Part shown: positions 1-64,000 of the stretch, piece by piece
How positions within the stretch are numbered: position 1 is the stretch's first letter
Layout of the letters: the number at the start of each line of letters is the position of its first letter
Source of the DNA: Hyphomonadaceae bacterium UBA1849
GTDB taxonomy: Bacteria > Pseudomonadota > Alphaproteobacteria > Caulobacterales > Hyphomonadaceae
Assembly (NCBI GenBank): GCA_002338565.1
Contig: DDIN01000006.1
Span: 110,047 to 174,046, forward strand
Reading direction: 5' to 3'
DNA: 64,000 nucleotides
The notes under the pieces: model-generated
What the model was told of the DNA's origin: nothing
What the model saw: the letters and a program-made list of their open reading frames with translations, nothing else
The model's database searches: none
Translations under genes and position numbers: made by a program

Positions 1-1604
1 AGAAGAATGACCGTATCGAGGTCTGCGCAATTCGAAGCTAGATACTCCGAAGCGGACTTAGCGCCCTCACCCGGCAGGAATCCGACATCCAGAGCGCCAA
101 CACGAGACGCAGCGTTGTGAAGTACACCGAAGCCAGCCCAGGCATCGTCACCTGAAACGATCGCGCCACATTCAAGCGCAAGATCATGAGCTGCTTTCAG
201 CGTAGCGTAACCGCCATCACCAACAAGCGCCTTCTCACCAACAACGATCATTGGCTTGTTCGCAGTCTTCAGAACGTCGCCGAATGCACCAAGGTCCTTC
301 AGTCCTGAAGTGGATGACGCAACATGCGTGTAATCATAGGTCAGATCATGCGGTTCGCCGATAAGGCCAACTTGCAGATCATTCCAGAGCCATGCCTTAC
401 GAATGCGTGCGTTCCAGACTGCTGCTTCAACGCGTGGATTGGCGCCAATAATGAGAAGCGCATCTGCTTCCTCTACGCCCATAAGCGTCGGGTTCAGAAT
501 GTAGCTTTCACGCGGCAGTGTTTCACCAGACGGTGTGACACCCAATTGCTGACCTGACAGCCGACAGTCGAGCGCTTTTGCGCCAACTGCTGTCATCAGG
601 TCTTTCGCTGCTTTCATACCTTCTACGCAAGCAAGGTCACCTGCAAACGCTGCAATACGGGATGCGTCACCTTTGAGCTTCTCTGCGACGACCGAAAGCG
701 CTTCGGACCAGTCAGCCGGGCGCAGTTTACCGTTTTCACGAACATAAGGCGTATCAAGACGCTGGCGACCGAGACCGTCCCAAACAAAACGGGACTTATC
801 TGACAGCCACTCTTCGTTCACTTCCTCATTCACGCGCGGCATGATGCGCATAACTGCAGCACCTTTAGCGTCGACGCGAATTGAGGAGCCGATAGCGTCC
901 ATCACATCGATAGACTCGGTTTTGCGAAGTTCCCAAGGGCGCGCATTAAACGCGTACGGCTTGGAGGTCAGCGCGCCAACCGGACACAAATCAATCACGT
1001 TGCCGGAAAGTTCGGATGTGAGAGACTGCTCGAGATATGTCGTGATCTCTGCGTCTTCACCACGGCTAATCATGCCGATCTCTTCAACGCCAGCTACTTC
1101 CGCAACAAAGCGCACGCAACGCGTACACTGGATGCAGCGCGTCATGATTGTTTTGACGAGCGGCCCCATATTTTTGTCTTCGACCGCGCGCTTGTTCATT
1201 TCATAGCGCGAGTCAGAGCGACCATAAGCGACGGCCTGATCCTGCAGGTCACACTCGCCGCCCTGGTCACAAATCGGACAATCAAGCGGGTGGTTGATGA
1301 GCAGGAATTCCATCACACCGTTGCGAGCGTTCTCGACGTATTCCCCTTTGGTATTGATGTTCGGAGGTGACCCATCAGGGTTCATCCGCATATCACCAAC
1401 TGTCTGCGCACATGAGGCAATCGGCTTCGGTGCGCCCTCCCACTGAACGAGACACATGCGGCAGTTACCTGCCACAGAGAGACGTTCGTGGAAGCAGAAA
1501 CGTGGAATCTCAGCACCCGCTTCTTCACAGGCCTGAAGGAGCGTGTATTCGCGAGGAACTTCGACTTCTTTGCCGTCAACGACGAGTTTAAAGGTATCTG
1601 ACAT
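1..1604 (-). CDS. nuoG: NADH-quinone oxidoreductase subunit G (5' part; runs off the window start)
   Basis: Not in the ORF track; translated by hand from the ATG at 1604: MSDTFKLVVDGKEVEVPREYTLLQACEEAGAEIPRFCFHERLSVAGNCRMCLV. Later NHPLDCPICDQGGECDLQDQ and MTRCIQCTRCVRF Fe-S motifs; directly follows nuoF. Confidence 0.97.
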   Translation of the reverse strand, partial: MSDTFKLVVDGKEVEVPREYTLLQACEEAGAEIPRFCFHERLSVAGNCRMCLVQWEGAPKPIASCAQTVGDMRMNPDGSPPNINTKGEYVENARNGVMEFLLINHPLDCPICDQGGECDLQDQAVAYGRSDSRYEMNKRAVEDKNMGPLVKTIMTRCIQCTRCVRFVAEVAGVEEIGMISRGEDAEITTYLEQSLTSELSGNVIDLCPVGALTSKPYAFNARPWELRKTESIDVMDAIGSSIRVDAKGAAVMRIMPRVNEEVNEEWLSDKSRFVWDGLGRQRLDTPYVRENGKLRPADWSEALSVVAEKLKGDASRIAAFAGDLACVEGMKAAKDLMTAVGAKALDCRLSGQQLGVTPSGETLPRESYILNPTLMGVEEADALLIIGANPRVEAAVWNARIRKAWLWNDLQVGLIGEPHDLTYDYTHVASSTSGLKDLGAFGDVLKTANKPMIVVGEKALVGDGGYATLKAAHDLALECGAIVSGDDAWAGFGVLHNAASRVGALDVGFLPGEGAKSASEYLASNCADLDTVIL

Positions 1605-1609
1605 ATGCC

Positions 1610-2914
1610 TTACTCCGCCGCTACGCTGGCGCCCTGAACGAGGGGCTTGCCAATTCGATAATTAGAAATGCGCTCTTCAATCTCGTGACGGAAGTGACGA
1701 ATAAGGCCCTGAACAGGCCATGCCGCAGCATCACCGAGTGCGCAGATCGTGTGGCCTTCAACCTGACCAGCTACGTCGAGCAGCATGTCAATTTCTGAAT
1801 GCTCAGCTTCGCCGCGCGCCATACGTTCAAGAACGCGCCACATCCAGCCAGTACCTTCACGGCAAGGCGTGCACTGGCCACAGCTCTCATGCTTGTAGAA
1901 ATAGCTGATACGCGCGATGGCTTTCACGATGTCCGTGGAATTATCCATGACGATCATTCCGGCCGTACCGAGGCCAGAACGCACTTCACGGAGCGCGTCA
2001 AAGTCCATCAGAACCGTGTCACAAATCTCACGCGGCAGAAGAGGAACGGAAGAACCGCCCGGAATAACTGCTTTCAGATTTTCCCAGCCGCCGCGAACGC
2101 CGCCGCAATGCTCTTCGATGAGTTGTTTCATCGGAATAGACATCGCTTCTTCTACGTTGCACGGCTTGTTCACGTGACCGGAAATACAGAAAACCTTCGT
2201 GCCCTTGTTGTTGTCACGACCGAAACTGGAGAACCATTCCGCGCCGCGGCGCAGAATAGTCGGCGCAACAGCAATAGACTCAACGTTGTTCACCGTTGTC
2301 GGGCAACCATACAGGCCAGCATTTGCAGGGAATGGCGGCTTCAGACGCGGCTGGCCCTTCTTGCCTTCGAGGCTTTCCAGCAGCGCTGTTTCTTCACCGC
2401 AGATGTAAGCACCTGCACCGTGGTGAATATAAACATCGAAGTCCCAGCCATGGACGTTGTCCTTACCGATCAGCTTGGCTTCATAAGCCTCCTTGACGGC
2501 CGCTTCCATACGCTCGCGCTCATAGATGTACTCACCGCGAAGGTAGATGTAGCAAGCGTGAGCACGCATTGCGTAAGACGCAACAAGGCAGCCTTCGATC
2601 AGCAGATGCGGATCATGGCGCATGATGTCTCGGTCTTTACAAGTACCCGGCTCAGACTCGTCGGCGTTCACCACAAGATAGTGCGGGCGATCACCAACTT
2701 GCTTCGGCATGAAGGTCCATTTCAGACCTGTCGGGAAGCCAGCGCCGCCGCGACCGCGCAGACCGGATGCCTTGATCTGGTCACAGATCCAGTCACGGCC
2801 ACACTGCAGCATATCGCGCGTCAGGTGCCATGCACCACGCTTTTTAGCGGCCTCCAGAGACCAGTCTTCCCGGCCGTAGAGGTTAGTGAAAATGCGATCC
2901 TTGTCCTCAAGCAC
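1610..2914 (-). CDS. nuoF: NADH-quinone oxidoreductase subunit F
   Basis: [49 protein letters not shown] and [11 protein letters not shown] motifs; GTG start preceded by GAAGGAG. Confidence 0.99.
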
Positions 2915-2959
2915 AGCTGCGCTCCTTCAAGGTTACAAGCGGATTATGGGTCATAACGA

Positions 2960-4000
2960 TCATGACTTTTTCTTCTCCGCCAGTTCCTGAGCCTGCGGGA
3001 TCCAGCGCTCGCGCGCGACCCGGCCTTTGAAGCTCAGATACTCATCAATCCATGCCATTTCTGGCTCGCCCCAGGCAGCGATCTGTTCGAAATAGAACAC
3101 ACCAAGGGAGTTAAGCTTTTTGACCAGAACGGGTCCGATACCTTTGATCGTTTCAAGGTTGTCTGCCTCGCCCTTCGCAGGTGCTTCGACAACTTCCGGG
3201 CGCTTTTTGTCATCGGTCTCTTCTGGAAGCTCGGCAGTTGCTTCGACAGCTGCATCAGCAGCTTTCTTCTCAGCTTTCACTGTCTTAGCTTTTTTAACCT
3301 TAGCTGTCTTCGCGCCGAGTGGCTGAAGATCGGACTCTGGAAGTTCGGACGGCGCATTGGGCAATCCGCTGATACCAGCAGGAACGGAACCATCGTAAAG
3401 CGCGCTATCGATCAATGTTATGGCGTCACCCTCAGGCGCGGAGCGTTCGCGTGCAACGAAATTACCCGGCTCAACTGCAACGCCGTTCTCAAGTTTGTCG
3501 ATAATCTCTGCAAACGTGTCCGACGTCAGGTCTTCATAGTAATAGTCATTGATCTGAACCATCGCGCCATTCACGCACGCGCCCAGACACTCGACTTCTT
3601 CCCATGACAGGCGGCCAGACTCGTTGACCTGAAAGGCTTTACCAATCTTGTTCTGGCAAATCTCTTTGAGATCATTCGCACCGCGCAGCATGCAAGGCGT
3701 CGTGCCGCAAAGCTGAACGTGGAACTTACCAACAGGCTGAAGACGGAACATCGTGTAGAAAGTCGCGACTTCGTACACGCGAATGTATGGCATTTCGAGA
3801 CGCTCTGCGACTTCGCGCATTGCAGGCTCAGATAACCAGCCACCATTATCCTTCTGCGCAAGCCACAGAAGCGGGATTACCGCTGAACGCTTGCGGTCTT
3901 CAGGATACTTCGCGAGCCAGAATGAGATTTTGCCTTCTGTTTCAGACGCAAACTCAAACGTTTCACCGCCAGCTTCCAGATCAAAACGACGAACAGCCAT
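2960..4000 (-). CDS. nuoE: NADH-quinone oxidoreductase subunit E with long C-terminal extension
   Basis: YEVATFYTMF, LCGTTPCMLRG and VECLGACVNG 2Fe-2S motifs, then a Lys/Ala-rich linker and a helix-hairpin-helix-like domain (IKGIGP). Confidence 0.97.
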   Translation of the reverse strand: MAVRRFDLEAGGETFEFASETEGKISFWLAKYPEDRKRSAVIPLLWLAQKDNGGWLSEPAMREVAERLEMPYIRVYEVATFYTMFRLQPVGKFHVQLCGTTPCMLRGANDLKEICQNKIGKAFQVNESGRLSWEEVECLGACVNGAMVQINDYYYEDLTSDTFAEIIDKLENGVAVEPGNFVARERSAPEGDAITLIDSALYDGSVPAGISGLPNAPSELPESDLQPLGAKTAKVKKAKTVKAEKKAADAAVEATAELPEETDDKKRPEVVEAPAKGEADNLETIKGIGPVLVKKLNSLGVFYFEQIAAWGEPEMAWIDEYLSFKGRVARERWIPQAQELAEKKKS

Positions 4001-5196
4001 TAGCGGTCAATCTCCCCGAATACGATGTCGAGAGACCCCAGAATGGCAGAAACGTCAGCCAGCTGGTGCCCTTTAGACAGGTAATCCATTGCGTGCAGGT
4101 GCGGGAAACCCGGAGCGCGGATTTTAAGACGATATGGACGGTTAGTGCCATCCGAAACGAGGTACACGCCGAACTCACCCTTCGGCGCTTCAACTGCGGT
4201 GTAAGTTTCACCAGCAGGAACTTTGAAGCCCTCTGTGTAGAGTTTGAAGTGGTGGATGAGAGCTTCCATTGAGCGCTTCATTTCACCACGGCGTGGAGGT
4301 GCGATCTTGGAGCTCTTTGCTAGCACAGGGCCCGGCTCCATCAGTTCGATACACTGACGTATGATTTTCACTGACTCACGCATCTCTTCCATACGGCAGA
4401 CATAGCGGTCATAGCAGTCGCCGTGCTTACCGACAGGAATCTTGAAGTCGAGTTCGTTATAGCACTCATAAGGCTGCGCGCGACGCAGGTCCCAGGCCAT
4501 GCCCGAACCACGAACCATGACACCTGAGAAACCCCAATCGAGCGCGTCCTGAACGGACACAACGCCGACGTCACAGTTACGCTGCTTGAAGATACGGTTA
4601 TCCGTCAGAAGACCTTCCATATCGTCGCAAACCGGCAGGAACTCATCGCAGAACTTCAGGATATCATCGAGAAGCTCGGGCGGGAGATCTTGGTGAACAC
4701 CGCCCGGGCGGAAATAAGCCGCGTGCATGCGTGAACCACATGCGCGCTCGTAGAATACGCAAAGCTTTTCGCGCTCCTCAAAGCCCCATGTGATTGGCGT
4801 CAGCGCGCCAACATCCATCGCCTGTGTGGTGATGTTCAGAATGTGGTTAGAGATACGGCCGATCTCGCTGTAGAGAACGCGGATCAGGCTTGCACGACGT
4901 GGCACTTCGAGACCAAGAAGTTTCTCGATCGCCAGGCAGTATGCGTGCTCCTGGTTCATCGGCGCCACATAGTCGAGACGATCAAAATACGGCAGAGCCT
5001 GAAGATAGGTCTTGTACTCGATCAGCTTCTCTGTACCGCGGTGCAGAAGACCGATGTGCGGATCAACGCGCTCAACGATCTCGCCATCCATTTCAACAAC
5101 CATACGCAGAACGCCGTGCGCCGCAGGGTGCTGAGGACCGAAGTTGAACGTAAAGCTACGATCGTCAGGATTGTGGGCTTGTCCGTCAGCCATCAC
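4000..5196 (-). CDS. nuoD: NADH-quinone oxidoreductase subunit D
   Basis: [36 protein letters not shown] and C-terminal DIVFGEIDR; TAATG overlap with nuoE. Confidence 0.99.
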
Positions 5197-5813
5197 TCAG
5201 CTCCCTCGGTCGCTTTCTCATCGCCTGGAATGACTGCCTGAGCGCCTTCCCATGGTGAGAGGAAATCAAAGTTACGGTATTCCTGAACGAGCTTAACCGG
5301 CTCATACACGACACGCTTTTCGAGCTCGTCGTAACGAACTTCAACATAACCCGTTAGCGGGAAGTCTTTGCGCAGCGGGTGCCCCTCGAAACCATAGTCC
5401 GTGAGGAGACGGCGCATGTCTGTGTTGCCTGCGAACAGGACGCCATACATGTCAAGCGCCTCACGCTCGAACCACTCAGCGCACGGGAAGATTTCCACGA
5501 TGCTTGGAACAGCTGTTTCTGCGTCGGTGCTGACTTTCACACGGATGCGCTGATTCATACGCATACTGAGCATGTGATACACAATCTCGAAGCGCTCACG
5601 GCGCTCCGGGAAATCCACGCCACATACGTCAATCAGAGTTTCAAAGCGGCACTGGCTGTCATCGCGCAAAAACTTGATCAGAGATCGGATCTGGTCGCGC
5701 ACACAATGGATGGTGAGTTCGCCTTGCGTAATCTCCCAGCGCTGAACCGCATGCGGCTCGGCGTGAGCAATGTGATCAGCAAGATCGTTCAGAGTCTCGT
5801 CCACGTCGTTCAC
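5193..5813 (-). CDS. nuoC: NADH-quinone oxidoreductase subunit C
   Basis: [34 protein letters not shown]. Confidence 0.99.
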
Positions 5814-5814
5814 C

Positions 5815-6396
5815 TTATCGCTCGATCGTACCTTCGCGACGGATCTTCTTCTGAAGCTGAAGGAGACCGTACACGAGCGCCTCTGCCGTCGGAGGACAGC
5901 CAGGAATATAGATGTCTACAGGAACGATCCGGTCACATCCGCGGACGACCGAATAGCTGTAGTGATAATAGCCGCCGCCATTGGCACACGACCCCATAGA
6001 GATCACGTAGCGAGGCTCAGGCATCTGGTCGTAAACCTTGCGGAGCGCTGGAGCCATCTTGTTTGTCAGCGTACCGGCTACAATCATCACGTCAGACTGA
6101 CGGGGCGACCCACGAGGCGCCATACCGAAACGTTCGAGGTCGTAGCGCGGGTTACCCGCATGCATCATCTCGACCGCGCAGCATGCGAGACCGAAAGTCA
6201 TCCACATCAGCGAGCCTGTACGCGCCCAGGTGATCAGATCATCTGCAGCTGCGACGAAGAAACCTTTATCCGCGAGCTCATCGCTCAGCCCCGCGAAAAA
6301 CGGGTCGTCACCACGAACTGGACCAGCGCCTTCGACGCCAGCCCGACCGCCTGATAATGCGGGGATGTGATAGTCTTTATCGGCCACTATTCCCAC
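5815..6396 (-). CDS. nuoB: NADH-quinone oxidoreductase subunit B
   Basis: [34 protein letters not shown] and [11 protein letters not shown] placed the start at GTG 6396 (GTG 6387 is also possible) rather than the track's 6417. Confidence 0.97.
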
Positions 6397-6761
6397 TCCA
6401 GTGCGCCAGAGCGCCACTCATAAATGAAACCGACGGTCAGAACGCCGAGGAAAACGACCATGGACCAAAAGCCGAAGACGCCAATCGTCCCGAGGCTAAC
6501 TGCCCACGGGAAGAGGAAAGCGACCTCAAGGTCGAAAATAATGAAAAGGATGGCGACAAGATAGAAACGGACGTCGAACTTAAGACGCGCATCGTCAAAT
6601 GCCTCAAAACCACATTCATACGCCGAGAGCTTCTCCGGGTCCGGCTTGGATGGCGCCAGAATGGTCGAGACGAGCAGGAAGGCGAAGCAAAGCCCTAATC
6701 CGATAACGAGGAAGATTATAACTGGCAGATAGTTCAGAAGAACAGGTTGCAGCTCGTTCAT
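6387..6761 (-). CDS. nuoA: NADH-quinone oxidoreductase subunit A
   Basis: [41 protein letters not shown]. Confidence 0.99.
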
Positions 6762-7040
6762 GTCGATTCAGCCCTTCAATGTTCCATGCTGGTTATTCAG
6801 GTTTTCGTCAGGTTTCAACCACGCAATTGTCTATCTTCGATAAAAGACCTTAAAAAAATTCCAGAAGTCCTGCTGGAAGGCAGGTTTCCGCAGGCGCACC
6901 ACCACCCGGAAACGAAACTTACATCAAAATAGACTTTAAGCGTTGTCGCCTTAGCAACGGAGCTAGATCACTCTCACAGCAGTACAATGTTTAACCTGAA
7001 AATCAGGCAAGACAAAAGTCATACATTGAAGCAGCTCAGC

Positions 7041-8057
7041 CTACCCTGCACGCGATATGTCAGCCGCCACCATCATCTCAACAAGCGAATTGAACGGCGT
7101 CTGCGCTGACCAGCCGAGCTTTTGTTCAGCCCGTTGAGGATTACCGATCAAACCGTCAGGATCCTGCGCCCTATAGAATTCGGGCGCTACCGCTACGATG
7201 GTTCGACCCGTTTTTGTGTCGACCGCAATCTCATCGACACCGTCGCCCTGCCACCTAATGTCGAGCCCTAAATAAGCCGCAGCAATCTCAATCCAGTCCC
7301 GAACACAATGAAACTGCCCGCTCGACAGAATATATCTGCTGGGAGCTTTATTCTGTAGCGACAGCACAGCCGCTTTCATGAAATCATCCGCATACGACCA
7401 GTCTCGCCGCGAATTGAGGTTGCCAACACGCAACACAAACTCCGAATTCCGCGCAGCCTCAACCATTCCCATAGTGACTTTGCGGCTCAGAAAGCGCTCA
7501 GTTCGCAACGGTGATTCATGATTGTAGAGAACACCTGAAACCGCAAACACGCCTGCAGACCGCGCATCAGCAACAATGTCGTCAGCAACTACTTTCGCCT
7601 CGGCGTAAAAGTTTTCCGGATTTACCGGCGTTTCTTCCGTCTGCGGTCCTGTAGTTTCATTGCCAAAAACTTGTGCGCTAGAAGCCTGAAAAAATCGAAC
7701 TGAGTCTTTGGCATCTGTAGCGGAATCCAGCATCACCCCGACAATTTCGCCATTTACAAAAAGCGTCTTATCGCGACTCACGTTTGCTTCTGCGAGCGAG
7801 GTATAGCCGGCGAGATTAAAAAACCAATCAGGCTCAGTCTCCCAGACGACCTGCTGGACCGCCTTGGCATTATCGAGGCCGCACGTGACCAACCTAACCT
7901 GTTCGCAGATACCAACGAACTGTAGTCGCCATTTGTCGCTCAGCTGCGCGTTTTGGCAGGTACCAGTTACTTCAAACCCAAGGTCGAGAAGTCTTCTTGC
8001 GAGATAAGCACCATCCTGACCGGTAATACCGAAGATGAGCGCTTTCTGCCTCGACAT
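7041..8057 (-). CDS. GDP-mannose 4,6-dehydratase-like extended SDR (divergent active site)
   Basis: GITGQDGAYLA, YxxxK (YAEAK), NHESPLR and GNLNSRRDW are Gmd-family motifs, but QASSAQVFG replaces the usual QAS(T/S)SE(L/M)(Y/F)G. Confidence 0.85.
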   Translation of the reverse strand: MSRQKALIFGITGQDGAYLARRLLDLGFEVTGTCQNAQLSDKWRLQFVGICEQVRLVTCGLDNAKAVQQVVWETEPDWFFNLAGYTSLAEANVSRDKTLFVNGEIVGVMLDSATDAKDSVRFFQASSAQVFGNETTGPQTEETPVNPENFYAEAKVVADDIVADARSAGVFAVSGVLYNHESPLRTERFLSRKVTMGMVEAARNSEFVLRVGNLNSRRDWSYADDFMKAAVLSLQNKAPSRYILSSGQFHCVRDWIEIAAAYLGLDIRWQGDGVDEIAVDTKTGRTIVAVAPEFYRAQDPDGLIGNPQRAEQKLGWSAQTPFNSLVEMMVAADISRAG

Positions 8058-9406
8058 TATTGGCCGTCCGCTTTCAGGATTTCCGCGATAATTTCGCCTA
8101 CTGCGCGCTCAGCGTTTCCACGCTCATAGGCTTCAGCCATAACCCGAATAAGCGGTTCTGTACCCGACTTACGCACAACAACGCGACCGGAATCACCCAA
8201 AGTCTCAGATACGCTCTCAATCCTGGCTTTCACACTTTCAGCGGAAAGTGGGTCGTCCGACTGATAGCGAACATTCTCCAGAAGCTGCGGCACAGGTTCA
8301 AACACCGACAGAACCTCTGATGCCTTTTTGTCTTCGCGAACCATGATGGACAGAACCGCGATTGCGGCAATGATGGCATCGCCGGTGGTCACATGGTTAG
8401 CGAGAACCACGTGTCCTGATTGCTCTCCACCTATTGAGAAACCGCCTTCCCGCAAACGTTCTACGACATACCGGTCGCCCACCTTGGTTCGCTCCAGCTT
8501 TATGCCTTCTCGCGAGAGTGCACCCTCCAAACCAAGATTCGACATTATCGTTGCAACAACCGTGTCGCCTGCAAGTCGCCCCTGCGCTTTGGCGTCAATC
8601 GCTATGGCCCCCATAATCTGGTCACCATCTGCAACTTCGCCGTTTTCGTCGACAACAATAATGCGATCCGCATCGCCATCAAAAGCGATTCCGACATCGG
8701 CAGAATGAGCACGAACCACCTCCGAAAGCCCCTCAGGGTGAAGAGCGCCGCATTTGGTGTTGATGTTTACACCGTCAGGTGTGTCGGCAAGCATTATTAC
8801 TTCAGCACCCAACGATCGGAAAACGGGTTCCGCGGCGCTCACGCCTGCACCATTGGCAGCATCAATCACGACCTTCAAGCCACTGAGGCTCGCGTCCGGC
8901 CCGGCCGTCCGGACCGCAAAATCCGCATACGACGATACGTCGAATTCGGCATTAACGACACGACCGAAGCGTTCTGCAGGCACCGTACAATCAAATCTGG
9001 GATCTTGAATGATGGCTTCGATCTCGTCCTGCTGGGCACCTGAAAGCTTGTAGCCATCCGGCCCAAAAACTTTCACACCGTTGTCGTGAAAAGGATTGTG
9101 GGACGCGGTAATCATCAGACCCGCCGCCGCACCATTCTGAACCGTCAGCCAGCCTAGCGCTGGTGTTGGAAGCACATCTACCAAAGCGACATCTGCTCCT
9201 GCATTCAGGAGCCCGGACACGATCGCAGATTGGAGGATTAAACCTGATGCACGAGTATCTCGCCCAATAACGACGACGGGACGATGACCGGCGTTACGAA
9301 GCGTATATCCGAGCGCCTCTCCGAATCTCAAAAACATATCGGGGCGTATCGCGCCCATATTTACCGTTCCACGAATTCCGTCTGTGCCGAACAGCTTTTC
9401 CGCCAT
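8057..9406 (-). CDS. glmM: Phosphoglucosamine mutase
   Basis: LFGTDGIRG, ITASHNP (phosphoserine), FDGDADR, GGEQSGH, RKSGTEPLIRVM. Confidence 0.95.
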   Translation of the reverse strand: MAEKLFGTDGIRGTVNMGAIRPDMFLRFGEALGYTLRNAGHRPVVVIGRDTRASGLILQSAIVSGLLNAGADVALVDVLPTPALGWLTVQNGAAAGLMITASHNPFHDNGVKVFGPDGYKLSGAQQDEIEAIIQDPRFDCTVPAERFGRVVNAEFDVSSYADFAVRTAGPDASLSGLKVVIDAANGAGVSAAEPVFRSLGAEVIMLADTPDGVNINTKCGALHPEGLSEVVRAHSADVGIAFDGDADRIIVVDENGEVADGDQIMGAIAIDAKAQGRLAGDTVVATIMSNLGLEGALSREGIKLERTKVGDRYVVERLREGGFSIGGEQSGHVVLANHVTTGDAIIAAIAVLSIMVREDKKASEVLSVFEPVPQLLENVRYQSDDPLSAESVKARIESVSETLGDSGRVVVRKSGTEPLIRVMAEAYERGNAERAVGEIIAEILKADGQ

Positions 9407-9454
9407 TTGATCCCCGCTGATACTTTTTACGACCAGAGATACTGACTCTCGGCG

Positions 9455-11287
9455 CTATTCAACAGTCACAGACTTGGCGAGGTTGCGCGGTTGATCGACA
9501 TCTGTGCCCCGCATGACGGCGGTGTGATAAGCGATGAGCTGTAAAACAACCGAGTACACGAATGGTGCCACGATTGATTCGCACGCTGGAATCTCAAGGC
9601 TTGCAGTCGGCACATTACCAGCGAGTTCGACCCCCTTACGATCAGAGAGAAGCAATACCGGCCCTTTACGCGCAGCAACCTCCTGCAAGTTCGACAGTGA
9701 CTTCTCGAACAGCTCGTCTGTAGGCGCAATAAACACAATCGGGGTTTTGTCGGTAATCAGAGCGATTGGACCGTGTTTAAGTTCGCCCGCACCAAAACCT
9801 TCTGCGTGAATATAAGAAATCTCTTTAAGCTTCAGAGCACCTTCCAGCGCGAGTGGGTAATGCACGCCACGCCCGAGGTAGAACACATCATCAGCTTCAG
9901 CGATAAGCTCGCAAACGGAATAGATCTGGCGATCCAGATCCAGCGTCTCGTCGACGAGATCAATGATAGAAAATACAGATTTATTATAACCTGCGAACTC
10001 TTCATCGGTGATCACGCCCCGTGAGTGCCCCGCATGGATCGCAGACGCTAGCAAAGAGAGAAGCTGCGCAGTGAAGGCCTTCGTACTTGCGACACCGATT
10101 TCAGGTCCTGCCAGCGTTGGCAGAACGACATCCGCCTCCCGCGCGATAGTCGATGTCGGCACGTTTACGATCGCAATGGTTTTGACGCCCTGCTCCTTGC
10201 AATAACGAAGTGCCGCCAGTGTATCGGCCGTCTCACCTGACTGCGAAACAAAGATCGCTGCGGAATTTGGCGCAAGTGCCGGTTGGCGATATCTGAATTC
10301 AGACGCGATATCCGTTTTGCACGGAATGCCAGCGAGCTGCTCGAACCAGTACTCCGCCACCCGCGTCGCATAATGGGCCGTACCGCAGGAAATCAGGTAG
10401 AGACTGGATACCGTTGAAAAATCGAGTTCTTCTTCACCAGATTTAGGGAGACTAACTGTTCCGCGCGCAGGATGCGTGTACGCCTTCAGGGTACGGGTCA
10501 GCGCTTTCGGTTGCTCGAAAATTTCTTTCAACATGAAGTGCGGATAATTGCCTTTGTCAGCAACACTGTCCTCAGTTTCGACAGTCTGGACGGGACGCTC
10601 GACCGGCTGATCGTTCATATCAAAGATTTCATATCCGGTGCGAGACAGAACGCACCAATCGCCCTCTTCGAGGTAAATCACCTGATCGGTAAAAGGAGCG
10701 ATTGCGAGAGCATCCGATCCCAGAAACATTTCATCCTTACCGACACCAATCACGAGTGGGCTGCCCTGGCGGGCGCCGATCATCATGTCGATGTGTCCTT
10801 CGAAAATCATGCTCAGAGCATAAGCGCCAGTGAAACGCTTCAACGCTTTGGAAACCGCTGTTTTCGGGTCGTCGCCTTGTTTCAGAAATGTGCTGATGAG
10901 CACTGCAACGGTTTCACTGTCCGTTTCCGTGTGAAACTCATGGCCAGCGGCACGCAGCTCGGATTTCAGCTCTGAATAATTTTCAATGATACCGTTGTGA
11001 ACAATGGCGACGCCTTCGGCTGTGTGAGGGTGCGCATTTCGCTCACTCGCTTCACCATGTGTCGCCCAACGCGTGTGACCGATCCCGGTGAAACCGATAA
11101 GGGGTTCTTCGCGAAGTTTGTCTTCCAGAGATGCAATTTTGCCAACGCTCCGGCGGCGCTCAATGCCCTCAGGCAGAACAACCGCAACACCTGCACTGTC
11201 ATAACCACGGTATTCCAGACGCTTTAGCGTCGCAACGAGACGAGCCGTTACTGGCGCCATGCCCACGATACCAATAATTCCACACAT
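9455..11287 (-). CDS. glmS: Glutamine--fructose-6-phosphate aminotransferase
   Basis: The start must be MCGIIG at 11287 (N-terminal Cys nucleophile); GHTRWATHG, SQSGETADT, LKLKEISY and PRNLAKSVTVE. Confidence 0.98.
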   Translation of the reverse strand: MCGIIGIVGMAPVTARLVATLKRLEYRGYDSAGVAVVLPEGIERRRSVGKIASLEDKLREEPLIGFTGIGHTRWATHGEASERNAHPHTAEGVAIVHNGIIENYSELKSELRAAGHEFHTETDSETVAVLISTFLKQGDDPKTAVSKALKRFTGAYALSMIFEGHIDMMIGARQGSPLVIGVGKDEMFLGSDALAIAPFTDQVIYLEEGDWCVLSRTGYEIFDMNDQPVERPVQTVETEDSVADKGNYPHFMLKEIFEQPKALTRTLKAYTHPARGTVSLPKSGEEELDFSTVSSLYLISCGTAHYATRVAEYWFEQLAGIPCKTDIASEFRYRQPALAPNSAAIFVSQSGETADTLAALRYCKEQGVKTIAIVNVPTSTIAREADVVLPTLAGPEIGVASTKAFTAQLLSLLASAIHAGHSRGVITDEEFAGYNKSVFSIIDLVDETLDLDRQIYSVCELIAEADDVFYLGRGVHYPLALEGALKLKEISYIHAEGFGAGELKHGPIALITDKTPIVFIAPTDELFEKSLSNLQEVAARKGPVLLLSDRKGVELAGNVPTASLEIPACESIVAPFVYSVVLQLIAYHTAVMRGTDVDQPRNLAKSVTVE

Positions 11288-11496
11288 GCAGCTAATACCT
11301 CTTGTCCAACAAACGCATCCCGTGCCCGGAATGTGCCAACAATCTATGAATATTGTGCAGACAAAAAGGTAAGAATGCAGCAAGCGCGTTCACCTTTTCC
11401 GACAAAGTGTAGCGCTACGTCATCTTGTTTTGCTTCCAGAAATCCGACTAAGGAAGCTAGAAAGACGTTCAGTAAACGCGTCGCGCTCTCGATGAA

Positions 11497-12393
11497 TTGG
11501 AGAATTGCTTGGCTACCGAAGGCAAAAAAGTCGATCCAGTCGATGAACTGGTCGGAATTCTGGACCTGGAACGCATCGAGGTCGACCGATTTCGCGGATT
11601 CACGCCACCTTCGCGCTCTATCCGTATTTTTGGCGGACAGGTAATCAGCCAGGCTCTCGTTTCGGCCTGCCGCACGGTTGATGGCCCGATCTGCCATTCT
11701 CTGCATGCTTACTTCATCCGCCCGGGCAATCCTGAGGTGCCAATCCTGTATGAAGTCGACCGCGCTCGAGACGGTAAAAGCTTTGCGACCCGCCGTGTAA
11801 TCGCGATCCAGAACGGCGAGCAAATTTTCAACCTCGCAGCGTCATTTCATACCAAAGAAGAAGGCTTTGACCACCAGCAGGACATGCCTGATGTTCCCGC
11901 ACCGGAAGACCTCACATCAGAGGCCGAACAGCGTCTCAGCATGGCCCAGCAACTTCCGGAGCCAATGAAATCGGCCTTTATGGCAGAGCAGCCGATCGAT
12001 ATTCGATCCGTAAAGCCGCAGAACATCATCAATCCGCAAAAACTTGATCCAGAGAATTTTACCTGGATAAAACTCAAAAAGCGCGTCGCTGCGGACGATC
12101 AGCATACGCACCACACTATTCTCGCCTATGCCTCCGATATGTCGCTGCTAGACACTTGCGTTCGTCCGCATGGCGTAAACTTCTTCAAGGGTGCACAGAT
12201 GGCGAGCCTTGATCATGCCATGTGGTTCCACGGCGACTTCCGCGCGGATGAATGGCTTCTCTACGTGCAGGAAAGCCCGAAAGCCTCAAATGGAAGAGGA
12301 ATGAATTTCGGGCGCATCTATCGTCGTGATGGTGTTCTGATCGCCACGGTCGCGCAGGAAGGGCTTATTCGCCCTTACAAATCCAAACGCTGA
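11497..12393 (+). CDS. tesB: Acyl-CoA thioesterase II
   Basis: IFGGQVISQAL, HSLHAYF, RDGKSFATRRV, LAYASD, ASLDHAMWFH, VAQEGLIR. Confidence 0.95.
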   Translation: MENCLATEGKKVDPVDELVGILDLERIEVDRFRGFTPPSRSIRIFGGQVISQALVSACRTVDGPICHSLHAYFIRPGNPEVPILYEVDRARDGKSFATRRVIAIQNGEQIFNLAASFHTKEEGFDHQQDMPDVPAPEDLTSEAEQRLSMAQQLPEPMKSAFMAEQPIDIRSVKPQNIINPQKLDPENFTWIKLKKRVAADDQHTHHTILAYASDMSLLDTCVRPHGVNFFKGAQMASLDHAMWFHGDFRADEWLLYVQESPKASNGRGMNFGRIYRRDGVLIATVAQEGLIRPYKSKR

Positions 12394-12414
12394 GGACGAA
12401 CGACAAGCAAAAGC

Positions 12415-13611
12415 TCAGGCGTACTGCCTGAGCTCGTCAGATGCGAAGAGCGGCTCATTCGGAGTAACATCACTCCAGTCCTGAGAGAGTTTCGCGAGTT
12501 GGCTACGCATGCCCAGCCCCTGATCTATGGACACGGTTTCTGCCGCTCTCAGGAAGGCTTGCACGACTGAGCTGAATTGAACTTCTGCCCAGCGGCGTTC
12601 GCCATCCGCCATGCGGCCATACACGTCGTCGCTTTCTTTGATCCGGATAAACCGGTAATCAATTAGGGCGTCCTTTTCGACTGACATAAAGTCCATATTA
12701 CCGGACCAGCCCGTCGCGTAAGCCTGGCGTCCCGTAGACACCGCTTCAGCGAGCGCGAGGCCATAGCCTTCAGAGCGATGGGTTGAGATAACGCAATCTA
12801 CATCCGTCCACAGCTCGGCGAGCTCTTCCTCAGGCAGTTTTTTATCTATCCACTGCACATTTGGCGCGCCGTCGATCCATCCCCGGATGGTTTGGCGCTG
12901 CATCTCTGAAAGTGACTGCGTCTTTACTTTAAGCAGGAATTCGGAACTGTCCCCGAAGGCATGTCGGAAGGCGCGAATGGCTGCGCCAATGTTCTTACGC
13001 GACAGACTGGATTTACCGTCCATCTGAACAATGAAATTCCGCGCATATTTGTTTTTTGGCGGACCCAGCATCTGCACAAGCCCACTCATTTCCACCGGAT
13101 GGGTTCGGCGGATCACATTCTCCCGAAGCTCGCCGAAACTATCCTTCACAAATGTGCTGGGAACGATGATCTGATCAAAAACTTTGGAAATCTGTTTCCA
13201 TTCGTCCGGCAAATCTTCCAGCTCCCACGCCCAGTATCCAAGACGCGGCCCTGTAGGAAGTTTCATCGGGTTGGTCTTTGCAAGCGTCGCGAGCGCCTCA
13301 GGCGCATTGCAATGCATGATCCAGCCAAAGTCTTTTGGCGCATCAAGTTCGCAACCGAACATACCCTTGGAGTGGAGAAAGTCGTTTAGTCTGTGCTTTA
13401 CGACCTGAAAGCCGAGCTGCTCGAGCTTGTGTACGGTAAGATCAGCGGAACGCGCTACGCCGAACGTATCCCCAAAAAAACCGGAGACCACGAAACCGCG
13501 AGGCCAGAATGTACTGTGACTATGCGAAAGATCACGCGTAAAAACGTGACGGGCCGTCCTCAGAATTCCGCGGATAGCCAGATCTTTCAACATCATACCA
13601 ATACCCAGCAT
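12415..13611 (-). CDS. Glycosyltransferase, GT4 / GT-B family
   Basis: GYWAWELE and HRSEGYGLALAE (EX7E), ATGWSGNMDFM. Confidence 0.85.
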   Translation of the reverse strand: MLGIGMMLKDLAIRGILRTARHVFTRDLSHSHSTFWPRGFVVSGFFGDTFGVARSADLTVHKLEQLGFQVVKHRLNDFLHSKGMFGCELDAPKDFGWIMHCNAPEALATLAKTNPMKLPTGPRLGYWAWELEDLPDEWKQISKVFDQIIVPSTFVKDSFGELRENVIRRTHPVEMSGLVQMLGPPKNKYARNFIVQMDGKSSLSRKNIGAAIRAFRHAFGDSSEFLLKVKTQSLSEMQRQTIRGWIDGAPNVQWIDKKLPEEELAELWTDVDCVISTHRSEGYGLALAEAVSTGRQAYATGWSGNMDFMSVEKDALIDYRFIRIKESDDVYGRMADGERRWAEVQFSSVVQAFLRAAETVSIDQGLGMRSQLAKLSQDWSDVTPNEPLFASDELRQYA

Positions 13612-13776
13612 GCATTACTTAAACACAGTACATAGCGGGAAAGTCGACAGATGGTATCCCTGTCAGACACAAGCATCGTCATGTCATCAAATCCCCGCAT
13701 GCCACATTCTGAACACAAATGACGTGCGATGAAAATCTTTAATCCCGATTTTCTACAAAACGCGACAGCGCCGTCA

Positions 13777-13803
13777 TCACCATTTCCGGTTCGGAGATGG
13801 TGA
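13777..13803 (-). terminator. Stem-loop 25 nt downstream of tRNA-Val, probable terminator or processing hairpin
   Basis: TCACCATTTCCG-GTT-CGGAGATGGTGA, a 12-bp stem with one imperfect pair; no clear U tract. Confidence 0.5.
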
Positions 13804-13828
13804 AATACGACTGTGTTTCAGGAGAAAA

Positions 13829-13904
13829 TGGTGGGCGGTAACGGGCTCGAACCGCTGACCCTCTCGGTGTAAACGAGATGCTCTTCCAACTGAGCTAACC
13901 GCCC
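13829..13904 (-). tRNA. tRNA-Val(TAC)
   Basis: Reverse complement GGGCGGTTAGCTCAGTTGGAAGAGCATCTCG-TTTACAC-CGAGAGGGTCAGCGGTTCGAGCCCGTTACCGCCCACCA: 76-nt cloverleaf, anticodon TAC, encoded CCA. Confidence 0.98.
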
Positions 13905-14061
13905 TGAGCGGCGCACAAATCATCAAAATATCGCTCGGGTCAAGAGGTTATTTTCATTTCCATGCAAAGAGTTTGATTTTCCACGATGGCACTTGGCCAA
14001 ATTTGTGGATACTTACCCTTCCGGCGCCTCGTCGCTCTGATGAATTATCTCGGATTCCAGC

Positions 14062-14916
14062 ATGCCAAAGAGCTACATTCTCACCCTCGCCTGCACCGAT
14101 CGCTCGGGAATCATTGCGGCTGTCTCCAACGTTTTGCTGAATCACTCGTGCTTCATTGCGCGCTCTCGTTCATTCGGTGACGAAGGAACAAAGACGTTCT
14201 TCCTGCGGCTGTCATTTCAACCGGAGAACGATTCGTTTTCTCTGGAACAGCTTCAGGCCGAACTTAAAGAAACAGCTGCACGACTGGAAGCCGACTGGGA
14301 TATAGAGCCCGAAGAGCGCAAGATGAAAACGCTCATCATGGTATCCAAGCTGGATCACTGTGCGAACGCGCTGCTGTATGGCGCTCGCATTGGCGAGCTA
14401 CCGATAGAACCAGTAGCGATTCTATCAAATCATCCTGACCTCGCACCAACGCTCCAGCACTGGGGGCTACCGTTTCATACCGTGCCTGTCACGCCAGACA
14501 CCAAACCGCAGGCGGAACAGGCGATGTTCGATATAATCGAGCAAACCGGAGCCGAGCTAACGGTTCTCGCCCGCTATATGCAAATACTATCGAATGATGC
14601 GTGCCAACAGCTTTCAGGAAAGTGCATCAATATTCACCACTCATTCCTGCCGAGCTTCAAAGGCGCACGCCCATATCATCGGGCGCACGAACGTGGCGTG
14701 AAGATGATCGGTGCGACGGCGCATTACGTCACCGCAGACCTGGACGAAGGTCCGATCCTTGCTCAGGTGACGCAGGACGTGGACCACTCCCATTCCGCTG
14801 GAGATTTCGTAGCGATGGGCCGCTCGCTCGAGGCAACCGCGCTGGTTCGCGCAGTTAAGGCGCATGCTGAAAGACGGGTTTTCCTAAACGGCCTGAAAAC
14901 AGTCGTTTTCGCCTGA
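14062..14916 (+). CDS. purU: Formyltetrahydrofolate deformylase
   Basis: N-terminal ACT (CTDRSGIIAAVS), VLARYMQIL, INIHHSFLPSFKGARPYHRA, GATAHYVT, LDEGPI. Confidence 0.96.
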   Translation: MPKSYILTLACTDRSGIIAAVSNVLLNHSCFIARSRSFGDEGTKTFFLRLSFQPENDSFSLEQLQAELKETAARLEADWDIEPEERKMKTLIMVSKLDHCANALLYGARIGELPIEPVAILSNHPDLAPTLQHWGLPFHTVPVTPDTKPQAEQAMFDIIEQTGAELTVLARYMQILSNDACQQLSGKCINIHHSFLPSFKGARPYHRAHERGVKMIGATAHYVTADLDEGPILAQVTQDVDHSHSAGDFVAMGRSLEATALVRAVKAHAERRVFLNGLKTVVFA

Positions 14917-14926
14917 CGGGGGCACT

Positions 14927-15658
14927 TTATACGTCCATCAACCGCATTTGGGAAAAGGCGTTCTTAAGCGCGTTTGACCAAGCCTCACTGAAAGCAAAGA
15001 ACCGCGGATCGTCGGCATCGATTCTGCGCTGTTGTTCGAACATCAACGAGTTTGTTCGCATCACAGCCAAGTCGAGCGGCATGCCTACCGTCAGGTTGGA
15101 TCGCAGAGTCGAGTCCATAGACAAGAGTGCGCAGATCACACCGTCCTGAATATCAGTGTCTACATTGATGACGCGATCAAGAATTGGTTTGCCGTACTTA
15201 TGCTCACCGAGCTGGAAGAACGGAGAGTCTTCGGTGGCCTCAATGAAGTTACCAGCCGCGTACACCATAAACAGACGCGGCACCCCGCCGACGCGCTGAC
15301 CGGCAACCAGAATTGACGCCCCAGAGTCGACATTACGCGCAGTGAGGCCCGGTCCATAGCGCGCCTGAACCTTGCGCATCGTATCTCCTACGACCTGAGC
15401 AACCTCAAACATGCTTGGCGCTGAGAAGATCGTCGGCTCATTGGGATTGGGTGCATCAAGGCGTTCATTGATTTCGCTGATGACCGCCTGCGTGATCGCG
15501 AGGTTACCCGCTGTCATCATAGCGATAGCCCGTTCACCGGGCACCTGCCAAGTGAACAACTTTTTCACTCGCGAGATGTTATCAACACCCGCATTGGTTC
15601 TGGTATCCGCCAGCAGCACAAGGCCCTGATTGAGCTTGATACCAACACAATACGTCAT
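14927..15658 (-). CDS. Proteasome-type Ntn protease (Anbu family)
   Basis: MTYCVG gives an N-terminal Thr after Met removal; ADTRTNAGVDNIS, AGNLAITQ, QLGEHKYGKPILDR, SMDSTLRSNLTVGMPLD. Confidence 0.93.
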   Translation of the reverse strand: MTYCVGIKLNQGLVLLADTRTNAGVDNISRVKKLFTWQVPGERAIAMMTAGNLAITQAVISEINERLDAPNPNEPTIFSAPSMFEVAQVVGDTMRKVQARYGPGLTARNVDSGASILVAGQRVGGVPRLFMVYAAGNFIEATEDSPFFQLGEHKYGKPILDRVINVDTDIQDGVICALLSMDSTLRSNLTVGMPLDLAVMRTNSLMFEQQRRIDADDPRFFAFSEAWSNALKNAFSQMRLMDV

Positions 15659-15791
15659 TGAGGTCTCCTCGCGATTGCTCTGTTATTATAAATCGCAAGC
15701 AACGCTTCTACGCCTTCGTCTGGCATTTTCAAGAAGCAAAACTAAAAGCTTTACGTGAGTAACGGGGTGAACTGTCTTGTAATTTAGCCAG

Positions 15792-16811
15792 TTAAGTGCC
15801 TTGAGACTGAGTCTGCCCCTCAGTTTCAACATTCTCGTCGCTATCTTCGACTTTCAAAGGCGGTGCAAACGCAAAAGAGAGCCCGATTTCGTGAGACAAA
15901 TTACCGACGCTTTCGATAAACCATGTAAGGTATTCGTGCAGGCCGTCAGTGAGAATCTGCTCGATGTCAGCAGTGCGGAGCCCGCTCAGCATCACTTCCG
16001 CACGAATACGGCATGACGTTTGTCGGTCGTAGTATTCTTCGAGTTGCGTGAGCGATTGAACAACTCTGTAAAGGCTGTAGCTAAGCGACCTTGGATTCAC
16101 TTCATTCTGAATAAGGAATGCTGCAACACCATCTCGGGTCACGTCCGACTTGGTCACAAAGTGATAAGCCCGCTGAACGCCGACCGCCTGCAATAATGAA
16201 ATCCACTGATAGTGGTCTAGCGTGCCACCGATCGCCCGGAGAGATGGTAGCAGCACGTGATACTTCACATCCAGGATACGGGTAGTCGCATCGGCGCGCT
16301 CGAGATGACTACCGATGCGCAGAAACTCAAGACCATCGTCGCGTACAAGCGTGCCTTCGACAGAGCCTCTATATTGTGCCTGACAGACTTTCACCCAATC
16401 AACGAACTCGGCCAGATACGCCTTGCGTGTCCGAAGCATACCTATCTGTGCAGGCAGCTCGTTCCAACCGGAGTTGAGGCTGTTCCAGACCTCCGAAGTC
16501 AACCCGAACCGAATAGCACGCGCATTTTCGCGGGCATTGCGAAAGCAGTTGTATATGCTGGAAGGATTATCAGGGTCGGCGACAAGGTGCTCAACGGCCT
16601 CTTCTCGCGTTGCATGCTCAAGATCGCCCTTAAACGTACTACCCGCTCCGGCTGCAATCAGAATGGAAGACCATTCATTCGCGAGCGGACGTCCGGATTC
16701 GTTTGGAAGTGTCACCATACGACGTGCCGTATCGATCAGACGAGCGACATTGTCTGCACGTTCCATCGAACGTGCAATCCAGAAGAGGTTTTCAGCTACA
16801 CGACTAAGCAT
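15792..16811 (-). CDS. Alpha-E domain protein (DUF403-type)
   Basis: MLSRVAENLFWIARSMERA and second LERAD motif, ILDVKYHVLLP, PRSL; directly after the ATP-grasp gene. Confidence 0.92.
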   Translation of the reverse strand: MLSRVAENLFWIARSMERADNVARLIDTARRMVTLPNESGRPLANEWSSILIAAGAGSTFKGDLEHATREEAVEHLVADPDNPSSIYNCFRNARENARAIRFGLTSEVWNSLNSGWNELPAQIGMLRTRKAYLAEFVDWVKVCQAQYRGSVEGTLVRDDGLEFLRIGSHLERADATTRILDVKYHVLLPSLRAIGGTLDHYQWISLLQAVGVQRAYHFVTKSDVTRDGVAAFLIQNEVNPRSLSYSLYRVVQSLTQLEEYYDRQTSCRIRAEVMLSGLRTADIEQILTDGLHEYLTWFIESVGNLSHEIGLSFAFAPPLKVEDSDENVETEGQTQSQGT

Positions 16812-16817
16812 CTTATC

Positions 16818-18227
16818 CTACTCCGTCAGAACCCAGGTATCTTTAACGCCGCCGCCCTGGCTGGAGTTGACCACCAGCGAGCCTTCGCGAAGCGCAACCC
16901 TTGTGAGGCCGCCGGGCGTTACCTGACTGATGTCACCGGTCAAAACGAAAGGACGGAAATCCACGTGACGCTCAGCAACACCTTCCTCAACAAGCGTCGG
17001 GCAAGTCGACAGCGACAAGGTTGGCTGCGCAATAAACGCCGAAGGCTTAGCTTTCAGACGCTGCGCGTATTGTTCGCGCTCTTCAGCGGTTGATTTCGGG
17101 CCGATCAACATACCGTAGCCGCCCGAACCGTGCACTTCCTTCACAACGAGATGTTCGAGGTTTTCGAGAACATGGCTGAGTTGCGATGGTTCACTACAGC
17201 GGAAGGTTTCAACGTTCTTCAAAACAGGCTCTTCGCTCAGATAGAAGCGGATCATGTCCTCCACGAAACAGTAAATAGCCTTATCGTCCGCCACACCAGT
17301 GCCGGGCGCATTAATGATGGTCACGCCGCCCGCTTTGTAGGCGCGTATGAGCCCCGGTACGCCAAGCATGGAGCTTGGATTGAACTGCTCCGGATCCAGA
17401 AATGCGTCATCAATCCGGCGGTAGATAACATGCACGCGCTGCGGGCCGCGCGTCGTTCGCATGTAGACCTTATCGCCGTCTACGAAGAGGTCAGACCCCT
17501 CAACGAGCGGAATACCCATTTCATCGGCTAGGAATGAGTGTTCATAATAGGCGCTGTTAAAGTGTCCCGGCGTCAGTATCACGCTGACAATACCGCCATC
17601 ATCCGCCGCATTCATAGGCGCAACGCTTTCCATGGTCTGGCGCAGCATGTCTGGATAATATTCGACCGGCGCAACGTCCCCGTTCATGAACAGCTCTGGG
17701 AACAGACGCGCCATCATACGTCGGTTCTCAAGAACATATGAGACGCCCGATGGTGTCCGGCAATTGTCTTCAAGAACATAAAATCCGTCTTCGCCGGTAC
17801 GGATCACATCGATCCCTGAAATGTGAGAGTACACATTTTTCGGCGGCATGAAATCACGCATAACCGGCTCATAGGCCTCGTTATTGAAGATGATTTCTGC
17901 CGGTACGATACCTTCTTTTACGATCCGTGCGGCACCATAAACGTCGGCGATGAAGGCGTTCAGTGCTTGAGCACGCTGGACGACACCGCGCTGCAGAACA
18001 TTCCACTCTGATGCGGAGAAAACGCGGGGGATCACATCAAACGGAATAAGGCGCTCGGGATCACCGCCCTCGCCGTAGACCGCGAATGTAATTCCGATTT
18101 TTCGAAACAATGTCTCAGCTTCTGAGGAAGCCTGTTTGAGGTCATCTATCGACTGACTTTTCAGCCAGGTATCAATTTGTTGATACTCGGGCCGCACCAG
18201 CCCGCTCTGAGTCATCTCACTGAACAT
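16818..18227 (-). CDS. Circularly permuted type-2 ATP-grasp protein
   Basis: GITFAVYG, ERLIPFDVIPR, VLEDNCRTPSGVSY, SAYYEHSFLA, RHVDFRPF, GGLTRVAL, VVNSSQGGGVKDTWVL. Confidence 0.93.
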   Translation of the reverse strand: MFSEMTQSGLVRPEYQQIDTWLKSQSIDDLKQASSEAETLFRKIGITFAVYGEGGDPERLIPFDVIPRVFSASEWNVLQRGVVQRAQALNAFIADVYGAARIVKEGIVPAEIIFNNEAYEPVMRDFMPPKNVYSHISGIDVIRTGEDGFYVLEDNCRTPSGVSYVLENRRMMARLFPELFMNGDVAPVEYYPDMLRQTMESVAPMNAADDGGIVSVILTPGHFNSAYYEHSFLADEMGIPLVEGSDLFVDGDKVYMRTTRGPQRVHVIYRRIDDAFLDPEQFNPSSMLGVPGLIRAYKAGGVTIINAPGTGVADDKAIYCFVEDMIRFYLSEEPVLKNVETFRCSEPSQLSHVLENLEHLVVKEVHGSGGYGMLIGPKSTAEEREQYAQRLKAKPSAFIAQPTLSLSTCPTLVEEGVAERHVDFRPFVLTGDISQVTPGGLTRVALREGSLVVNSSQGGGVKDTWVLTE

Positions 18228-18364
18228 TTAACACCGTAAACCATTACTCCATTGCCTATGAAGCTGGCACGCGGCTGATCATTTACCAAGACAAAGACCG
18301 AAAAAAATCGTGTAATTGATTGTTTTGGTTGCAGGCCGTCCGATTTAGGCGTTAGCCATGCCTT

Positions 18365-21300
18365 ATGACTATACGCATTGGCCTTACTCACCGCACTTCG
18401 TATTCCTACGACAAACCCGTCAAAATGGGGCCGCAGACAATCCGGCTACGGCCAGCGCCTCACTGCCGCACGCCAATCGTCAGCTATAGCCAGACGATTT
18501 TGCCGGAAGATCACTTCATCAACTGGCAGCAAGACCCGTTCGGGAATTACCTTGCCCGTATCGTCATTCCTGAAAAGACGACGCAGTTCTCTGTAGAGAT
18601 CGATCTTGTCGCTGACATGATAGCGATCAACCCGTTCGACTTCTTCCTTGAAGACAGCGCATCCCACACGCCGTTCACGTACGACGACGAAACTAAGAAG
18701 CAGCTCCAGCCCTATCTCGAAACTGACACGACCGGACCGGAGTTCGAGAAGTTTCTCGTGCAGGCGAAAAAGATCTGGGGCTCCAAGCAAGGTGAAGCCA
18801 CTTCCACCGTAGATACGCTGGTGGCTCTCAATCAGCTTGTAGAAGCCAAAATTGACTACACCATACGTATGGAACCAGGGGTTCAGACACCTGAAGAAAC
18901 ACTCGCACTAGCGAAAGGCTCATGCCGGGACTCCAGCTGGCTACTGGTCAATATCTGTCGACGCCTGGGCCTCGCTGCACGATTTGTTTCCGGCTATCTG
19001 GTACAGCTGACTGCTGACATCGCATCCGTCAAAGGTCCATCCGGACCGGAAGTTGATTTTACCGACCTGCATGCCTGGGTCGAAATCTATATTCCGGGCG
19101 CTGGCTGGATCGGCCTGGACCCAACTTCAGGTCTGTTTGCCGGTGAAGGACACATCCCGCTTGCGGCGACACCCGTGCCATCATCAGCAGCACCAATTTC
19201 CGGCGGTCTGGAACCTTGTGAAGTCGAATTCGACTTCGAAATGAAGGTCCAGCGCCTGATTGATCCTCCGCGTCACTCCAAGCCGCTGAGCCCTGCGCAG
19301 TCAGATAAGATCAATGAGGCCGGCCGTGCAATTGATAAAATCCTGACCGACAATGATGTCCGTCTGACCATGGGCGGAGAGCCAACTTTCGTTTCAGAAA
19401 CAAACCGAGATGCGCCAGAATGGACCACAGATGCCGTTGGTCCGGAAAAACGTACATATGCAGACCAGCTGATCCGGCGCCTGAAAAAGAAATATGCTCC
19501 GAATGGCTTGCTCACACATGGACAGGGTAAATGGTATCCCGGCGAGCCGCTTCCGCGATGGGCATTCACTGTTTACTGGCGCAATGACGGAGAACCTCTG
19601 TGGCGCAATCCCGATCTAATCCAAAAGGAAGAGGAACCGGCATCTTTCACCTCCGAGGACGCCGCAGTGCTTGCGCAGACAATTGCGACACGCCTCGATC
19701 TGGCGCCGGAATGTGCCCAACCGATTTATGAAGACCCCGCTGAAATTGTTCTCGGTGAGAGCAACCTTCCGATCAATCTTGATCCGGAAGACCCGAAGCT
19801 GAAGAAATCAGAAGAGCGCCGCACACTGGCACGCGCGTTTGAACAAGGCCTTGGAAAGCCAAAAGGCTTCGTAATCCCACTTCAGACCCAGCAAGCTCGC
19901 AACAAACAGGGCCGGATGTTCGAATGGATGACTGAAATCTGGGAAAGCCGCCGCGGAAAGCTCTTCCTTGTACCGGGCGATAGCCCAGCAGGTTTCCGTC
20001 TCCCTCTCAAATCACTTCCTGAACTGGACGCAAGTCTCTATCCGGGGCTTATTCCTCTCGATCCATTCGCGATCGAAGGTGAAATCGCCGCTCCCCAAAA
20101 CCTGCCTCCGCGCCTGCAGAATAAGACATCTGGCGACGCCGGCAAACGCGTTGTTCCCGAATACATCCCTGAACGTGAGTTCGTGCAGACCGGAGTGCGC
20201 ACCGCGATGTCGGTGGAACATCGCGATGGGCACCTTTGCATATTCATGCCACCGGTCGTCTCAACCGAAGCGTTTCTCGATCTCATCTATGCGGTGGAGG
20301 AAGCCGCGTCTCAGACAGGCCTGCCGGTACGCATTGAAGGCTACCCTCCGCCTCGCGACCCACGTATCAGCGAGATCAAGGTGACACCAGACCCTGGCGT
20401 CATTGAAGTAAACGTTCAGCCTACCTCGACTTGGGATGAACTCTCAGACCTGACACGCACGCTTTATGAGGACGCACGCCAGTGCGGGCTGGATTCCTCC
20501 ACCTTCCTCGTCAACGGACGACCGACTGGCTCCGGGGGCGGTGCGCACATCGTAATGGGCGGCGCGTCACCTGATGACAGCCCGTTTTTACGTCGTCCTG
20601 ACCTGTTGGCGTCGATCATCAGATACTGGCAAAACCACCCTGCCCTCAGCTACTTTTTTGCTGGCACTTTCATCGGTCCGACAAGTCAGGCGCCTCGCAT
20701 CGACGAAGCCCGCCATGATCAGCTGTATGAGATGGAACTGGCACTCAAACAGCTTCCACCATCTACGGAACAGGCACCGCCATGGCTGGTCGACCGTGTT
20801 TTGCGCCACCTGCTTGTCGACACGACCGGCAATACACACCGCTCCGAGATCTGCATCGATAAGCTCTACTCTCCGGATGGTCCGACAGGGCGCCTTGGAC
20901 TGGTAGAATTTCGCGCATTCGAGATGCCTCCGCACGCCGAGATGAATCTGGCTCAGCAACTCTTGCTGAGGGCGCTCATCGCATGGTTCTGGACAACGTC
21001 TTACACAGCGCCACTCAAACCGCTCGGGACCGCACTGAATGATGAGTTCATGCTACCTGCAATTTTGCGCGCAGACCTGAACAACATTCTTCGCGAAGTC
21101 TCCGAAGGCACTGGCGTACAGCTGGACCCAAGTTGGTTCGATGCACACATGGAGTTCAGGTTCCCGAAAATCGGCAACGTCACGTATGACGGCGTCGATA
21201 TTGAGCTGCGCCACGCGCTTGAGCAATGGAACGTGTTGGGCGAGGAAGGCGCAATTGGAGGCACTGCGCGTTTCGTAGACTCATCTCTGGAACGCATTCA

Positions 21301-21697
21301 GGTGACCGTCACCGGCGATCTTGGTTCGAGACAACTGCTCTGCAACGGTATCGTTATACCTCTGTCAAAAATCCCGGGCAGCGACACCATGATTAGCGGC
21401 GTTCGTTTCCGGACCTGGCTACCAGCGTCTTGCCTACACCCAACAATTCAGCCTCACGGTCCACTAACGTTCGACCTGTACGACAGCCGGATTGGACGCT
21501 CCATCGGTGGATGTACTTACTTCCCAACACATCCGGGCGGACGTAACTTCGATACACGACCGATCAATGCTCTTGAGGCAGAGGGCCGGCGAATCGCGTC
21601 ATTCACGGAAACCGGCCATACAGCGGGGCAATTCACGCCTCGCTATATCCAGACGGATCCGCGTTTCTCCTCTACGCTCGACCTTCGCTGGTCGTAA
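18365..21697 (+). CDS. Transglutaminase-family protein fused to DUF2126 (putative COOH-NH2 amidoligase)
   Basis: N-terminal HRTSYSYDKPV...IRLRP, catalytic Cys in GSCRD, His/Asp in DLHAWVE...GWIGLDPT; then GGEPTF, PDPGVIEVN, GGGAH, GLVEFRAFEMPP. Confidence 0.92.
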   Translation: MTIRIGLTHRTSYSYDKPVKMGPQTIRLRPAPHCRTPIVSYSQTILPEDHFINWQQDPFGNYLARIVIPEKTTQFSVEIDLVADMIAINPFDFFLEDSASHTPFTYDDETKKQLQPYLETDTTGPEFEKFLVQAKKIWGSKQGEATSTVDTLVALNQLVEAKIDYTIRMEPGVQTPEETLALAKGSCRDSSWLLVNICRRLGLAARFVSGYLVQLTADIASVKGPSGPEVDFTDLHAWVEIYIPGAGWIGLDPTSGLFAGEGHIPLAATPVPSSAAPISGGLEPCEVEFDFEMKVQRLIDPPRHSKPLSPAQSDKINEAGRAIDKILTDNDVRLTMGGEPTFVSETNRDAPEWTTDAVGPEKRTYADQLIRRLKKKYAPNGLLTHGQGKWYPGEPLPRWAFTVYWRNDGEPLWRNPDLIQKEEEPASFTSEDAAVLAQTIATRLDLAPECAQPIYEDPAEIVLGESNLPINLDPEDPKLKKSEERRTLARAFEQGLGKPKGFVIPLQTQQARNKQGRMFEWMTEIWESRRGKLFLVPGDSPAGFRLPLKSLPELDASLYPGLIPLDPFAIEGEIAAPQNLPPRLQNKTSGDAGKRVVPEYIPEREFVQTGVRTAMSVEHRDGHLCIFMPPVVSTEAFLDLIYAVEEAASQTGLPVRIEGYPPPRDPRISEIKVTPDPGVIEVNVQPTSTWDELSDLTRTLYEDARQCGLDSSTFLVNGRPTGSGGGAHIVMGGASPDDSPFLRRPDLLASIIRYWQNHPALSYFFAGTFIGPTSQAPRIDEARHDQLYEMELALKQLPPSTEQAPPWLVDRVLRHLLVDTTGNTHRSEICIDKLYSPDGPTGRLGLVEFRAFEMPPHAEMNLAQQLLLRALIAWFWTTSYTAPLKPLGTALNDEFMLPAILRADLNNILREVSEGTGVQLDPSWFDAHMEFRFPKIGNVTYDGVDIELRHALEQWNVLGEEGAIGGTARFVDSSLERIQVTVTGDLGSRQLLCNGIVIPLSKIPGSDTMISGVRFRTWLPASCLHPTIQPHGPLTFDLYDSRIGRSIGGCTYFPTHPGGRNFDTRPINALEAEGRRIASFTETGHTAGQFTPRYIQTDPRFSSTLDLRWS

Positions 21698-21708
21698 GAG
21701 ATCACACA

Positions 21709-21748
21709 TCCGTTACCGCGTCGGATTTCCCTTATCTGACGCGACGGA
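21709..21748 (+). terminator. Stem-loop just after the transglutaminase gene
   Basis: TCCGT..CGCGTCGGAT-ttccctt-ATCTGACGCG-ACGGA imperfect inverted repeat; no U tract. Confidence 0.4.
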
Positions 21749-21836
21749 AACCCTAGCTTCACTCGTACAGTGATCTAGAACGTTCGATCACGCGTAGAAA
21801 TGCCAACAGGCACTCTGACTATTTGAAGGAAACACT

Positions 21837-22955
21837 GTGCGTTTGATGTCACCAATGCGCCTCGGCCTCATTGCGATTCCCGCCCTATTCCTCGTTGGAT
21901 GCTCCGATAACAATGCATCGACAGGACCCGCGATGGGTGGCGGGCGTGAAATGCCTGCAACAAGAATTCTGGCTGAACGGGTAGAGTTTCGTGCTGACCG
22001 CGAGCAAATCGAGTCCGTCGGGACAGCCCGGGCACGTCTCGCTGCAACCATATATCCACAAAGTTCCGGTGAAATCGTTTCAGTCAGCTTCACGTCTGGC
22101 CAGTACATCGAAGAAGGACAGGTCCTCGCGCGCCTGGACAACGCTGAAGAACGCCTTCGTGTCGCACAGGCCAATGTGACACTCCAGAATGCACAGCAAC
22201 TTCTCGCACGCTATGAACGTATCGATGTCGACGGTGCAATTTCGGAAAGCCAGATTGATAGTGCGCAGACAGCAGTTGAAGCAGCTACAATCGATCTGAG
22301 ACTGGCTGAGGAAACCTTGGCGGACCGCACAATACGCGCGCCATTTTCAGGCTATGTCGGACTCACAGACATCGATATCGGTGCGACTGTAAACCAGCAA
22401 ACAGAGATTACCCGCATAGATGACAGAACAGAACTGTTCGTAGACTTTGCACTGCCTGAACAGGTCTTCGGTCGCGTCAACGTAGGTGACACGCTGCCCA
22501 TGCGCCCATTCGCCGCTGCAGAACGCGACATCGAAGCTATTGTTGCTTTCGTGGATAGCCGCATTGATGCCGATCGTCGCTCTTTCATGGTACGCGCGGT
22601 AGTAGACAACAGCGCTGACGATCTTCGTCCCGGTATGAGTTTCCGTGTAGAATTCTCGCTACCCGGAAATGATTACCCGGCCGTTCCGGAGGCATCTATC
22701 GTCTGGGGCGGCGATGGCGCTTATCTCTGGAAAGTCGTGAACAATCAGGCACAGCGTGTTCCCGTGACGATCGTGTCTCGCGACAACGGCTATGCGCTTG
22801 TCCGCGCTGAACTCAGTGAGAACGACATGATCATCACAGAGGGCGTCCAGAAAGTGCGCCAAGGGTCATCAGTCTCGGTTGTACAGCCTACAGCCAACAA
22901 CGCTATTCCCGTTGCTGAAATCCGTCGATCAATCACGGGCGCAGCAGTACAATGA
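21837..22955 (+). CDS. RND efflux periplasmic adaptor (MFP), lipoprotein
   Basis: GTG start after GAAGGA, lipobox LVGC, lipoyl-like SGQYIEEGQVLARLD, IRAPFSGYVG, LRPGMSF. Confidence 0.92.
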   Translation: MRLMSPMRLGLIAIPALFLVGCSDNNASTGPAMGGGREMPATRILAERVEFRADREQIESVGTARARLAATIYPQSSGEIVSVSFTSGQYIEEGQVLARLDNAEERLRVAQANVTLQNAQQLLARYERIDVDGAISESQIDSAQTAVEAATIDLRLAEETLADRTIRAPFSGYVGLTDIDIGATVNQQTEITRIDDRTELFVDFALPEQVFGRVNVGDTLPMRPFAAAERDIEAIVAFVDSRIDADRRSFMVRAVVDNSADDLRPGMSFRVEFSLPGNDYPAVPEASIVWGGDGAYLWKVVNNQAQRVPVTIVSRDNGYALVRAELSENDMIITEGVQKVRQGSSVSVVQPTANNAIPVAEIRRSITGAAVQ

Positions 22956-25900
22956 TTGGCGCGCCTAAATCCGGTCTCCCAGAACTCGCGGTCAAACGTC
23001 CGCTACTCATTACCGTATTTAACCTACTGATCGTACTGGCGAGCGTTGCGGCTCTATTTGGCGTAGAAGTCCGCGAACTGCCGGACGTTGACCGTCCAAT
23101 CGTTTCAGTTACGGCAAGCCTTCCTGGCGGCGCACCAGAAACAATGGACGCCGACGTCACCAGCGTACTTGAGGGCGCTGTCGCAACCGTTTCTGGCGTC
23201 AAAGAGATAAACGCCTCCAGTGAAGAAAACTCGGCCCGCATCCGGATTGAATTCAATCCGGGGGTGGATCTCAACTCTGCAGCTTCCGAAGTACGCGAAG
23301 CAGTGAGCCGAGTACAGCGCCGCTTGCCTGACGGTGTGGAAAATGTCTTCGTGACGAAAGCAGACAACGACGCGCGCCCAATGATGCAGCTTGCTGTCGT
23401 GTCACAGGAATATCCCGAAGACGAGCTTACTCGAATTATTGAAACAGACATTATGCCGGCGCTCCAGGCTATTGATGGCGTGGCGACACTCAATGAATTT
23501 GGCACGCGAGAGCGCCAGATGCGTGTCGTGGTCGACCCTCAGCGCATGAACCGCTTTGGCCTTACAGTAAGCGATGTCGCAACGGCGCTAAGACTGGCAC
23601 CTTTCGACGTGCCTGCCGGCAGCTTCCAATCGACAGATCAGGCGCTGATCGTTCGCGCAGAAGCAACGGCGTCCACACCCGAACGTATCAAGGAAGTCAT
23701 CATACGCGATGATATCCAGATCGGAGACGTCGCGGAGGTGACACTTGCACCGGCCAATGCAAACAACCTGCTTCGTCTCAATGGCGAGCCAATCATCGGC
23801 CTCGGTGTCGTACGTCAGGCCCAATCCAACACAATTCAGATTTCCGACTCCGTCCGAGAAGCGGTCGAACGCCTGAACAACCGGATTGAAGGTGTCACGA
23901 TCAGCGTCACATCCGACGATGCCGTGTTCATTCGAAAATCCGTTCAGGAAGTTCTGATCTCTCTTCTGATCACAGTCGCAATCGTAATCGCCACGATCTG
24001 GGTGTTCCTAGGGTCATGGAAAGCGACGATCATTCCAACTGTCGCGATTCCGATTGCGCTTGTTGGCACGCTGACCGGCATTTGGTTGATGGGTTTCTCG
24101 ATCAACCTCCTCACCCTGCTTGCTCTGGTTTTGGCAACCGGCCTGATTGTAGACGATGCGATTGTCGTCCTAGAAAACATTCAGCGACAGCAATCTCAGG
24201 GCGTTCCAAAGCGCGCCGCAGCCGCAATAGGCACGCGTCAGGTTTTCTTTGCCGTTATTGCGACCACCGCGGTTCTTGTGGCGGTATTCGTGCCACTTTC
24301 ATTCTTACCGTCCACCGTCGGCCGATTGTTCCGTGAGTTCGGTTTTGTTCTGGCCTTCTCGGTGATTATTTCTTCGTTCGTCGCGCTCACGCTATCACCC
24401 GCAATTGCCGCGAAATTCACGCTAGTGGAAAAGTCCGATAAACCGAACTTTTTCGCACGCATCGGTGATCCGCTTCGTGACCTCTACAGTCGCATGCTCA
24501 AACTCTGCCTGGCCTTCCCTCTCGTTACATTTTTTGTCAGCCTCGCAGCCGCCGGTGGCGCTTACTTCGCATATCAGAACATATCATCACAGCTCGTCCC
24601 GAGCGAAGATCGCGGACGCATTGAAATCTTCGCATCCGGCCCTGACGGCGTAGGACTCAACTTCATGGAACGCCAGGCCGACGAAGTCGAAGCGATCCTC
24701 CAACCATATTTGGACTCAGGTGAAATCCGCTCGATCTTCACAGTTGTTGGTCGCTGGGACCCTAACCGCGTGGGCGTGACCGCCGAACTCGCTCCATGGG
24801 AAGAGCGTTCGCGTTCTCAGGAAGAAATTGTCGCAGAACTTCGCCGCCCGCTTTCACAGGTTCCGGGTATTCGTGCCAGCGCCTTCGGACCTAGCAGCCT
24901 GAGCTTTGGCCGTGGCGGACGAAGCTCTGGCCTCGAAGTCGCACTCACAGGTCCCGATTACCAGTCAATCTATCTTGCGGCGCGCCAGCTCGCTGACACA
25001 GTCGAGACAGAATCGACCATCCTCTCAAACGCCGAGATTTCTTATCAGCCAACACAACCACAACTATCCATTCAGGTGGATCGCCGGCGCGCGGCAGATC
25101 TCGGCGTGTCACTCGACCAGCTCTCATTGACGCTCCGCGCAATGGTTGGCGGTGAAGACATTACCGACCTCAATGTTCAGGATCAGGCTATCCCAATCAT
25201 GTTGGAAGCAGAAACAAACGCCATTGAGACGCCAACTGATCTTAGTAATCTGTTTGTGCGCTCTAATAGCGGCGAGCTGGTTTCACTTTCAAGCCTGACA
25301 ACACTCGTCGAAGAAGGCGTCGCCGCCGAGCTGGACCGTGTCGAGCAGCGCCGCGCGATTGAAGTTCAGACGGATATTGCCTCTGGGGTTCCACTTGCTG
25401 ATGCGATTGAGGAAATGCAGCGACTAGCGGCGGACACATTACCTGAAGGCATCTCTATGATCTTCCGTGGTGAAGCCGAAACCCTGGGCGAGTCCAACCG
25501 CGATCTTTTGATCACCTACGGGTTTGCCCTTTTGATCGTCTTCCTTGTGCTGGTCGCCCAGTTCGAGAGCCTGTCCAGCCCCCTCATCATCATTATCACT
25601 GTACCATTTGCGCTCGCTGCCGCGATCTATGCTCTTTTCCTGTCCGGCGTGTCTTTGAATATCTATTCCCAGATCGGGCTCGTTCTTCTGATCGGATTGA
25701 TGGCAAAAAATGGCGTCCTGTTGGTAGAGTTTGCAAACCAGCTGCGAGCTGAAGGACTGGCGCTCAAAGACGCGGTCTATGAGGCTGCAACGGTGCGCGT
25801 ACGGCCAATCGTAATGACAGTCATCTCAACAGCATTCGGAGCGATTCCCCTTCTCCTCTCAAGCGGAGCGGGCGCAGAGGCGCGGAATGCAATTGGCTGG

Positions 25901-26077
25901 GTTATCTTTGGCGGACTTGGTCTGGCGTCGGTCTTCACACTATTCCTGACTCCAGTTCTGTATCTCTCAATCGCGCGTTTCAGCTCTCCTAAAACGCAGA
26001 CTGACGATGAGCTCGACAGCGATCTACAACGTTACAGCGAACAGGACGAGCAACCTCATGCGGGGCCCGCGGAGTAA
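22952..26077 (+). CDS. RND efflux permease (AcrB/HAE1 family)
   Basis: VRELPDVDRP, GLIVDDAIVVLEN, MAKNGVLLVEF and RVRPIVMT proton-relay motifs; about 12 TM; ATGA overlap with the MFP gene. Confidence 0.96.
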   Translation: MIGAPKSGLPELAVKRPLLITVFNLLIVLASVAALFGVEVRELPDVDRPIVSVTASLPGGAPETMDADVTSVLEGAVATVSGVKEINASSEENSARIRIEFNPGVDLNSAASEVREAVSRVQRRLPDGVENVFVTKADNDARPMMQLAVVSQEYPEDELTRIIETDIMPALQAIDGVATLNEFGTRERQMRVVVDPQRMNRFGLTVSDVATALRLAPFDVPAGSFQSTDQALIVRAEATASTPERIKEVIIRDDIQIGDVAEVTLAPANANNLLRLNGEPIIGLGVVRQAQSNTIQISDSVREAVERLNNRIEGVTISVTSDDAVFIRKSVQEVLISLLITVAIVIATIWVFLGSWKATIIPTVAIPIALVGTLTGIWLMGFSINLLTLLALVLATGLIVDDAIVVLENIQRQQSQGVPKRAAAAIGTRQVFFAVIATTAVLVAVFVPLSFLPSTVGRLFREFGFVLAFSVIISSFVALTLSPAIAAKFTLVEKSDKPNFFARIGDPLRDLYSRMLKLCLAFPLVTFFVSLAAAGGAYFAYQNISSQLVPSEDRGRIEIFASGPDGVGLNFMERQADEVEAILQPYLDSGEIRSIFTVVGRWDPNRVGVTAELAPWEERSRSQEEIVAELRRPLSQVPGIRASAFGPSSLSFGRGGRSSGLEVALTGPDYQSIYLAARQLADTVETESTILSNAEISYQPTQPQLSIQVDRRRAADLGVSLDQLSLTLRAMVGGEDITDLNVQDQAIPIMLEAETNAIETPTDLSNLFVRSNSGELVSLSSLTTLVEEGVAAELDRVEQRRAIEVQTDIASGVPLADAIEEMQRLAADTLPEGISMIFRGEAETLGESNRDLLITYGFALLIVFLVLVAQFESLSSPLIIIITVPFALAAAIYALFLSGVSLNIYSQIGLVLLIGLMAKNGVLLVEFANQLRAEGLALKDAVYEAATVRVRPIVMTVISTAFGAIPLLLSSGAGAEARNAIGWVIFGGLGLASVFTLFLTPVLYLSIARFSSPKTQTDDELDSDLQRYSEQDEQPHAGPAE

Positions 26078-27477
26078 TGACATCAATTCGAATTTTAGCA
26101 ATCGGCGCCACTGCGTTCTGCGCAGCCTGTGCCACGAACACCGTAGAGCCAACATTAGATCAAACCCTTCCGGAAAGTTACGTCACAAACCTTCCGGCAG
26201 ATGAAACAACTCTCTCCTATGCTGACTGGTGGCTTGGGTTCAATGATCCAGTTCTGACTGAGCTGGTAGACCGTGCTCAGGCAAATAACATCAGCGTCGC
26301 CCAGGCGCTTTTACAGACGGATATCGCGCAGCTTCAGCGAGATGCATCTCAATCAGATTTGCTTCCTACGCTAGACGCGTTCGTAAACAACCAGCTGAGT
26401 GGCGTCATCACTAGCGGCTTAGATGGAAATTTCACTGGCTCGACCGGCATTGGCGGCACTTTCGATCCTGACCTGAATGGACGAACTGCTGCTCGCAGCG
26501 CCTCGGTTCAAGCGGCTTTGGAAGCAAGCGCTTTGAACGCAAATGATGTCCGTCGTTTGGTCACCCGCGCAATTGCGCTCCAGTATATCGAGTTTCGCCG
26601 TGCCAGCGCCCGATTGGCTTTGCTTGAATCCACATTGGAACTTCAGGCGCGAACGCTTCAGATCGTGGAGTCCCGCTATCGCGCCGGCTTGTCGCCAAAA
26701 CTCGACGTAGACCGCACCCAGGCAGATTACGAGCGCACAGCTGCCCAGCGTAGCCAGATCATTGCAGCACGCAGGCAGGCGGAATTTGAAATCCAGCGCC
26801 TGATGGGCGAGCCGTCCGCTCTGGACCAGATTACAAACCCAGACAGAGAGACGATTCCTCAAATCCAGTTTGTCTCTGATATCGGTATTCCTGCTGATCT
26901 GGTGAGACGTCGCCCGGACGTTCGTGCCGCGGAAGCTGACTATCGCTCCGCCTTGGCCTTGATTGATGCTGAACGCGCAGACCTTTTGCCGTCCATTCGG
27001 ATACCCGGTCAAATTCAGGCAGGTTTTGGTGACGTTTCAGGTCGCTCTGACGAGATCGGTTATAGTCTGTCCGCACTCGTAGACATTCCTGTATTCGATT
27101 TTGGACGCCGTCAGGCAGAAGTCGACATACAGATCGCGCGCACGGAACTTGCAGCTCTCACCTACAGAGCGACATTATTGGACGCGCTTCAGGAAGTTGA
27201 GATTGCGCTGGTAAGCATTGAGGCCATTCAGGAAACACTTGAAGGACAGCTTCGCGCAGTGGAAGCCAGTCAGGCAGCATATGACCAGCTTGACGCGCTG
27301 TACCGCGAGGGTCTTGCTAGCTTTATCGATGTTCTGGATTCCCAACGTACATTGATTTCCAGCCGTGAAACCATTGTTCAGACAGAAGCTAACCTAGCTG
27401 CTGCAACTGTTTCTTTGCTCGCCGCGCTCGATGCAGGCTGTGAAGAGACAGGCATAGTAGCTTGCGAAGGCGAATAA
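26077..27477 (+). CDS. RND outer-membrane channel (TolC/NodT family) lipoprotein
   Basis: Lipobox ..AAC, WWLGFNDPVLTELV, DLVRRRPDVRAAE, LYREGLASFIDVLD. Confidence 0.93.
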   Translation: MTSIRILAIGATAFCAACATNTVEPTLDQTLPESYVTNLPADETTLSYADWWLGFNDPVLTELVDRAQANNISVAQALLQTDIAQLQRDASQSDLLPTLDAFVNNQLSGVITSGLDGNFTGSTGIGGTFDPDLNGRTAARSASVQAALEASALNANDVRRLVTRAIALQYIEFRRASARLALLESTLELQARTLQIVESRYRAGLSPKLDVDRTQADYERTAAQRSQIIAARRQAEFEIQRLMGEPSALDQITNPDRETIPQIQFVSDIGIPADLVRRRPDVRAAEADYRSALALIDAERADLLPSIRIPGQIQAGFGDVSGRSDEIGYSLSALVDIPVFDFGRRQAEVDIQIARTELAALTYRATLLDALQEVEIALVSIEAIQETLEGQLRAVEASQAAYDQLDALYREGLASFIDVLDSQRTLISSRETIVQTEANLAAATVSLLAALDAGCEETGIVACEGE

Positions 27478-27502
27478 TTCGCCTCCGCAAACTGGCCTTA
27501 GA

Positions 27503-29263
27503 TTACAGGAAGCGCTCTTTGAGCTCACCCTTCAGGATTTTACCGTTCGCATTACGTGGCAGAGGTTCTCGTTCGAACTCCACTCGTTTTGGGACTTTGA
27601 ACGCAGCGAGTTTACCCGCAACAAAGTGGCGTATTTCCTGCTCGCTTACGTCCATGCCGGGTTTCAGCTGCACCACAGCACCGACCTCTTCACCAAGCAC
27701 TTTATCCGGAATACCCACCACGGCAGCATCCATAACAGCCGGGTGTTCGTAGAGCGTGTTCTCAACTTCGATACAGTAAATGTTCTCGCCACCACGGATA
27801 AGCATATCCTTGGCGCGGTCGACCAGATAGAGGAAACCCTCTTCATCCATACGCGCCAGATCACCCGTGACGACCCATCCATCAATGAACGTTTCCGCGG
27901 TTGCGTCAGGCCGGTTCCAATAGAGTTTGGCATTTGACGGACCGAAGCACCAAAGCTCGCCAACCTCGCCGCGCGGTACTTCTTTACCGTCAGCGCCAAC
28001 AATTTTGAGGGACATTGCGAAGCCCGGAAGACCGGCACTTTGCGGACGCATAATATAGTCTTCTGCAAGATTCAGCGTCGCAGTTGCGCAGGTCTCAGTC
28101 ATGCCCCAACCATTCGCCGCATGCGCATCTTTGAAGGTGCGTTTAATCGTTGCGACAAGTTCAGGCGCAGACGGCGCGCCGCCATATGAAACGCCTTCCA
28201 CTGACGATAGGTCATACTTTTCACGATCCGGATGTTCCAGCACCTGCCATGCGATCGCTGGAACGCCGCCAAATGTCGTGATCTTTTCCCGCTCAATGAT
28301 AGGAAGCGCTTCACCGGCGTCCCATTTGTACATGGAGACGATCTTCTGTCCGTTGTGCATTGTCGGTGCTAGCACAGCAAAAGCACCAGTCGCGTGGAAG
28401 AACGGTATTGCGAGAAGCGTCGCCTTTTGAGGCTCGTCGGGCCCGTTGACCGGGATCTCGTCACCGCGTCGAAGCAGTGCGCGCGCCTGATTACCCATCG
28501 AATTGAACATGTTGGAAACGATTGCGCGGTGTGTAGCCAGAATGCCTTTTGGACGACCTGTAGTTCCTGACGAATACATGATCGTTGCGTCGTCATCCGG
28601 CAAAAGCTCAACCTCTGGAAGCCCGATAACCGGAAGCTTCGCCCAGTTGCCTACATTGCCAATAACTTCTTCAAGTGCCGTGACACTCGGGTCGGCATAA
28701 TCGTCCTGATCTGCACGTGCTACGATCACCCGCTCAAGAGTTGGTACATTTGCCCAATGCTCCTGAATACGCTCAATAATCTGAGGATCGACAATAGCGA
28801 CGCGCGCGCCGCTGTTGTCGAGACCGTATTCGAGCTCTTCACCCTTCCACCATGAATTCAGAGGCGTAGCGATAAGCCCACTAACGAGACAGGCCCAGAA
28901 AGCGACCGGCCATTGCGGATAGTTACGCATACAGATCGCGACGCGATCGCCTTTCTTCAGACCGAAATCGTTGAGCAATGCCTTTGCCAGATGTTCCACA
29001 GCCCGGGCATTTGCCTCGAAGGTTACGCGTTCGTCTTCGAACACGACCATATCGCGCGGTCCCCAAGTCGCACGACCATACTCAAAAAGAGCCCGCATAG
29101 TAGGATAAGCGTTCTTGTACACAGGCATACGAACGCCATTGACGGATTGCATCTCCATCTCAAACGGCAGGCCTGGTGATGTAAGAACTTTGCTTGCGTC
29201 CTCAATGGACACAACGGGCCAGCCTTCTGGTAAGGCGGCTACTGGTTGACCGGACAATGACAT
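27503..29263 (-). CDS. Class I adenylate-forming enzyme (long-chain acyl-CoA ligase-like)
   Basis: YSSGTTGRPKG, GWGMTET, TGDL, DRAKDMLIRGGENIY, PRNANGKILK. Start uncertain (ATG 29263 versus TTG 29290). Confidence 0.93.
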   Translation of the reverse strand: MSLSGQPVAALPEGWPVVSIEDASKVLTSPGLPFEMEMQSVNGVRMPVYKNAYPTMRALFEYGRATWGPRDMVVFEDERVTFEANARAVEHLAKALLNDFGLKKGDRVAICMRNYPQWPVAFWACLVSGLIATPLNSWWKGEELEYGLDNSGARVAIVDPQIIERIQEHWANVPTLERVIVARADQDDYADPSVTALEEVIGNVGNWAKLPVIGLPEVELLPDDDATIMYSSGTTGRPKGILATHRAIVSNMFNSMGNQARALLRRGDEIPVNGPDEPQKATLLAIPFFHATGAFAVLAPTMHNGQKIVSMYKWDAGEALPIIEREKITTFGGVPAIAWQVLEHPDREKYDLSSVEGVSYGGAPSAPELVATIKRTFKDAHAANGWGMTETCATATLNLAEDYIMRPQSAGLPGFAMSLKIVGADGKEVPRGEVGELWCFGPSNAKLYWNRPDATAETFIDGWVVTGDLARMDEEGFLYLVDRAKDMLIRGGENIYCIEVENTLYEHPAVMDAAVVGIPDKVLGEEVGAVVQLKPGMDVSEQEIRHFVAGKLAAFKVPKRVEFEREPLPRNANGKILKGELKERFL

Positions 29264-29344
29264 CTCCCTCAGACGATTTTTATATTTCAATCTGAGTGCC
29301 GGTCATCACCATTAAAATCAAGGGGTGCCGTAAGGTGAAGGCGG

Positions 29345-31261
29345 CTAGACTGCCGCCTTGTTGAGCTCCGCTACACTTCCCCGGCCGAGAGCAGAAATGG
29401 CTTTCTCGGCGATATGTCGAGCACTGAGGCCTGCAAGTTCGTACATAGCCTCAGGCTTGTCCTGATCAATAAAGATATCAGGCAGCGTCATAGTGCGTAC
29501 TTTGAGCCCCTGATCGAGATGACCTGCATCCGCGAGATAGTGCATTACGAATGCGCCAAAACCGCCAACAGAGCCTTCTTCCACCGTGATAAGGACCTCA
29601 TGATGGCGCACCAGCTGGTCGATCAGAGCATGATCCAAAGGCTTTGCAAAACGCGCATCTGCCACAGTTGCAGTCAGGCCCTGTGCATTCAGCAAATCAG
29701 CTGCCTTGAGGCATTCAGCAAGGCGGGCACCCAGTGAGAGGATGGCGACCGAACTGCCTTCGCGAACAATACGGCCTTTGCCGATCTCCAAAGGCTTAAG
29801 GAGATCGCCGGTCGGAATTTCGACGCCTACGCCCTCTCCTCTTGGGTAACGGAACGCAGACGGAGAGTCGTCGATCATAGAGGAGGTCAGAACCATACGT
29901 GCAAGCTCAGCTTCATCGGCTGCAGCCATAACCACCATATGCGGCAAATGCCCCATAAAGCTGATATCGAAGCTGCCCGCGTGTGTTGGACCGTCCGCGC
30001 CGACAAGACCAGCACGGTCGATTGCAAACCGTACAGGTAGCCTCTGAATAGCTACGTCATGTACCACTTGATCATAGGCACGCTGAAGGAAGGTAGAATA
30101 GATCGCGGAAAACGGCTTGAAACCATCTGCCGCCAGACCCGCTGCAAATGTTACCGCGTGTTGCTCCGCGATGCCTACATCGAATGTGCGTTCAGGGAAT
30201 GCGTCCGCAAAGAGCGAGATGCCCGTACCAGAAGGCATGGCAGCCGTGATGCCCACGATCTTATCATCGGTCTTTGCGAGTTCTGTCAGCGTCTGACCAA
30301 ATACTTTTGTGTAGCTCGGGGCAGCCGGTTTTGCTTTTGCCTGCTCGCCAGTTACGACATTGAATTTCGAGACGCCGTGGTACTTGTCGTCAGCATTTTC
30401 AGCTGGTTCATAGCCTTTACCTTTTTGCGTCACGGCGTGGATCAGAACAGGGCCATCGAAGCTGTCCCGAACGTTTTCGAGCACAGGGATCAGGACCTCA
30501 AGATCATGTCCATCGACCGGACCGATATAGTAGAAGCCAAGCTCTTCGAACATGGTGCCGCCCATCGCGAAACCGCGCGCGTACTCTTCCGCCTTACGAA
30601 CCGGCTTTTCGAGCCCCATAGGTTTTACGAGGTTTTTTGCGAGCTTTCGCAGCGAGCGATACGGCTTACCAGAAACCAGCTTGGACAAATAATGGCTCAT
30701 CGCACCGACCGGCGGCGCGATCGACATATCATTATCGTTCAGAATAACGATCAGCTTCTTGTTGAGCGCGCCAGCATTGTTCATTGCCTCATAGGCCATG
30801 CCAGCAGACATCGCGCCATCGCCAATCACACAGACTGTCTGGTCTTCGCGGCCATCAAGCGCGCTGGCAACAGAGAACCCCAGGCCAGCAGAAATAGACG
30901 TCGACGCGTGGGCTGCGCCGAACGGATCATAATCGCTTTCCGCGCGTTTGGTGAACCCCGACAGACCGCCACCCTGACGAAGCGTACGAATACGATCGCG
31001 GCGTCCTGTTAGAACTTTATGAGGATAGCACTGGTGCCCAACATCAAAGATCAGCTTGTCATTCGGCGTGCTGAAGACGTGGTGAATTGCCACCGTCAGC
31101 TCGACAACACCCAGACCAGCTCCCAAATGACCACCCGTCGTCGAAACGGCGTTTACGACCTCAGTACGTAGCTCGTCGCAGATCACCTTCAGCTCGTCGC
31201 GGGATTTGTCGCGGAGGTCTGAAGGCAGGTGAATTTCGTCCAGATACGGCGTGGCAGTCAT
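29345..31261 (-). CDS. dxs: 1-deoxy-D-xylulose-5-phosphate synthase
   Basis: [28 protein letters not shown]...[20 protein letters not shown]. Confidence 0.99.
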
Positions 31262-31294
31262 TTCAGCAATTTCCGACTATAATCGTCTTATTAT

Positions 31295-32182
31295 TTAGTT
31301 CTGTCGTTCTAGTACAAAATCAACGGATTGAAGCAATAAGGTGGCACGATTACGGAACATTGCGAGATGTTCTTTAGATTGTGTGGCTAAAAACCGCACA
31401 CGCTGGCGTGCATCTTCAACACCCAAAACGGATACAAAATTCGCTTTGCCTGCCTCTTCATCCTTCTGAGTCTGTTTTCCAACGACTTCCGGATCGCCTT
31501 CGACGTCCAGCAAATCATCGGCGATCTGATAAGCCAGACCGAGATCATGGGTAAAGCCCTGAATTGCATGTCGCTCGGCATCGCTTGCCCCGCCCAGTAT
31601 GCAGGCCGCTTCACCAGCATAGGAAATCAGCGCGCCCGTTTTGAGACGCTGCATTCTGGTGATGGAGTTGAGATCCTGCCGGACGTCACCGGACAGCATA
31701 TCAATCATCTGCCCACCTACCATGCCCTGAGCGCCTGAAGCCTTCGCCAGCTTTTCTATTAGCTTGCAACGGACGTGAGCATCCGGATGAGTTTCCGGGC
31801 TAGCCAGAATCTCAAATGCAAGCGTGAGCAGCGCGTCTCCGGCCAGAACCGCAGTCGCCTCGTCGAACTTTTTATGGACCGTTGGCTGACCGCGCCTCAG
31901 ATCGTCATCATCCATACAAGGAAGATCATCGTGAATCAGTGAATAGGTATGCACGCACTCCAATGCAGCCGCGGTGCGCATCAGAGATTTTTCCGGTGCA
32001 TCAAACAGTGAGCCGAAAGTCAGCACATAGAATGGACGCAAACGCTTCCCCGTCGCGAGCGACGCATAACGCATGGCGCGCATAAGCTGCGCCTCTGGCC
32101 CGTCCGCCGGCGCAATCAGACGGTCAAGCACGACAGTTACTTTGTCAGCGATTTCAGAAAGCTTGGTTTCAAAATCCGTCAC
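31295..32182 (-). CDS. ispA: Farnesyl-diphosphate synthase (polyprenyl synthetase)
   Basis: GKRLRP, SLIHDDLPCMD..DLRRG, GQMID, QIADDLLD; xseB-ispA-dxs order. Confidence 0.96.
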   Translation of the reverse strand: MTDFETKLSEIADKVTVVLDRLIAPADGPEAQLMRAMRYASLATGKRLRPFYVLTFGSLFDAPEKSLMRTAAALECVHTYSLIHDDLPCMDDDDLRRGQPTVHKKFDEATAVLAGDALLTLAFEILASPETHPDAHVRCKLIEKLAKASGAQGMVGGQMIDMLSGDVRQDLNSITRMQRLKTGALISYAGEAACILGGASDAERHAIQGFTHDLGLAYQIADDLLDVEGDPEVVGKQTQKDEEAGKANFVSVLGVEDARQRVRFLATQSKEHLAMFRNRATLLLQSVDFVLERQN

Positions 32183-32193
32183 AGAAACACCAA

Positions 32194-32439
32194 TCAGCTG
32201 TCTGCAGAGACGGGAGCCGCCGAGACGTCACCGTCTTGATTCAGCACGATCTGCTCGACCTTGAGCTGGGCGTTTTTCAGCTTTCCGAGGCAATGCGCTT
32301 TAAGCGCAGCACCGCGTTCGTAAATCTTGATAGACTCTTCGAGTTCGACATCGCCGCCCTCAAGCTTCTCGACAATTGTCTCAAGCTCTTTCAGCGCGTC
32401 TTCAAAACTCAGGTTTTCAACGGATGTCTGATCACCCAT
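32194..32439 (-). CDS. xseB: Exodeoxyribonuclease VII small subunit
   Basis: [19 protein letters not shown]...[11 protein letters not shown]. Confidence 0.97.
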
Positions 32440-32491
32440 GTTTTACTCCTACAGGAAAAAAGCCGAACATCTTACGCTACAGGGATACACG

Positions 32492-33130
32492 TCATTCGTC
32501 GAATGTGTACAGCCGATATGACCAATACCGATCGCCGCCATCCTGCTTACACGTCCAGCCGCGCTTCCTGAGACGTGGACGCAGCATACGGTTGAACCAA
32601 CCATGCGCGGCCAGAAACACTTGTCCCTCCTGAGCGCGATCGATCAGGTAGTCTACAGCCTGTTCAGCGCGCTCTTCAGCTTCGCGTATGCCTTCACCGT
32701 CCAGTTTGTGCCCGCGAAGCCATGCAGCACGCGCGAGGATATTCCATGTTTTAGGTAAAAACCGCACTCGTTCCCACGTCGGTGGCGGTAAATTAGCTTC
32801 CCAGAACAGCTCAGATGATTCGATATCAGCCCAGGGTGCGGCCTTCATTGCTGTCTCGCGTGCCCGAGGACGGCTGGAAGACAAAACGACATCACTATCC
32901 GCAACTATGTCTTTGAGCTTCTGAGGCGCTTCCTGACCTTCGGCGAGGCTGCCGATTTCGTAACGCGCCCACCAGTCTTTGTATTCCTGCCAAGACAGGC
33001 GTGGACCCGCGGCACGATCAAGAGCCGGACGACCATGGCGCGCCACGATAATCGGTCCCGGCTTCTTTGTTGAAGCCTGCGTCTTTTCTGAAGGACTTTG
33101 CGTCATGTGACTGTCCGTTTCTGTCGCCAC
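32492..33130 (-). CDS. Histidine phosphatase family protein
   Basis: IIVARHGRP, SSRPRARETA, AAHGWFN. Confidence 0.8.
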   Translation of the reverse strand: MATETDSHMTQSPSEKTQASTKKPGPIIVARHGRPALDRAAGPRLSWQEYKDWWARYEIGSLAEGQEAPQKLKDIVADSDVVLSSSRPRARETAMKAAPWADIESSELFWEANLPPPTWERVRFLPKTWNILARAAWLRGHKLDGEGIREAEERAEQAVDYLIDRAQEGQVFLAAHGWFNRMLRPRLRKRGWTCKQDGGDRYWSYRLYTFDE

Positions 33131-33220
33131 ATGGACCTCCCCGAAAAACGATACCCTTCAGGTGTTAACCGTCGCTCCGGACATGCGCAAGCCATTGCGG
33201 GCACAGATCGGTAAACGTCT

Positions 33221-34390
33221 TCAGGTTTCCGTATCTTCAGGCACCTCTGATGAACGTTTTGATCCACTGACAACGTTTTTAGCAGCACTCGCCACACCGG
33301 CCATGCGGCCACTGAAGCTCGGTTCAGCGGAGCGGATAATCTCATAGCGGCGCCGAATCTGCCCCATTACGTGACTAACCTTCGGAATATGCGCGTCCTC
33401 CAACTTCAGCCAGAGCCGCTCATTTGCGCCCCCCAGCGTCGACATAACAGAAGAAGACCGGATCGCACCTCGAATGACAGGTATCTGATACTCGACATAG
33501 TATTTCTTGTAATGACCGGCCGAGACACCGAGATCATAGAAACTCAGGCCGTAGTCTTCCATTCCCTCGATAATGAAATCCTGCAGCATATTACCCGGAG
33601 AATAGCTGTGAAACTCCGGGTCATAGGAAGGCACCCAGCCGTGGATGGTGGATTTGTTTCCGAGGTTGAACTCAGCAGCTACAAGTCTGCCCTCATGGGT
33701 CAGAGTATGTAGATACCCTCGGCAATCGGCATCATCGCTTTTCCAAAGCTTGTAGAGCATGTCCTGGACCCATTTCGGGCCAAGCACATTATGGCGCCCA
33801 GTCTCATTGTACTGGCGCTGCTTCCAGCGCATCAATGTTGACCAGTGCTCTTCATTTCGATCATCAAAATCGAAACTTATCGGACCGACCTCACGCTCCA
33901 TCTTTCGCTTGATGCGCCGCTGCTTTTTTGCGTGCCGTGAGTAGAGTTCTCGCTGCGTGTCAAAATAGGCATCCACGCCCTTACGAACATCCACGACAAA
34001 GGCGCCATCAAATTCCTGCGCATAGTCATGCAGCCGACACGCCGGGTCATGCACGCCCGTCATTCTGACCACACTCAGGCCCACGGCATTGATCAACTCT
34101 TCTGGATCAAAGTCTGCACCGGCAGCCACAATGGGGCCGTGATAGTCTGAGAATGGCGCCCCAACTGGCTCAGCTACTCGTCCAGCCTTTTGCATAGGCC
34201 ATATGAGTTTTAGCTCTCCGTCTTCCCGCCCAAGCACGATCCAGACATCATTCCGCACTTCAGATACAACGCGCGTAAAGGTGGGTTCAAAGAACGGGCT
34301 GGAAAGCGCAATGTCGCCGGAGATAATGGATTTCCAAGCGGAAATATCATCGTCTGACAAGTCGGCGAAGCGAACGAATTCATACAGCAT
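33221..34390 (-). CDS. GNAT-family acyltransferase (CelD/BcsL-like)
   Basis: SPFFEPTF, APFSDYHG, YSPGNML, YDLGVSAGHYKKYY pattern. Confidence 0.8.
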   Translation of the reverse strand: MLYEFVRFADLSDDDISAWKSIISGDIALSSPFFEPTFTRVVSEVRNDVWIVLGREDGELKLIWPMQKAGRVAEPVGAPFSDYHGPIVAAGADFDPEELINAVGLSVVRMTGVHDPACRLHDYAQEFDGAFVVDVRKGVDAYFDTQRELYSRHAKKQRRIKRKMEREVGPISFDFDDRNEEHWSTLMRWKQRQYNETGRHNVLGPKWVQDMLYKLWKSDDADCRGYLHTLTHEGRLVAAEFNLGNKSTIHGWVPSYDPEFHSYSPGNMLQDFIIEGMEDYGLSFYDLGVSAGHYKKYYVEYQIPVIRGAIRSSSVMSTLGGANERLWLKLEDAHIPKVSHVMGQIRRRYEIIRSAEPSFSGRMAGVASAAKNVVSGSKRSSEVPEDTET

Positions 34391-34451
34391 GGAGCAGTCC
34401 CTCTAGGCGAAGGACGCTCTCATAAACTGGCTAATTAAGGGATAATCAGGC

Positions 34452-35315
34452 CTACAAACTTTTCCAGACCCGACCTTCCGGGCAGCCCGATTCGTAACGG
34501 CTACAGAAATTCAGCGTGAACAGAACCGTATCCGCACGACCAATCAGGTGATCAAACGGCACAAAGCCGATGCTGGCTTCCTGACGATAGCGGCGCGCTG
34601 GGGGACAACCCGCACGATCAATCACGCCTTCGGAACTCTGCGGACAGTGCCCTGTAAGAGCACGCGCATCTGTAGAGTTGTCGCGATTATCACCCATGAA
34701 GAAGTAGTGCCCCTCTGGTACGACAAACAACGGGGTCTCCGCGCGTGGCTCGCGATCTTCACTCGTTCCTTCTACGATATCATGCACCAGATAAGATACG
34801 CCTTCAGGTGTCGTCTCCATCAGCTCATCTGCATTTAGCAGCTGGCCGTAGCGATGTTCGTGATAGCTGACACGGCGTACTGGCTCCTGGCGCATCGGTT
34901 CGCCGTTGAGAAGTATCAGATTATCAAAGATCTGAATTCGGTCGCCGGGCAAACCGATCAGTCGTTTGATCATCACGCGGTCCTGGTGGGGGTGGCGAAA
35001 CACGATGACGTCACCACGTTCAGGTTCACCCGCAAACATTCGCCCTTCACCCAATGGCAGAAACCGGCCGACGCCAAGTGGAAGAGAATAGCGCGAATAG
35101 CCGTATGCGAATTTTGAAACAGCGACGCGGTCACCAACCTGAAGGTTTGGCACCATGCTTTCGCTTGGAATAGAGCGGAGCTCATAGAAAAACAGCGAAA
35201 CAAAAAACCAGACCGGCAGAAATACCGCGATGGTGACAATCAGCTCTTTCAGTTCGCCAAGACCACGCTCAAGAAGCGATGCCTTTTCCTGATTGTCCTC
35301 AGTAATATCGTTCAT
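34452..35315 (-). CDS. lepB: Signal peptidase I
   Basis: TM segment then IPSESMVPNLQVGD (Ser), MIKRLIGLPGD (Lys), GDNRDNSTDAR. Confidence 0.93.
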   Translation of the reverse strand: MNDITEDNQEKASLLERGLGELKELIVTIAVFLPVWFFVSLFFYELRSIPSESMVPNLQVGDRVAVSKFAYGYSRYSLPLGVGRFLPLGEGRMFAGEPERGDVIVFRHPHQDRVMIKRLIGLPGDRIQIFDNLILLNGEPMRQEPVRRVSYHEHRYGQLLNADELMETTPEGVSYLVHDIVEGTSEDREPRAETPLFVVPEGHYFFMGDNRDNSTDARALTGHCPQSSEGVIDRAGCPPARRYRQEASIGFVPFDHLIGRADTVLFTLNFCSRYESGCPEGRVWKSL

Positions 35316-35626
35316 TTCAGACGTACCGCCGTTCCATAGGTCATGATCTCAGATGAGCCTTGCATGATAAGGGATGTTGTGAACCGCACGTTCACGACGG
35401 CATCTGCACCCATTTGCCGCGCAGATTCAAGCATGCGGTCGTAAGATTGTTCACGCGCTTCGGCCATAAGTTTGGTGTATTCGTCGACTTCGCCGCCGAC
35501 AAGCGTTCTGAGGCCCGCGATAATGTCCCGCCCAACGAAGCGTGCACGCACAACATTGCCCTTGGCGATACCAATCACCTCAGAGATTTCACGGCCGGGA
35601 ATTGTCTCAGTTGTCGTGATAATCAT
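35312..35626 (-). CDS. YbjQ / UPF0145 family protein
   Basis: MIITTTETIPGREI, GGEVDEYTKLM, GADAVVNVRF, YGTAV; ATG 1 nt after the upstream stop. Confidence 0.92.
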   Translation of the reverse strand: MIITTTETIPGREISEVIGIAKGNVVRARFVGRDIIAGLRTLVGGEVDEYTKLMAEAREQSYDRMLESARQMGADAVVNVRFTTSLIMQGSSEIMTYGTAVRLK

Positions 35627-35627
35627 A

Positions 35628-35888
35628 TCAGCGCTCCACATTCTTCGAATAATAGTCGTCTTCTTTGCTGTTCAATCGGTCTATGACGACCTGAATGAGC
35701 AGAACGAGCATGCCCAATCCCCCACAAATTGGTAGCAGTGCGCTGAACACCAACGATGATTGAACAGTGCCCGACGATCCCGCAACGAAACCGAAGAGCT
35801 GCAAGCCGATTACAACAATCCAGCCCAGAACGCTTAGGCCGATCAGCCCGATACCTATGCGATACATCGGCTTCTTTTCACGTAACAT
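35628..35888 (-). CDS. Small two-TM membrane protein
   Basis: Two hydrophobic segments and a charged tail (KEDDYYSKNVER); TGATG coupling to the upstream gene. Confidence 0.7.
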   Translation of the reverse strand: MLREKKPMYRIGIGLIGLSVLGWIVVIGLQLFGFVAGSSGTVQSSLVFSALLPICGGLGMLVLLIQVVIDRLNSKEDDYYSKNVER

Positions 35889-36967
35889 CAGCTCACCCTT
35901 TCATACCGCCATACGCCATCGTCCCCGAGCGTACGAACAGCCTGACCACGTCCAATCAGACAATTGAGATGGGCCAGAGTTTCGCCCGTCGCAAGCGAAA
36001 GTATGTCCGGACTGATTTCACGAACAAAAATTGCGCCGAAACACTCCGGTACCGTTTTTGGTTCGTCCAGCCTGCGTAACAACCTGCGCAACGACTTCTC
36101 ATGTCCGTCAATCAAAGCCTGAAACCGCGCCTTTGCTCCACGGAATGGGAGATTATGCGCTGGCAGAACCAGAACATCTTCCGGCAATGCATCACGTAAT
36201 CGAGCACAACTCTCGATCCAGTCAGTCAGGGGATCAGCGTTTGGCTCGGTTGGGTGCACTGAAACATTGGACGAGATCCGCGGCAGCAACTGATCGCCCG
36301 AAATGAATAAATTCTTTTCAGCATTGAATAGACACGCATGCTCCGGCGAGTGCCCGGAGCCGACTAAAACCTGCCAGTCACTTCGATCGATAGAAAGCAC
36401 GTCTCCATCAGATAGACGCTCGTAGGAATCTGGTAGTCTTGAAACGGCGAGCCCAAACCGTCCGAAACGGTCCTTGTAGGTTTGAATTGCCTCATCATCC
36501 CAGCCTGACGCCTTGAAGAACCGTATGCCCGCTTCAGGTGCCCTACGACCGGTATCGCCAACAAGCGTGCGGCACATAAGATATTCTAGCTGAGACATAT
36601 GAAGTGGCGCATCGAACTTTCTCGATATCCACCCAGCCAGACCGACATGATCCGGATGCATATGTGTCACGATCACACGCTTGACCGGCAAACCTTGCAG
36701 AACGGTGTCAAAAATAGTCCGCCAGTGCTCACGGGTCTCTTCCATTCCCATGCCGGTATCGACAACCACCCAACCGTCATGATCGCGCAAGAGCCAGAGG
36801 TTGATCCATTGCAGAGAGAATGGCAGCGCCATACGCACCCAGAAAACGCCGTCAGCGACTTCTTTTACCGTCCCCTGCTCGGGTGCTTCGCTCTCTTCGT
36901 ATGGATAGTCCAACGTCACCTTGGGCGATTTTCCGATCTGCTCGTCAGGTGATGTTTTTGCATCCAT
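35888..36967 (-). CDS. MBL-fold metallo-hydrolase
   Basis: VVVDTG, THMHPDH (HxHxDH), GHSPEH, SGDQLL, PAHN. Confidence 0.92.
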   Translation of the reverse strand: MDAKTSPDEQIGKSPKVTLDYPYEESEAPEQGTVKEVADGVFWVRMALPFSLQWINLWLLRDHDGWVVVDTGMGMEETREHWRTIFDTVLQGLPVKRVIVTHMHPDHVGLAGWISRKFDAPLHMSQLEYLMCRTLVGDTGRRAPEAGIRFFKASGWDDEAIQTYKDRFGRFGLAVSRLPDSYERLSDGDVLSIDRSDWQVLVGSGHSPEHACLFNAEKNLFISGDQLLPRISSNVSVHPTEPNADPLTDWIESCARLRDALPEDVLVLPAHNLPFRGAKARFQALIDGHEKSLRRLLRRLDEPKTVPECFGAIFVREISPDILSLATGETLAHLNCLIGRGQAVRTLGDDGVWRYERVS

Positions 36968-37092
36968 ATCTCTATTCCCTTATATTTTTTATATGTCGTA
37001 TAATGCTGGTACAACGAGCCGTCCGCTGACGTCAAAGGTGGCAACCAACAATAAGAGTTTATGTCGTCCTCTTAATCCGGTATCAGCCCCGC

Positions 37093-38004
37093 ATGACAAA
37101 CTGCACCGCTGCAATAGAATTGCTCTCCGTAGGCGAATTGATCGGCCTCCCTACCGAGACCGTTTATGGGCTTGCCGCTGACGCGACCAATGCAGACGCA
37201 GTGGCAAAGATTTTCGCACTCAAGAAACGCCCGCAGTTCAATCCGCTAATCGCGCACGTCGGCTCTATGGATATGGCGGCGGCGCAAGCAGATTTCAGCG
37301 GCAAGGCGCAACAGCTCGCCGAGGTGTTCTGGCCCGGCCCCTTCACTATGGTTCTTCCAAAGTCGGCTTCGAATACAATATGCGATCTCGCGAGGGCCGG
37401 TCTTGAGACGCAGGCGCTGCGCTTTCCAGCCCATCCCGTTGCGCAAGAAGTGATCGCCGCCTTCGGAAAGCCGATCGCCGCCCCGTCCGCCAACATTTCG
37501 GGCTATGTTAGCCCGACTTCAGCTCAGCATGTTAGGGATGAGTTTGGGGCCAATCTCCCACTTGTGCTGGATGGTGGAAGTGCTCGGATCGGCCTTGAAT
37601 CGACTGTCGTCGCTGTACTAAACGACGAAGTGACACTGTTGCGCCCCGGAAGTGTATCCAAAGACGATATCGAGGCCGTGGTCGGTAAGATAGGTACATC
37701 CTTGCACGACGATAACGCGCCAAAATCACCTGGTATGCTGTCACGGCACTATTCTCCTGAGGCCAGACTTCGCCTGAACATCACGTCTCCGGAAGCAGAC
37801 GAAGCCTATATCGGCTTCGGACCTGTCGCTGCGACGACGACGCTGTCGCTCTCTGAGACAGGTGATCTCACCGAAGCAGCTTCCAACCTGTATGCGATGA
37901 TACGTGAACTCGATCTCACTTATGATGCTATCGCCGTTGCTCCCATCCCCGAAGTTGGAATTGGCGCTGCCATAAACGACCGACTTCGTCGAGCCGCCCT
38001 GTGA
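37093..38004 (+). CDS. tsaC: L-threonylcarbamoyladenylate synthase (Sua5/TsaC)
   Basis: PTETVYGLAADA, KKRPQFNPLI, APSANISG, GLESTV, PGMLSRHYSP, AINDRLRRAA. Confidence 0.96.
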   Translation: MTNCTAAIELLSVGELIGLPTETVYGLAADATNADAVAKIFALKKRPQFNPLIAHVGSMDMAAAQADFSGKAQQLAEVFWPGPFTMVLPKSASNTICDLARAGLETQALRFPAHPVAQEVIAAFGKPIAAPSANISGYVSPTSAQHVRDEFGANLPLVLDGGSARIGLESTVVAVLNDEVTLLRPGSVSKDDIEAVVGKIGTSLHDDNAPKSPGMLSRHYSPEARLRLNITSPEADEAYIGFGPVAATTTLSLSETGDLTEAASNLYAMIRELDLTYDAIAVAPIPEVGIGAAINDRLRRAAL

Positions 38005-38034
38005 TTCACTAAGCTCAGTAGTTATCTAATCCAC

Positions 38035-39456
38035 ATGACCCACGACGCCCAAAGCCTCCCGCAAGCCTTTCTGGACGAAATCAAATCAGCTCTTGGCGAA
38101 AAGAGCTGGAGTATCGATCCTGAGGAAATAAGCCCGCACCTAGAAGACTGGCGTGGAAACTATCGAGGATATTCGCAGCTTCTTCTAAAGCCGGCATCGA
38201 CTGAGGAAGCAGCAATTGCCGTCAAACTATGCGCGAAACATAACGTCGCGATTACGCCTCAAGGCGGCAATACAGGTCTTGTGAACGCTGGCCTCGCACA
38301 TGGTGAAGTCGTTCTCTCGCTCAAGCGCATGAACACAATTCGTGATATTGATCCGCTGAACAATTCCATCACTGTTGATGCCGGATGCATTCTCACATCA
38401 GTGCACAGTGCCGCCGAAAACAATGACCGCTTCTTTCCGCTCTCACTGGGAAGCCAGGGGACTGCAACAATCGGCGGATTGATTTCGACCAATGCGGGTG
38501 GCGTGGCCGTACTCCGTTACGGAATGATGAGGGACCTTTTGCTCGGTATCGAAGTCGTCACAGCAGATGGCGAAATTTGGGGCGGCCTTCGCGGGCTTCG
38601 AAAAGATAATACCGGCTATGATCTGAAACACCTTTTTGCCGGTGCTGAAGGCACACTAGGAATTGTAACTGGCGCTTGCCTCAAACTGTTCCCGACACCT
38701 CGGACGGCAACCGCATGGTTGGCACTGGAGACGCCGGAACACGCAGTAGACCTCCTGTCACTATTTCGCAGTGAAGCAGGCGATACGGTCACCAGCTTCG
38801 AACTCATGCACAAAAGCGGAGTAGAACTCGCAGCTGCCGAGATCAGCGGATGCAGAGACCCTCTACCTAACGAACTACCATGGCGCGTTCTCGTTGAGCT
38901 TTCCTTCGCAGACGAAAAACTCGCACAGAGCACTATGGAACAAGTCCTCGAAAAGGCATTCGAGAACGGTCTGATCGCTGATGGCACTATCGCCGCGTCT
39001 CTCACTCATGCCGAAGAGTTCTGGAAAGTCCGGGAGAGCCTTCCGCTCGTGAAGCGCGGCTTCCTGACATCGATAAACCACGACATTTCAATCCCGGTAT
39101 CACTTTTCCCAGGATTCCTGAAAGAATGCGAAGCCAGGCTAAAATCTGACGTTGGGAATGTTGAAATTTTTGCATTCGGCCACCTCGGAGACGGTAATCT
39201 TCACTATGCCGTGGCTGAGCCTGCGTCCGCAGAGCACCCTATCATCAAGGCGCAAGCTGAACACATAACGGATCTGGTCCACACGCTGGTAACCTCAATG
39301 GGCGGTTCGATTTCAGCAGAGCACGGGATTGGCCTTTTGAAACGCCACGAACTTCCAGACCATAAAAATCCTGCAGAGCTTGAGACCATGCGGCGGATCA
39401 AACGCGCACTGGACCCCCAAAACATCATGAATCCGGGCCGAATTTTCACAGTCTAG
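38035..39456 (+). CDS. FAD-binding oxidoreductase (D-2-hydroxyacid dehydrogenase family)
   Basis: PQGGNTGL, STNAGG, RKDNTGYDLK, GHLGDGNLH, SISAEHGIG, LDPQNIMNPG. Confidence 0.93.
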   Translation: MTHDAQSLPQAFLDEIKSALGEKSWSIDPEEISPHLEDWRGNYRGYSQLLLKPASTEEAAIAVKLCAKHNVAITPQGGNTGLVNAGLAHGEVVLSLKRMNTIRDIDPLNNSITVDAGCILTSVHSAAENNDRFFPLSLGSQGTATIGGLISTNAGGVAVLRYGMMRDLLLGIEVVTADGEIWGGLRGLRKDNTGYDLKHLFAGAEGTLGIVTGACLKLFPTPRTATAWLALETPEHAVDLLSLFRSEAGDTVTSFELMHKSGVELAAAEISGCRDPLPNELPWRVLVELSFADEKLAQSTMEQVLEKAFENGLIADGTIAASLTHAEEFWKVRESLPLVKRGFLTSINHDISIPVSLFPGFLKECEARLKSDVGNVEIFAFGHLGDGNLHYAVAEPASAEHPIIKAQAEHITDLVHTLVTSMGGSISAEHGIGLLKRHELPDHKNPAELETMRRIKRALDPQNIMNPGRIFTV

Positions 39457-39614
39457 TCGGTGACAAGCTTACTCGAGTTCGAATCGGGTCAGATAACACC
39501 AACGCTTGGGTTTGCTCGCGCCATTCGAACGCTACATCCAAATCTCATAAGGATGACGTCACAAAGTATCGAAAGCGCCAGAAGAGCGCGTTATATCAGG
39601 GTAAAGACACAACA

Positions 39615-40397
39615 ATGCTCGTACTTCTATCACCAGCCAAAAACCTGAACTTTGAAGAGATGCCTGTAGCAATCGACAAGACAGCTCCACGGCTGGAAAC
39701 GGATACAGCAGAGCTCGTTGAGCGCACCAAAAAGCTGAGCCGCTCAGAGATCGGCTCGCTCATGAAACTGTCGGACGATCTCTCAAATCTCAATTTTGAA
39801 CGATATCAAGCGCTCGCAAAAGGCATGTCTGCCGAAGAAGCGCAACCTGCCCTATTGGCATTCAACGGCGACGTTTACCGCGGATTCGACGCGCGTAACG
39901 TTTCGACTGAAACGCTCGACTATGCCCAAAGCAATCTACGCATCCTGTCCGGCCTGTATGGCCTCCTGCGACCTATGGACTTGATCCACCCATATCGCCT
40001 CGAGATGGGCACTCGGTTGAATACACAGCGGGGCCAGAACCTGTATGACTTCTGGGGCGAGAAAATCACTGATCTTATCAATAACGATCTGAAACCCGCC
40101 GGTGGCCCAGTAATCAATCTCGCTTCAAACGAGTATTTTTCGTCCGTTAAAAAGAAGCGTCTCGATGCTCCCGTTCTGGAAATGGTCTTCCGAGAGGAGA
40201 AAGATGAGAAGTCGCGCGTGATAAGTTTTTATGCAAAATACGCACGTGGCCTGATGGCTCGATGGATATGCGACAATAAGATTACGTCCGAAGACACGTT
40301 AAAAACTTTCGCGCTGGAAGGTTATTCTTATAATGAAGCGCTAAGCACCAACACAAAGTATGTATTCAGCCGACCGCAACCCGACCCTAAATCGTAG
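39615..40397 (+). CDS. yaaA: Peroxide stress protein YaaA (UPF0246)
   Basis: LLSPAKNL, FNGDVYRG, ILSGLYGLLRP, YRLEMG, NLASNEYF, AKYARGLM. Confidence 0.95.
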   Translation: MLVLLSPAKNLNFEEMPVAIDKTAPRLETDTAELVERTKKLSRSEIGSLMKLSDDLSNLNFERYQALAKGMSAEEAQPALLAFNGDVYRGFDARNVSTETLDYAQSNLRILSGLYGLLRPMDLIHPYRLEMGTRLNTQRGQNLYDFWGEKITDLINNDLKPAGGPVINLASNEYFSSVKKKRLDAPVLEMVFREEKDEKSRVISFYAKYARGLMARWICDNKITSEDTLKTFALEGYSYNEALSTNTKYVFSRPQPDPKS

Positions 40398-40460
40398 GTA
40401 GACCATATCGCGCGGTTATTCGTTGTGTTGTAACGCCCGGCACGGGGACAGATATCTAAT

Positions 40461-41477
40461 ATGGCAGCACAACCGATCAGCCTTGCCCTTCAGGGGGGCG
40501 GCGCCCATGGCGCTTTCACCTGGGGGGTTCTCGATTACCTACTCGAGGAAGGCTCACTCGACATCAAAGCAATCACCGCGACCTCTGCAGGCGCCATGAA
40601 TGCTGTCGCCCTTGCCTACGGGTACGCTGTAAACGGCCGGGATGGCGCACGCGAAGTGCTGGAAGCCTATTGGCGTGACGTCTCACAACGTGGAGCCCCG
40701 CTAGCGGCAGCGAGCAGCATGTCTCCCGCCTTCGGCCCATTCACGCCATTTGCCATGTTCCAAGCGCTGACCAATGTTGCCAGCCCATATGACCTGAACC
40801 CGTTCGACTATAATCCGCTAAAGCAAACGCTGCGGAAAATTATCGACTTTGACGTGCTTCGCGCCGAAACGGAGATCGATCTCTTCATCGCTGCAACGAA
40901 CGTTGAAACCGGCAAAGCCCGCATTTTTAAAACCAATGAGATCACGGAAGATGCTGTTCTTGCATCGGCGTGTCTGCCTCAGGTGTTCAAAGCGGTAGAA
41001 ATCGAAGGCACACCGCTTTGGGATGGCGGCTATGTCGGGAACCCTGCCCTTTATCCCCTATTCTATGCTGACGTGCCGAAAGACATTCTGATCGTCCATA
41101 TCAACCCTTTGGTCCGGAAAGGAACGCCCAAAACGGCCTCTGCAATTCTGGACCGCTTGAACGAGATTACGTTCAACGCGTCTCTGATATCCGAACTACG
41201 GTCCATCGCTTTCGTACAGAAGCTTCTGGATGAGAACTGGCTCGCTGATCGGATGCAGTCGCGGTATCGCCGCCTGTTTATCCATGCGATCCGCGCGGAC
41301 CAACAGCTCTGCAAGCTATCGATTGAAACAAAATACGAAACCAGCTGGCGCTTCCTGACCGAACTCAAAAACCGCGGACGCGACGCAGCTCAGACCTGGA
41401 TTGCGGACCATAGAGGCGTTGTCGGTACGAAGTCGTCTGTCGATATCAAAGACGAATTTCTGGATAATCTCAGCTAA
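40461..41477 (+). CDS. Patatin-like phospholipase family protein
   Basis: LQGGGAHG, ATSAGAMNA (nucleophile Ser), WDGGYVGNP. Confidence 0.92.
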   Translation: MAAQPISLALQGGGAHGAFTWGVLDYLLEEGSLDIKAITATSAGAMNAVALAYGYAVNGRDGAREVLEAYWRDVSQRGAPLAAASSMSPAFGPFTPFAMFQALTNVASPYDLNPFDYNPLKQTLRKIIDFDVLRAETEIDLFIAATNVETGKARIFKTNEITEDAVLASACLPQVFKAVEIEGTPLWDGGYVGNPALYPLFYADVPKDILIVHINPLVRKGTPKTASAILDRLNEITFNASLISELRSIAFVQKLLDENWLADRMQSRYRRLFIHAIRADQQLCKLSIETKYETSWRFLTELKNRGRDAAQTWIADHRGVVGTKSSVDIKDEFLDNLS

Positions 41478-42043
41478 GCTTGCGTCGAATAACGGTAGAT
41501 ACGGACTTTGGTATCTCCGTAGAGCCGCTCATCCAGCTGTTCCCAGTTGGCGATCTCCAGCTCTTCTTCCGCGTCGGTTTCAACGATAGCTACCGCGTCA
41601 GGCGTGATCCAATCACCATACTCGAGCTGTCTAAGCGCCGGCGCGACCAGCCCCTGATTGTATGGCGGGTCCAGAAAAACCAGATCGAACGGATCGCTAA
41701 GCCCCGCAGGCTTTTTACCGAGATCTGTAGCTGATCGTCTATGAATACGGGTAATACCGAAAAGCTGGAACTCCTCGATATTTTCACGAATGATCCCGCG
41801 CGCACCCGCCGCGATCTCAACGAAAAGACAGAAGGATGCGCCGCGCGAAATCGCTTCAAAGCCAAGCGCGCCAGAACCCGCAAACAAATCAATCACACGA
41901 GCCCCATCAAGGGACGGCATATCGTCATTGTGTTCAAGTAAATTGAAAACAGACTCACGAACGCGGTCTGTCGTCGGCCGGGTGGACTTTCCGTCAGGTG
42001 TTCTGATCGAGCGACCTTTAAGTTTACCAGCAACAATTCTCAT
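41474..42043 (-). CDS. rsmD: 16S rRNA m2G966 methyltransferase
   Basis: True start MRIVAGKLKGR; TRPTTDRVRESVFN, DLFAGSGALGFEAISRGA, FLDPPY. Confidence 0.96.
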   Translation of the reverse strand: MRIVAGKLKGRSIRTPDGKSTRPTTDRVRESVFNLLEHNDDMPSLDGARVIDLFAGSGALGFEAISRGASFCLFVEIAAGARGIIRENIEEFQLFGITRIHRRSATDLGKKPAGLSDPFDLVFLDPPYNQGLVAPALRQLEYGDWITPDAVAIVETDAEEELEIANWEQLDERLYGDTKVRIYRYSTQA

Positions 42044-42134
42044 TGAACTCAAATCTCTGTAGTACGAAACGAAGCTGTACCGCTTAAACACACAATCGAT
42101 AATGTCCATAGCCGCGATCAGGAGCACAGTCAGA

Positions 42135-42635
42135 ATGTCGGATAAATCGACCTATATGCGCAGGGCTCTGGAACTTGCAGAAGAAGCAGCGGATGCAGGA
42201 GAAGTCCCCGTGGGAGCCGTGCTGATCGATCCGGAAACCGGAAACATCGTTGCCGAAGGTCGAAATGGCCCAATCGAGCGTCATGACGCGACAGCACATG
42301 CAGAAATCGTGGCAATGCGGGCAGCTTCAATTATTCGCGAAAATTACCGCCTCATGGGGCTACACCTCTATACTACGCTGGAACCTTGTACGATGTGTGC
42401 TGGTGCTATTGCGAATGCACGGATTGAACGGATCATCTATGCGGCCGAAGACGTAAAAGGTGGTGCGGTAGCGAATGGCGTAAAGTTCTTCGAACAACCC
42501 ACTTGCCATTGGCATCCGGAAGTCGAACAAGGCCCGTTCGCCGAGGAATCATCCGCGCTTCTACAATCGTTTTTTCGCGCGCGCAGGAAATCAGGCAAAC
42601 CTCAAATGACCGGCGACGACAACCAGTCAGAATAA
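42135..42635 (+). CDS. tadA: tRNA adenosine deaminase / nucleoside deaminase
   Basis: GEVPVGAV, AHAEIVA, TLEPCTMCAGAI; start placed at MSDK. Confidence 0.9.
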   Translation: MSDKSTYMRRALELAEEAADAGEVPVGAVLIDPETGNIVAEGRNGPIERHDATAHAEIVAMRAASIIRENYRLMGLHLYTTLEPCTMCAGAIANARIERIIYAAEDVKGGAVANGVKFFEQPTCHWHPEVEQGPFAEESSALLQSFFRARRKSGKPQMTGDDNQSE

Positions 42636-43537
42636 GCCTCCCAACGAGCCCTGAGCCGATCCGCCGCTTCGTCCGGAGTTCTTTGAATAAAGCGAACCCT
42701 CGCACCGGGTTTGATCTGGCCCAATTGGAACCGGTCGTTGCTGATCACCTGAAGAACATGCGGATAGCCTCCAGTCGTTTGCGCATCCGCAAGCAGAATG
42801 AACGGCTTGCCTTCCGGCGGACATTGAACACTTCCGGGAAAGACCGGTGAACTTTGCTTCTCTGGAGCATTGCAGCCAACCGCACGGTCTCCGGAGAGCT
42901 CAACACCCATCCGGCTGGAGCGCTGCGTCGCCTTCAAGCCTTCATCGAAAAGTATCGTTTGCGCATCCTCATTCAGAAATTCGAACTCCGATGACGGACA
43001 CGCTTGCAAAAGAACATTGTCATTGAACAGAGGACGAAGTTCGCGCGGCGTTTCGACCTCCGCAACCGACCGTACATCTGATACCTCAATACGGTCTCCA
43101 GCTCTTAAAGCTCTGCCCTCATGTCCGCCAAATCCTCCCGGAAGGTAAGTGGACCTAGAGCCCAAAAATTCAGAGACGTTTAACCGCCCCGATACCGCCA
43201 GATAGGACCTGCAGCCATGTCTGGCCGGAGCAACATCCAGCTCGTCTCCCGCTGTTACCGGAACGGTTGCATGCATGGGCACTCCGGCACCATTCAGTGA
43301 CACACCCGCCTCAGCGCCGGTCACAGAGACCATCACCGCGGAATGGAAGCGAAAGCTTGCTCCCGTCAGAGTCAGTTCAAATGCAGGCTGTGTTGCGTCC
43401 GCTCCCACCAACCGGTTCGCGAGCGACATTGATAACGGATCAGCCGGCCCTGAACCCGGAACACCGAAATGTCGGTGACCTGCTCTGACGCCTGCCTGAA
43501 TTGTTGTCTGGAGCCCTGCGTTCAAAACTTCAATCAT
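42602..43537 (-). CDS. pxpC: 5-oxoprolinase subunit C
   Basis: GLQTTIQ, ANRLVG, GSRSTYL, SSRMGV, PGSVQCPPEG, DAQTTGGYP. Confidence 0.92.
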   Translation of the reverse strand: MIEVLNAGLQTTIQAGVRAGHRHFGVPGSGPADPLSMSLANRLVGADATQPAFELTLTGASFRFHSAVMVSVTGAEAGVSLNGAGVPMHATVPVTAGDELDVAPARHGCRSYLAVSGRLNVSEFLGSRSTYLPGGFGGHEGRALRAGDRIEVSDVRSVAEVETPRELRPLFNDNVLLQACPSSEFEFLNEDAQTILFDEGLKATQRSSRMGVELSGDRAVGCNAPEKQSSPVFPGSVQCPPEGKPFILLADAQTTGGYPHVLQVISNDRFQLGQIKPGARVRFIQRTPDEAADRLRARWEAYSDWLSSPVI

Positions 43538-44175
43538 ACGTCGCTCCGGCGCAAGACGCGCACTTTTTGCCCTGCAGACAGGAGAAACGGTTTTTCTCTT
43601 TCCGGATTAAACAAACGGTTCACGACACGACCGATCAAGGGCCATCCTCCAGGCCCTTCCAGTGCATAAGTACCGCATTTTCCAGCCGCGATGCCGAAAG
43701 AGCCCGCTGGGACACGTTTTCGAGGCTCCTTAAGGCGCGGTACTGTAAGCGCCTCTGGAAGACCGGATATGTAGGCAAAGCCCGGTGTGAACCCAACTAT
43801 ATCGACACAAAGCTCAGCGTCACAGATCGCGGAAATCAATTCCTGTTCCGTCAGTTTCAATTCGTCACAAACGGCCCTGAAATCTGGGCCATTTTCTCCG
43901 CCGAACTTTACCTCAAGACAAACCTCCGTAAGTTCGGCGTCGCTGCCAATTTCATTGACCGGCTTAGAAGACAATAAATGGCGTACAGCTTCGTCTGGTC
44001 GTAACCTTAAAGGGTCGAACTGGACAACGCTGTCTTCAATTCCATCGACGACCTCCAACCATTCGCCGCTAGCGCGGAGCTCGCGAGCCAGTGTTCGCAG
44101 CTCTGGTCTGGGAAGGCCGGCAACGCGGATAAGATCGTCGCCGATCATACTGATGTTGTCTTTAGTCAGAGCCAA
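43534..44175 (-). CDS. pxpB: 5-oxoprolinase subunit B
   Basis: FGGENGPDF, GFTPGFAY, PRKRVPAGS, GPGGWPLIGR. Start at TTG 44175 or ATG 44148. Confidence 0.9.
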   Translation of the reverse strand: MALTKDNISMIGDDLIRVAGLPRPELRTLARELRASGEWLEVVDGIEDSVVQFDPLRLRPDEAVRHLLSSKPVNEIGSDAELTEVCLEVKFGGENGPDFRAVCDELKLTEQELISAICDAELCVDIVGFTPGFAYISGLPEALTVPRLKEPRKRVPAGSFGIAAGKCGTYALEGPGGWPLIGRVVNRLFNPEREKPFLLSAGQKVRVLRRSDV

Positions 44176-44914
44176 TCGAAACTCCTGTCGCCTCAAGCGC
44201 TTCCCGAATTGCTTTGGCGGCTTCAAATGCGCCCGGCGTATCGCCGTGCAGACAAATCGTTTGAACGTCCAACTGGATATGTTCGCCTGAAAAGGCCGTC
44301 ACGTTTCCACTGACAAGCTCCAGCGCCTGCCTCGCTTGTTCATTCGCATTATAAAGCACCGCGCCATTTTTAGCGCGCGCTCTCAGACTTCCATCGTCTT
44401 CGTACGCTCTATCGGCAAAGCCTTCAGCGCAGAATTGAAGATTATGAACAATTGCAGCATTTCGCACTTTGCTGCCCGGTAGACCAACTATCGTTGAAAT
44501 ACCATGCTCTGCCGCGACGGCCGATATCACGGCAGCAAGGTCCTCGTCTTTCGCGGCATCATTATAAAGGGCGCCATGAGGTTTCAGGTGTGCGATCGAT
44601 ACTCCCTCATCCTCCGCTATTTTTATAAAAATCTGGACTTGCTGCCTCAGGCTCGCCCGCAACTCTTCAGGTAAAATGGCCATGGACACACGGCCGAAGT
44701 TTTCACGGTCAGGATAAGATGGATGCGCCCCAGCTTTAACGCCAAGCCGCTTAGCTAGCCTTAGAGTCTTTCGCATACTCTCTTCATCACCAGCATGACC
44801 GCCACACGCGATATTGCATGACGTAACCACGCTAAGGATGTCAGCATCCAGACTGCGGCCCGTATCGCCCTCAAGCTCTCCAATGTCTGCGTTGAGATCA
44901 ATTGTTTTCGTCAT
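44162..44914 (-). CDS. pxpA: 5-oxoprolinase subunit A (LamB/YcsF)
   Basis: IDLNADIGE, NIACGGHAGD, GAHPSYPDRENFGR, HLKPHGALYN, EGFADRAY, TICLHGDTPGA. Confidence 0.96.
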   Translation of the reverse strand: MTKTIDLNADIGELEGDTGRSLDADILSVVTSCNIACGGHAGDEESMRKTLRLAKRLGVKAGAHPSYPDRENFGRVSMAILPEELRASLRQQVQIFIKIAEDEGVSIAHLKPHGALYNDAAKDEDLAAVISAVAAEHGISTIVGLPGSKVRNAAIVHNLQFCAEGFADRAYEDDGSLRARAKNGAVLYNANEQARQALELVSGNVTAFSGEHIQLDVQTICLHGDTPGAFEAAKAIREALEATGVSIGSD

Positions 44915-46131
44915 GGCCAGAACCCGACGGCGCGCCCAATCCCGCGTATGCCCATTAGAAGGGTAATCAAAACAACACCCACGCCCAGGATGTTCGAAAG
45001 CAGCCCATTAACGCGGTCACCAAGCAGAGACTTTCTGTTCATCGCATAAAGTAAGCTTGCCGCAATGATCGGCAGAAGTAGCCCGTTTGCGATCTGCGCG
45101 ATAAAAATCACATCGGTCGGACGGATACCTGAAACAGCTAATCCTGTTCCGATCAGCAACGTGATGAGCGCCACACCCTTGAACACGCTTTCCTGAATGC
45201 GCGGGTCATCACTTTTAAAAAGCTCGGTCACCGCAAAGGCAGTAGCCATTGGTGCGGTAATCGCTGAACTCAGACCGGCTGCAAGTAAACCAACGCCAAC
45301 AAGCCAACGTGCAAACTGGCCATAAGTCGGCTCAATAGCTGCTGCCATATCCAGCGCGCTCGAAATCTCGCTTCCCGTTCCAAATAAGCTAGCTGCAGCA
45401 GTGGTCAGGACAAAGATCGATATCAATCCACCAAGCCCGACCGAAATCACTGTATCACTCTGTGCTTCGCTGACTGCAACATCACTAGTCTCAGTCCAGC
45501 GCTTGCGCGCAGAGGCCGCATGCAAAAACAAGTTATAAGGCACGATGGTCGTACCAATGAGCGCGATCGCGGTAAAAAGGCCATTTTCCGGGATCGTCGG
45601 AACCAACCCATTTATCATCGCGCCTAAATCAGGTTTCACCAGCACAGCGGCGATCAAAAACGCCAAAGCCATCAAGATCACGACGGATACCAGCGCCTTC
45701 TCGATCAGCTTATATCCGCCAAGCATTAGAAGCGCAGCCGCGAGCGCCGATAACGCAAGAACCACGGCTTTAAACTCGTCCTCGTTCAGATCACCCAATA
45801 GCGCTTCGGCGCCCAGCGCGCCGCCAGACAAATTACCGCCTTCATAAGCGGCATTCCCCAGCCCAAGTGCCGCAAGCACGAGTCCCGCGATCACGTAACG
45901 AACCGGTGTTTTACCCGCGCCCGCCATCAAGGCTTCTCCCAGCCCCAACCGCGCGCCCACACCAAGGCGTGCAGACATGGATTGCAAAATCATGGTGGCG
46001 AACGTCGCAAAAACGAGTGCCCAAAGCAGTGCGGATCCGAAATTTGCACCGGCGAGCGTGCAGGCAGTAACGGTTCCCGGCCCGATAAATGCTGCTGCAA
46101 CGAGAGCGCCTGGCCCGATGCTAAGTTTCAT
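44911..46131 (-). CDS. NRAMP-family transporter (YcsG-like)
   Basis: AAFIGPGTVT, GANFGSALLW, IGTTIVPYNLFLH, AAGLSSAITAP; about 11 TM; ATGA-coupled to pxpA. Confidence 0.9.
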   Translation of the reverse strand: MKLSIGPGALVAAAFIGPGTVTACTLAGANFGSALLWALVFATFATMILQSMSARLGVGARLGLGEALMAGAGKTPVRYVIAGLVLAALGLGNAAYEGGNLSGGALGAEALLGDLNEDEFKAVVLALSALAAALLMLGGYKLIEKALVSVVILMALAFLIAAVLVKPDLGAMINGLVPTIPENGLFTAIALIGTTIVPYNLFLHAASARKRWTETSDVAVSEAQSDTVISVGLGGLISIFVLTTAAASLFGTGSEISSALDMAAAIEPTYGQFARWLVGVGLLAAGLSSAITAPMATAFAVTELFKSDDPRIQESVFKGVALITLLIGTGLAVSGIRPTDVIFIAQIANGLLLPIIAASLLYAMNRKSLLGDRVNGLLSNILGVGVVLITLLMGIRGIGRAVGFWP

Positions 46132-46288
46132 TCAAACCTCTGATCATAAACGTCGCATACAGTGAACCGTCATCATGACCGCTACACATCCCCTGAACGA
46201 AGGAGGGACGTTCCACGGCTTGCATGTTTTACTGACTTCATTCCTAATCATTTGAGGGACGTGGCCTGAAAGGGTCAAGGGGGGAAGA

Positions 46289-47422
46289 ATGATCAAGCAC
46301 GTATCAGCAGCCATGTTTGCGACCGCAACACTCGCGGCCTGCACAACAACCACATCTACACCCGACATTGAAGCTCGCGCACCGCTCGCGGCATCAAGCA
46401 GAACGTTGGATATGTTCCGCGAAGGTCCGGATCAGGCCTGTTATGATCGTGCAACGCAGCCTTCAACTTTCGTTGTCGATACCCATAACCACTTCCGCCC
46501 GTTTGGAGGCCAGCCACGACCATACGAGGAGGTGCTCGCCTATCTCGAAGATAGCGGCGTGCTCTTCGCTAACATTTACGGCATTGGTCAGTCGCTGCCG
46601 TACACCAACAGTTGCACTTATTATCTTGATTGTCCCGGTGTTCCCGCAACCCCGTCCATCCAGAACGACATGGCTAATGCCGCCAACCTCGCTACGAACC
46701 GCCCGGATAACCTCGTGCTGACCCTATCGGCGACCTTCCCCGACCTCGCCAATCCAGAGAACGTGAATGACGTGCTGGATCTGTATGATGCCACTTATCC
46801 CGGACTGTTCCAGTGGATGGGCGAAGTGAACCTTGTGAAGCAGGCCCTGTTTGGCAATGGCCATGTTCCGGCTACTCCCGACAATATCGACGACTGGCGA
46901 GGCTTTATGGAGCGCCTTCGGCATTTCGATATGCCTATCGCAATCCACTCAGATCTCGGCTCTGATGATGACCCGACGGAATATCTCGCGCTGATGGATT
47001 ATGTGTTGCAACGCTATCCACACAACAAGATCATCTGGGTGCATATGGGCTTGTCACGCGAACTCACGACAATACCGGCCGACGAACATATTGCATTAAT
47101 GTCCGAGCGTCTGGACCGACATCCGAACCTGATGCTCGATATAACCTGGCGCGTGATTGCTGATAATTACTTCGACACGCCTGAAAATGTCTCGGCTTAC
47201 ACGGCCTTCTTCAATCAGTATTACGATCGCATCCTGACAGGAACGGACTTCGTTGCCAGCTTCAACAAAACCTTCAACGTTTACGCCGAAGAGGTTGAGG
47301 TAAATTCCATGATACTGTCAGAGCTGGATAACCGTGCGTTCCGCCATATTGCACTCGGACAAGCCTATTTTGATCTACTGGACCTGCCCTATCGCGCACC
47401 TGACATCTGCACTGCGAATTAA
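46289..47422 (+). CDS. Amidohydrolase-fold lipoprotein of unknown substrate
   Basis: Lipobox LAAC; VDTHNH, MGEVN, IAIHSD, WVHMG and TGTDF give a TIM-barrel metal-ligand set. Confidence 0.8.
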   Translation: MIKHVSAAMFATATLAACTTTTSTPDIEARAPLAASSRTLDMFREGPDQACYDRATQPSTFVVDTHNHFRPFGGQPRPYEEVLAYLEDSGVLFANIYGIGQSLPYTNSCTYYLDCPGVPATPSIQNDMANAANLATNRPDNLVLTLSATFPDLANPENVNDVLDLYDATYPGLFQWMGEVNLVKQALFGNGHVPATPDNIDDWRGFMERLRHFDMPIAIHSDLGSDDDPTEYLALMDYVLQRYPHNKIIWVHMGLSRELTTIPADEHIALMSERLDRHPNLMLDITWRVIADNYFDTPENVSAYTAFFNQYYDRILTGTDFVASFNKTFNVYAEEVEVNSMILSELDNRAFRHIALGQAYFDLLDLPYRAPDICTAN

Positions 47423-47438
47423 ATCGAACAACTCCACG

Positions 47439-47461
47439 AGGCGCCAAACGGCGCCTTTTTT
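47439..47461 (+). terminator. Rho-independent terminator
   Basis: AGGCGCC-AAAC-GGCGCCT followed by a T run, 16 nt after the stop codon. Confidence 0.85.
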
Positions 47462-47540
47462 ATGCGACGCACAGTCTCGCACTTGAACTCATCTGCGTTC
47501 ACCTCCAGCTTTCAAATCAAGAAGCACACAAGGATGTACA

Positions 47541-48293
47541 ATGCGCCTGCAACTTTCCACCTGGCCTGAAGTCGAAGCCTATCTTGAAAAATCGAAGGCA
47601 ATTCTGATACCCGTCGGCTCTACCGAGCAGCATGGTCCGACCGGCCTGATCGGCACAGACGCGCTCTGCCCGGAGATCATCGCCTTCGCTGCTGAGCAGA
47701 AAACAGACATGCTGATCGGGCCAACCTTCAATGTCGGCATTGCACAGCACCATCTCGGCTTTCCTGGAAGTATGACTTTACGACCTTCAACCATGATTGC
47801 TGCGATGAAGGATTGGACAGACTCCCTGATCCGGCACGGCTTCGAACGCATCTTCTGGTTCAACGGCCATGGCGGTAACACAGCAACGCTTCAGGCGGCT
47901 TTTGCCGAGCTCTATGCGGAACGTAGCTTCCAGCGCCCGGGCAGCAATTCACTTCCAGATCTACGCCTGAAGGCTAAGAACTGGTGGGAGATGCCTGGCG
48001 TAATGGACGAGTGCCGACGTCAGTTTCCGACCGGAGACGGCATGCATGCGACAGCATCAGAGGTCGCAGTCACCTATGCGGGCTACCCTGATCAGGTACG
48101 AAATGTGGAGATGTCTCCGAAGATCGCGCCGATTTCAGACTTCCGCGACGCGGACAATTACCGCGATAATTTTCCGGATGGCCGGATTGGTTCAGATCCA
48201 TCTCAGGCGACAGTGGAAAAAGGCGAGATTATCATTGAGGCAGCGGCCTCTTCTCTCGCCCGCGTCTTCCGAAGCTTTGCAGACGAAGCCTAG
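47541..48293 (+). CDS. Creatininase-family amidohydrolase
   Basis: PVGSTEQHGP..LIGTD, NGHGGN, HA..SE. Confidence 0.92.
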   Translation: MRLQLSTWPEVEAYLEKSKAILIPVGSTEQHGPTGLIGTDALCPEIIAFAAEQKTDMLIGPTFNVGIAQHHLGFPGSMTLRPSTMIAAMKDWTDSLIRHGFERIFWFNGHGGNTATLQAAFAELYAERSFQRPGSNSLPDLRLKAKNWWEMPGVMDECRRQFPTGDGMHATASEVAVTYAGYPDQVRNVEMSPKIAPISDFRDADNYRDNFPDGRIGSDPSQATVEKGEIIIEAAASSLARVFRSFADEA

Positions 48294-49639
48294 CTGTAGT
48301 GCATCAACACGTCATCAATGGCTCTCTCCAACTGCTTCAGGTTGGAGAGCATTGTGACGGTCGAACAGTGCGGGAAATAGCGTAGCATTTCGCTATCACC
48401 TGTTCCCCAAAGCGGACGCGCTTCCGGATTGAGCCAGACAATACGCTTCGTCTTGGCTGCCAGTTCCTCAAAGATATCAATGCGCGGGTCACCATGATTG
48501 GACCGCGCATCACCAAGAACGATAACGGTCGTACGTCGATCGATCTTGGACCAATGATCCACCTGAAGGTCTGATAGCGCCTGGCCGTAATCGGTGGAAC
48601 CCCAACCGATTTCCGCCAGAATCCGCTCCATAGCGCTTTCAAACCCGTCCAGTGACGTATCGAGATATGGTCCGACATCCTTGAGGCGGGCCGAGAAAGC
48701 GTAAGTGTGCAGGTCCGGCACGACATCGCGAACGCAATACAGGAACAGGAGCAAAAACCGAACAAACCGCGCAACTGAGCCAGAGACATCACAAATCAGA
48801 ACCAGCTTTGGCCGGTCTTTTTTTGTCTGCCTCCAATGGACATCAAACGGCACGCCGTCGCGACCTGCATTGGCCCTGAGCGTTTTGCGAATATCGAGCT
48901 GCCCGCGGTTCTTCTGGCGCTTGCGCCGCGAATGTTTGCTTACGAGGCGTTTGGCAAGTTTCTGAATGAGCGGCTTCATGCGCTCCATATCGGAGCGGTC
49001 CATCTCGTTGATGCGCTTATCGGCGAGAAAGTCTTCGCGGAACTGCTGCGTAGCGCCAGCACCAAAGACTTCAAATTGCTGTTTCGCAAACTCGATAGCC
49101 CGCGCCGTCATTATTTTGCGCGCGTCCATCATGCGTTCAGCTTCAGCATCGCCTTCAGGTGTGTGAGCCTGCAACTGCACCAGAAGCTCTGCTTCCATCT
49201 CGCGGACGCCCATCTCTTTGAGCATTTGCTGAGCATAATACGAGGTCTGGGTAGAGAAGCGTATATCCTGAAGACCTGATGCCTGCCCTGCACGCTCCAG
49301 CGCCATCTCAATGGCTGCTTCATCAGAACTTTCAGCGATATCCATGAAGTTCTGCGGTTCGCCAGAATCTTCGTCAGTATCCTGCTCTGCAGTCGTTGCT
49401 TCTTCGCTTTGCGCTTTCTTCTTTCTTTGAAAGAACAGTTCGAAGAGCCTGTCATAAGTATCTTTTTCGGCTTCGGACTTTGCCAGAACCGAGCGAAGCG
49501 CCGTTTTCAGAAACTCCCGGTCTTCGTATCCGACAAGATCAACAGCTTTTACCGCATCCAGCGTTTCAGCCGTTGAAACCTTCACATCAGCCGAGCGCAG
49601 CGCCCTCACAAAATCCGTGATGGTGCGTTCTGCGCTCAT
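48290..49639 (-). CDS. CoxE-type vWA domain protein
   Basis: FVRALRSADVKVS N-terminus, GQLDIRKTLR, CDVSGS (MIDAS), GSTDYG, VLGDARSN, WLNPE. Confidence 0.93.
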   Translation of the reverse strand: MSAERTITDFVRALRSADVKVSTAETLDAVKAVDLVGYEDREFLKTALRSVLAKSEAEKDTYDRLFELFFQRKKKAQSEEATTAEQDTDEDSGEPQNFMDIAESSDEAAIEMALERAGQASGLQDIRFSTQTSYYAQQMLKEMGVREMEAELLVQLQAHTPEGDAEAERMMDARKIMTARAIEFAKQQFEVFGAGATQQFREDFLADKRINEMDRSDMERMKPLIQKLAKRLVSKHSRRKRQKNRGQLDIRKTLRANAGRDGVPFDVHWRQTKKDRPKLVLICDVSGSVARFVRFLLLFLYCVRDVVPDLHTYAFSARLKDVGPYLDTSLDGFESAMERILAEIGWGSTDYGQALSDLQVDHWSKIDRRTTVIVLGDARSNHGDPRIDIFEELAAKTKRIVWLNPEARPLWGTGDSEMLRYFPHCSTVTMLSNLKQLERAIDDVLMHYS

Positions 49640-50637
49640 GACAGGCTGGGATATCCACTCGGAAGACGTTTGGATTCAGATGCAGAAGCCGCGTTACGCG
49701 CCATAGAGCCGACCGCATTGGAAGTAGCTTCAATGTCGCTTTCGTATTTCAGAAGCACATTGAGTGTCTTACGGACCATCGCCTCATCAAGGGAATCTGC
49801 ATGCATAAGCAGGAGCGTTCGCGCCCAGTCGACAGTCTCTGAAATCGAAGGTCGCTTTCGAAGGTCCTTAGTCCGGAGATCCTGAACGAACGACACCAGC
49901 TGCGTCAGGAGACTATCGGAAACATCCGGCACGCGCGCTCGCACAATTTCGCGTTCACGTGCTGCATCGGGAAAGCCGATATAGAGGTGCAGACAGCGGC
50001 GTTTAAGTGCATCCCCGAGGTCTCTTACATTGTTCGACGTAAGAATAACGATAGGCGGCACGTTGGCTTTAATCGTGCCTATCTCCGGCACCGTCACCTG
50101 ATAGTCCGAGAGCACTTCCAACAGAAAAGCCTCGAACACTTCATCCGACTTATCGATTTCATCAATGAGGAGCACAGAGCCACTTGTTTGTTCCATAGCC
50201 CGAAGTAGCGGACGAGGCTCAAGAAAGTCGTGCGAGAAGAACAGGTCTTCAAACGTCGCCAAACGACCTGTCAAATCTGCAATCGTGCCGGCATCGCCAA
50301 CGACGTCATTGAGGCGGTCTTTAAGAATCTGAGTGTAGAGAAGTTGCTTGCCGTATTTCCACTCGTAGAGAGACTTGCTTTCATCAAGGCCTTCATAACA
50401 TTGAAGGCGCTCAAGCGGCACATCTAGATATCGAGAAAGAGACTGCGCGAGGTCTGTTTTCCCCACGCCAGCCGGACCTTCGATCAGGATGGGCTTCCTG
50501 AGGTGGACGGCGAGATAGATCGCCGTCGATATTTCTTCACTGGAAATATAGCCAACTGAAAGCAGGCCTTCGGAAACCGCGGCGACGGAAGAGAGAGCCG
50601 AATACGTCTCCGCGATGAGGTCTTTATCTATCGTCAT
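49636..50637 (-). CDS. MoxR-family AAA+ ATPase (CoxD-type)
   Basis: EGPAGVGKT (Walker A), RLQCYEGLD, LLIDEIDK (Walker B), TSN, ALKRRC, KRPSISETVDW. Confidence 0.95.
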   Translation of the reverse strand: MTIDKDLIAETYSALSSVAAVSEGLLSVGYISSEEISTAIYLAVHLRKPILIEGPAGVGKTDLAQSLSRYLDVPLERLQCYEGLDESKSLYEWKYGKQLLYTQILKDRLNDVVGDAGTIADLTGRLATFEDLFFSHDFLEPRPLLRAMEQTSGSVLLIDEIDKSDEVFEAFLLEVLSDYQVTVPEIGTIKANVPPIVILTSNNVRDLGDALKRRCLHLYIGFPDAAREREIVRARVPDVSDSLLTQLVSFVQDLRTKDLRKRPSISETVDWARTLLLMHADSLDEAMVRKTLNVLLKYESDIEATSNAVGSMARNAASASESKRLPSGYPSLS

Positions 50638-50703
50638 ATCCCATGCCTATGGCGTGAAAATCGATAGAGCAAGCTATTTCCACTCGGTCATGAGAGGGAT
50701 TTT

Positions 50704-51243
50704 TCAGGTCTTCTTTTCGTCCTCAACCGCTTCCGTTACGTCAGCTTCGGCCGGTTTCTCTACATCTTCGGCTGGTAAGGTTGATGCATCAGTTTCATCC
50801 GTTGTTTCAGTCTCTTCCGACGCGTCCTCGGTGCTATCAGGTTTGGATTCTGCTGTTGTGCTCTCGGCCTTCGTGGCGAAGCTCGGAAAACCGCCTGCGA
50901 ACAGACTGATCGCACCTGATATAGCGATGTAAAAGAAGAGTATGATCGAGCCGTACAACAAAAGCGTCGGCAGTGAGGCGAGATCAAAAAGTAGTGGCAA
51001 TCCGAATCTCAGTGCGAGAATCGCCGCCACAACAACGTGCCCAATATCGAGCAGACGATTTTCGACCTTTGCGATAAATCGCTGATAAGACGCCAGCAGC
51101 AAGCTTGCGATTGCCAGTATTATCGTAAGAATATCGAGTGGCTGGAGTTTGAACTGATATCCGATCATGATCATCCCGACGATGAATGCGATCGTTGCTA
51201 CAAAAATCAGTCCGGTTTTCCGGGATCCGGATTTTTCCGACAT
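50704..51243 (-). CDS. Four-TM membrane protein with acidic low-complexity C-terminal tail
   Basis: Four hydrophobic segments then a roughly 55-residue E/D/T/A/S-rich tail; 14 nt downstream of the preceding gene. Confidence 0.8.
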   Translation of the reverse strand: MSEKSGSRKTGLIFVATIAFIVGMIMIGYQFKLQPLDILTIILAIASLLLASYQRFIAKVENRLLDIGHVVVAAILALRFGLPLLFDLASLPTLLLYGSIILFFYIAISGAISLFAGGFPSFATKAESTTAESKPDSTEDASEETETTDETDASTLPAEDVEKPAEADVTEAVEDEKKT

Positions 51244-51257
51244 AAGCTTCCCTCTCT

Positions 51258-52784
51258 CTAATTTTCAGGCTCTGCAGGTTGGAAATATCTGAGCATGCGT
51301 TCTCTGAAACGCGCCGCCTGTTGCGCTGCAATATCGCCAGCAGGATCGTCCTGCGGCTCAAACAGGTCGGTCTCCGCGAGCCGCGAAGCAGATGAGGCCC
51401 GCCACGCCGCAAGATCGTTTTCAGGCGGGGTACCCAATCTCTGAAGCACGACCTGAGACGTCGCCCTCAGATAATCAATTATGGTAAGCGTGCGCCCTTC
51501 GGATCGGGACACAATACCGGCCAATGTCAGTCCCAACTCCATATCGTCGCCAGACACGGGTATCGTCTCACCACCGCCTGCTGACGCGATACTGCTAATC
51601 GAATCCTGAAGCGCTGCGTTCTCGGCGTCGGCCAGCCCAACTATGAAAAAGTTCGTATCTGTTTCTTCAACGTCTTCCGACTGCCGCGGGCGGAAATTCG
51701 CTCGAATCTGAGTTCTTAATTCGGCGTTTGGTCCCGTAACTCGAAGGAGGTAACGTCCCGCTTCTAAGCTGATGTACGCGAGAATACCCGTTCGGGAGTT
51801 CCAGTTGCCGCTTATATAGCTGTTAGGATCCGCCTCGGGATAAAGATACGCGGTTGGATATCCGATGCCGGTCGGCTCGACAGGCCGGAAGCTAAATTCA
51901 AGATGCCCCGCCACATCCAGCTCTACCGCAAGCCAGTCTGTATCGCCCCTGTAGGTATGAACATCTGAAACGGACTGATTGAGCGGAAAATAGCTCGCCA
52001 TATCAGGCGTATCGTTTGGTTCGAAGGCATCTCCAGGTGCACCGAGAGAGAACGACACACGCGCTGGACCATCGGGCGCACCATAGCGGTTTAATTGCAC
52101 CTCATATTCACCCGGGAACAGAGGAACAAGCGCTGAAGGGTCTACATCGCCTGTGTCAATAAACGGCAGTATCGAAACCGTTTCCCCTGTCTCGGTATTC
52201 AACACCTGGCCGGTAAACTGTGTTTGCACGTCGGAGAGGTTTTCATAACGGATACCAAGCGTGCTAAAGTCATCCACCTCAAGTGAGAAAACCGTTGGTG
52301 CGTTGCTGCCCTCAAGATGGACGGGATAGCTACCGCTCGCGCTAGGTGTTTGGACAACGTTAGCCCAATAGGCTTCCCCTATCGAGAGCGGTGCCAAATC
52401 CAGTTCAAAGCCGTATTCACCCACACCCGTTGGACTACTCACTCCGATGAAATGAATACCAGGCTCGACAATCTTGCGTTGAGAAACCGTACCCGAATCA
52501 TCCGTAATCGGGGCCGAAAGAGCCAGCTCTTCGTCATCACTCTTCAGCGTGAATTGAGGGAGCGTTCCTGAATCACCTCCAGCTGAATAACTTATACTGA
52601 GGCGTCCAGGACGGGTTACTTCGAGACGGAACCAGTCGACATCTTCGACACCTGAAACCTCTGTTGTCATCTCGAAATTGAGATAGGCAGCCCTTGCAAA
52701 TCGTGTGTCGTCATCTGGTTCCTGCGCTAACGCCGGCAACACTAAAACATTAGCTATCAGAAATGCACTCAAGACGCGGATCAT
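51258..52784 (-). CDS. Secreted protein with about three PPC-like beta-sandwich repeats and a vWA C-terminal-like fragment
   Basis: Signal peptide (ALA|QE); EDVDWFRL, DAFEPNDT, GDTDWLAV, PGEYEV and AGRYLLRV repeats; FFIVGL...IASAGGGETIPV segment. Confidence 0.8.
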   Translation of the reverse strand: MIRVLSAFLIANVLVLPALAQEPDDDTRFARAAYLNFEMTTEVSGVEDVDWFRLEVTRPGRLSISYSAGGDSGTLPQFTLKSDDEELALSAPITDDSGTVSQRKIVEPGIHFIGVSSPTGVGEYGFELDLAPLSIGEAYWANVVQTPSASGSYPVHLEGSNAPTVFSLEVDDFSTLGIRYENLSDVQTQFTGQVLNTETGETVSILPFIDTGDVDPSALVPLFPGEYEVQLNRYGAPDGPARVSFSLGAPGDAFEPNDTPDMASYFPLNQSVSDVHTYRGDTDWLAVELDVAGHLEFSFRPVEPTGIGYPTAYLYPEADPNSYISGNWNSRTGILAYISLEAGRYLLRVTGPNAELRTQIRANFRPRQSEDVEETDTNFFIVGLADAENAALQDSISSIASAGGGETIPVSGDDMELGLTLAGIVSRSEGRTLTIIDYLRATSQVVLQRLGTPPENDLAAWRASSASRLAETDLFEPQDDPAGDIAAQQAARFRERMLRYFQPAEPEN

Positions 52785-55700
52785 GGCGCATCTCCCAGCG
52801 CGCGATACGCTTGTTGCTCAGCTGATGATCTGGCAGTTTCGAAGTCACTTCCGGATAGGTCAGCCCATTGAGAACGGATGCGATCCATTCCGGCCTGTCC
52901 ACGAATGCATAAAGCAAAATCCAGCGTATCGGAGCTCGATGGCGTGCTGTTAACGCCGAACCGACGGCGTTCAGTTCCGTCTGCTGCCTGTGAAGCGCCA
53001 TAATACGTGTAGAAACGTTGCTTGGTCACTTGAGCGGCGCATTCATTGTCGCGCCCCCACTCTCGAAACCGGGTCTCGATCAGGACGAAAGTCGGCATGG
53101 ACTGACTCCCCACCTGCTCTACACGCCATGCTGTACGCTCATCTGGGTGAACAGCGACGACTTCTTCTTCCTCATCTTGTTCAGGCGGATCAGCTGGCTC
53201 GTCGTCACTCTCACCCGGATCGATCTCAGCAGAACTATTTCCAATATCGCCTAAAAGGTTAGCCTCACTCCTGAACTGAGCTGCTGCCGCTTGCGGGTCA
53301 CCACTGCAGCTTTCCTCTCCATCAGTGAGAACGATCAGGCTACGCCTGTCGTAGTGTGCAGACTCCAGAAGGAAGTTCCCACCCATTGTAATCGCAGCAG
53401 CGAGTGGCGTTCCTGATGCGTGATTGATGCCATCAATTGTTTGAAGCACCGCGGCTTTATCACGCGTAAAATCTGTCAGAAGCTGGATGTTTCCGCAGTC
53501 AAAAAACGCGAACACCGCGACTTCGTCGGCGTCTTCCATACTTGCCAGAAAACTACGTGCGCTGCGCCGTACATTTTGAATACCCGGCCCCGCCATCGAA
53601 CCGGATGCGTCCACAACGAAGACATAGCTTGTTCCGCCAGTACCAATGACATTGAGCTCGTGCCAGCGGTCCGGGCCGCCACTTCCGATCGCAGCGCCAC
53701 TTCTGACCGCTTCAGAATACGTCCAGTTTCCGTATTGGTTGGTACGTGCAGATGTTCGCGGATCGGCATCCAGATTTTTACCTGCGGCATCTGTTGCTGA
53801 GACTGTGATTTGGAGCGGTTCATTGCGCTCGAACTGGCCTCGCAATGGCCGAAGCGGAAAACGACCGTTCCAGCTGGCACCGCTTCCGGACAACTCAGCG
53901 AGGACTGAGCCCTCCATGTCGGGAAGTGGCAGTCCGTCACCGGCTGGTGCATCACTCCACGCGACGGCCGCCCCAGCGCCAATCTGGGCAGTGGGCGTTG
54001 CGGTGACAGGCTGAGAGAAAGCTAGCTGAATTTGCGCATAGCCGGAATTATCCTGTCTGAGCTGCTCATTGGTATGAACTGTAAGCTTACGCACCGCGGC
54101 CCCCGGAAGCTCTTCGCGCAATTCACGCAGCCGGTCTTCGGTCTCTGAACGTAAGTCGGCAAGCCTTACAAGGTCCCGCTCGACCATTCCCACGAAACCG
54201 CGATATCCGTCCCGCATAGCTTCCCAATAACGGATTTGAGCTAGATCATAAGCCATCGCGATATCAGCATTAGTTTCCCAGATATGGCCAACTAGCAGCG
54301 TGCGCGCCCATGAGTTTTCCCTATCTCTTATAGCAGAGTTCACGTCTTCCAGTGCCCAACCCGCCATCAGACTCGCCTGCATCTCGTACTGACGACGTGC
54401 ATTCATGGAAGCAGAAAAATCAAGCACTTCATTATTGTAGCTATCGATACGTCGAATGGCTCGACGCATACGCTCTTCAAAGCGACGTTGGTCGGCATCA
54501 TTATATCGCTCGGACACAGAATCCGCGAACAATGACCCGTCGACCGCGCCACTCACACCGCCATAAGTCTGATACAAGGTTATGCCAGCGGCAATCGGCT
54601 CAGTCAGGGTGTTTGCTGTCATGAGCATTTGGCGGGCTGTGTTTACATTCGAAACCACACCGAAAAAACGTCCCACCCGTTGTGCATATTCAGGCCAGAC
54701 GAGAAAATTCGGCAACCCGCTGGATCCAAGCGTCAGCCCCACGTTTAGCGCCGTCTGTCGAGGAACCTCGCGAGCAATAAATTGCGTGAGCGCCGCCCGT
54801 GTCACGTTGGCTCGCCCGACTGTCGCGATCATTGCCGTGGTTTCTAGATATACACCTTCAACGATGCTAGCAGGCGTGGCGATTAACAGCAGGAGCTGAC
54901 CGAAATTATACAGTCGGTCCGACCACAGAATGACGTCTTCATTCCATTCCAGCTCCTCACGAAGACCGGGAAGCTCTGCGAGCGCTATATTCACGGTACG
55001 TTGATACGTCGTCTGCTCCCTTAAAAGCTCTGCGCGCAGGTTCTCAAATCCGCGAAGCTGATTTTCCAGATCCTGAATGCTTGCAACAACCAGATCGTAT
55101 TCTTCAGTATTCTCACTCCAGGAGGCGCGATAAACTTCGCGACCGTCCTGGGAAATGACGATCTCTTGTAAGAATGGCGGGGCCGCATTTTCAGAAAGCT
55201 GCGCAGCTCTCTCCAGCAGGCCACCCAACTCTGCCTCACGCGCCCTCTTTTGTTCTTCGGCGCGAGATAGCGCTGTAGTCGCGGTCCGAACCTGAACCGT
55301 GGCCGTCTCTACCTCTGCATTGGCTCGGCTCACGGCAGTTAGAGCTCTATCCAGAGCAGACTGCCGCCCCTGACTGGCCCGGCCATAGCGACGGGCTTCC
55401 TCATCCAATTGGCGGCGCAAAGCTCTGATCTGGGCATCGAGAACATCCCCCTCAGAACCAGTGGCTGACGCACGTTGCCGCCGCAGGTCATCAAGCGCCT
55501 CCCGTGTCGCAGACAGATAATCAGAGGCAGATTGAGACGACAACGATCTGTCGCGTGCAATGCGAAGCCCTGTTTCCGCCGAACTAAACGCGCTACGCGC
55601 TTCGCGCAGATTTTGTTCTGCGGCTTCAAGCGCAGAACGCCTTGTGTCAATCACCGCTTGGGCTTGCTGGATTTCAGAGCGCTTCGCCGAGATCTCCTGA

Positions 55701-55840
55701 TAAACAGCCTGCACGGCTTGATCGTCGGAGTCCTGCCCTGACGCCAATGGAACCAGCATCAAAAAGGCAAAAAGCAACCACGCGCTAAGATATAGCGGCT
55801 TGGTTGAAGCGCGATGGCCAGACAAAAGACCTTGCATCAT
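52781..55840 (-). CDS. Large secreted protein: coiled coil, helical bundle, Ig-like domain and truncated vWA (MIDAS) domain
   Basis: Start placed at ATG 55840 after GGGGTGGA; signal-like h-region; FSQPV...ATDAAG Ig-like motif; VDASGS, GTPL, LTDGEESC. Confidence 0.85.
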   Translation of the reverse strand: MMQGLLSGHRASTKPLYLSAWLLFAFLMLVPLASGQDSDDQAVQAVYQEISAKRSEIQQAQAVIDTRRSALEAAEQNLREARSAFSSAETGLRIARDRSLSSQSASDYLSATREALDDLRRQRASATGSEGDVLDAQIRALRRQLDEEARRYGRASQGRQSALDRALTAVSRANAEVETATVQVRTATTALSRAEEQKRAREAELGGLLERAAQLSENAAPPFLQEIVISQDGREVYRASWSENTEEYDLVVASIQDLENQLRGFENLRAELLREQTTYQRTVNIALAELPGLREELEWNEDVILWSDRLYNFGQLLLLIATPASIVEGVYLETTAMIATVGRANVTRAALTQFIAREVPRQTALNVGLTLGSSGLPNFLVWPEYAQRVGRFFGVVSNVNTARQMLMTANTLTEPIAAGITLYQTYGGVSGAVDGSLFADSVSERYNDADQRRFEERMRRAIRRIDSYNNEVLDFSASMNARRQYEMQASLMAGWALEDVNSAIRDRENSWARTLLVGHIWETNADIAMAYDLAQIRYWEAMRDGYRGFVGMVERDLVRLADLRSETEDRLRELREELPGAAVRKLTVHTNEQLRQDNSGYAQIQLAFSQPVTATPTAQIGAGAAVAWSDAPAGDGLPLPDMEGSVLAELSGSGASWNGRFPLRPLRGQFERNEPLQITVSATDAAGKNLDADPRTSARTNQYGNWTYSEAVRSGAAIGSGGPDRWHELNVIGTGGTSYVFVVDASGSMAGPGIQNVRRSARSFLASMEDADEVAVFAFFDCGNIQLLTDFTRDKAAVLQTIDGINHASGTPLAAAITMGGNFLLESAHYDRRSLIVLTDGEESCSGDPQAAAAQFRSEANLLGDIGNSSAEIDPGESDDEPADPPEQDEEEEVVAVHPDERTAWRVEQVGSQSMPTFVLIETRFREWGRDNECAAQVTKQRFYTYYGASQAADGTERRRFGVNSTPSSSDTLDFALCIRGQAGMDRIRSQWADLSGSDFETARSSAEQQAYRALGDAP

Positions 55841-55978
55841 TTCCACCCCGAATCTGCTCATCGTCCGCCAGTGTATTGGCGCGGATAAGCTGAATTCCCG
55901 GCAACAATAGTGCGCCTGAAACCGTATTCTTTCAAGTTTGACCGAATTATTAGGCAAATCCCGTGGGTTTTCAGAGTT

Positions 55979-55997
55979 GTGAACTAAACAAGTTCAC
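55979..55997. promoter_or_regulatory. Perfect palindrome in the divergent intergenic region, candidate operator
   Basis: GTGAACT-AAACA-AGTTCAC. Confidence 0.45.
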
Positions 55998-56126
55998 CTG
56001 ACGTTACGGCATCAATTTCCGTAATCGCCAAAAATCGGAGTCATCCCGACTCAGCTGTTTCATCCGCCGGAAATCTCATTTACTAAGTTAGCTAGCTATA
56101 AGAATCTGAACTCGAGGGAGACAAAA

Positions 56127-57437
56127 ATGGACGACATGCAACAGCCACTGGATACGCACTCACCGGAGATGAACGATCTTCGTATGTCCGATGCTGCACG
56201 CCCGCTCTATGAGCACGTGAAAGCTTTCATCAAGGACGTCGTGAACCCGATGAGCGAAGAGTTCCATCGTCTTGGTGAGGGCAAAACCAACCCTTGGAGC
56301 TATAACCCGGGCCAGCTGGAAGCACTTGAAGCGGCAAAAGACGAAGCAAAGAAGCAAGGCCTCTGGAACTTCTTCCTTCCTGACGCGCACACTGGCGAAG
56401 GCCTCAAAAACCTCGACTATGCGTATATCGCAGCTGAACTTGGTAAGAACCCGCTCGCATCCGAGACGATGAACTGCGCAGCGCCTGACACCGGAAACAT
56501 GGAAGTTCTCGAACGCGTCGGCACACCTGAGCAGAAAGAGAAATGGCTGAAGCCTCTTCTGAACGGCGAAATCCGTTCTGCTTTCGCGATGACCGAACCG
56601 GGTAAAGCCTCTTCTGACGCACGTAACGTTTCTATGTCTGCTGTTCTCGAGGGCGATGAGTGGGTCATCAACGGCGAGAAATACTACATCTCCGGTGCGG
56701 GCGATCCGCGCTGTCGCATCATGATCTGCATGGTCAAAACCAGCCCTGATGCAGAGCCACACAAGCAGCAGTCGCAAATCCTCGTACCACTGCCGCACCC
56801 CGGCGTGACGATCGTCGACGGCATGATGGTATTCGGTGACTATGATGCGCCGCACGGCCACATGCATCTGAAATTCGACAATGTCCGCGTTCCTAAAGAG
56901 AACATGCTTCTCGGCGAAGGCCGCGGCTTTGAGATTTCGCAGCTTCGTCTCGGCCCGGGCCGTATCCACCACTGCATGCGCTCTCTTGGCGCTGCGGAGC
57001 GCGCCCTCGATCTCATGGTCCGTCGTGGCCTGACACGTGAAGCGTTCGGTCAGCCACTCGTTAAACTTGGCGGCAACCGTGAGAAAATCTCGCGCGCTCG
57101 TATCGAAATCGAAGCAATGCGCCTGATGGTCCTCAAAGCAGCAAAAGCTATGGACGTTCTTGGCAATAAAGAAGCCCGCGTCTGGATTTCCATGGTGAAA
57201 GCTATGGTTCCTGAGAAGGTCTGCAAAATCATCGACGATGCGATCCAGATGCACGGCGCAACCGGCGTGTCCCAGTGGTCTCCTCTGTCTCGCATGTATG
57301 CGCAACAGCGTACGCTGCGTCTTGCTGACGGTCCGGACGAAGTGCACCACATGGTTGTCGGTCGTCACGAAGAGCGCAAATACACGGGCTCTGAGGATCT
57401 GGAAGACCCGGTTCTCGCGTCCGTCTGGCGCAAATAA
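56127..57437 (+). CDS. Acyl-CoA dehydrogenase (ACAD10/11, FadE2-like)
   Basis: NCAAPDTGNMEVL, FAMTEP, GHMHLKF, RLGPGRIHHCMR, QMHGATGVS, DGPDEVH; RBS GAGGGAG. Confidence 0.96.
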   Translation: MDDMQQPLDTHSPEMNDLRMSDAARPLYEHVKAFIKDVVNPMSEEFHRLGEGKTNPWSYNPGQLEALEAAKDEAKKQGLWNFFLPDAHTGEGLKNLDYAYIAAELGKNPLASETMNCAAPDTGNMEVLERVGTPEQKEKWLKPLLNGEIRSAFAMTEPGKASSDARNVSMSAVLEGDEWVINGEKYYISGAGDPRCRIMICMVKTSPDAEPHKQQSQILVPLPHPGVTIVDGMMVFGDYDAPHGHMHLKFDNVRVPKENMLLGEGRGFEISQLRLGPGRIHHCMRSLGAAERALDLMVRRGLTREAFGQPLVKLGGNREKISRARIEIEAMRLMVLKAAKAMDVLGNKEARVWISMVKAMVPEKVCKIIDDAIQMHGATGVSQWSPLSRMYAQQRTLRLADGPDEVHHMVVGRHEERKYTGSEDLEDPVLASVWRK

Positions 57438-57449
57438 AACCTTCCAATT

Positions 57450-57478
57450 AAAACGCGCGATCATTGATCGCGCGTTTT
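57450..57478. terminator. Symmetric (bidirectional-type) intrinsic terminator
   Basis: AAAACGCGCGATCA-T-TGATCGCGCGTTTT, followed by more T. Confidence 0.85.
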
Positions 57479-57554
57479 TCTTTTCTCTCCGTTCACCGAC
57501 TTTTGAGAACGACGGGGTTTCGCAATATCCGCCATCAATGCATAGATACCGCAG

Positions 57555-59066
57555 ATGACGAGCGTTCAATCGACATATGAGGCGCACGCGCAGGATGTAA
57601 TCGCGCGACTTCTGGACTGGCATACGTCCGGGAAACGCGTCGCTATTGCTGTGATAACCAAAACGGTCGGCGGCGGCGTCAGAGCGCCCGGCTCACTAAT
57701 GGCGATCACAGCTGACGGCCTTTCAGCCGGTTATCTCTCAGGTGGTTGCATCGATAGCGATATTGTTTTGCAGGCACTAAGCGCGCTCGCACAGGATTCT
57801 CCTGTGGCTTTGCACTACGGGCAGGGTTCTCGTTTCATAGATCTGCCCCTACCCTGCGGCGGCGCAATACATGTCTATATCGAACCGATAGATGACCCAT
57901 CAAAGCTGCGAACCACGCTCTTAACGCTTCAAGCGCGTTCTGTCGGCTCGCTAGACTTCACCATCGGCAGCGAAACTATAAAGTTCGAATACAAGCCTAA
58001 GCTGCGCCTTCGGATTGCAGGACGTGGCGCCGATTGTCTGGACCTTGCACGTCTGGCAAAGGCAAGTGGCCTTGAGGTTCATCTGCAGCTGCCAGACACA
58101 AACGATTACGCTGCTGCAGATCAAATAGGTGTTTCGAAACTAGAGCTTCTGAAAACGCCAGAAACGCTTCCTCTCGTTTCCGATGATCCATGGACAGCTT
58201 TTGCATTGATGTTCCATGACCGCCATTGGGAAACCGCGCTATTGCAGCAAGCGCTAGAGTATCCTTCATTCTATATCGGCGCAGTTGGCAGCCCGCGCAC
58301 ACACGCAATTAGGTGCCAGGAACTCAGCTTATCTGGCGTCCCACAGCATCAGGTCGGCAGAGTACATGGCCCTATAGGAATCGTTCCATCTCTTCGAGAG
58401 TCATCTTCCATCGCCGTTTCGACGCTCGCAGAGGTCATTGCCGCGTTTCAGACCCGAACTCACAACATATACGCAGAATCCGCCGTTCTTATCCTCGCAG
58501 CGGGACAATCATCTCGCTTCGAAGATGGCGACAAACTACTCGCGGACCTGCGCGGTCAATCTGTGCTGGCCACTGTAGCGTCCAGAGCCGGAGAGAAGCG
58601 CTTTCGCTCACGCATTGCCATTACAGGCAGACACCAGCACGAGCGGCAGTCAGTCCTCCAAGCCAATCACTGGTCCATCGTAGAAAATCCCGCCCCCGAG
58701 CAAGGCCTGTCGTCGTCTTTAAAGCTTGGCATTCAAGTGGCGCAGGCAAACTCTGACATCCAATCAGTGCTCGTCCTGCTTGCAGACATGCCTTTTGTGC
58801 CAGACGAACACATTGAAGCGCTTTATGCAGCGCTCAAACCGGGCGTAACTGCCGTGATGAGCGAATTTGAAGGTAAGCTAACGCCGCCAGCGCTTTTCGC
58901 GCGGGCAAGTCTTGGTGACATTCTTGAGGCCGAGGGGGATCAGGGCGCTCGCAAGATATTCAAATCACTGTCGAAGACAGTCACTGTTCCTCTGCGACCT
59001 GAGCACGCTATAGACATCGACACGGTTTCCGATCTGGAAGCCATGAAGGAAGTTATACATGGCTGA
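57555..59066 (+). CDS. XdhC/CoxF-family Moco chaperone fused to a MocA/MobA-type nucleotidyltransferase
   Basis: [14 protein letters not shown] and YIGAVGS (XdhC), then [21 protein letters not shown] and DIDT..DL in one ORF. Confidence 0.92.
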
Positions 59067-60090
59067 TGATCTCAAACAGCCAAAGATGAATTCACTCATC
59101 GACCCCTTCGGGCGGGAGATCACTTATCTGCGCCTGTCCGTTACTGACCGCTGCGATCTGCGATGCACGTATTGCATGGCAGAGAACATGACATTCCTGC
59201 CGAAAAAGGACCTGCTGTCTCTCGAAGAAACAGAGATGGTTGCCAACGCCTTCATTGATCGAGGCGTGTCCAAAATCCGTATCACTGGCGGCGAGCCTCT
59301 CGTGCGCCGCGATATTATGAAACTGTTCCGCGCGCTGGGTGACCGGCTTGGTTACGGCCTTGAGGAACTGACCCTCACAACGAATGGCACGCTTCTCGCA
59401 CAATATGCCGAAGAGCTCTATGCTGCTGGTGTCCGGCGCGTGAACGTCTCTCTCGATACGCTCAATGAAGACCGTTTTCTAAAGATCACGAGGCGCGGCA
59501 AGCTCACACCTGTGCTGAAAGGCCTGGAGGCAGCGCAACGCGCGGGACTTAAAGTGAAGCTCAACACCGTCGCGCTGAAGCATGACAATCTGAACGAAAT
59601 TCCGTCCATGGTGCAGTGGGCCCATGGAGAAGGCATTGACATGACACTCATTGAAGTCATGCCTCTTGGAGAGACCGGTGAAGACCGTTTCGATCAATAC
59701 GTGCCGCTGCCCGAAGTCCGCGGACAACTCGAAGAACGTTGGACATTGGAAGACCTGCCGTATTCTCCGACGAATGCAGGGCCGTCTCGTTACGTCCGTA
59801 TCACTGAGACCGGCGGCAAACTCGGCTTTATCACGCCGCTGACCAACAATTTCTGCGCCGGTTGCAACCGCGTTCGCGTAACGTGCACGGGACGCATTTA
59901 TATGTGCCTTGGTCAGGATGACTGCATTGATCTGCGAGCCGCGGTTCGCGATACCGAAAACCCGCAAGCCGCGCTTGATACCGCACTCGACCGCGCGATC
60001 CGAAAAAAGCCGGAGAAGCACGATTTTGAAATCGGTGCGAACGGTAAGACATCCGGCGTATCACGCCATATGTCGACGACCGGAGGTTAG
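59059..60090 (+). CDS. moaA: GTP 3',8-cyclase
   Basis: [32 protein letters not shown]-terminal GG. Confidence 0.98.
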
Positions 60091-60093
60091 CTT

Positions 60094-60342
60094 ATGGCTG
60101 ATATTCTCTATTTCGGTCGCCTCAGCGACGTTACCGGAAAACCGTTCGAGAGCGTTGATCTGCCATCGGACATCTCGCATGCGCGCAACCTCAGGTCATG
60201 GGCTGAAGCCCGATTCCAGGCAGAGGGTATGTTTCTCGAACCGACTGTCCGCATCGCCATAAATGGCGAAATTGTCGATGACGCACATCCTCTGGCCAAT
60301 GCAAACGAAATTGCATTCATGCCTCCCGTTGGCGGCGGATGA
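60094..60342 (+). CDS. moaD: Molybdopterin synthase sulfur carrier
   Basis: LYFGRL, EIAFMPPVGGG C-terminus. Confidence 0.93.
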   Translation: MADILYFGRLSDVTGKPFESVDLPSDISHARNLRSWAEARFQAEGMFLEPTVRIAINGEIVDDAHPLANANEIAFMPPVGGG

Positions 60343-60815
60343 GCATGAGCGTTCACGTAAACATTTCCGATCAACCAATTTCTGCGCCAGAGCTTCTTAA
60401 AGATTTCGAATCCAAGCTGTCATCATCCGGTGGCGTCGTGAGCTTCTCTGGAGTCGTTCGGCCCGACGGCAAGGATAGCCGCGTGTTGGGGCTATTTCTC
60501 CAATCCTACTCTCCCATGACCGAGAACGGGGTTGAAGCAGCCGTAGAGCAAGCACGCAGTCGCTGGCCACTGGAAGCTCTGACCGTGCATCACCGAACAG
60601 GGGAAATCAGGACAGGTGAAACCATCGTTTTTGTTGCAACGGCATCCAGACATCGGCGCGCAGCTTTCGAAGCCGCAGACTTTCTTATGGACTATCTGAA
60701 AACCGAAGCCGTTTTCTGGAAAAAAGAGATTACGGAAGCCGGTGACGTCTGGATCGAACCACGCGAACAGGATTATCAGGATAACCAGCGCTGGCAGCAA
60801 TCGGAGACCAACTGA
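60339..60815 (+). CDS. moaE: Molybdopterin synthase catalytic subunit
   Basis: GGVVSFSGVVR, HRTG, HRRAAFEAADFLMDYLKT...FWKKE. Confidence 0.96.
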   Translation: MSMSVHVNISDQPISAPELLKDFESKLSSSGGVVSFSGVVRPDGKDSRVLGLFLQSYSPMTENGVEAAVEQARSRWPLEALTVHHRTGEIRTGETIVFVATASRHRRAAFEAADFLMDYLKTEAVFWKKEITEAGDVWIEPREQDYQDNQRWQQSETN

Positions 60816-61346
60816 ATGGCCGGAATAGATGATTCAATGAGCTTCAAACCAGTTCGCATCGCCGTTCTGGTAGTCAGTGATACCCGCACCATGGAAACTG
60901 ACACTTCAGGCCAGACACTCGCCGACCGACTGACCGAAGCCGGTCATGTTCTGGCAGACCGTAAAATTGTGATCGATGACCGTCAGCTGGTTCGACAGGC
61001 CGTTCAAAACTGGATCGCTGACCCTGAGGTCGACGCGGTCATCACCAGTGGTGGCACAGGCCTGACTGGTCGCGATGTCACAGTCGAAGCTCTTACGCCA
61101 CTCTTTGATAAAGTTATCGATGGCTTCTCAGCTGTTTTTCATCAGGTCAGCTTTCAAACGGTCGGCCTATCAACTCTTCAATCACGTGCAGTTGCGGGCC
61201 TTGCTGGCAGCACGTTTGTATTCTGCCTGCCGGGCTCTACCGGTGCCGTAAAAGATGGCTGGGACCAAATTCTGAAATACCAGCTCGATAGCCGCTATCG
61301 CCCGTGCAACATGGTCGAACTTATGCCACGCCTGACGGAGGTCTGA
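60816..61346 (+). CDS. moaB: Molybdenum cofactor biosynthesis protein B
   Basis: VSDTR...[35 protein letters not shown]. Confidence 0.95.
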
Positions 61347-61825
61347 TGTCCAACGACCTGACACATATTGGCCCTGACGGTCGCGCTCGGATGGTAGATG
61401 TAAGCGCCAAGGCGGAGACTGAGCGCGTTGCTGTTGCGATCGGTTATGTCGAAATGAAGCCCGAGACGCTCTCAATTGCCCTGCAGCGTTCCACCAAAAA
61501 AGGTGATCCGCTTGCGATATCCGAGCTCGCAGGGATTATGGGGGCAAAAAAGACCTCTGACTTGATCCCGCTCTGTCACCCGCTGCCGCTTACAGGTGTA
61601 AATGTCGAGATCAGCGAGGCGGATCGCCCGAATAGTCTCGCTGTACGAGCAACTGCGAAAACAACGGGGAAAACCGGAGTGGAGATGGAGGCTTTGACAG
61701 CCGTCTCTGTCGCCTGCCTGACGATTTACGATATGCTCAAAGCCGTGGACAAAGGCATGGTCATCACAGGTGTCGAACTGGTTTCAAAAACTGGCGGCAA
61801 GTCAGGCGACTTCCACAAGGCTTAA
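61346..61825 (+). CDS. moaC: Cyclic pyranopterin monophosphate synthase
   Basis: [54 protein letters not shown]; TGATG coupling. Confidence 0.97.
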
Positions 61826-61875
61826 GGCGGCAAATTCGACGCCGCTCACATTTTTGTTAGACTGGCCGCTAAACG

Positions 61876-61996
61876 AGTTCACATTGAACTGTAGGCAGGT
61901 TGGATAAATTAAACTATCCTCAAGTGAAACAGAGCGTATCGCTAAGGGGAGACGGAGCGTTCAGGGCCGAAAGATTAGTTTTAACTATCTCTTTCG
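61876..61996. promoter_or_regulatory. Cluster of palindromes upstream of the IorAB-type operon
   Basis: AGTTCA-N3-TGAACT (61876-61890); GGATA-N8-TATCC (61902-61919); CGAAAG..TAGTT-TT-AACTA..CTTTCG (61968-61996). Confidence 0.45.
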
Positions 61997-62035
61997 AACG
62001 TTTGGACCTTCGACAAATCAAGAAGGGCTATCGGA

Positions 62036-62488
62036 ATGGCAAGACTGCATGTGAACGGTCAGGTGGTAGACGTCGAATTCGACGACGACACACCTCTGCT
62101 TTGGGTACTGCGCGAACAACTCGGCCTCACCGGCTCGAAATACGGGTGCGGTGTCGCAGCGTGCGGCGCATGTACTGTCCACATTGACGGCATGGCTGTT
62201 CGCTCTTGCGTGTATCCGGCCTCGGCTGTTTCTGAAGAAGAGCAGATCACGACGATTGAAGGTCTCTCCGAAGATGGAAGCCATCCGGTTCAGGAAGCCT
62301 GGAAAGAGCTCGATGTCCCTCAGTGCGGATATTGCCAACCCGGCATGATCATGGCTGTCGCAGGAATGCTCAATAACAATCCTGAAGCGTCAGACGAAGA
62401 CACAGACGCAGAAATCACCAACATCTGCCGCTGTGGCACCTTCCAGCGTGTACGCCGCGGCGTGCAGCTCGCGAAAACCAAAATGTAA
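62036..62488 (+). CDS. iorA: 2Fe-2S small subunit of an isoquinoline 1-oxidoreductase-type molybdoenzyme
   Basis: GSKYGCGVAACGACTVH, RSC, QCGYCQPG, NICRCGT. Confidence 0.9.
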   Translation: MARLHVNGQVVDVEFDDDTPLLWVLREQLGLTGSKYGCGVAACGACTVHIDGMAVRSCVYPASAVSEEEQITTIEGLSEDGSHPVQEAWKELDVPQCGYCQPGMIMAVAGMLNNNPEASDEDTDAEITNICRCGTFQRVRRGVQLAKTKM

Positions 62489-62502
62489 GCGGAGGCATTA
62501 AT

Positions 62503-64000
62503 ATGACCAATTCTATTTCGCTTTCTCGCCGCGGTTTTCTGATCAGTTCTGGCGCCGCTGGCCTGACAATTTCTTTCCTTGCAGGTTGTGCGGGCGCAGA
62601 CGACAACACATCTGCTGCCGCTGACCTGCCGCCAAACCCCGAAGTAAACGCCTGGGTCCACATCGGCCGCGATGACGTTGTCACAATCCGTATCGCTCGC
62701 TCTGAGATGGGTCAGGGAACACTGACCGGCCTTGCGCAGCTTGTTGCAGAGGAACTCGAAGCCGACTGGGACAAGGTCGTCACAGAATATCCGACGCCGG
62801 GTGAAAACCTTGCGCGGGACCGTGTGTGGCGTGACTTCTCCACGGGCGGCAGTCAGGGCATCCGCTCGTCCCATCAATATGTTCGCGAAGGCGCTGCCGC
62901 AGCACGCATAATGATGGTTCAGGCCGCTGCAAATGAATGGGGCGTTCCAGTAGGCGAATGCTCGGTCAGTAAAGGTGTCATAACTCATGGTCCATCAGGC
63001 AATGAGCTGACCTTCGGCGCCGTTGCAGAAGCGGCTTCTCAGCTCGAGGCACCTTCCGATATCACGCTCAAAGATCCATCCACATGGACGATCATTGGCC
63101 AACCGGTCGCGCGTCTCGACACCGCTGATAAAGTCACCGGCGCACAACAATACGGCGCTGATATTTTGTTGGACGGCATGCTGCTCGCATCTATCAAAGC
63201 TGCGCCTGTGCGCAATGCGACGGTAGCCAGCTTCGATGCCTCTGCTGTTGAAGGTATGCCGGGCGTCGTCAAAGTCATGCAGGTTGGTGATAATGCTGTA
63301 GCCGTTGTCGCTGACACATGGTGGCGCGCCAATAAAGCTGTCGAAGCACTCCCGATCGAATGGGCAGGCGGTGATCGTTTCAACTCGGCAGACTTCGAAG
63401 CTGAGCTGGATGAAGGTCTCACTGCCGAAGCAGCCGGAATCGGAAATCAGGGCGGCGATGTAGATACCGCATTTGCGAATGCGGCTCAGATTGTGGAGGC
63501 AACATACAACCTGCCGTTCCAGAGCCATGCGCCGATGGAACCAATGAACGCGACAGCGCTCTACACTGATGAGAGCTGCGAAGTCTGGTGTCCAACACAG
63601 AACGGTGAAGCTGCACTTGCCGCAGCATCTCAGGCCTCCGGTCTGCCGATAGCTCAGTGTGAAGTTTACAAGCAGCTGCTTGGTGGCGGTTTCGGACGCC
63701 GAGGCATGTCTGACTATGTCACGCAAGCCGTTCTAATCGCGAAAGAGATGCCGGGCACACCAATCAAGCTTCAATGGAGCCGTGAGGAAGACCAGCGTCA
63801 GGGTTTCTATCACCCGACAACGAAAGCACGCGTACGCGGCGCACTGGATGATGACGGCAATCTGACTGGCGTGAACATCCGTATTTCCGGCCAGTCGATC
63901 CTCGCAGGCATCATGCCTCAGGCCATTGTCGGAGGCATTGACATTGCGACCTTCCAGGGCCTCGCGTCACCGGATAACCCGCGCACAGCTGACCAGAGCC
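62503..64000 (+). CDS. iorB: Molybdopterin-binding large subunit (IorB family), partial, with Tat signal
   Basis: Not in the track; ATG 62503 after GGAGG translates to MTNSISLSRRGFLISSGAAGLTISFLAGC, then VNAWVHIG, EMGQG..T.LAQLVAEEL, STGGS, HAPMEP, LGGGFGRR, WSREED. Confidence 0.93.
   Translation, partial: MTNSISLSRRGFLISSGAAGLTISFLAGCAGADDNTSAAADLPPNPEVNAWVHIGRDDVVTIRIARSEMGQGTLTGLAQLVAEELEADWDKVVTEYPTPGENLARDRVWRDFSTGGSQGIRSSHQYVREGAAAARIMMVQAAANEWGVPVGECSVSKGVITHGPSGNELTFGAVAEAASQLEAPSDITLKDPSTWTIIGQPVARLDTADKVTGAQQYGADILLDGMLLASIKAAPVRNATVASFDASAVEGMPGVVKVMQVGDNAVAVVADTWWRANKAVEALPIEWAGGDRFNSADFEAELDEGLTAEAAGIGNQGGDVDTAFANAAQIVEATYNLPFQSHAPMEPMNATALYTDESCEVWCPTQNGEAALAAASQASGLPIAQCEVYKQLLGGGFGRRGMSDYVTQAVLIAKEMPGTPIKLQWSREEDQRQGFYHPTTKARVRGALDDDGNLTGVNIRISGQSILAGIMPQAIVGGIDIATFQGLASPDNPRTADQS

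Follow-up and report, generated by a model that had tools for sequence, protein, structure and literature searches.

Can a single vWA domain be divided between two exported proteins? vWA/MIDAS domains are among the best-studied adhesion and docking modules, known from integrins, complement, pili, and MoxR partners, and are regarded as single-chain units. The question is raised by two adjacent genes in a 64,000-nucleotide stretch of contig DDIN01000006.1 from Hyphomonadaceae bacterium UBA1849, referred to here as the window. The host lineage is marine and stalked and lies near Ponticaulis. The upstream gene, UP (52781..55957, minus strand), is a 1058-aa open reading frame starting with TTG; its true start is likely the ATG at 55861 (M33, MSRFGVEMM...), which matches homologue P0003. 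UP begins with a signal peptide or anchor and continues with a long coiled coil and a helical region; an Ig-like domain precedes the N-terminal half of a vWA domain, and the chain closes with an acidic linker followed by a beta domain at the C-terminus. Residues 53-75 form its sole hydrophobic segment above threshold. UP of two homologues has one marginal internal hydrophobic segment each; if these segments span the membrane, the topology argument needs revising. The downstream gene, DOWN (51258..52784, minus strand), encodes 508 aa, and its ATG overlaps the UP stop codon.

The vWA half of UP occupies residues 772-899 (53261..53644, minus strand) and consists of strand A, helix 1, strands B and C, helices 2 and 3, strand D, and helix 4; residues 778-899 (YVFVVDASGSM...FRSEA) map to about 53261-53626. 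The MIDAS set is complete in UP (D783, S785, S787, T850, and D879) and is invariant across seven family members. The FDC/ESC Cys pair, which the initial annotation had described as kept within this half, corresponds to C821 and C884 and is invariant in the family. At the sites matching the DPC and C-IA positions that the annotation had listed for some homologues, the close intact relative P0010 has no Cys. UP 779-898 matched Pfam VWA (PF00092) at profile positions 3-130 of 174 with 45.8 bits against a cut-off of 23.8, and in every UP family member tested the match ended at profile 129-130 of 174. PF13519 matched this half over its full length. When compared with a vWA template by hhalign, it aligned to template positions 1-134 of 188 with a probability of 99.7%. 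The AlphaFold2 model of UP contains elements E13-24 to H129-134, with the vWA fold ending at helix 4, and its vWA matches in Foldseek covered about 140 columns with a target TM of about 0.55 and E values of about 1e-6 to 1e-7. A complete six-stranded vWA, from strand A to helix 6, was not found in the UP chain alone by Pfam, hhalign, AlphaFold2, or Foldseek.

What follows the half domain in UP is the motif NLLGDIGNS (residues 900-908; G903, D904, and S908 invariant in the family) and then a low-complexity, acidic linker that extends as far as about residue 930 (53168..53260, minus strand), which is disordered in the AlphaFold2 model (pLDDT <50 at model residues 147-171). The C-terminal domain (residues 931-1058; 52784..53167, minus strand) has five long antiparallel strands and two helices, with C973 and C1017 invariant, and was modelled as a separate beta-meander plus two-helix domain with pLDDT 80-96. 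The pTM of the whole model was 0.46, with no confident mutual packing of the two C-terminal domains of UP. The alignments available to AlphaFold2 for UP and DOWN were shallow (8-13 sequences), and the models are therefore moderately reliable at best. No relatives of the C-terminal domain outside the family were detected in PDB, Pfam, or NCBIfam.

The tail of this domain was modelled with a strand-helix-(strand)-helix pattern, which might in principle supply what the vWA fold lacks. The vWA domain of UP might accordingly be whole in one chain, with roughly 110 residues, the acidic linker and the beta meander, inserted after helix 4 and ahead of strand E, UP 1008-1055 (TLDFALCI, MDRIRSQWA, SDF, and ETARSSAEQQAYRAL) providing strand E to helix 6, and the segment in DOWN serving otherwise. 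In the AlphaFold2 model the tail is indeed a strand, a helix, a one-residue bridge, and a helix, with pLDDT >85, and big insertions are known in vWA domains, for example in Mfa5, which is among the matches obtained here. However, the strand at 1008-1016 follows the strand at 996-1002 after a five-residue loop, as expected of an antiparallel meander, and the pTM of 0.46 gives no confident packing of the two domains. Such an arrangement would also leave the vWA-like look of the best-conserved part of DOWN unexplained.

That part lies near the end of a protein of a different build. DOWN starts with a signal peptide (52725..52784, minus strand), MIRVLSAFLIANVLVLPALA with the putative cut before QE, which has a hydrophobic segment at residues 1-22 and an A-x-A type site read from the sequence; equivalent N-termini are present in all homologues. 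Residues 30-366 (51687..52697, minus strand) are predicted by AlphaFold2 and Foldseek to form three PPC, or collagen-binding-domain-like, beta sandwiches. The ColG tandem collagen-binding domain 5iku was matched by Foldseek with E=7.7e-10 and single domains at TM 0.66-0.77, including 1nqj, 5sv5, and 1nqd at TM 0.73-0.77, so that the ColG s3-type fold (PPC, PF04151) is present in DOWN by structure match. Pfam PPC itself reached E=0.001 and 20.3 bits on the window DOWN, under the cut-off of 25.9, and was matched in four of five DOWN homologues. A short acidic linker (residues 367-376; 51657-51686, minus strand) leads to the candidate C-terminal vWA piece, residues 377-428 (51501..51656, minus strand), which reads as strand E (NFFIVGL), helix 5 (AALQDSISSIASA), GGG, strand F (ETIPV), and helix 6 (DMELGLTLAGIVSRS); residues 377-425 (TNFFIVGL...AGIV) map to 51510-51656. 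This is the best-conserved stretch of DOWN. AlphaFold2 gave it a strand-helix-strand-helix pattern at pLDDT 50-64, unpacked against the other DOWN domains. The protein ends in a helical tail (residues 429-508; 51261..51500, minus strand).

The match between the two pieces was quantified by joining a candidate segment in silico to the UP vWA half and rescoring the chimera against PF00092. With the DOWN segment of the window, the score rose from 50.1 to 63.0 bits (+12.9), the match now reaching profile position 152. Four homologous pairs gained 8.6-14.1 bits: L001 from 35.2 to 49.3 bits, L003 from 47.2 to 56.3 (reaching 164), L005 from 39.8 to 48.4 (reaching 168), and L007 from 52.8 to 66.3 (reaching 166). 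Overall, the UP/DOWN chimeras extended the coverage to positions 151-168. Segments taken from five distant DOWN relatives gave 56.8-62.6 bits and reached 155-166, and the C-terminal part of an intact vWA, used as the positive control, gave 66.6 bits (+16.5). Fifteen negative controls changed the score by -0.9 to +5.2 bits. Two shuffles gave about -0.8 bits, 13 natural control segments -0.5 to +5.2 bits with none past profile 144, and the tails of UP itself -0.7 to 0 bits, with no gain in any of five homologues.

A second vWA model was a local HMM built from 14 intact domains, for which 3000 natural 53-residue segments served as controls. The window DOWN segment gained 10.9 bits, above all 3000 controls (maximum 10.5, mean 0.9), and 13 family DOWN segments gained 4.3 to 19.4 bits; UP tails, at -0.8 to +3.9 bits, stayed inside the null. 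By hhalign, a broader profile of the DOWN segment aligned to template positions 155-182 with a modest P=0.0036, whole DOWN against a small vWA alignment gave a best match that was rightly placed but weak (P=0.05), and the UP tail fell in the wrong place of the template (P=0.44). As judged by these profile scores, the DOWN segment resembles the missing part of the vWA domain far more than chance would allow. The segment by itself is not significantly vWA-like: DOWN proteins alone, from the window and homologues, matched PPC but no vWA in Pfam, the profile of the DOWN C-terminal part or of its 58-residue segment found nothing meaningful among PDB sequences, and an NCBIfam search returned nothing specific. 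The failure of the UP tail in both profile models and by hhalign makes a vWA domain completed within UP an unlikely reading.

The initial annotation had noted an apparent split of one vWA domain over these two genes, and this observation held: the Pfam match of UP stops at 130 of 174 and the DOWN segment extends it. The complementary, non-overlapping coverage it had anticipated was seen as well, with UP reaching position 130 and DOWN aligning to strand 5 to helix 6. The C-terminal domain of UP, which the annotation had named as another possible source of the missing strands, brings no profile gain and is modelled as a separate domain. At the level of sequence, the analysis shows the split, the complementary coverage, and the conserved pair with its coupled or near-coupled junction.

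The overlap between the genes, read in the window as ATGA at 52781-52784, raises the possibility that the pair is in fact a single gene, which either appears broken through a frameshift error in sequencing or is read as one by programmed frameshifting. Sharing of four bases by the two reading frames would fit such an origin. In each of the nine loci examined, one of them distant, DOWN is the gene immediately following UP; the locus of Ponticaulis koreensis DSM 19734 (L011) has 94% identity. Wherever the junction was read it was ATGA, TGATG, or TAGGTGATG, an overlap or a gap of a few bases; the break thus recurs with three junction types in independent assemblies and metagenomes. Moreover, DOWN begins with a conserved signal peptide, which a fusion would place in the middle of a protein, and three whole PPC domains separate the vWA pieces. 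On these grounds a frameshift of either kind was rejected, and we regard it as extremely improbable. The view that the second gene has its own signal peptide and ATGA coupling, and is no simple frameshift product, is borne out by the overlap, the hydrophobic residues 1-22, and the recurrence of the break elsewhere.

A full-library profile search with the C-terminal part of DOWN retrieved DOWN-like proteins only, all with a signal peptide and with between one and three PPC domains ahead of the segment. An unsplit ancestor, that is an intact vWA bearing the DOWN tail, was not found in this search. L015 and L017, considered as family members, were rejected as generic PPC-repeat proteins. In the relatives examined, the segment always precedes a helical tail or a membrane anchor, the latter being a C-terminal transmembrane anchor that replaces the helical tail in the distant relative L016. 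This constant company could mean that an ancestral gene was broken and its pieces no longer meet, the UP half being a reduced vWA module and the DOWN segment being reused within the DOWN C-terminal region, for example for binding a small membrane protein. A precedent is the reduced vWA domain on record for Giardia Rpn10 (PMC4352536). Yet the genes stay paired, their coupled junction is conserved, and the DOWN segment retains its vWA-like character in relatives at 20-30% identity, which argues for selection on its role in that fold. In general structural terms, a four-stranded half of a Rossmann-like sheet, minus two strands and two helices, would also be expected to expose a large hydrophobic surface. 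We consider it improbable that the pieces are such relics.

The half domain is found in a further setting. In the remote locus L018, an unrelated protein has a vWA N-half of the same type with a real stop right after ...TDGEESCSGDLMQAVGE and no further domain, and a ribosome-binding site and a signal-peptide open reading frame lie 35 nt beyond the stop. Since this chain ends at the stop, no domain of its own could complete the fold, which again speaks against an insertion as the explanation in UP.

Then, how would the two pieces work together? The reading we favor, and consider probable, is that one vWA/MIDAS domain is divided between two proteins that are translationally coupled and exported separately, and is most likely rejoined after export. 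UP would bring strand A to helix 4 and the whole metal site, and DOWN would bring strands E and F with helices 5 and 6 behind its three PPC-type sandwiches, so supplying physically what UP lacks. After export, the two strands of DOWN would most likely add in parallel beside strand D of UP (residues 869-877) and the two helices would cover the open faces, rebuilding a six-stranded Rossmann-like vWA domain. The rebuilt domain may join the two proteins tightly and non-covalently, docking UP, a coiled-coil protein of roughly 1000 residues, onto the PPC-repeat DOWN. The latter may be held at the membrane through a small four-helix protein, or through its own anchor in the L016 variant. The candidate for the small protein is the third gene of the cassette (50704..51243, minus strand; 179 aa), with four predicted membrane helices read from its sequence and an acidic tail; a small homologous gene was found by tblastn after the pair in seven further loci, and in L005 an unmatched 138-aa gene takes the position. 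Within this model we infer the stoichiometry, the anchoring at the membrane by way of the third gene, and any ligand of the MIDAS site. Of the initial interpretation, one vWA domain in two pieces on two exported proteins is supported, and physical reassembly into an obligate heterodimer is what the model would predict; the other product it offered, a conditionally activated MIDAS adhesin, is conjectural.

No published description of such a split vWA arrangement was found in a literature search. Single-chain bacterial vWA/MIDAS proteins (PF00092 and PF13519; BatB, 3ibs; the B. fragilis aerotolerance-related membrane protein, 4jdu; and the Mfa5 tip-pilin, 6tnj and 6to1) share the N-half fold and the intact DxSxS...T...D site and are exported or surface-located. 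They are complete in one chain, whereas here the chain stops, or departs from the fold, once helix 4 is complete, and strand E to helix 6 lies on DOWN. In donor-strand complementation of chaperone-usher and type V pili, an incomplete exported subunit is completed by another polypeptide in a very stable non-covalent joint. The proposed UP/DOWN pair would share the completion of an exported fold by another chain. In pili, however, a single strand fills the gap in an Ig-like fold, and assembly involves chaperone or protease steps as well as polymerisation, whereas two strands and two helices would here complete a Rossmann-like domain at 1:1. Chaperone, usher, and pilin genes were absent from the loci examined, and UP was rejected as a donor-strand-complemented pilus subunit, its incomplete fold being Rossmann-like and not that of an Ig-like pilin. 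Split inteins and phage 'genes in pieces' likewise divide one fold between two separately translated reading frames, but these splits arise from intein or homing-endonuclease insertion in cytoplasmic enzymes; the UP/DOWN pair has no mobile element, has its own signal peptides, and has large domains between the pieces. DOWN 30-366 has the same sandwich as the tandem collagen-binding (PPC) domains of ColG (5iku, 1nqd), joined to a vWA fragment and a helical tail and without a peptidase.

If reassembly occurs, it would constitute a new route to an obligate, possibly metal-dependent, extracytoplasmic protein joint and a natural parallel to engineered split-domain tags. The annotation of truncated 'VWA_2-only' matches would change, as many of them may be half domains awaiting a partner. 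In integrin I domains the last helix carries the allosteric signal; the equivalent helix would sit on the partner chain here, so that a link from partner binding to the metal site could be tested directly. More tentatively, and with somewhat less than even confidence, we suggest that split vWA domains serve generally as a docking module that can be reused: one exported protein would bear the half with the metal site, and a partner that carries PPC domains and is tethered to the membrane would bear a strand-helix-strand-helix 'key'. Various bacteria might use it to assemble envelope or surface complexes, the MIDAS becoming competent only once both halves meet, and L018 and the roughly 300-residue DOWN relatives would be members of one widespread, undescribed system.

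A MoxR/CoxE-type pair (49636-50637 and 48290-49639) lies directly downstream of the cassette in the window. The vWA domain of this CoxD/CoxE-type pair, itself of CoxE type, is complete and cytoplasmic, and the pair is outside the unit described here. The ATPase/CoxE pair is absent from L003 and L005; in L001 three unrelated genes lie between it and the cassette, and in L007 one gene does. A five-gene system of MoxR-vWA, UP, and DOWN was rejected, as this linkage is not conserved; the pair adjoins the cassette only in close Ponticaulis-like relatives.

The two genes lie on the minus strand, and the ends of UP, the upstream gene (52781-55957, a 1058-codon ORF), and DOWN, the next gene (51258-52784, 508 residues), share the ATGA at 52781-52784. 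The likely start of UP is M33 at 55861, matching the 95%-identical homologue P0003. The UP N-terminus contains a single strongly hydrophobic segment, followed by a long coiled coil, a helical region, an Ig-like domain and a vWA match near the C-terminus. The N-terminus of DOWN is a typical signal peptide. Since each protein carries a signal peptide, both are probably exported. Four invariant cysteines are found in the C-terminal part of UP and none elsewhere in the mature protein, a confinement that fits an oxidising compartment. The coordinates and peptides quoted for the pair in the initial annotation were correct when checked against the window, and that the split is a frameshift artefact can be excluded for practical purposes.

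The vWA match in UP is that of a half-domain. In Pfam, UP residues 779-898 matched positions 3-130 of the 174 in PF00092 (VWA) with 45.8 bits, and the short VWA_2 model was covered over its full length. All five MIDAS residues and the C821/C884 pair are invariant across the UP family. When the family alignment was compared with intact vWA domains by hhalign, the probability was 99.7%, with the match confined to template columns 1-134 of 188. The AlphaFold2 model, which was built on a shallow ten-sequence alignment and has a mean pLDDT of 75.7, contains strand A, helix 1, strands B and C, helices 2 and 3, strand D and helix 4; these are followed by a four-residue strand in NLLGDIGNS and by 25 disordered acidic residues. 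Foldseek aligned only about 140 columns of this model to solved vWA domains, at a target TM of about 0.55. The (A)NLLGDIGNS motif directly after helix 4 (UP residues 900-908; 53234-53260, minus strand) is nearly invariant in the family, with G903, D904 and S908 invariant. Possible roles include a placeholder strand and a part of the DOWN interface.

The best-conserved stretch of DOWN, residues 377-428, is the candidate for the missing C-terminal piece, strand E to helix 6. AlphaFold2 placed a strand at 380-381, a helix at 390-402, a strand at 406-407 and a helix at 414-428 (pLDDT 50-64), all unpacked against the three well-predicted PPC-type sandwiches of DOWN; the alignments behind the structure models and the profiles are shallow. 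The PPC match in DOWN was below the Pfam threshold, and by Foldseek the sandwiches matched the ColG tandem collagen-binding domain (E=7.7e-10). In hhalign comparisons with intact vWA domains, the best match of the DOWN segment profile was to template columns 155-182 (P=0.0036), and the tail of UP hit an unrelated place (P=0.44). The initial annotation had predicted complementary, non-overlapping coverage of the vWA fold by the two proteins, and columns 1-134 for UP and 155-182 for DOWN bear this out.

Joined constructs were scored against PF00092 for bits and profile reach. The window N-half alone gave 50.1 bits and reached position 129. Addition of the DOWN segment raised this to 63.0 bits and position 152; the C-part of P0010, a relative with an intact vWA domain, gave 66.6 bits and position 168. 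A shuffled DOWN segment gave 49.2 bits and position 130. The DOWN segment also raised the score in the pairs from four homologous loci, L001 (35.2 to 49.3 bits, reach 151), L003 (47.2 to 56.3, reach 164), L005 (39.8 to 48.4, reach 168) and L007 (52.8 to 66.3, reach 166). Thirteen natural control segments were taken from other window proteins, most of them with a hydrophobic strand at the start; their effect on the score was between -0.5 and +5.2 bits, and none carried the match beyond position 144. In an independent check with a local HMM from 14 intact vWA domains, the window DOWN segment gained 10.9 bits and 13 family segments gained 4.3-19.4 bits; the gain averaged 0.9 bits over 3000 random natural 53-residue segments (SD 1.6, maximum 10.5 bits).

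Could UP instead complete the vWA fold in cis with its own tail? The tail does show a strand-helix-helix pattern, but it lacks sequence support. Joined to the window N-half it gave 49.4 bits and position 130, the own tails yielded zero gain against PF00092 in all four homologous pairs, and eight UP tails gained -0.8 to +3.9 bits with the local HMM. The half-domain protein P0009, encoded at L018 (157-2522), also argues against completion in cis. It is a repeat-rich exported protein and the closest vWA match of UP outside the family, with an entirely different N-terminal part. Its reading frame is closed by a genuine TGA directly behind ...VVLTDGEESCSGDLMQAVGE (also …TDGEESCSGDLMQAVGE), early in helix 4, and its vWA N-half is followed by no C-terminal domain able to complete the fold in cis. 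We count L018 as one more, independent case of such a split. A ribosome-binding site and a signal-peptide ORF starting MGRAVSLGRLLLPALLVASSAAAQ lie 35 nt past this stop, where the contig ends. We consider completion by the UP tail quite improbable.

That tail forms a domain of its own (UP residues 931-1058; 52784-53167, minus strand), which AlphaFold2 modelled at pLDDT 80-96 as five long antiparallel, hairpin-connected strands and two helices. It holds the invariant pair C973 and C1017 and matched nothing among PDB sequences or in Pfam and NCBIfam. With a pTM of 0.46, the vWA half and this domain were not confidently packed against each other. The domain might shield the open half-domain until DOWN binds.

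A word-indexed search with the C-terminal third of UP retrieved only six full-length relatives, the remainder being ordinary vWA proteins. When a profile of the last 154 residues of DOWN was used to search 1.84 billion representative proteins, the eleven hits were all DOWN-like, and an intact vWA domain was absent from every one. Some are about 300 residues long and comprise a signal peptide, a single PPC domain, the segment and a helical tail; segments of distant relatives of this type, joined to the window N-half, gave 56.8-62.6 bits and reached 155-166 in PF00092. The vWA pieces might also be leftovers of a broken ancestral gene that no longer meet. This is unlikely, as the vWA-like character of the segment is retained down to 20-30% identity.

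A DOWN-like gene directly followed the UP-like gene in every context retrieved: four metagenomes or MAGs, two Ponticaulis genomes, one metagenome contig, one further MAG and the distant pair L016. The Ponticaulis genomes and the metagenome contig are 90-94% identical to the window locus, whose organism is close to this genus of Hyphomonadaceae. With near-identical contigs counted once, the genes overlap or are tightly spaced in 9/9 loci. Eight of these junctions were read and consist of ATGA, TGATG or TAGGTGATG, and at L019 the gene calls show a four-base overlap. The third gene (50704-51243, minus strand) encodes a small membrane protein in which four membrane helices are predicted and whose 60-residue tail is very acidic; its relatives have 138-185 residues and a variable tail. 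In L016 (3-3676, junction TGATG, 28-30% identity), the UP-like protein differs in its N-terminal part and keeps the half-vWA, the linker and the beta-domain end. Its DOWN-like partner (327 residues) has fewer PPC domains, and the segment leads straight into a C-terminal transmembrane anchor in place of the small membrane protein.

A MoxR-type AAA+ gene and a CoxE-type vWA gene (48290-50637, minus strand) lie directly downstream in the window and adjoin the cassette in close relatives. A five-gene unit was rejected, since L003 and L005 lack this pair and in L001 and L007 it is separated from the cassette; the conserved unit is thus three genes. Away from the cassette, the MoxR and CoxE genes accompany XdhC/CoxI, Mo-hydroxylase subunits and molybdenum-cofactor biosynthesis genes, so their likely role is in support of a molybdoenzyme rather than of the split-vWA pair.

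Taken from sequence, a split vWA arrangement across UP and DOWN is well supported, and we think it fairly likely that the two proteins rebuild one domain between them. Strands E and F of DOWN would join the open edge beside strand D of UP, with the sheet covered by helices 5 and 6 and the two proteins locked together as a result. Gene overlap or tight spacing would favour equal amounts of both, and membrane tethering of the complex would fall to the third-gene product or, in L016, to the DOWN anchor. UP contains the whole metal site and DOWN the last helix, which is the allosteric one in integrin I domains. Acidic linkers flank both pieces and could be self-ligands or mere spacers. The principle is similar to donor-strand complementation of pilins and to naturally split proteins; the differences are in the fold, in how large the donated piece is and in the gene context. 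No paper describing a natural split of a vWA domain turned up in a literature search, the nearest item being the reduced vWA domain of Giardia Rpn10 (PMC4352536).

A conserved hydrophobic stretch, LYNFGQLLLLIATPASIVEGVYL, occurs at UP residues ~360-400 (54800-54900, minus strand). It is under the membrane-helix threshold in the window protein and over it in two homologues, P0005 and P0008. Membrane insertion of this stretch, if it occurs, would make UP topologically more complex than a simple secreted protein.
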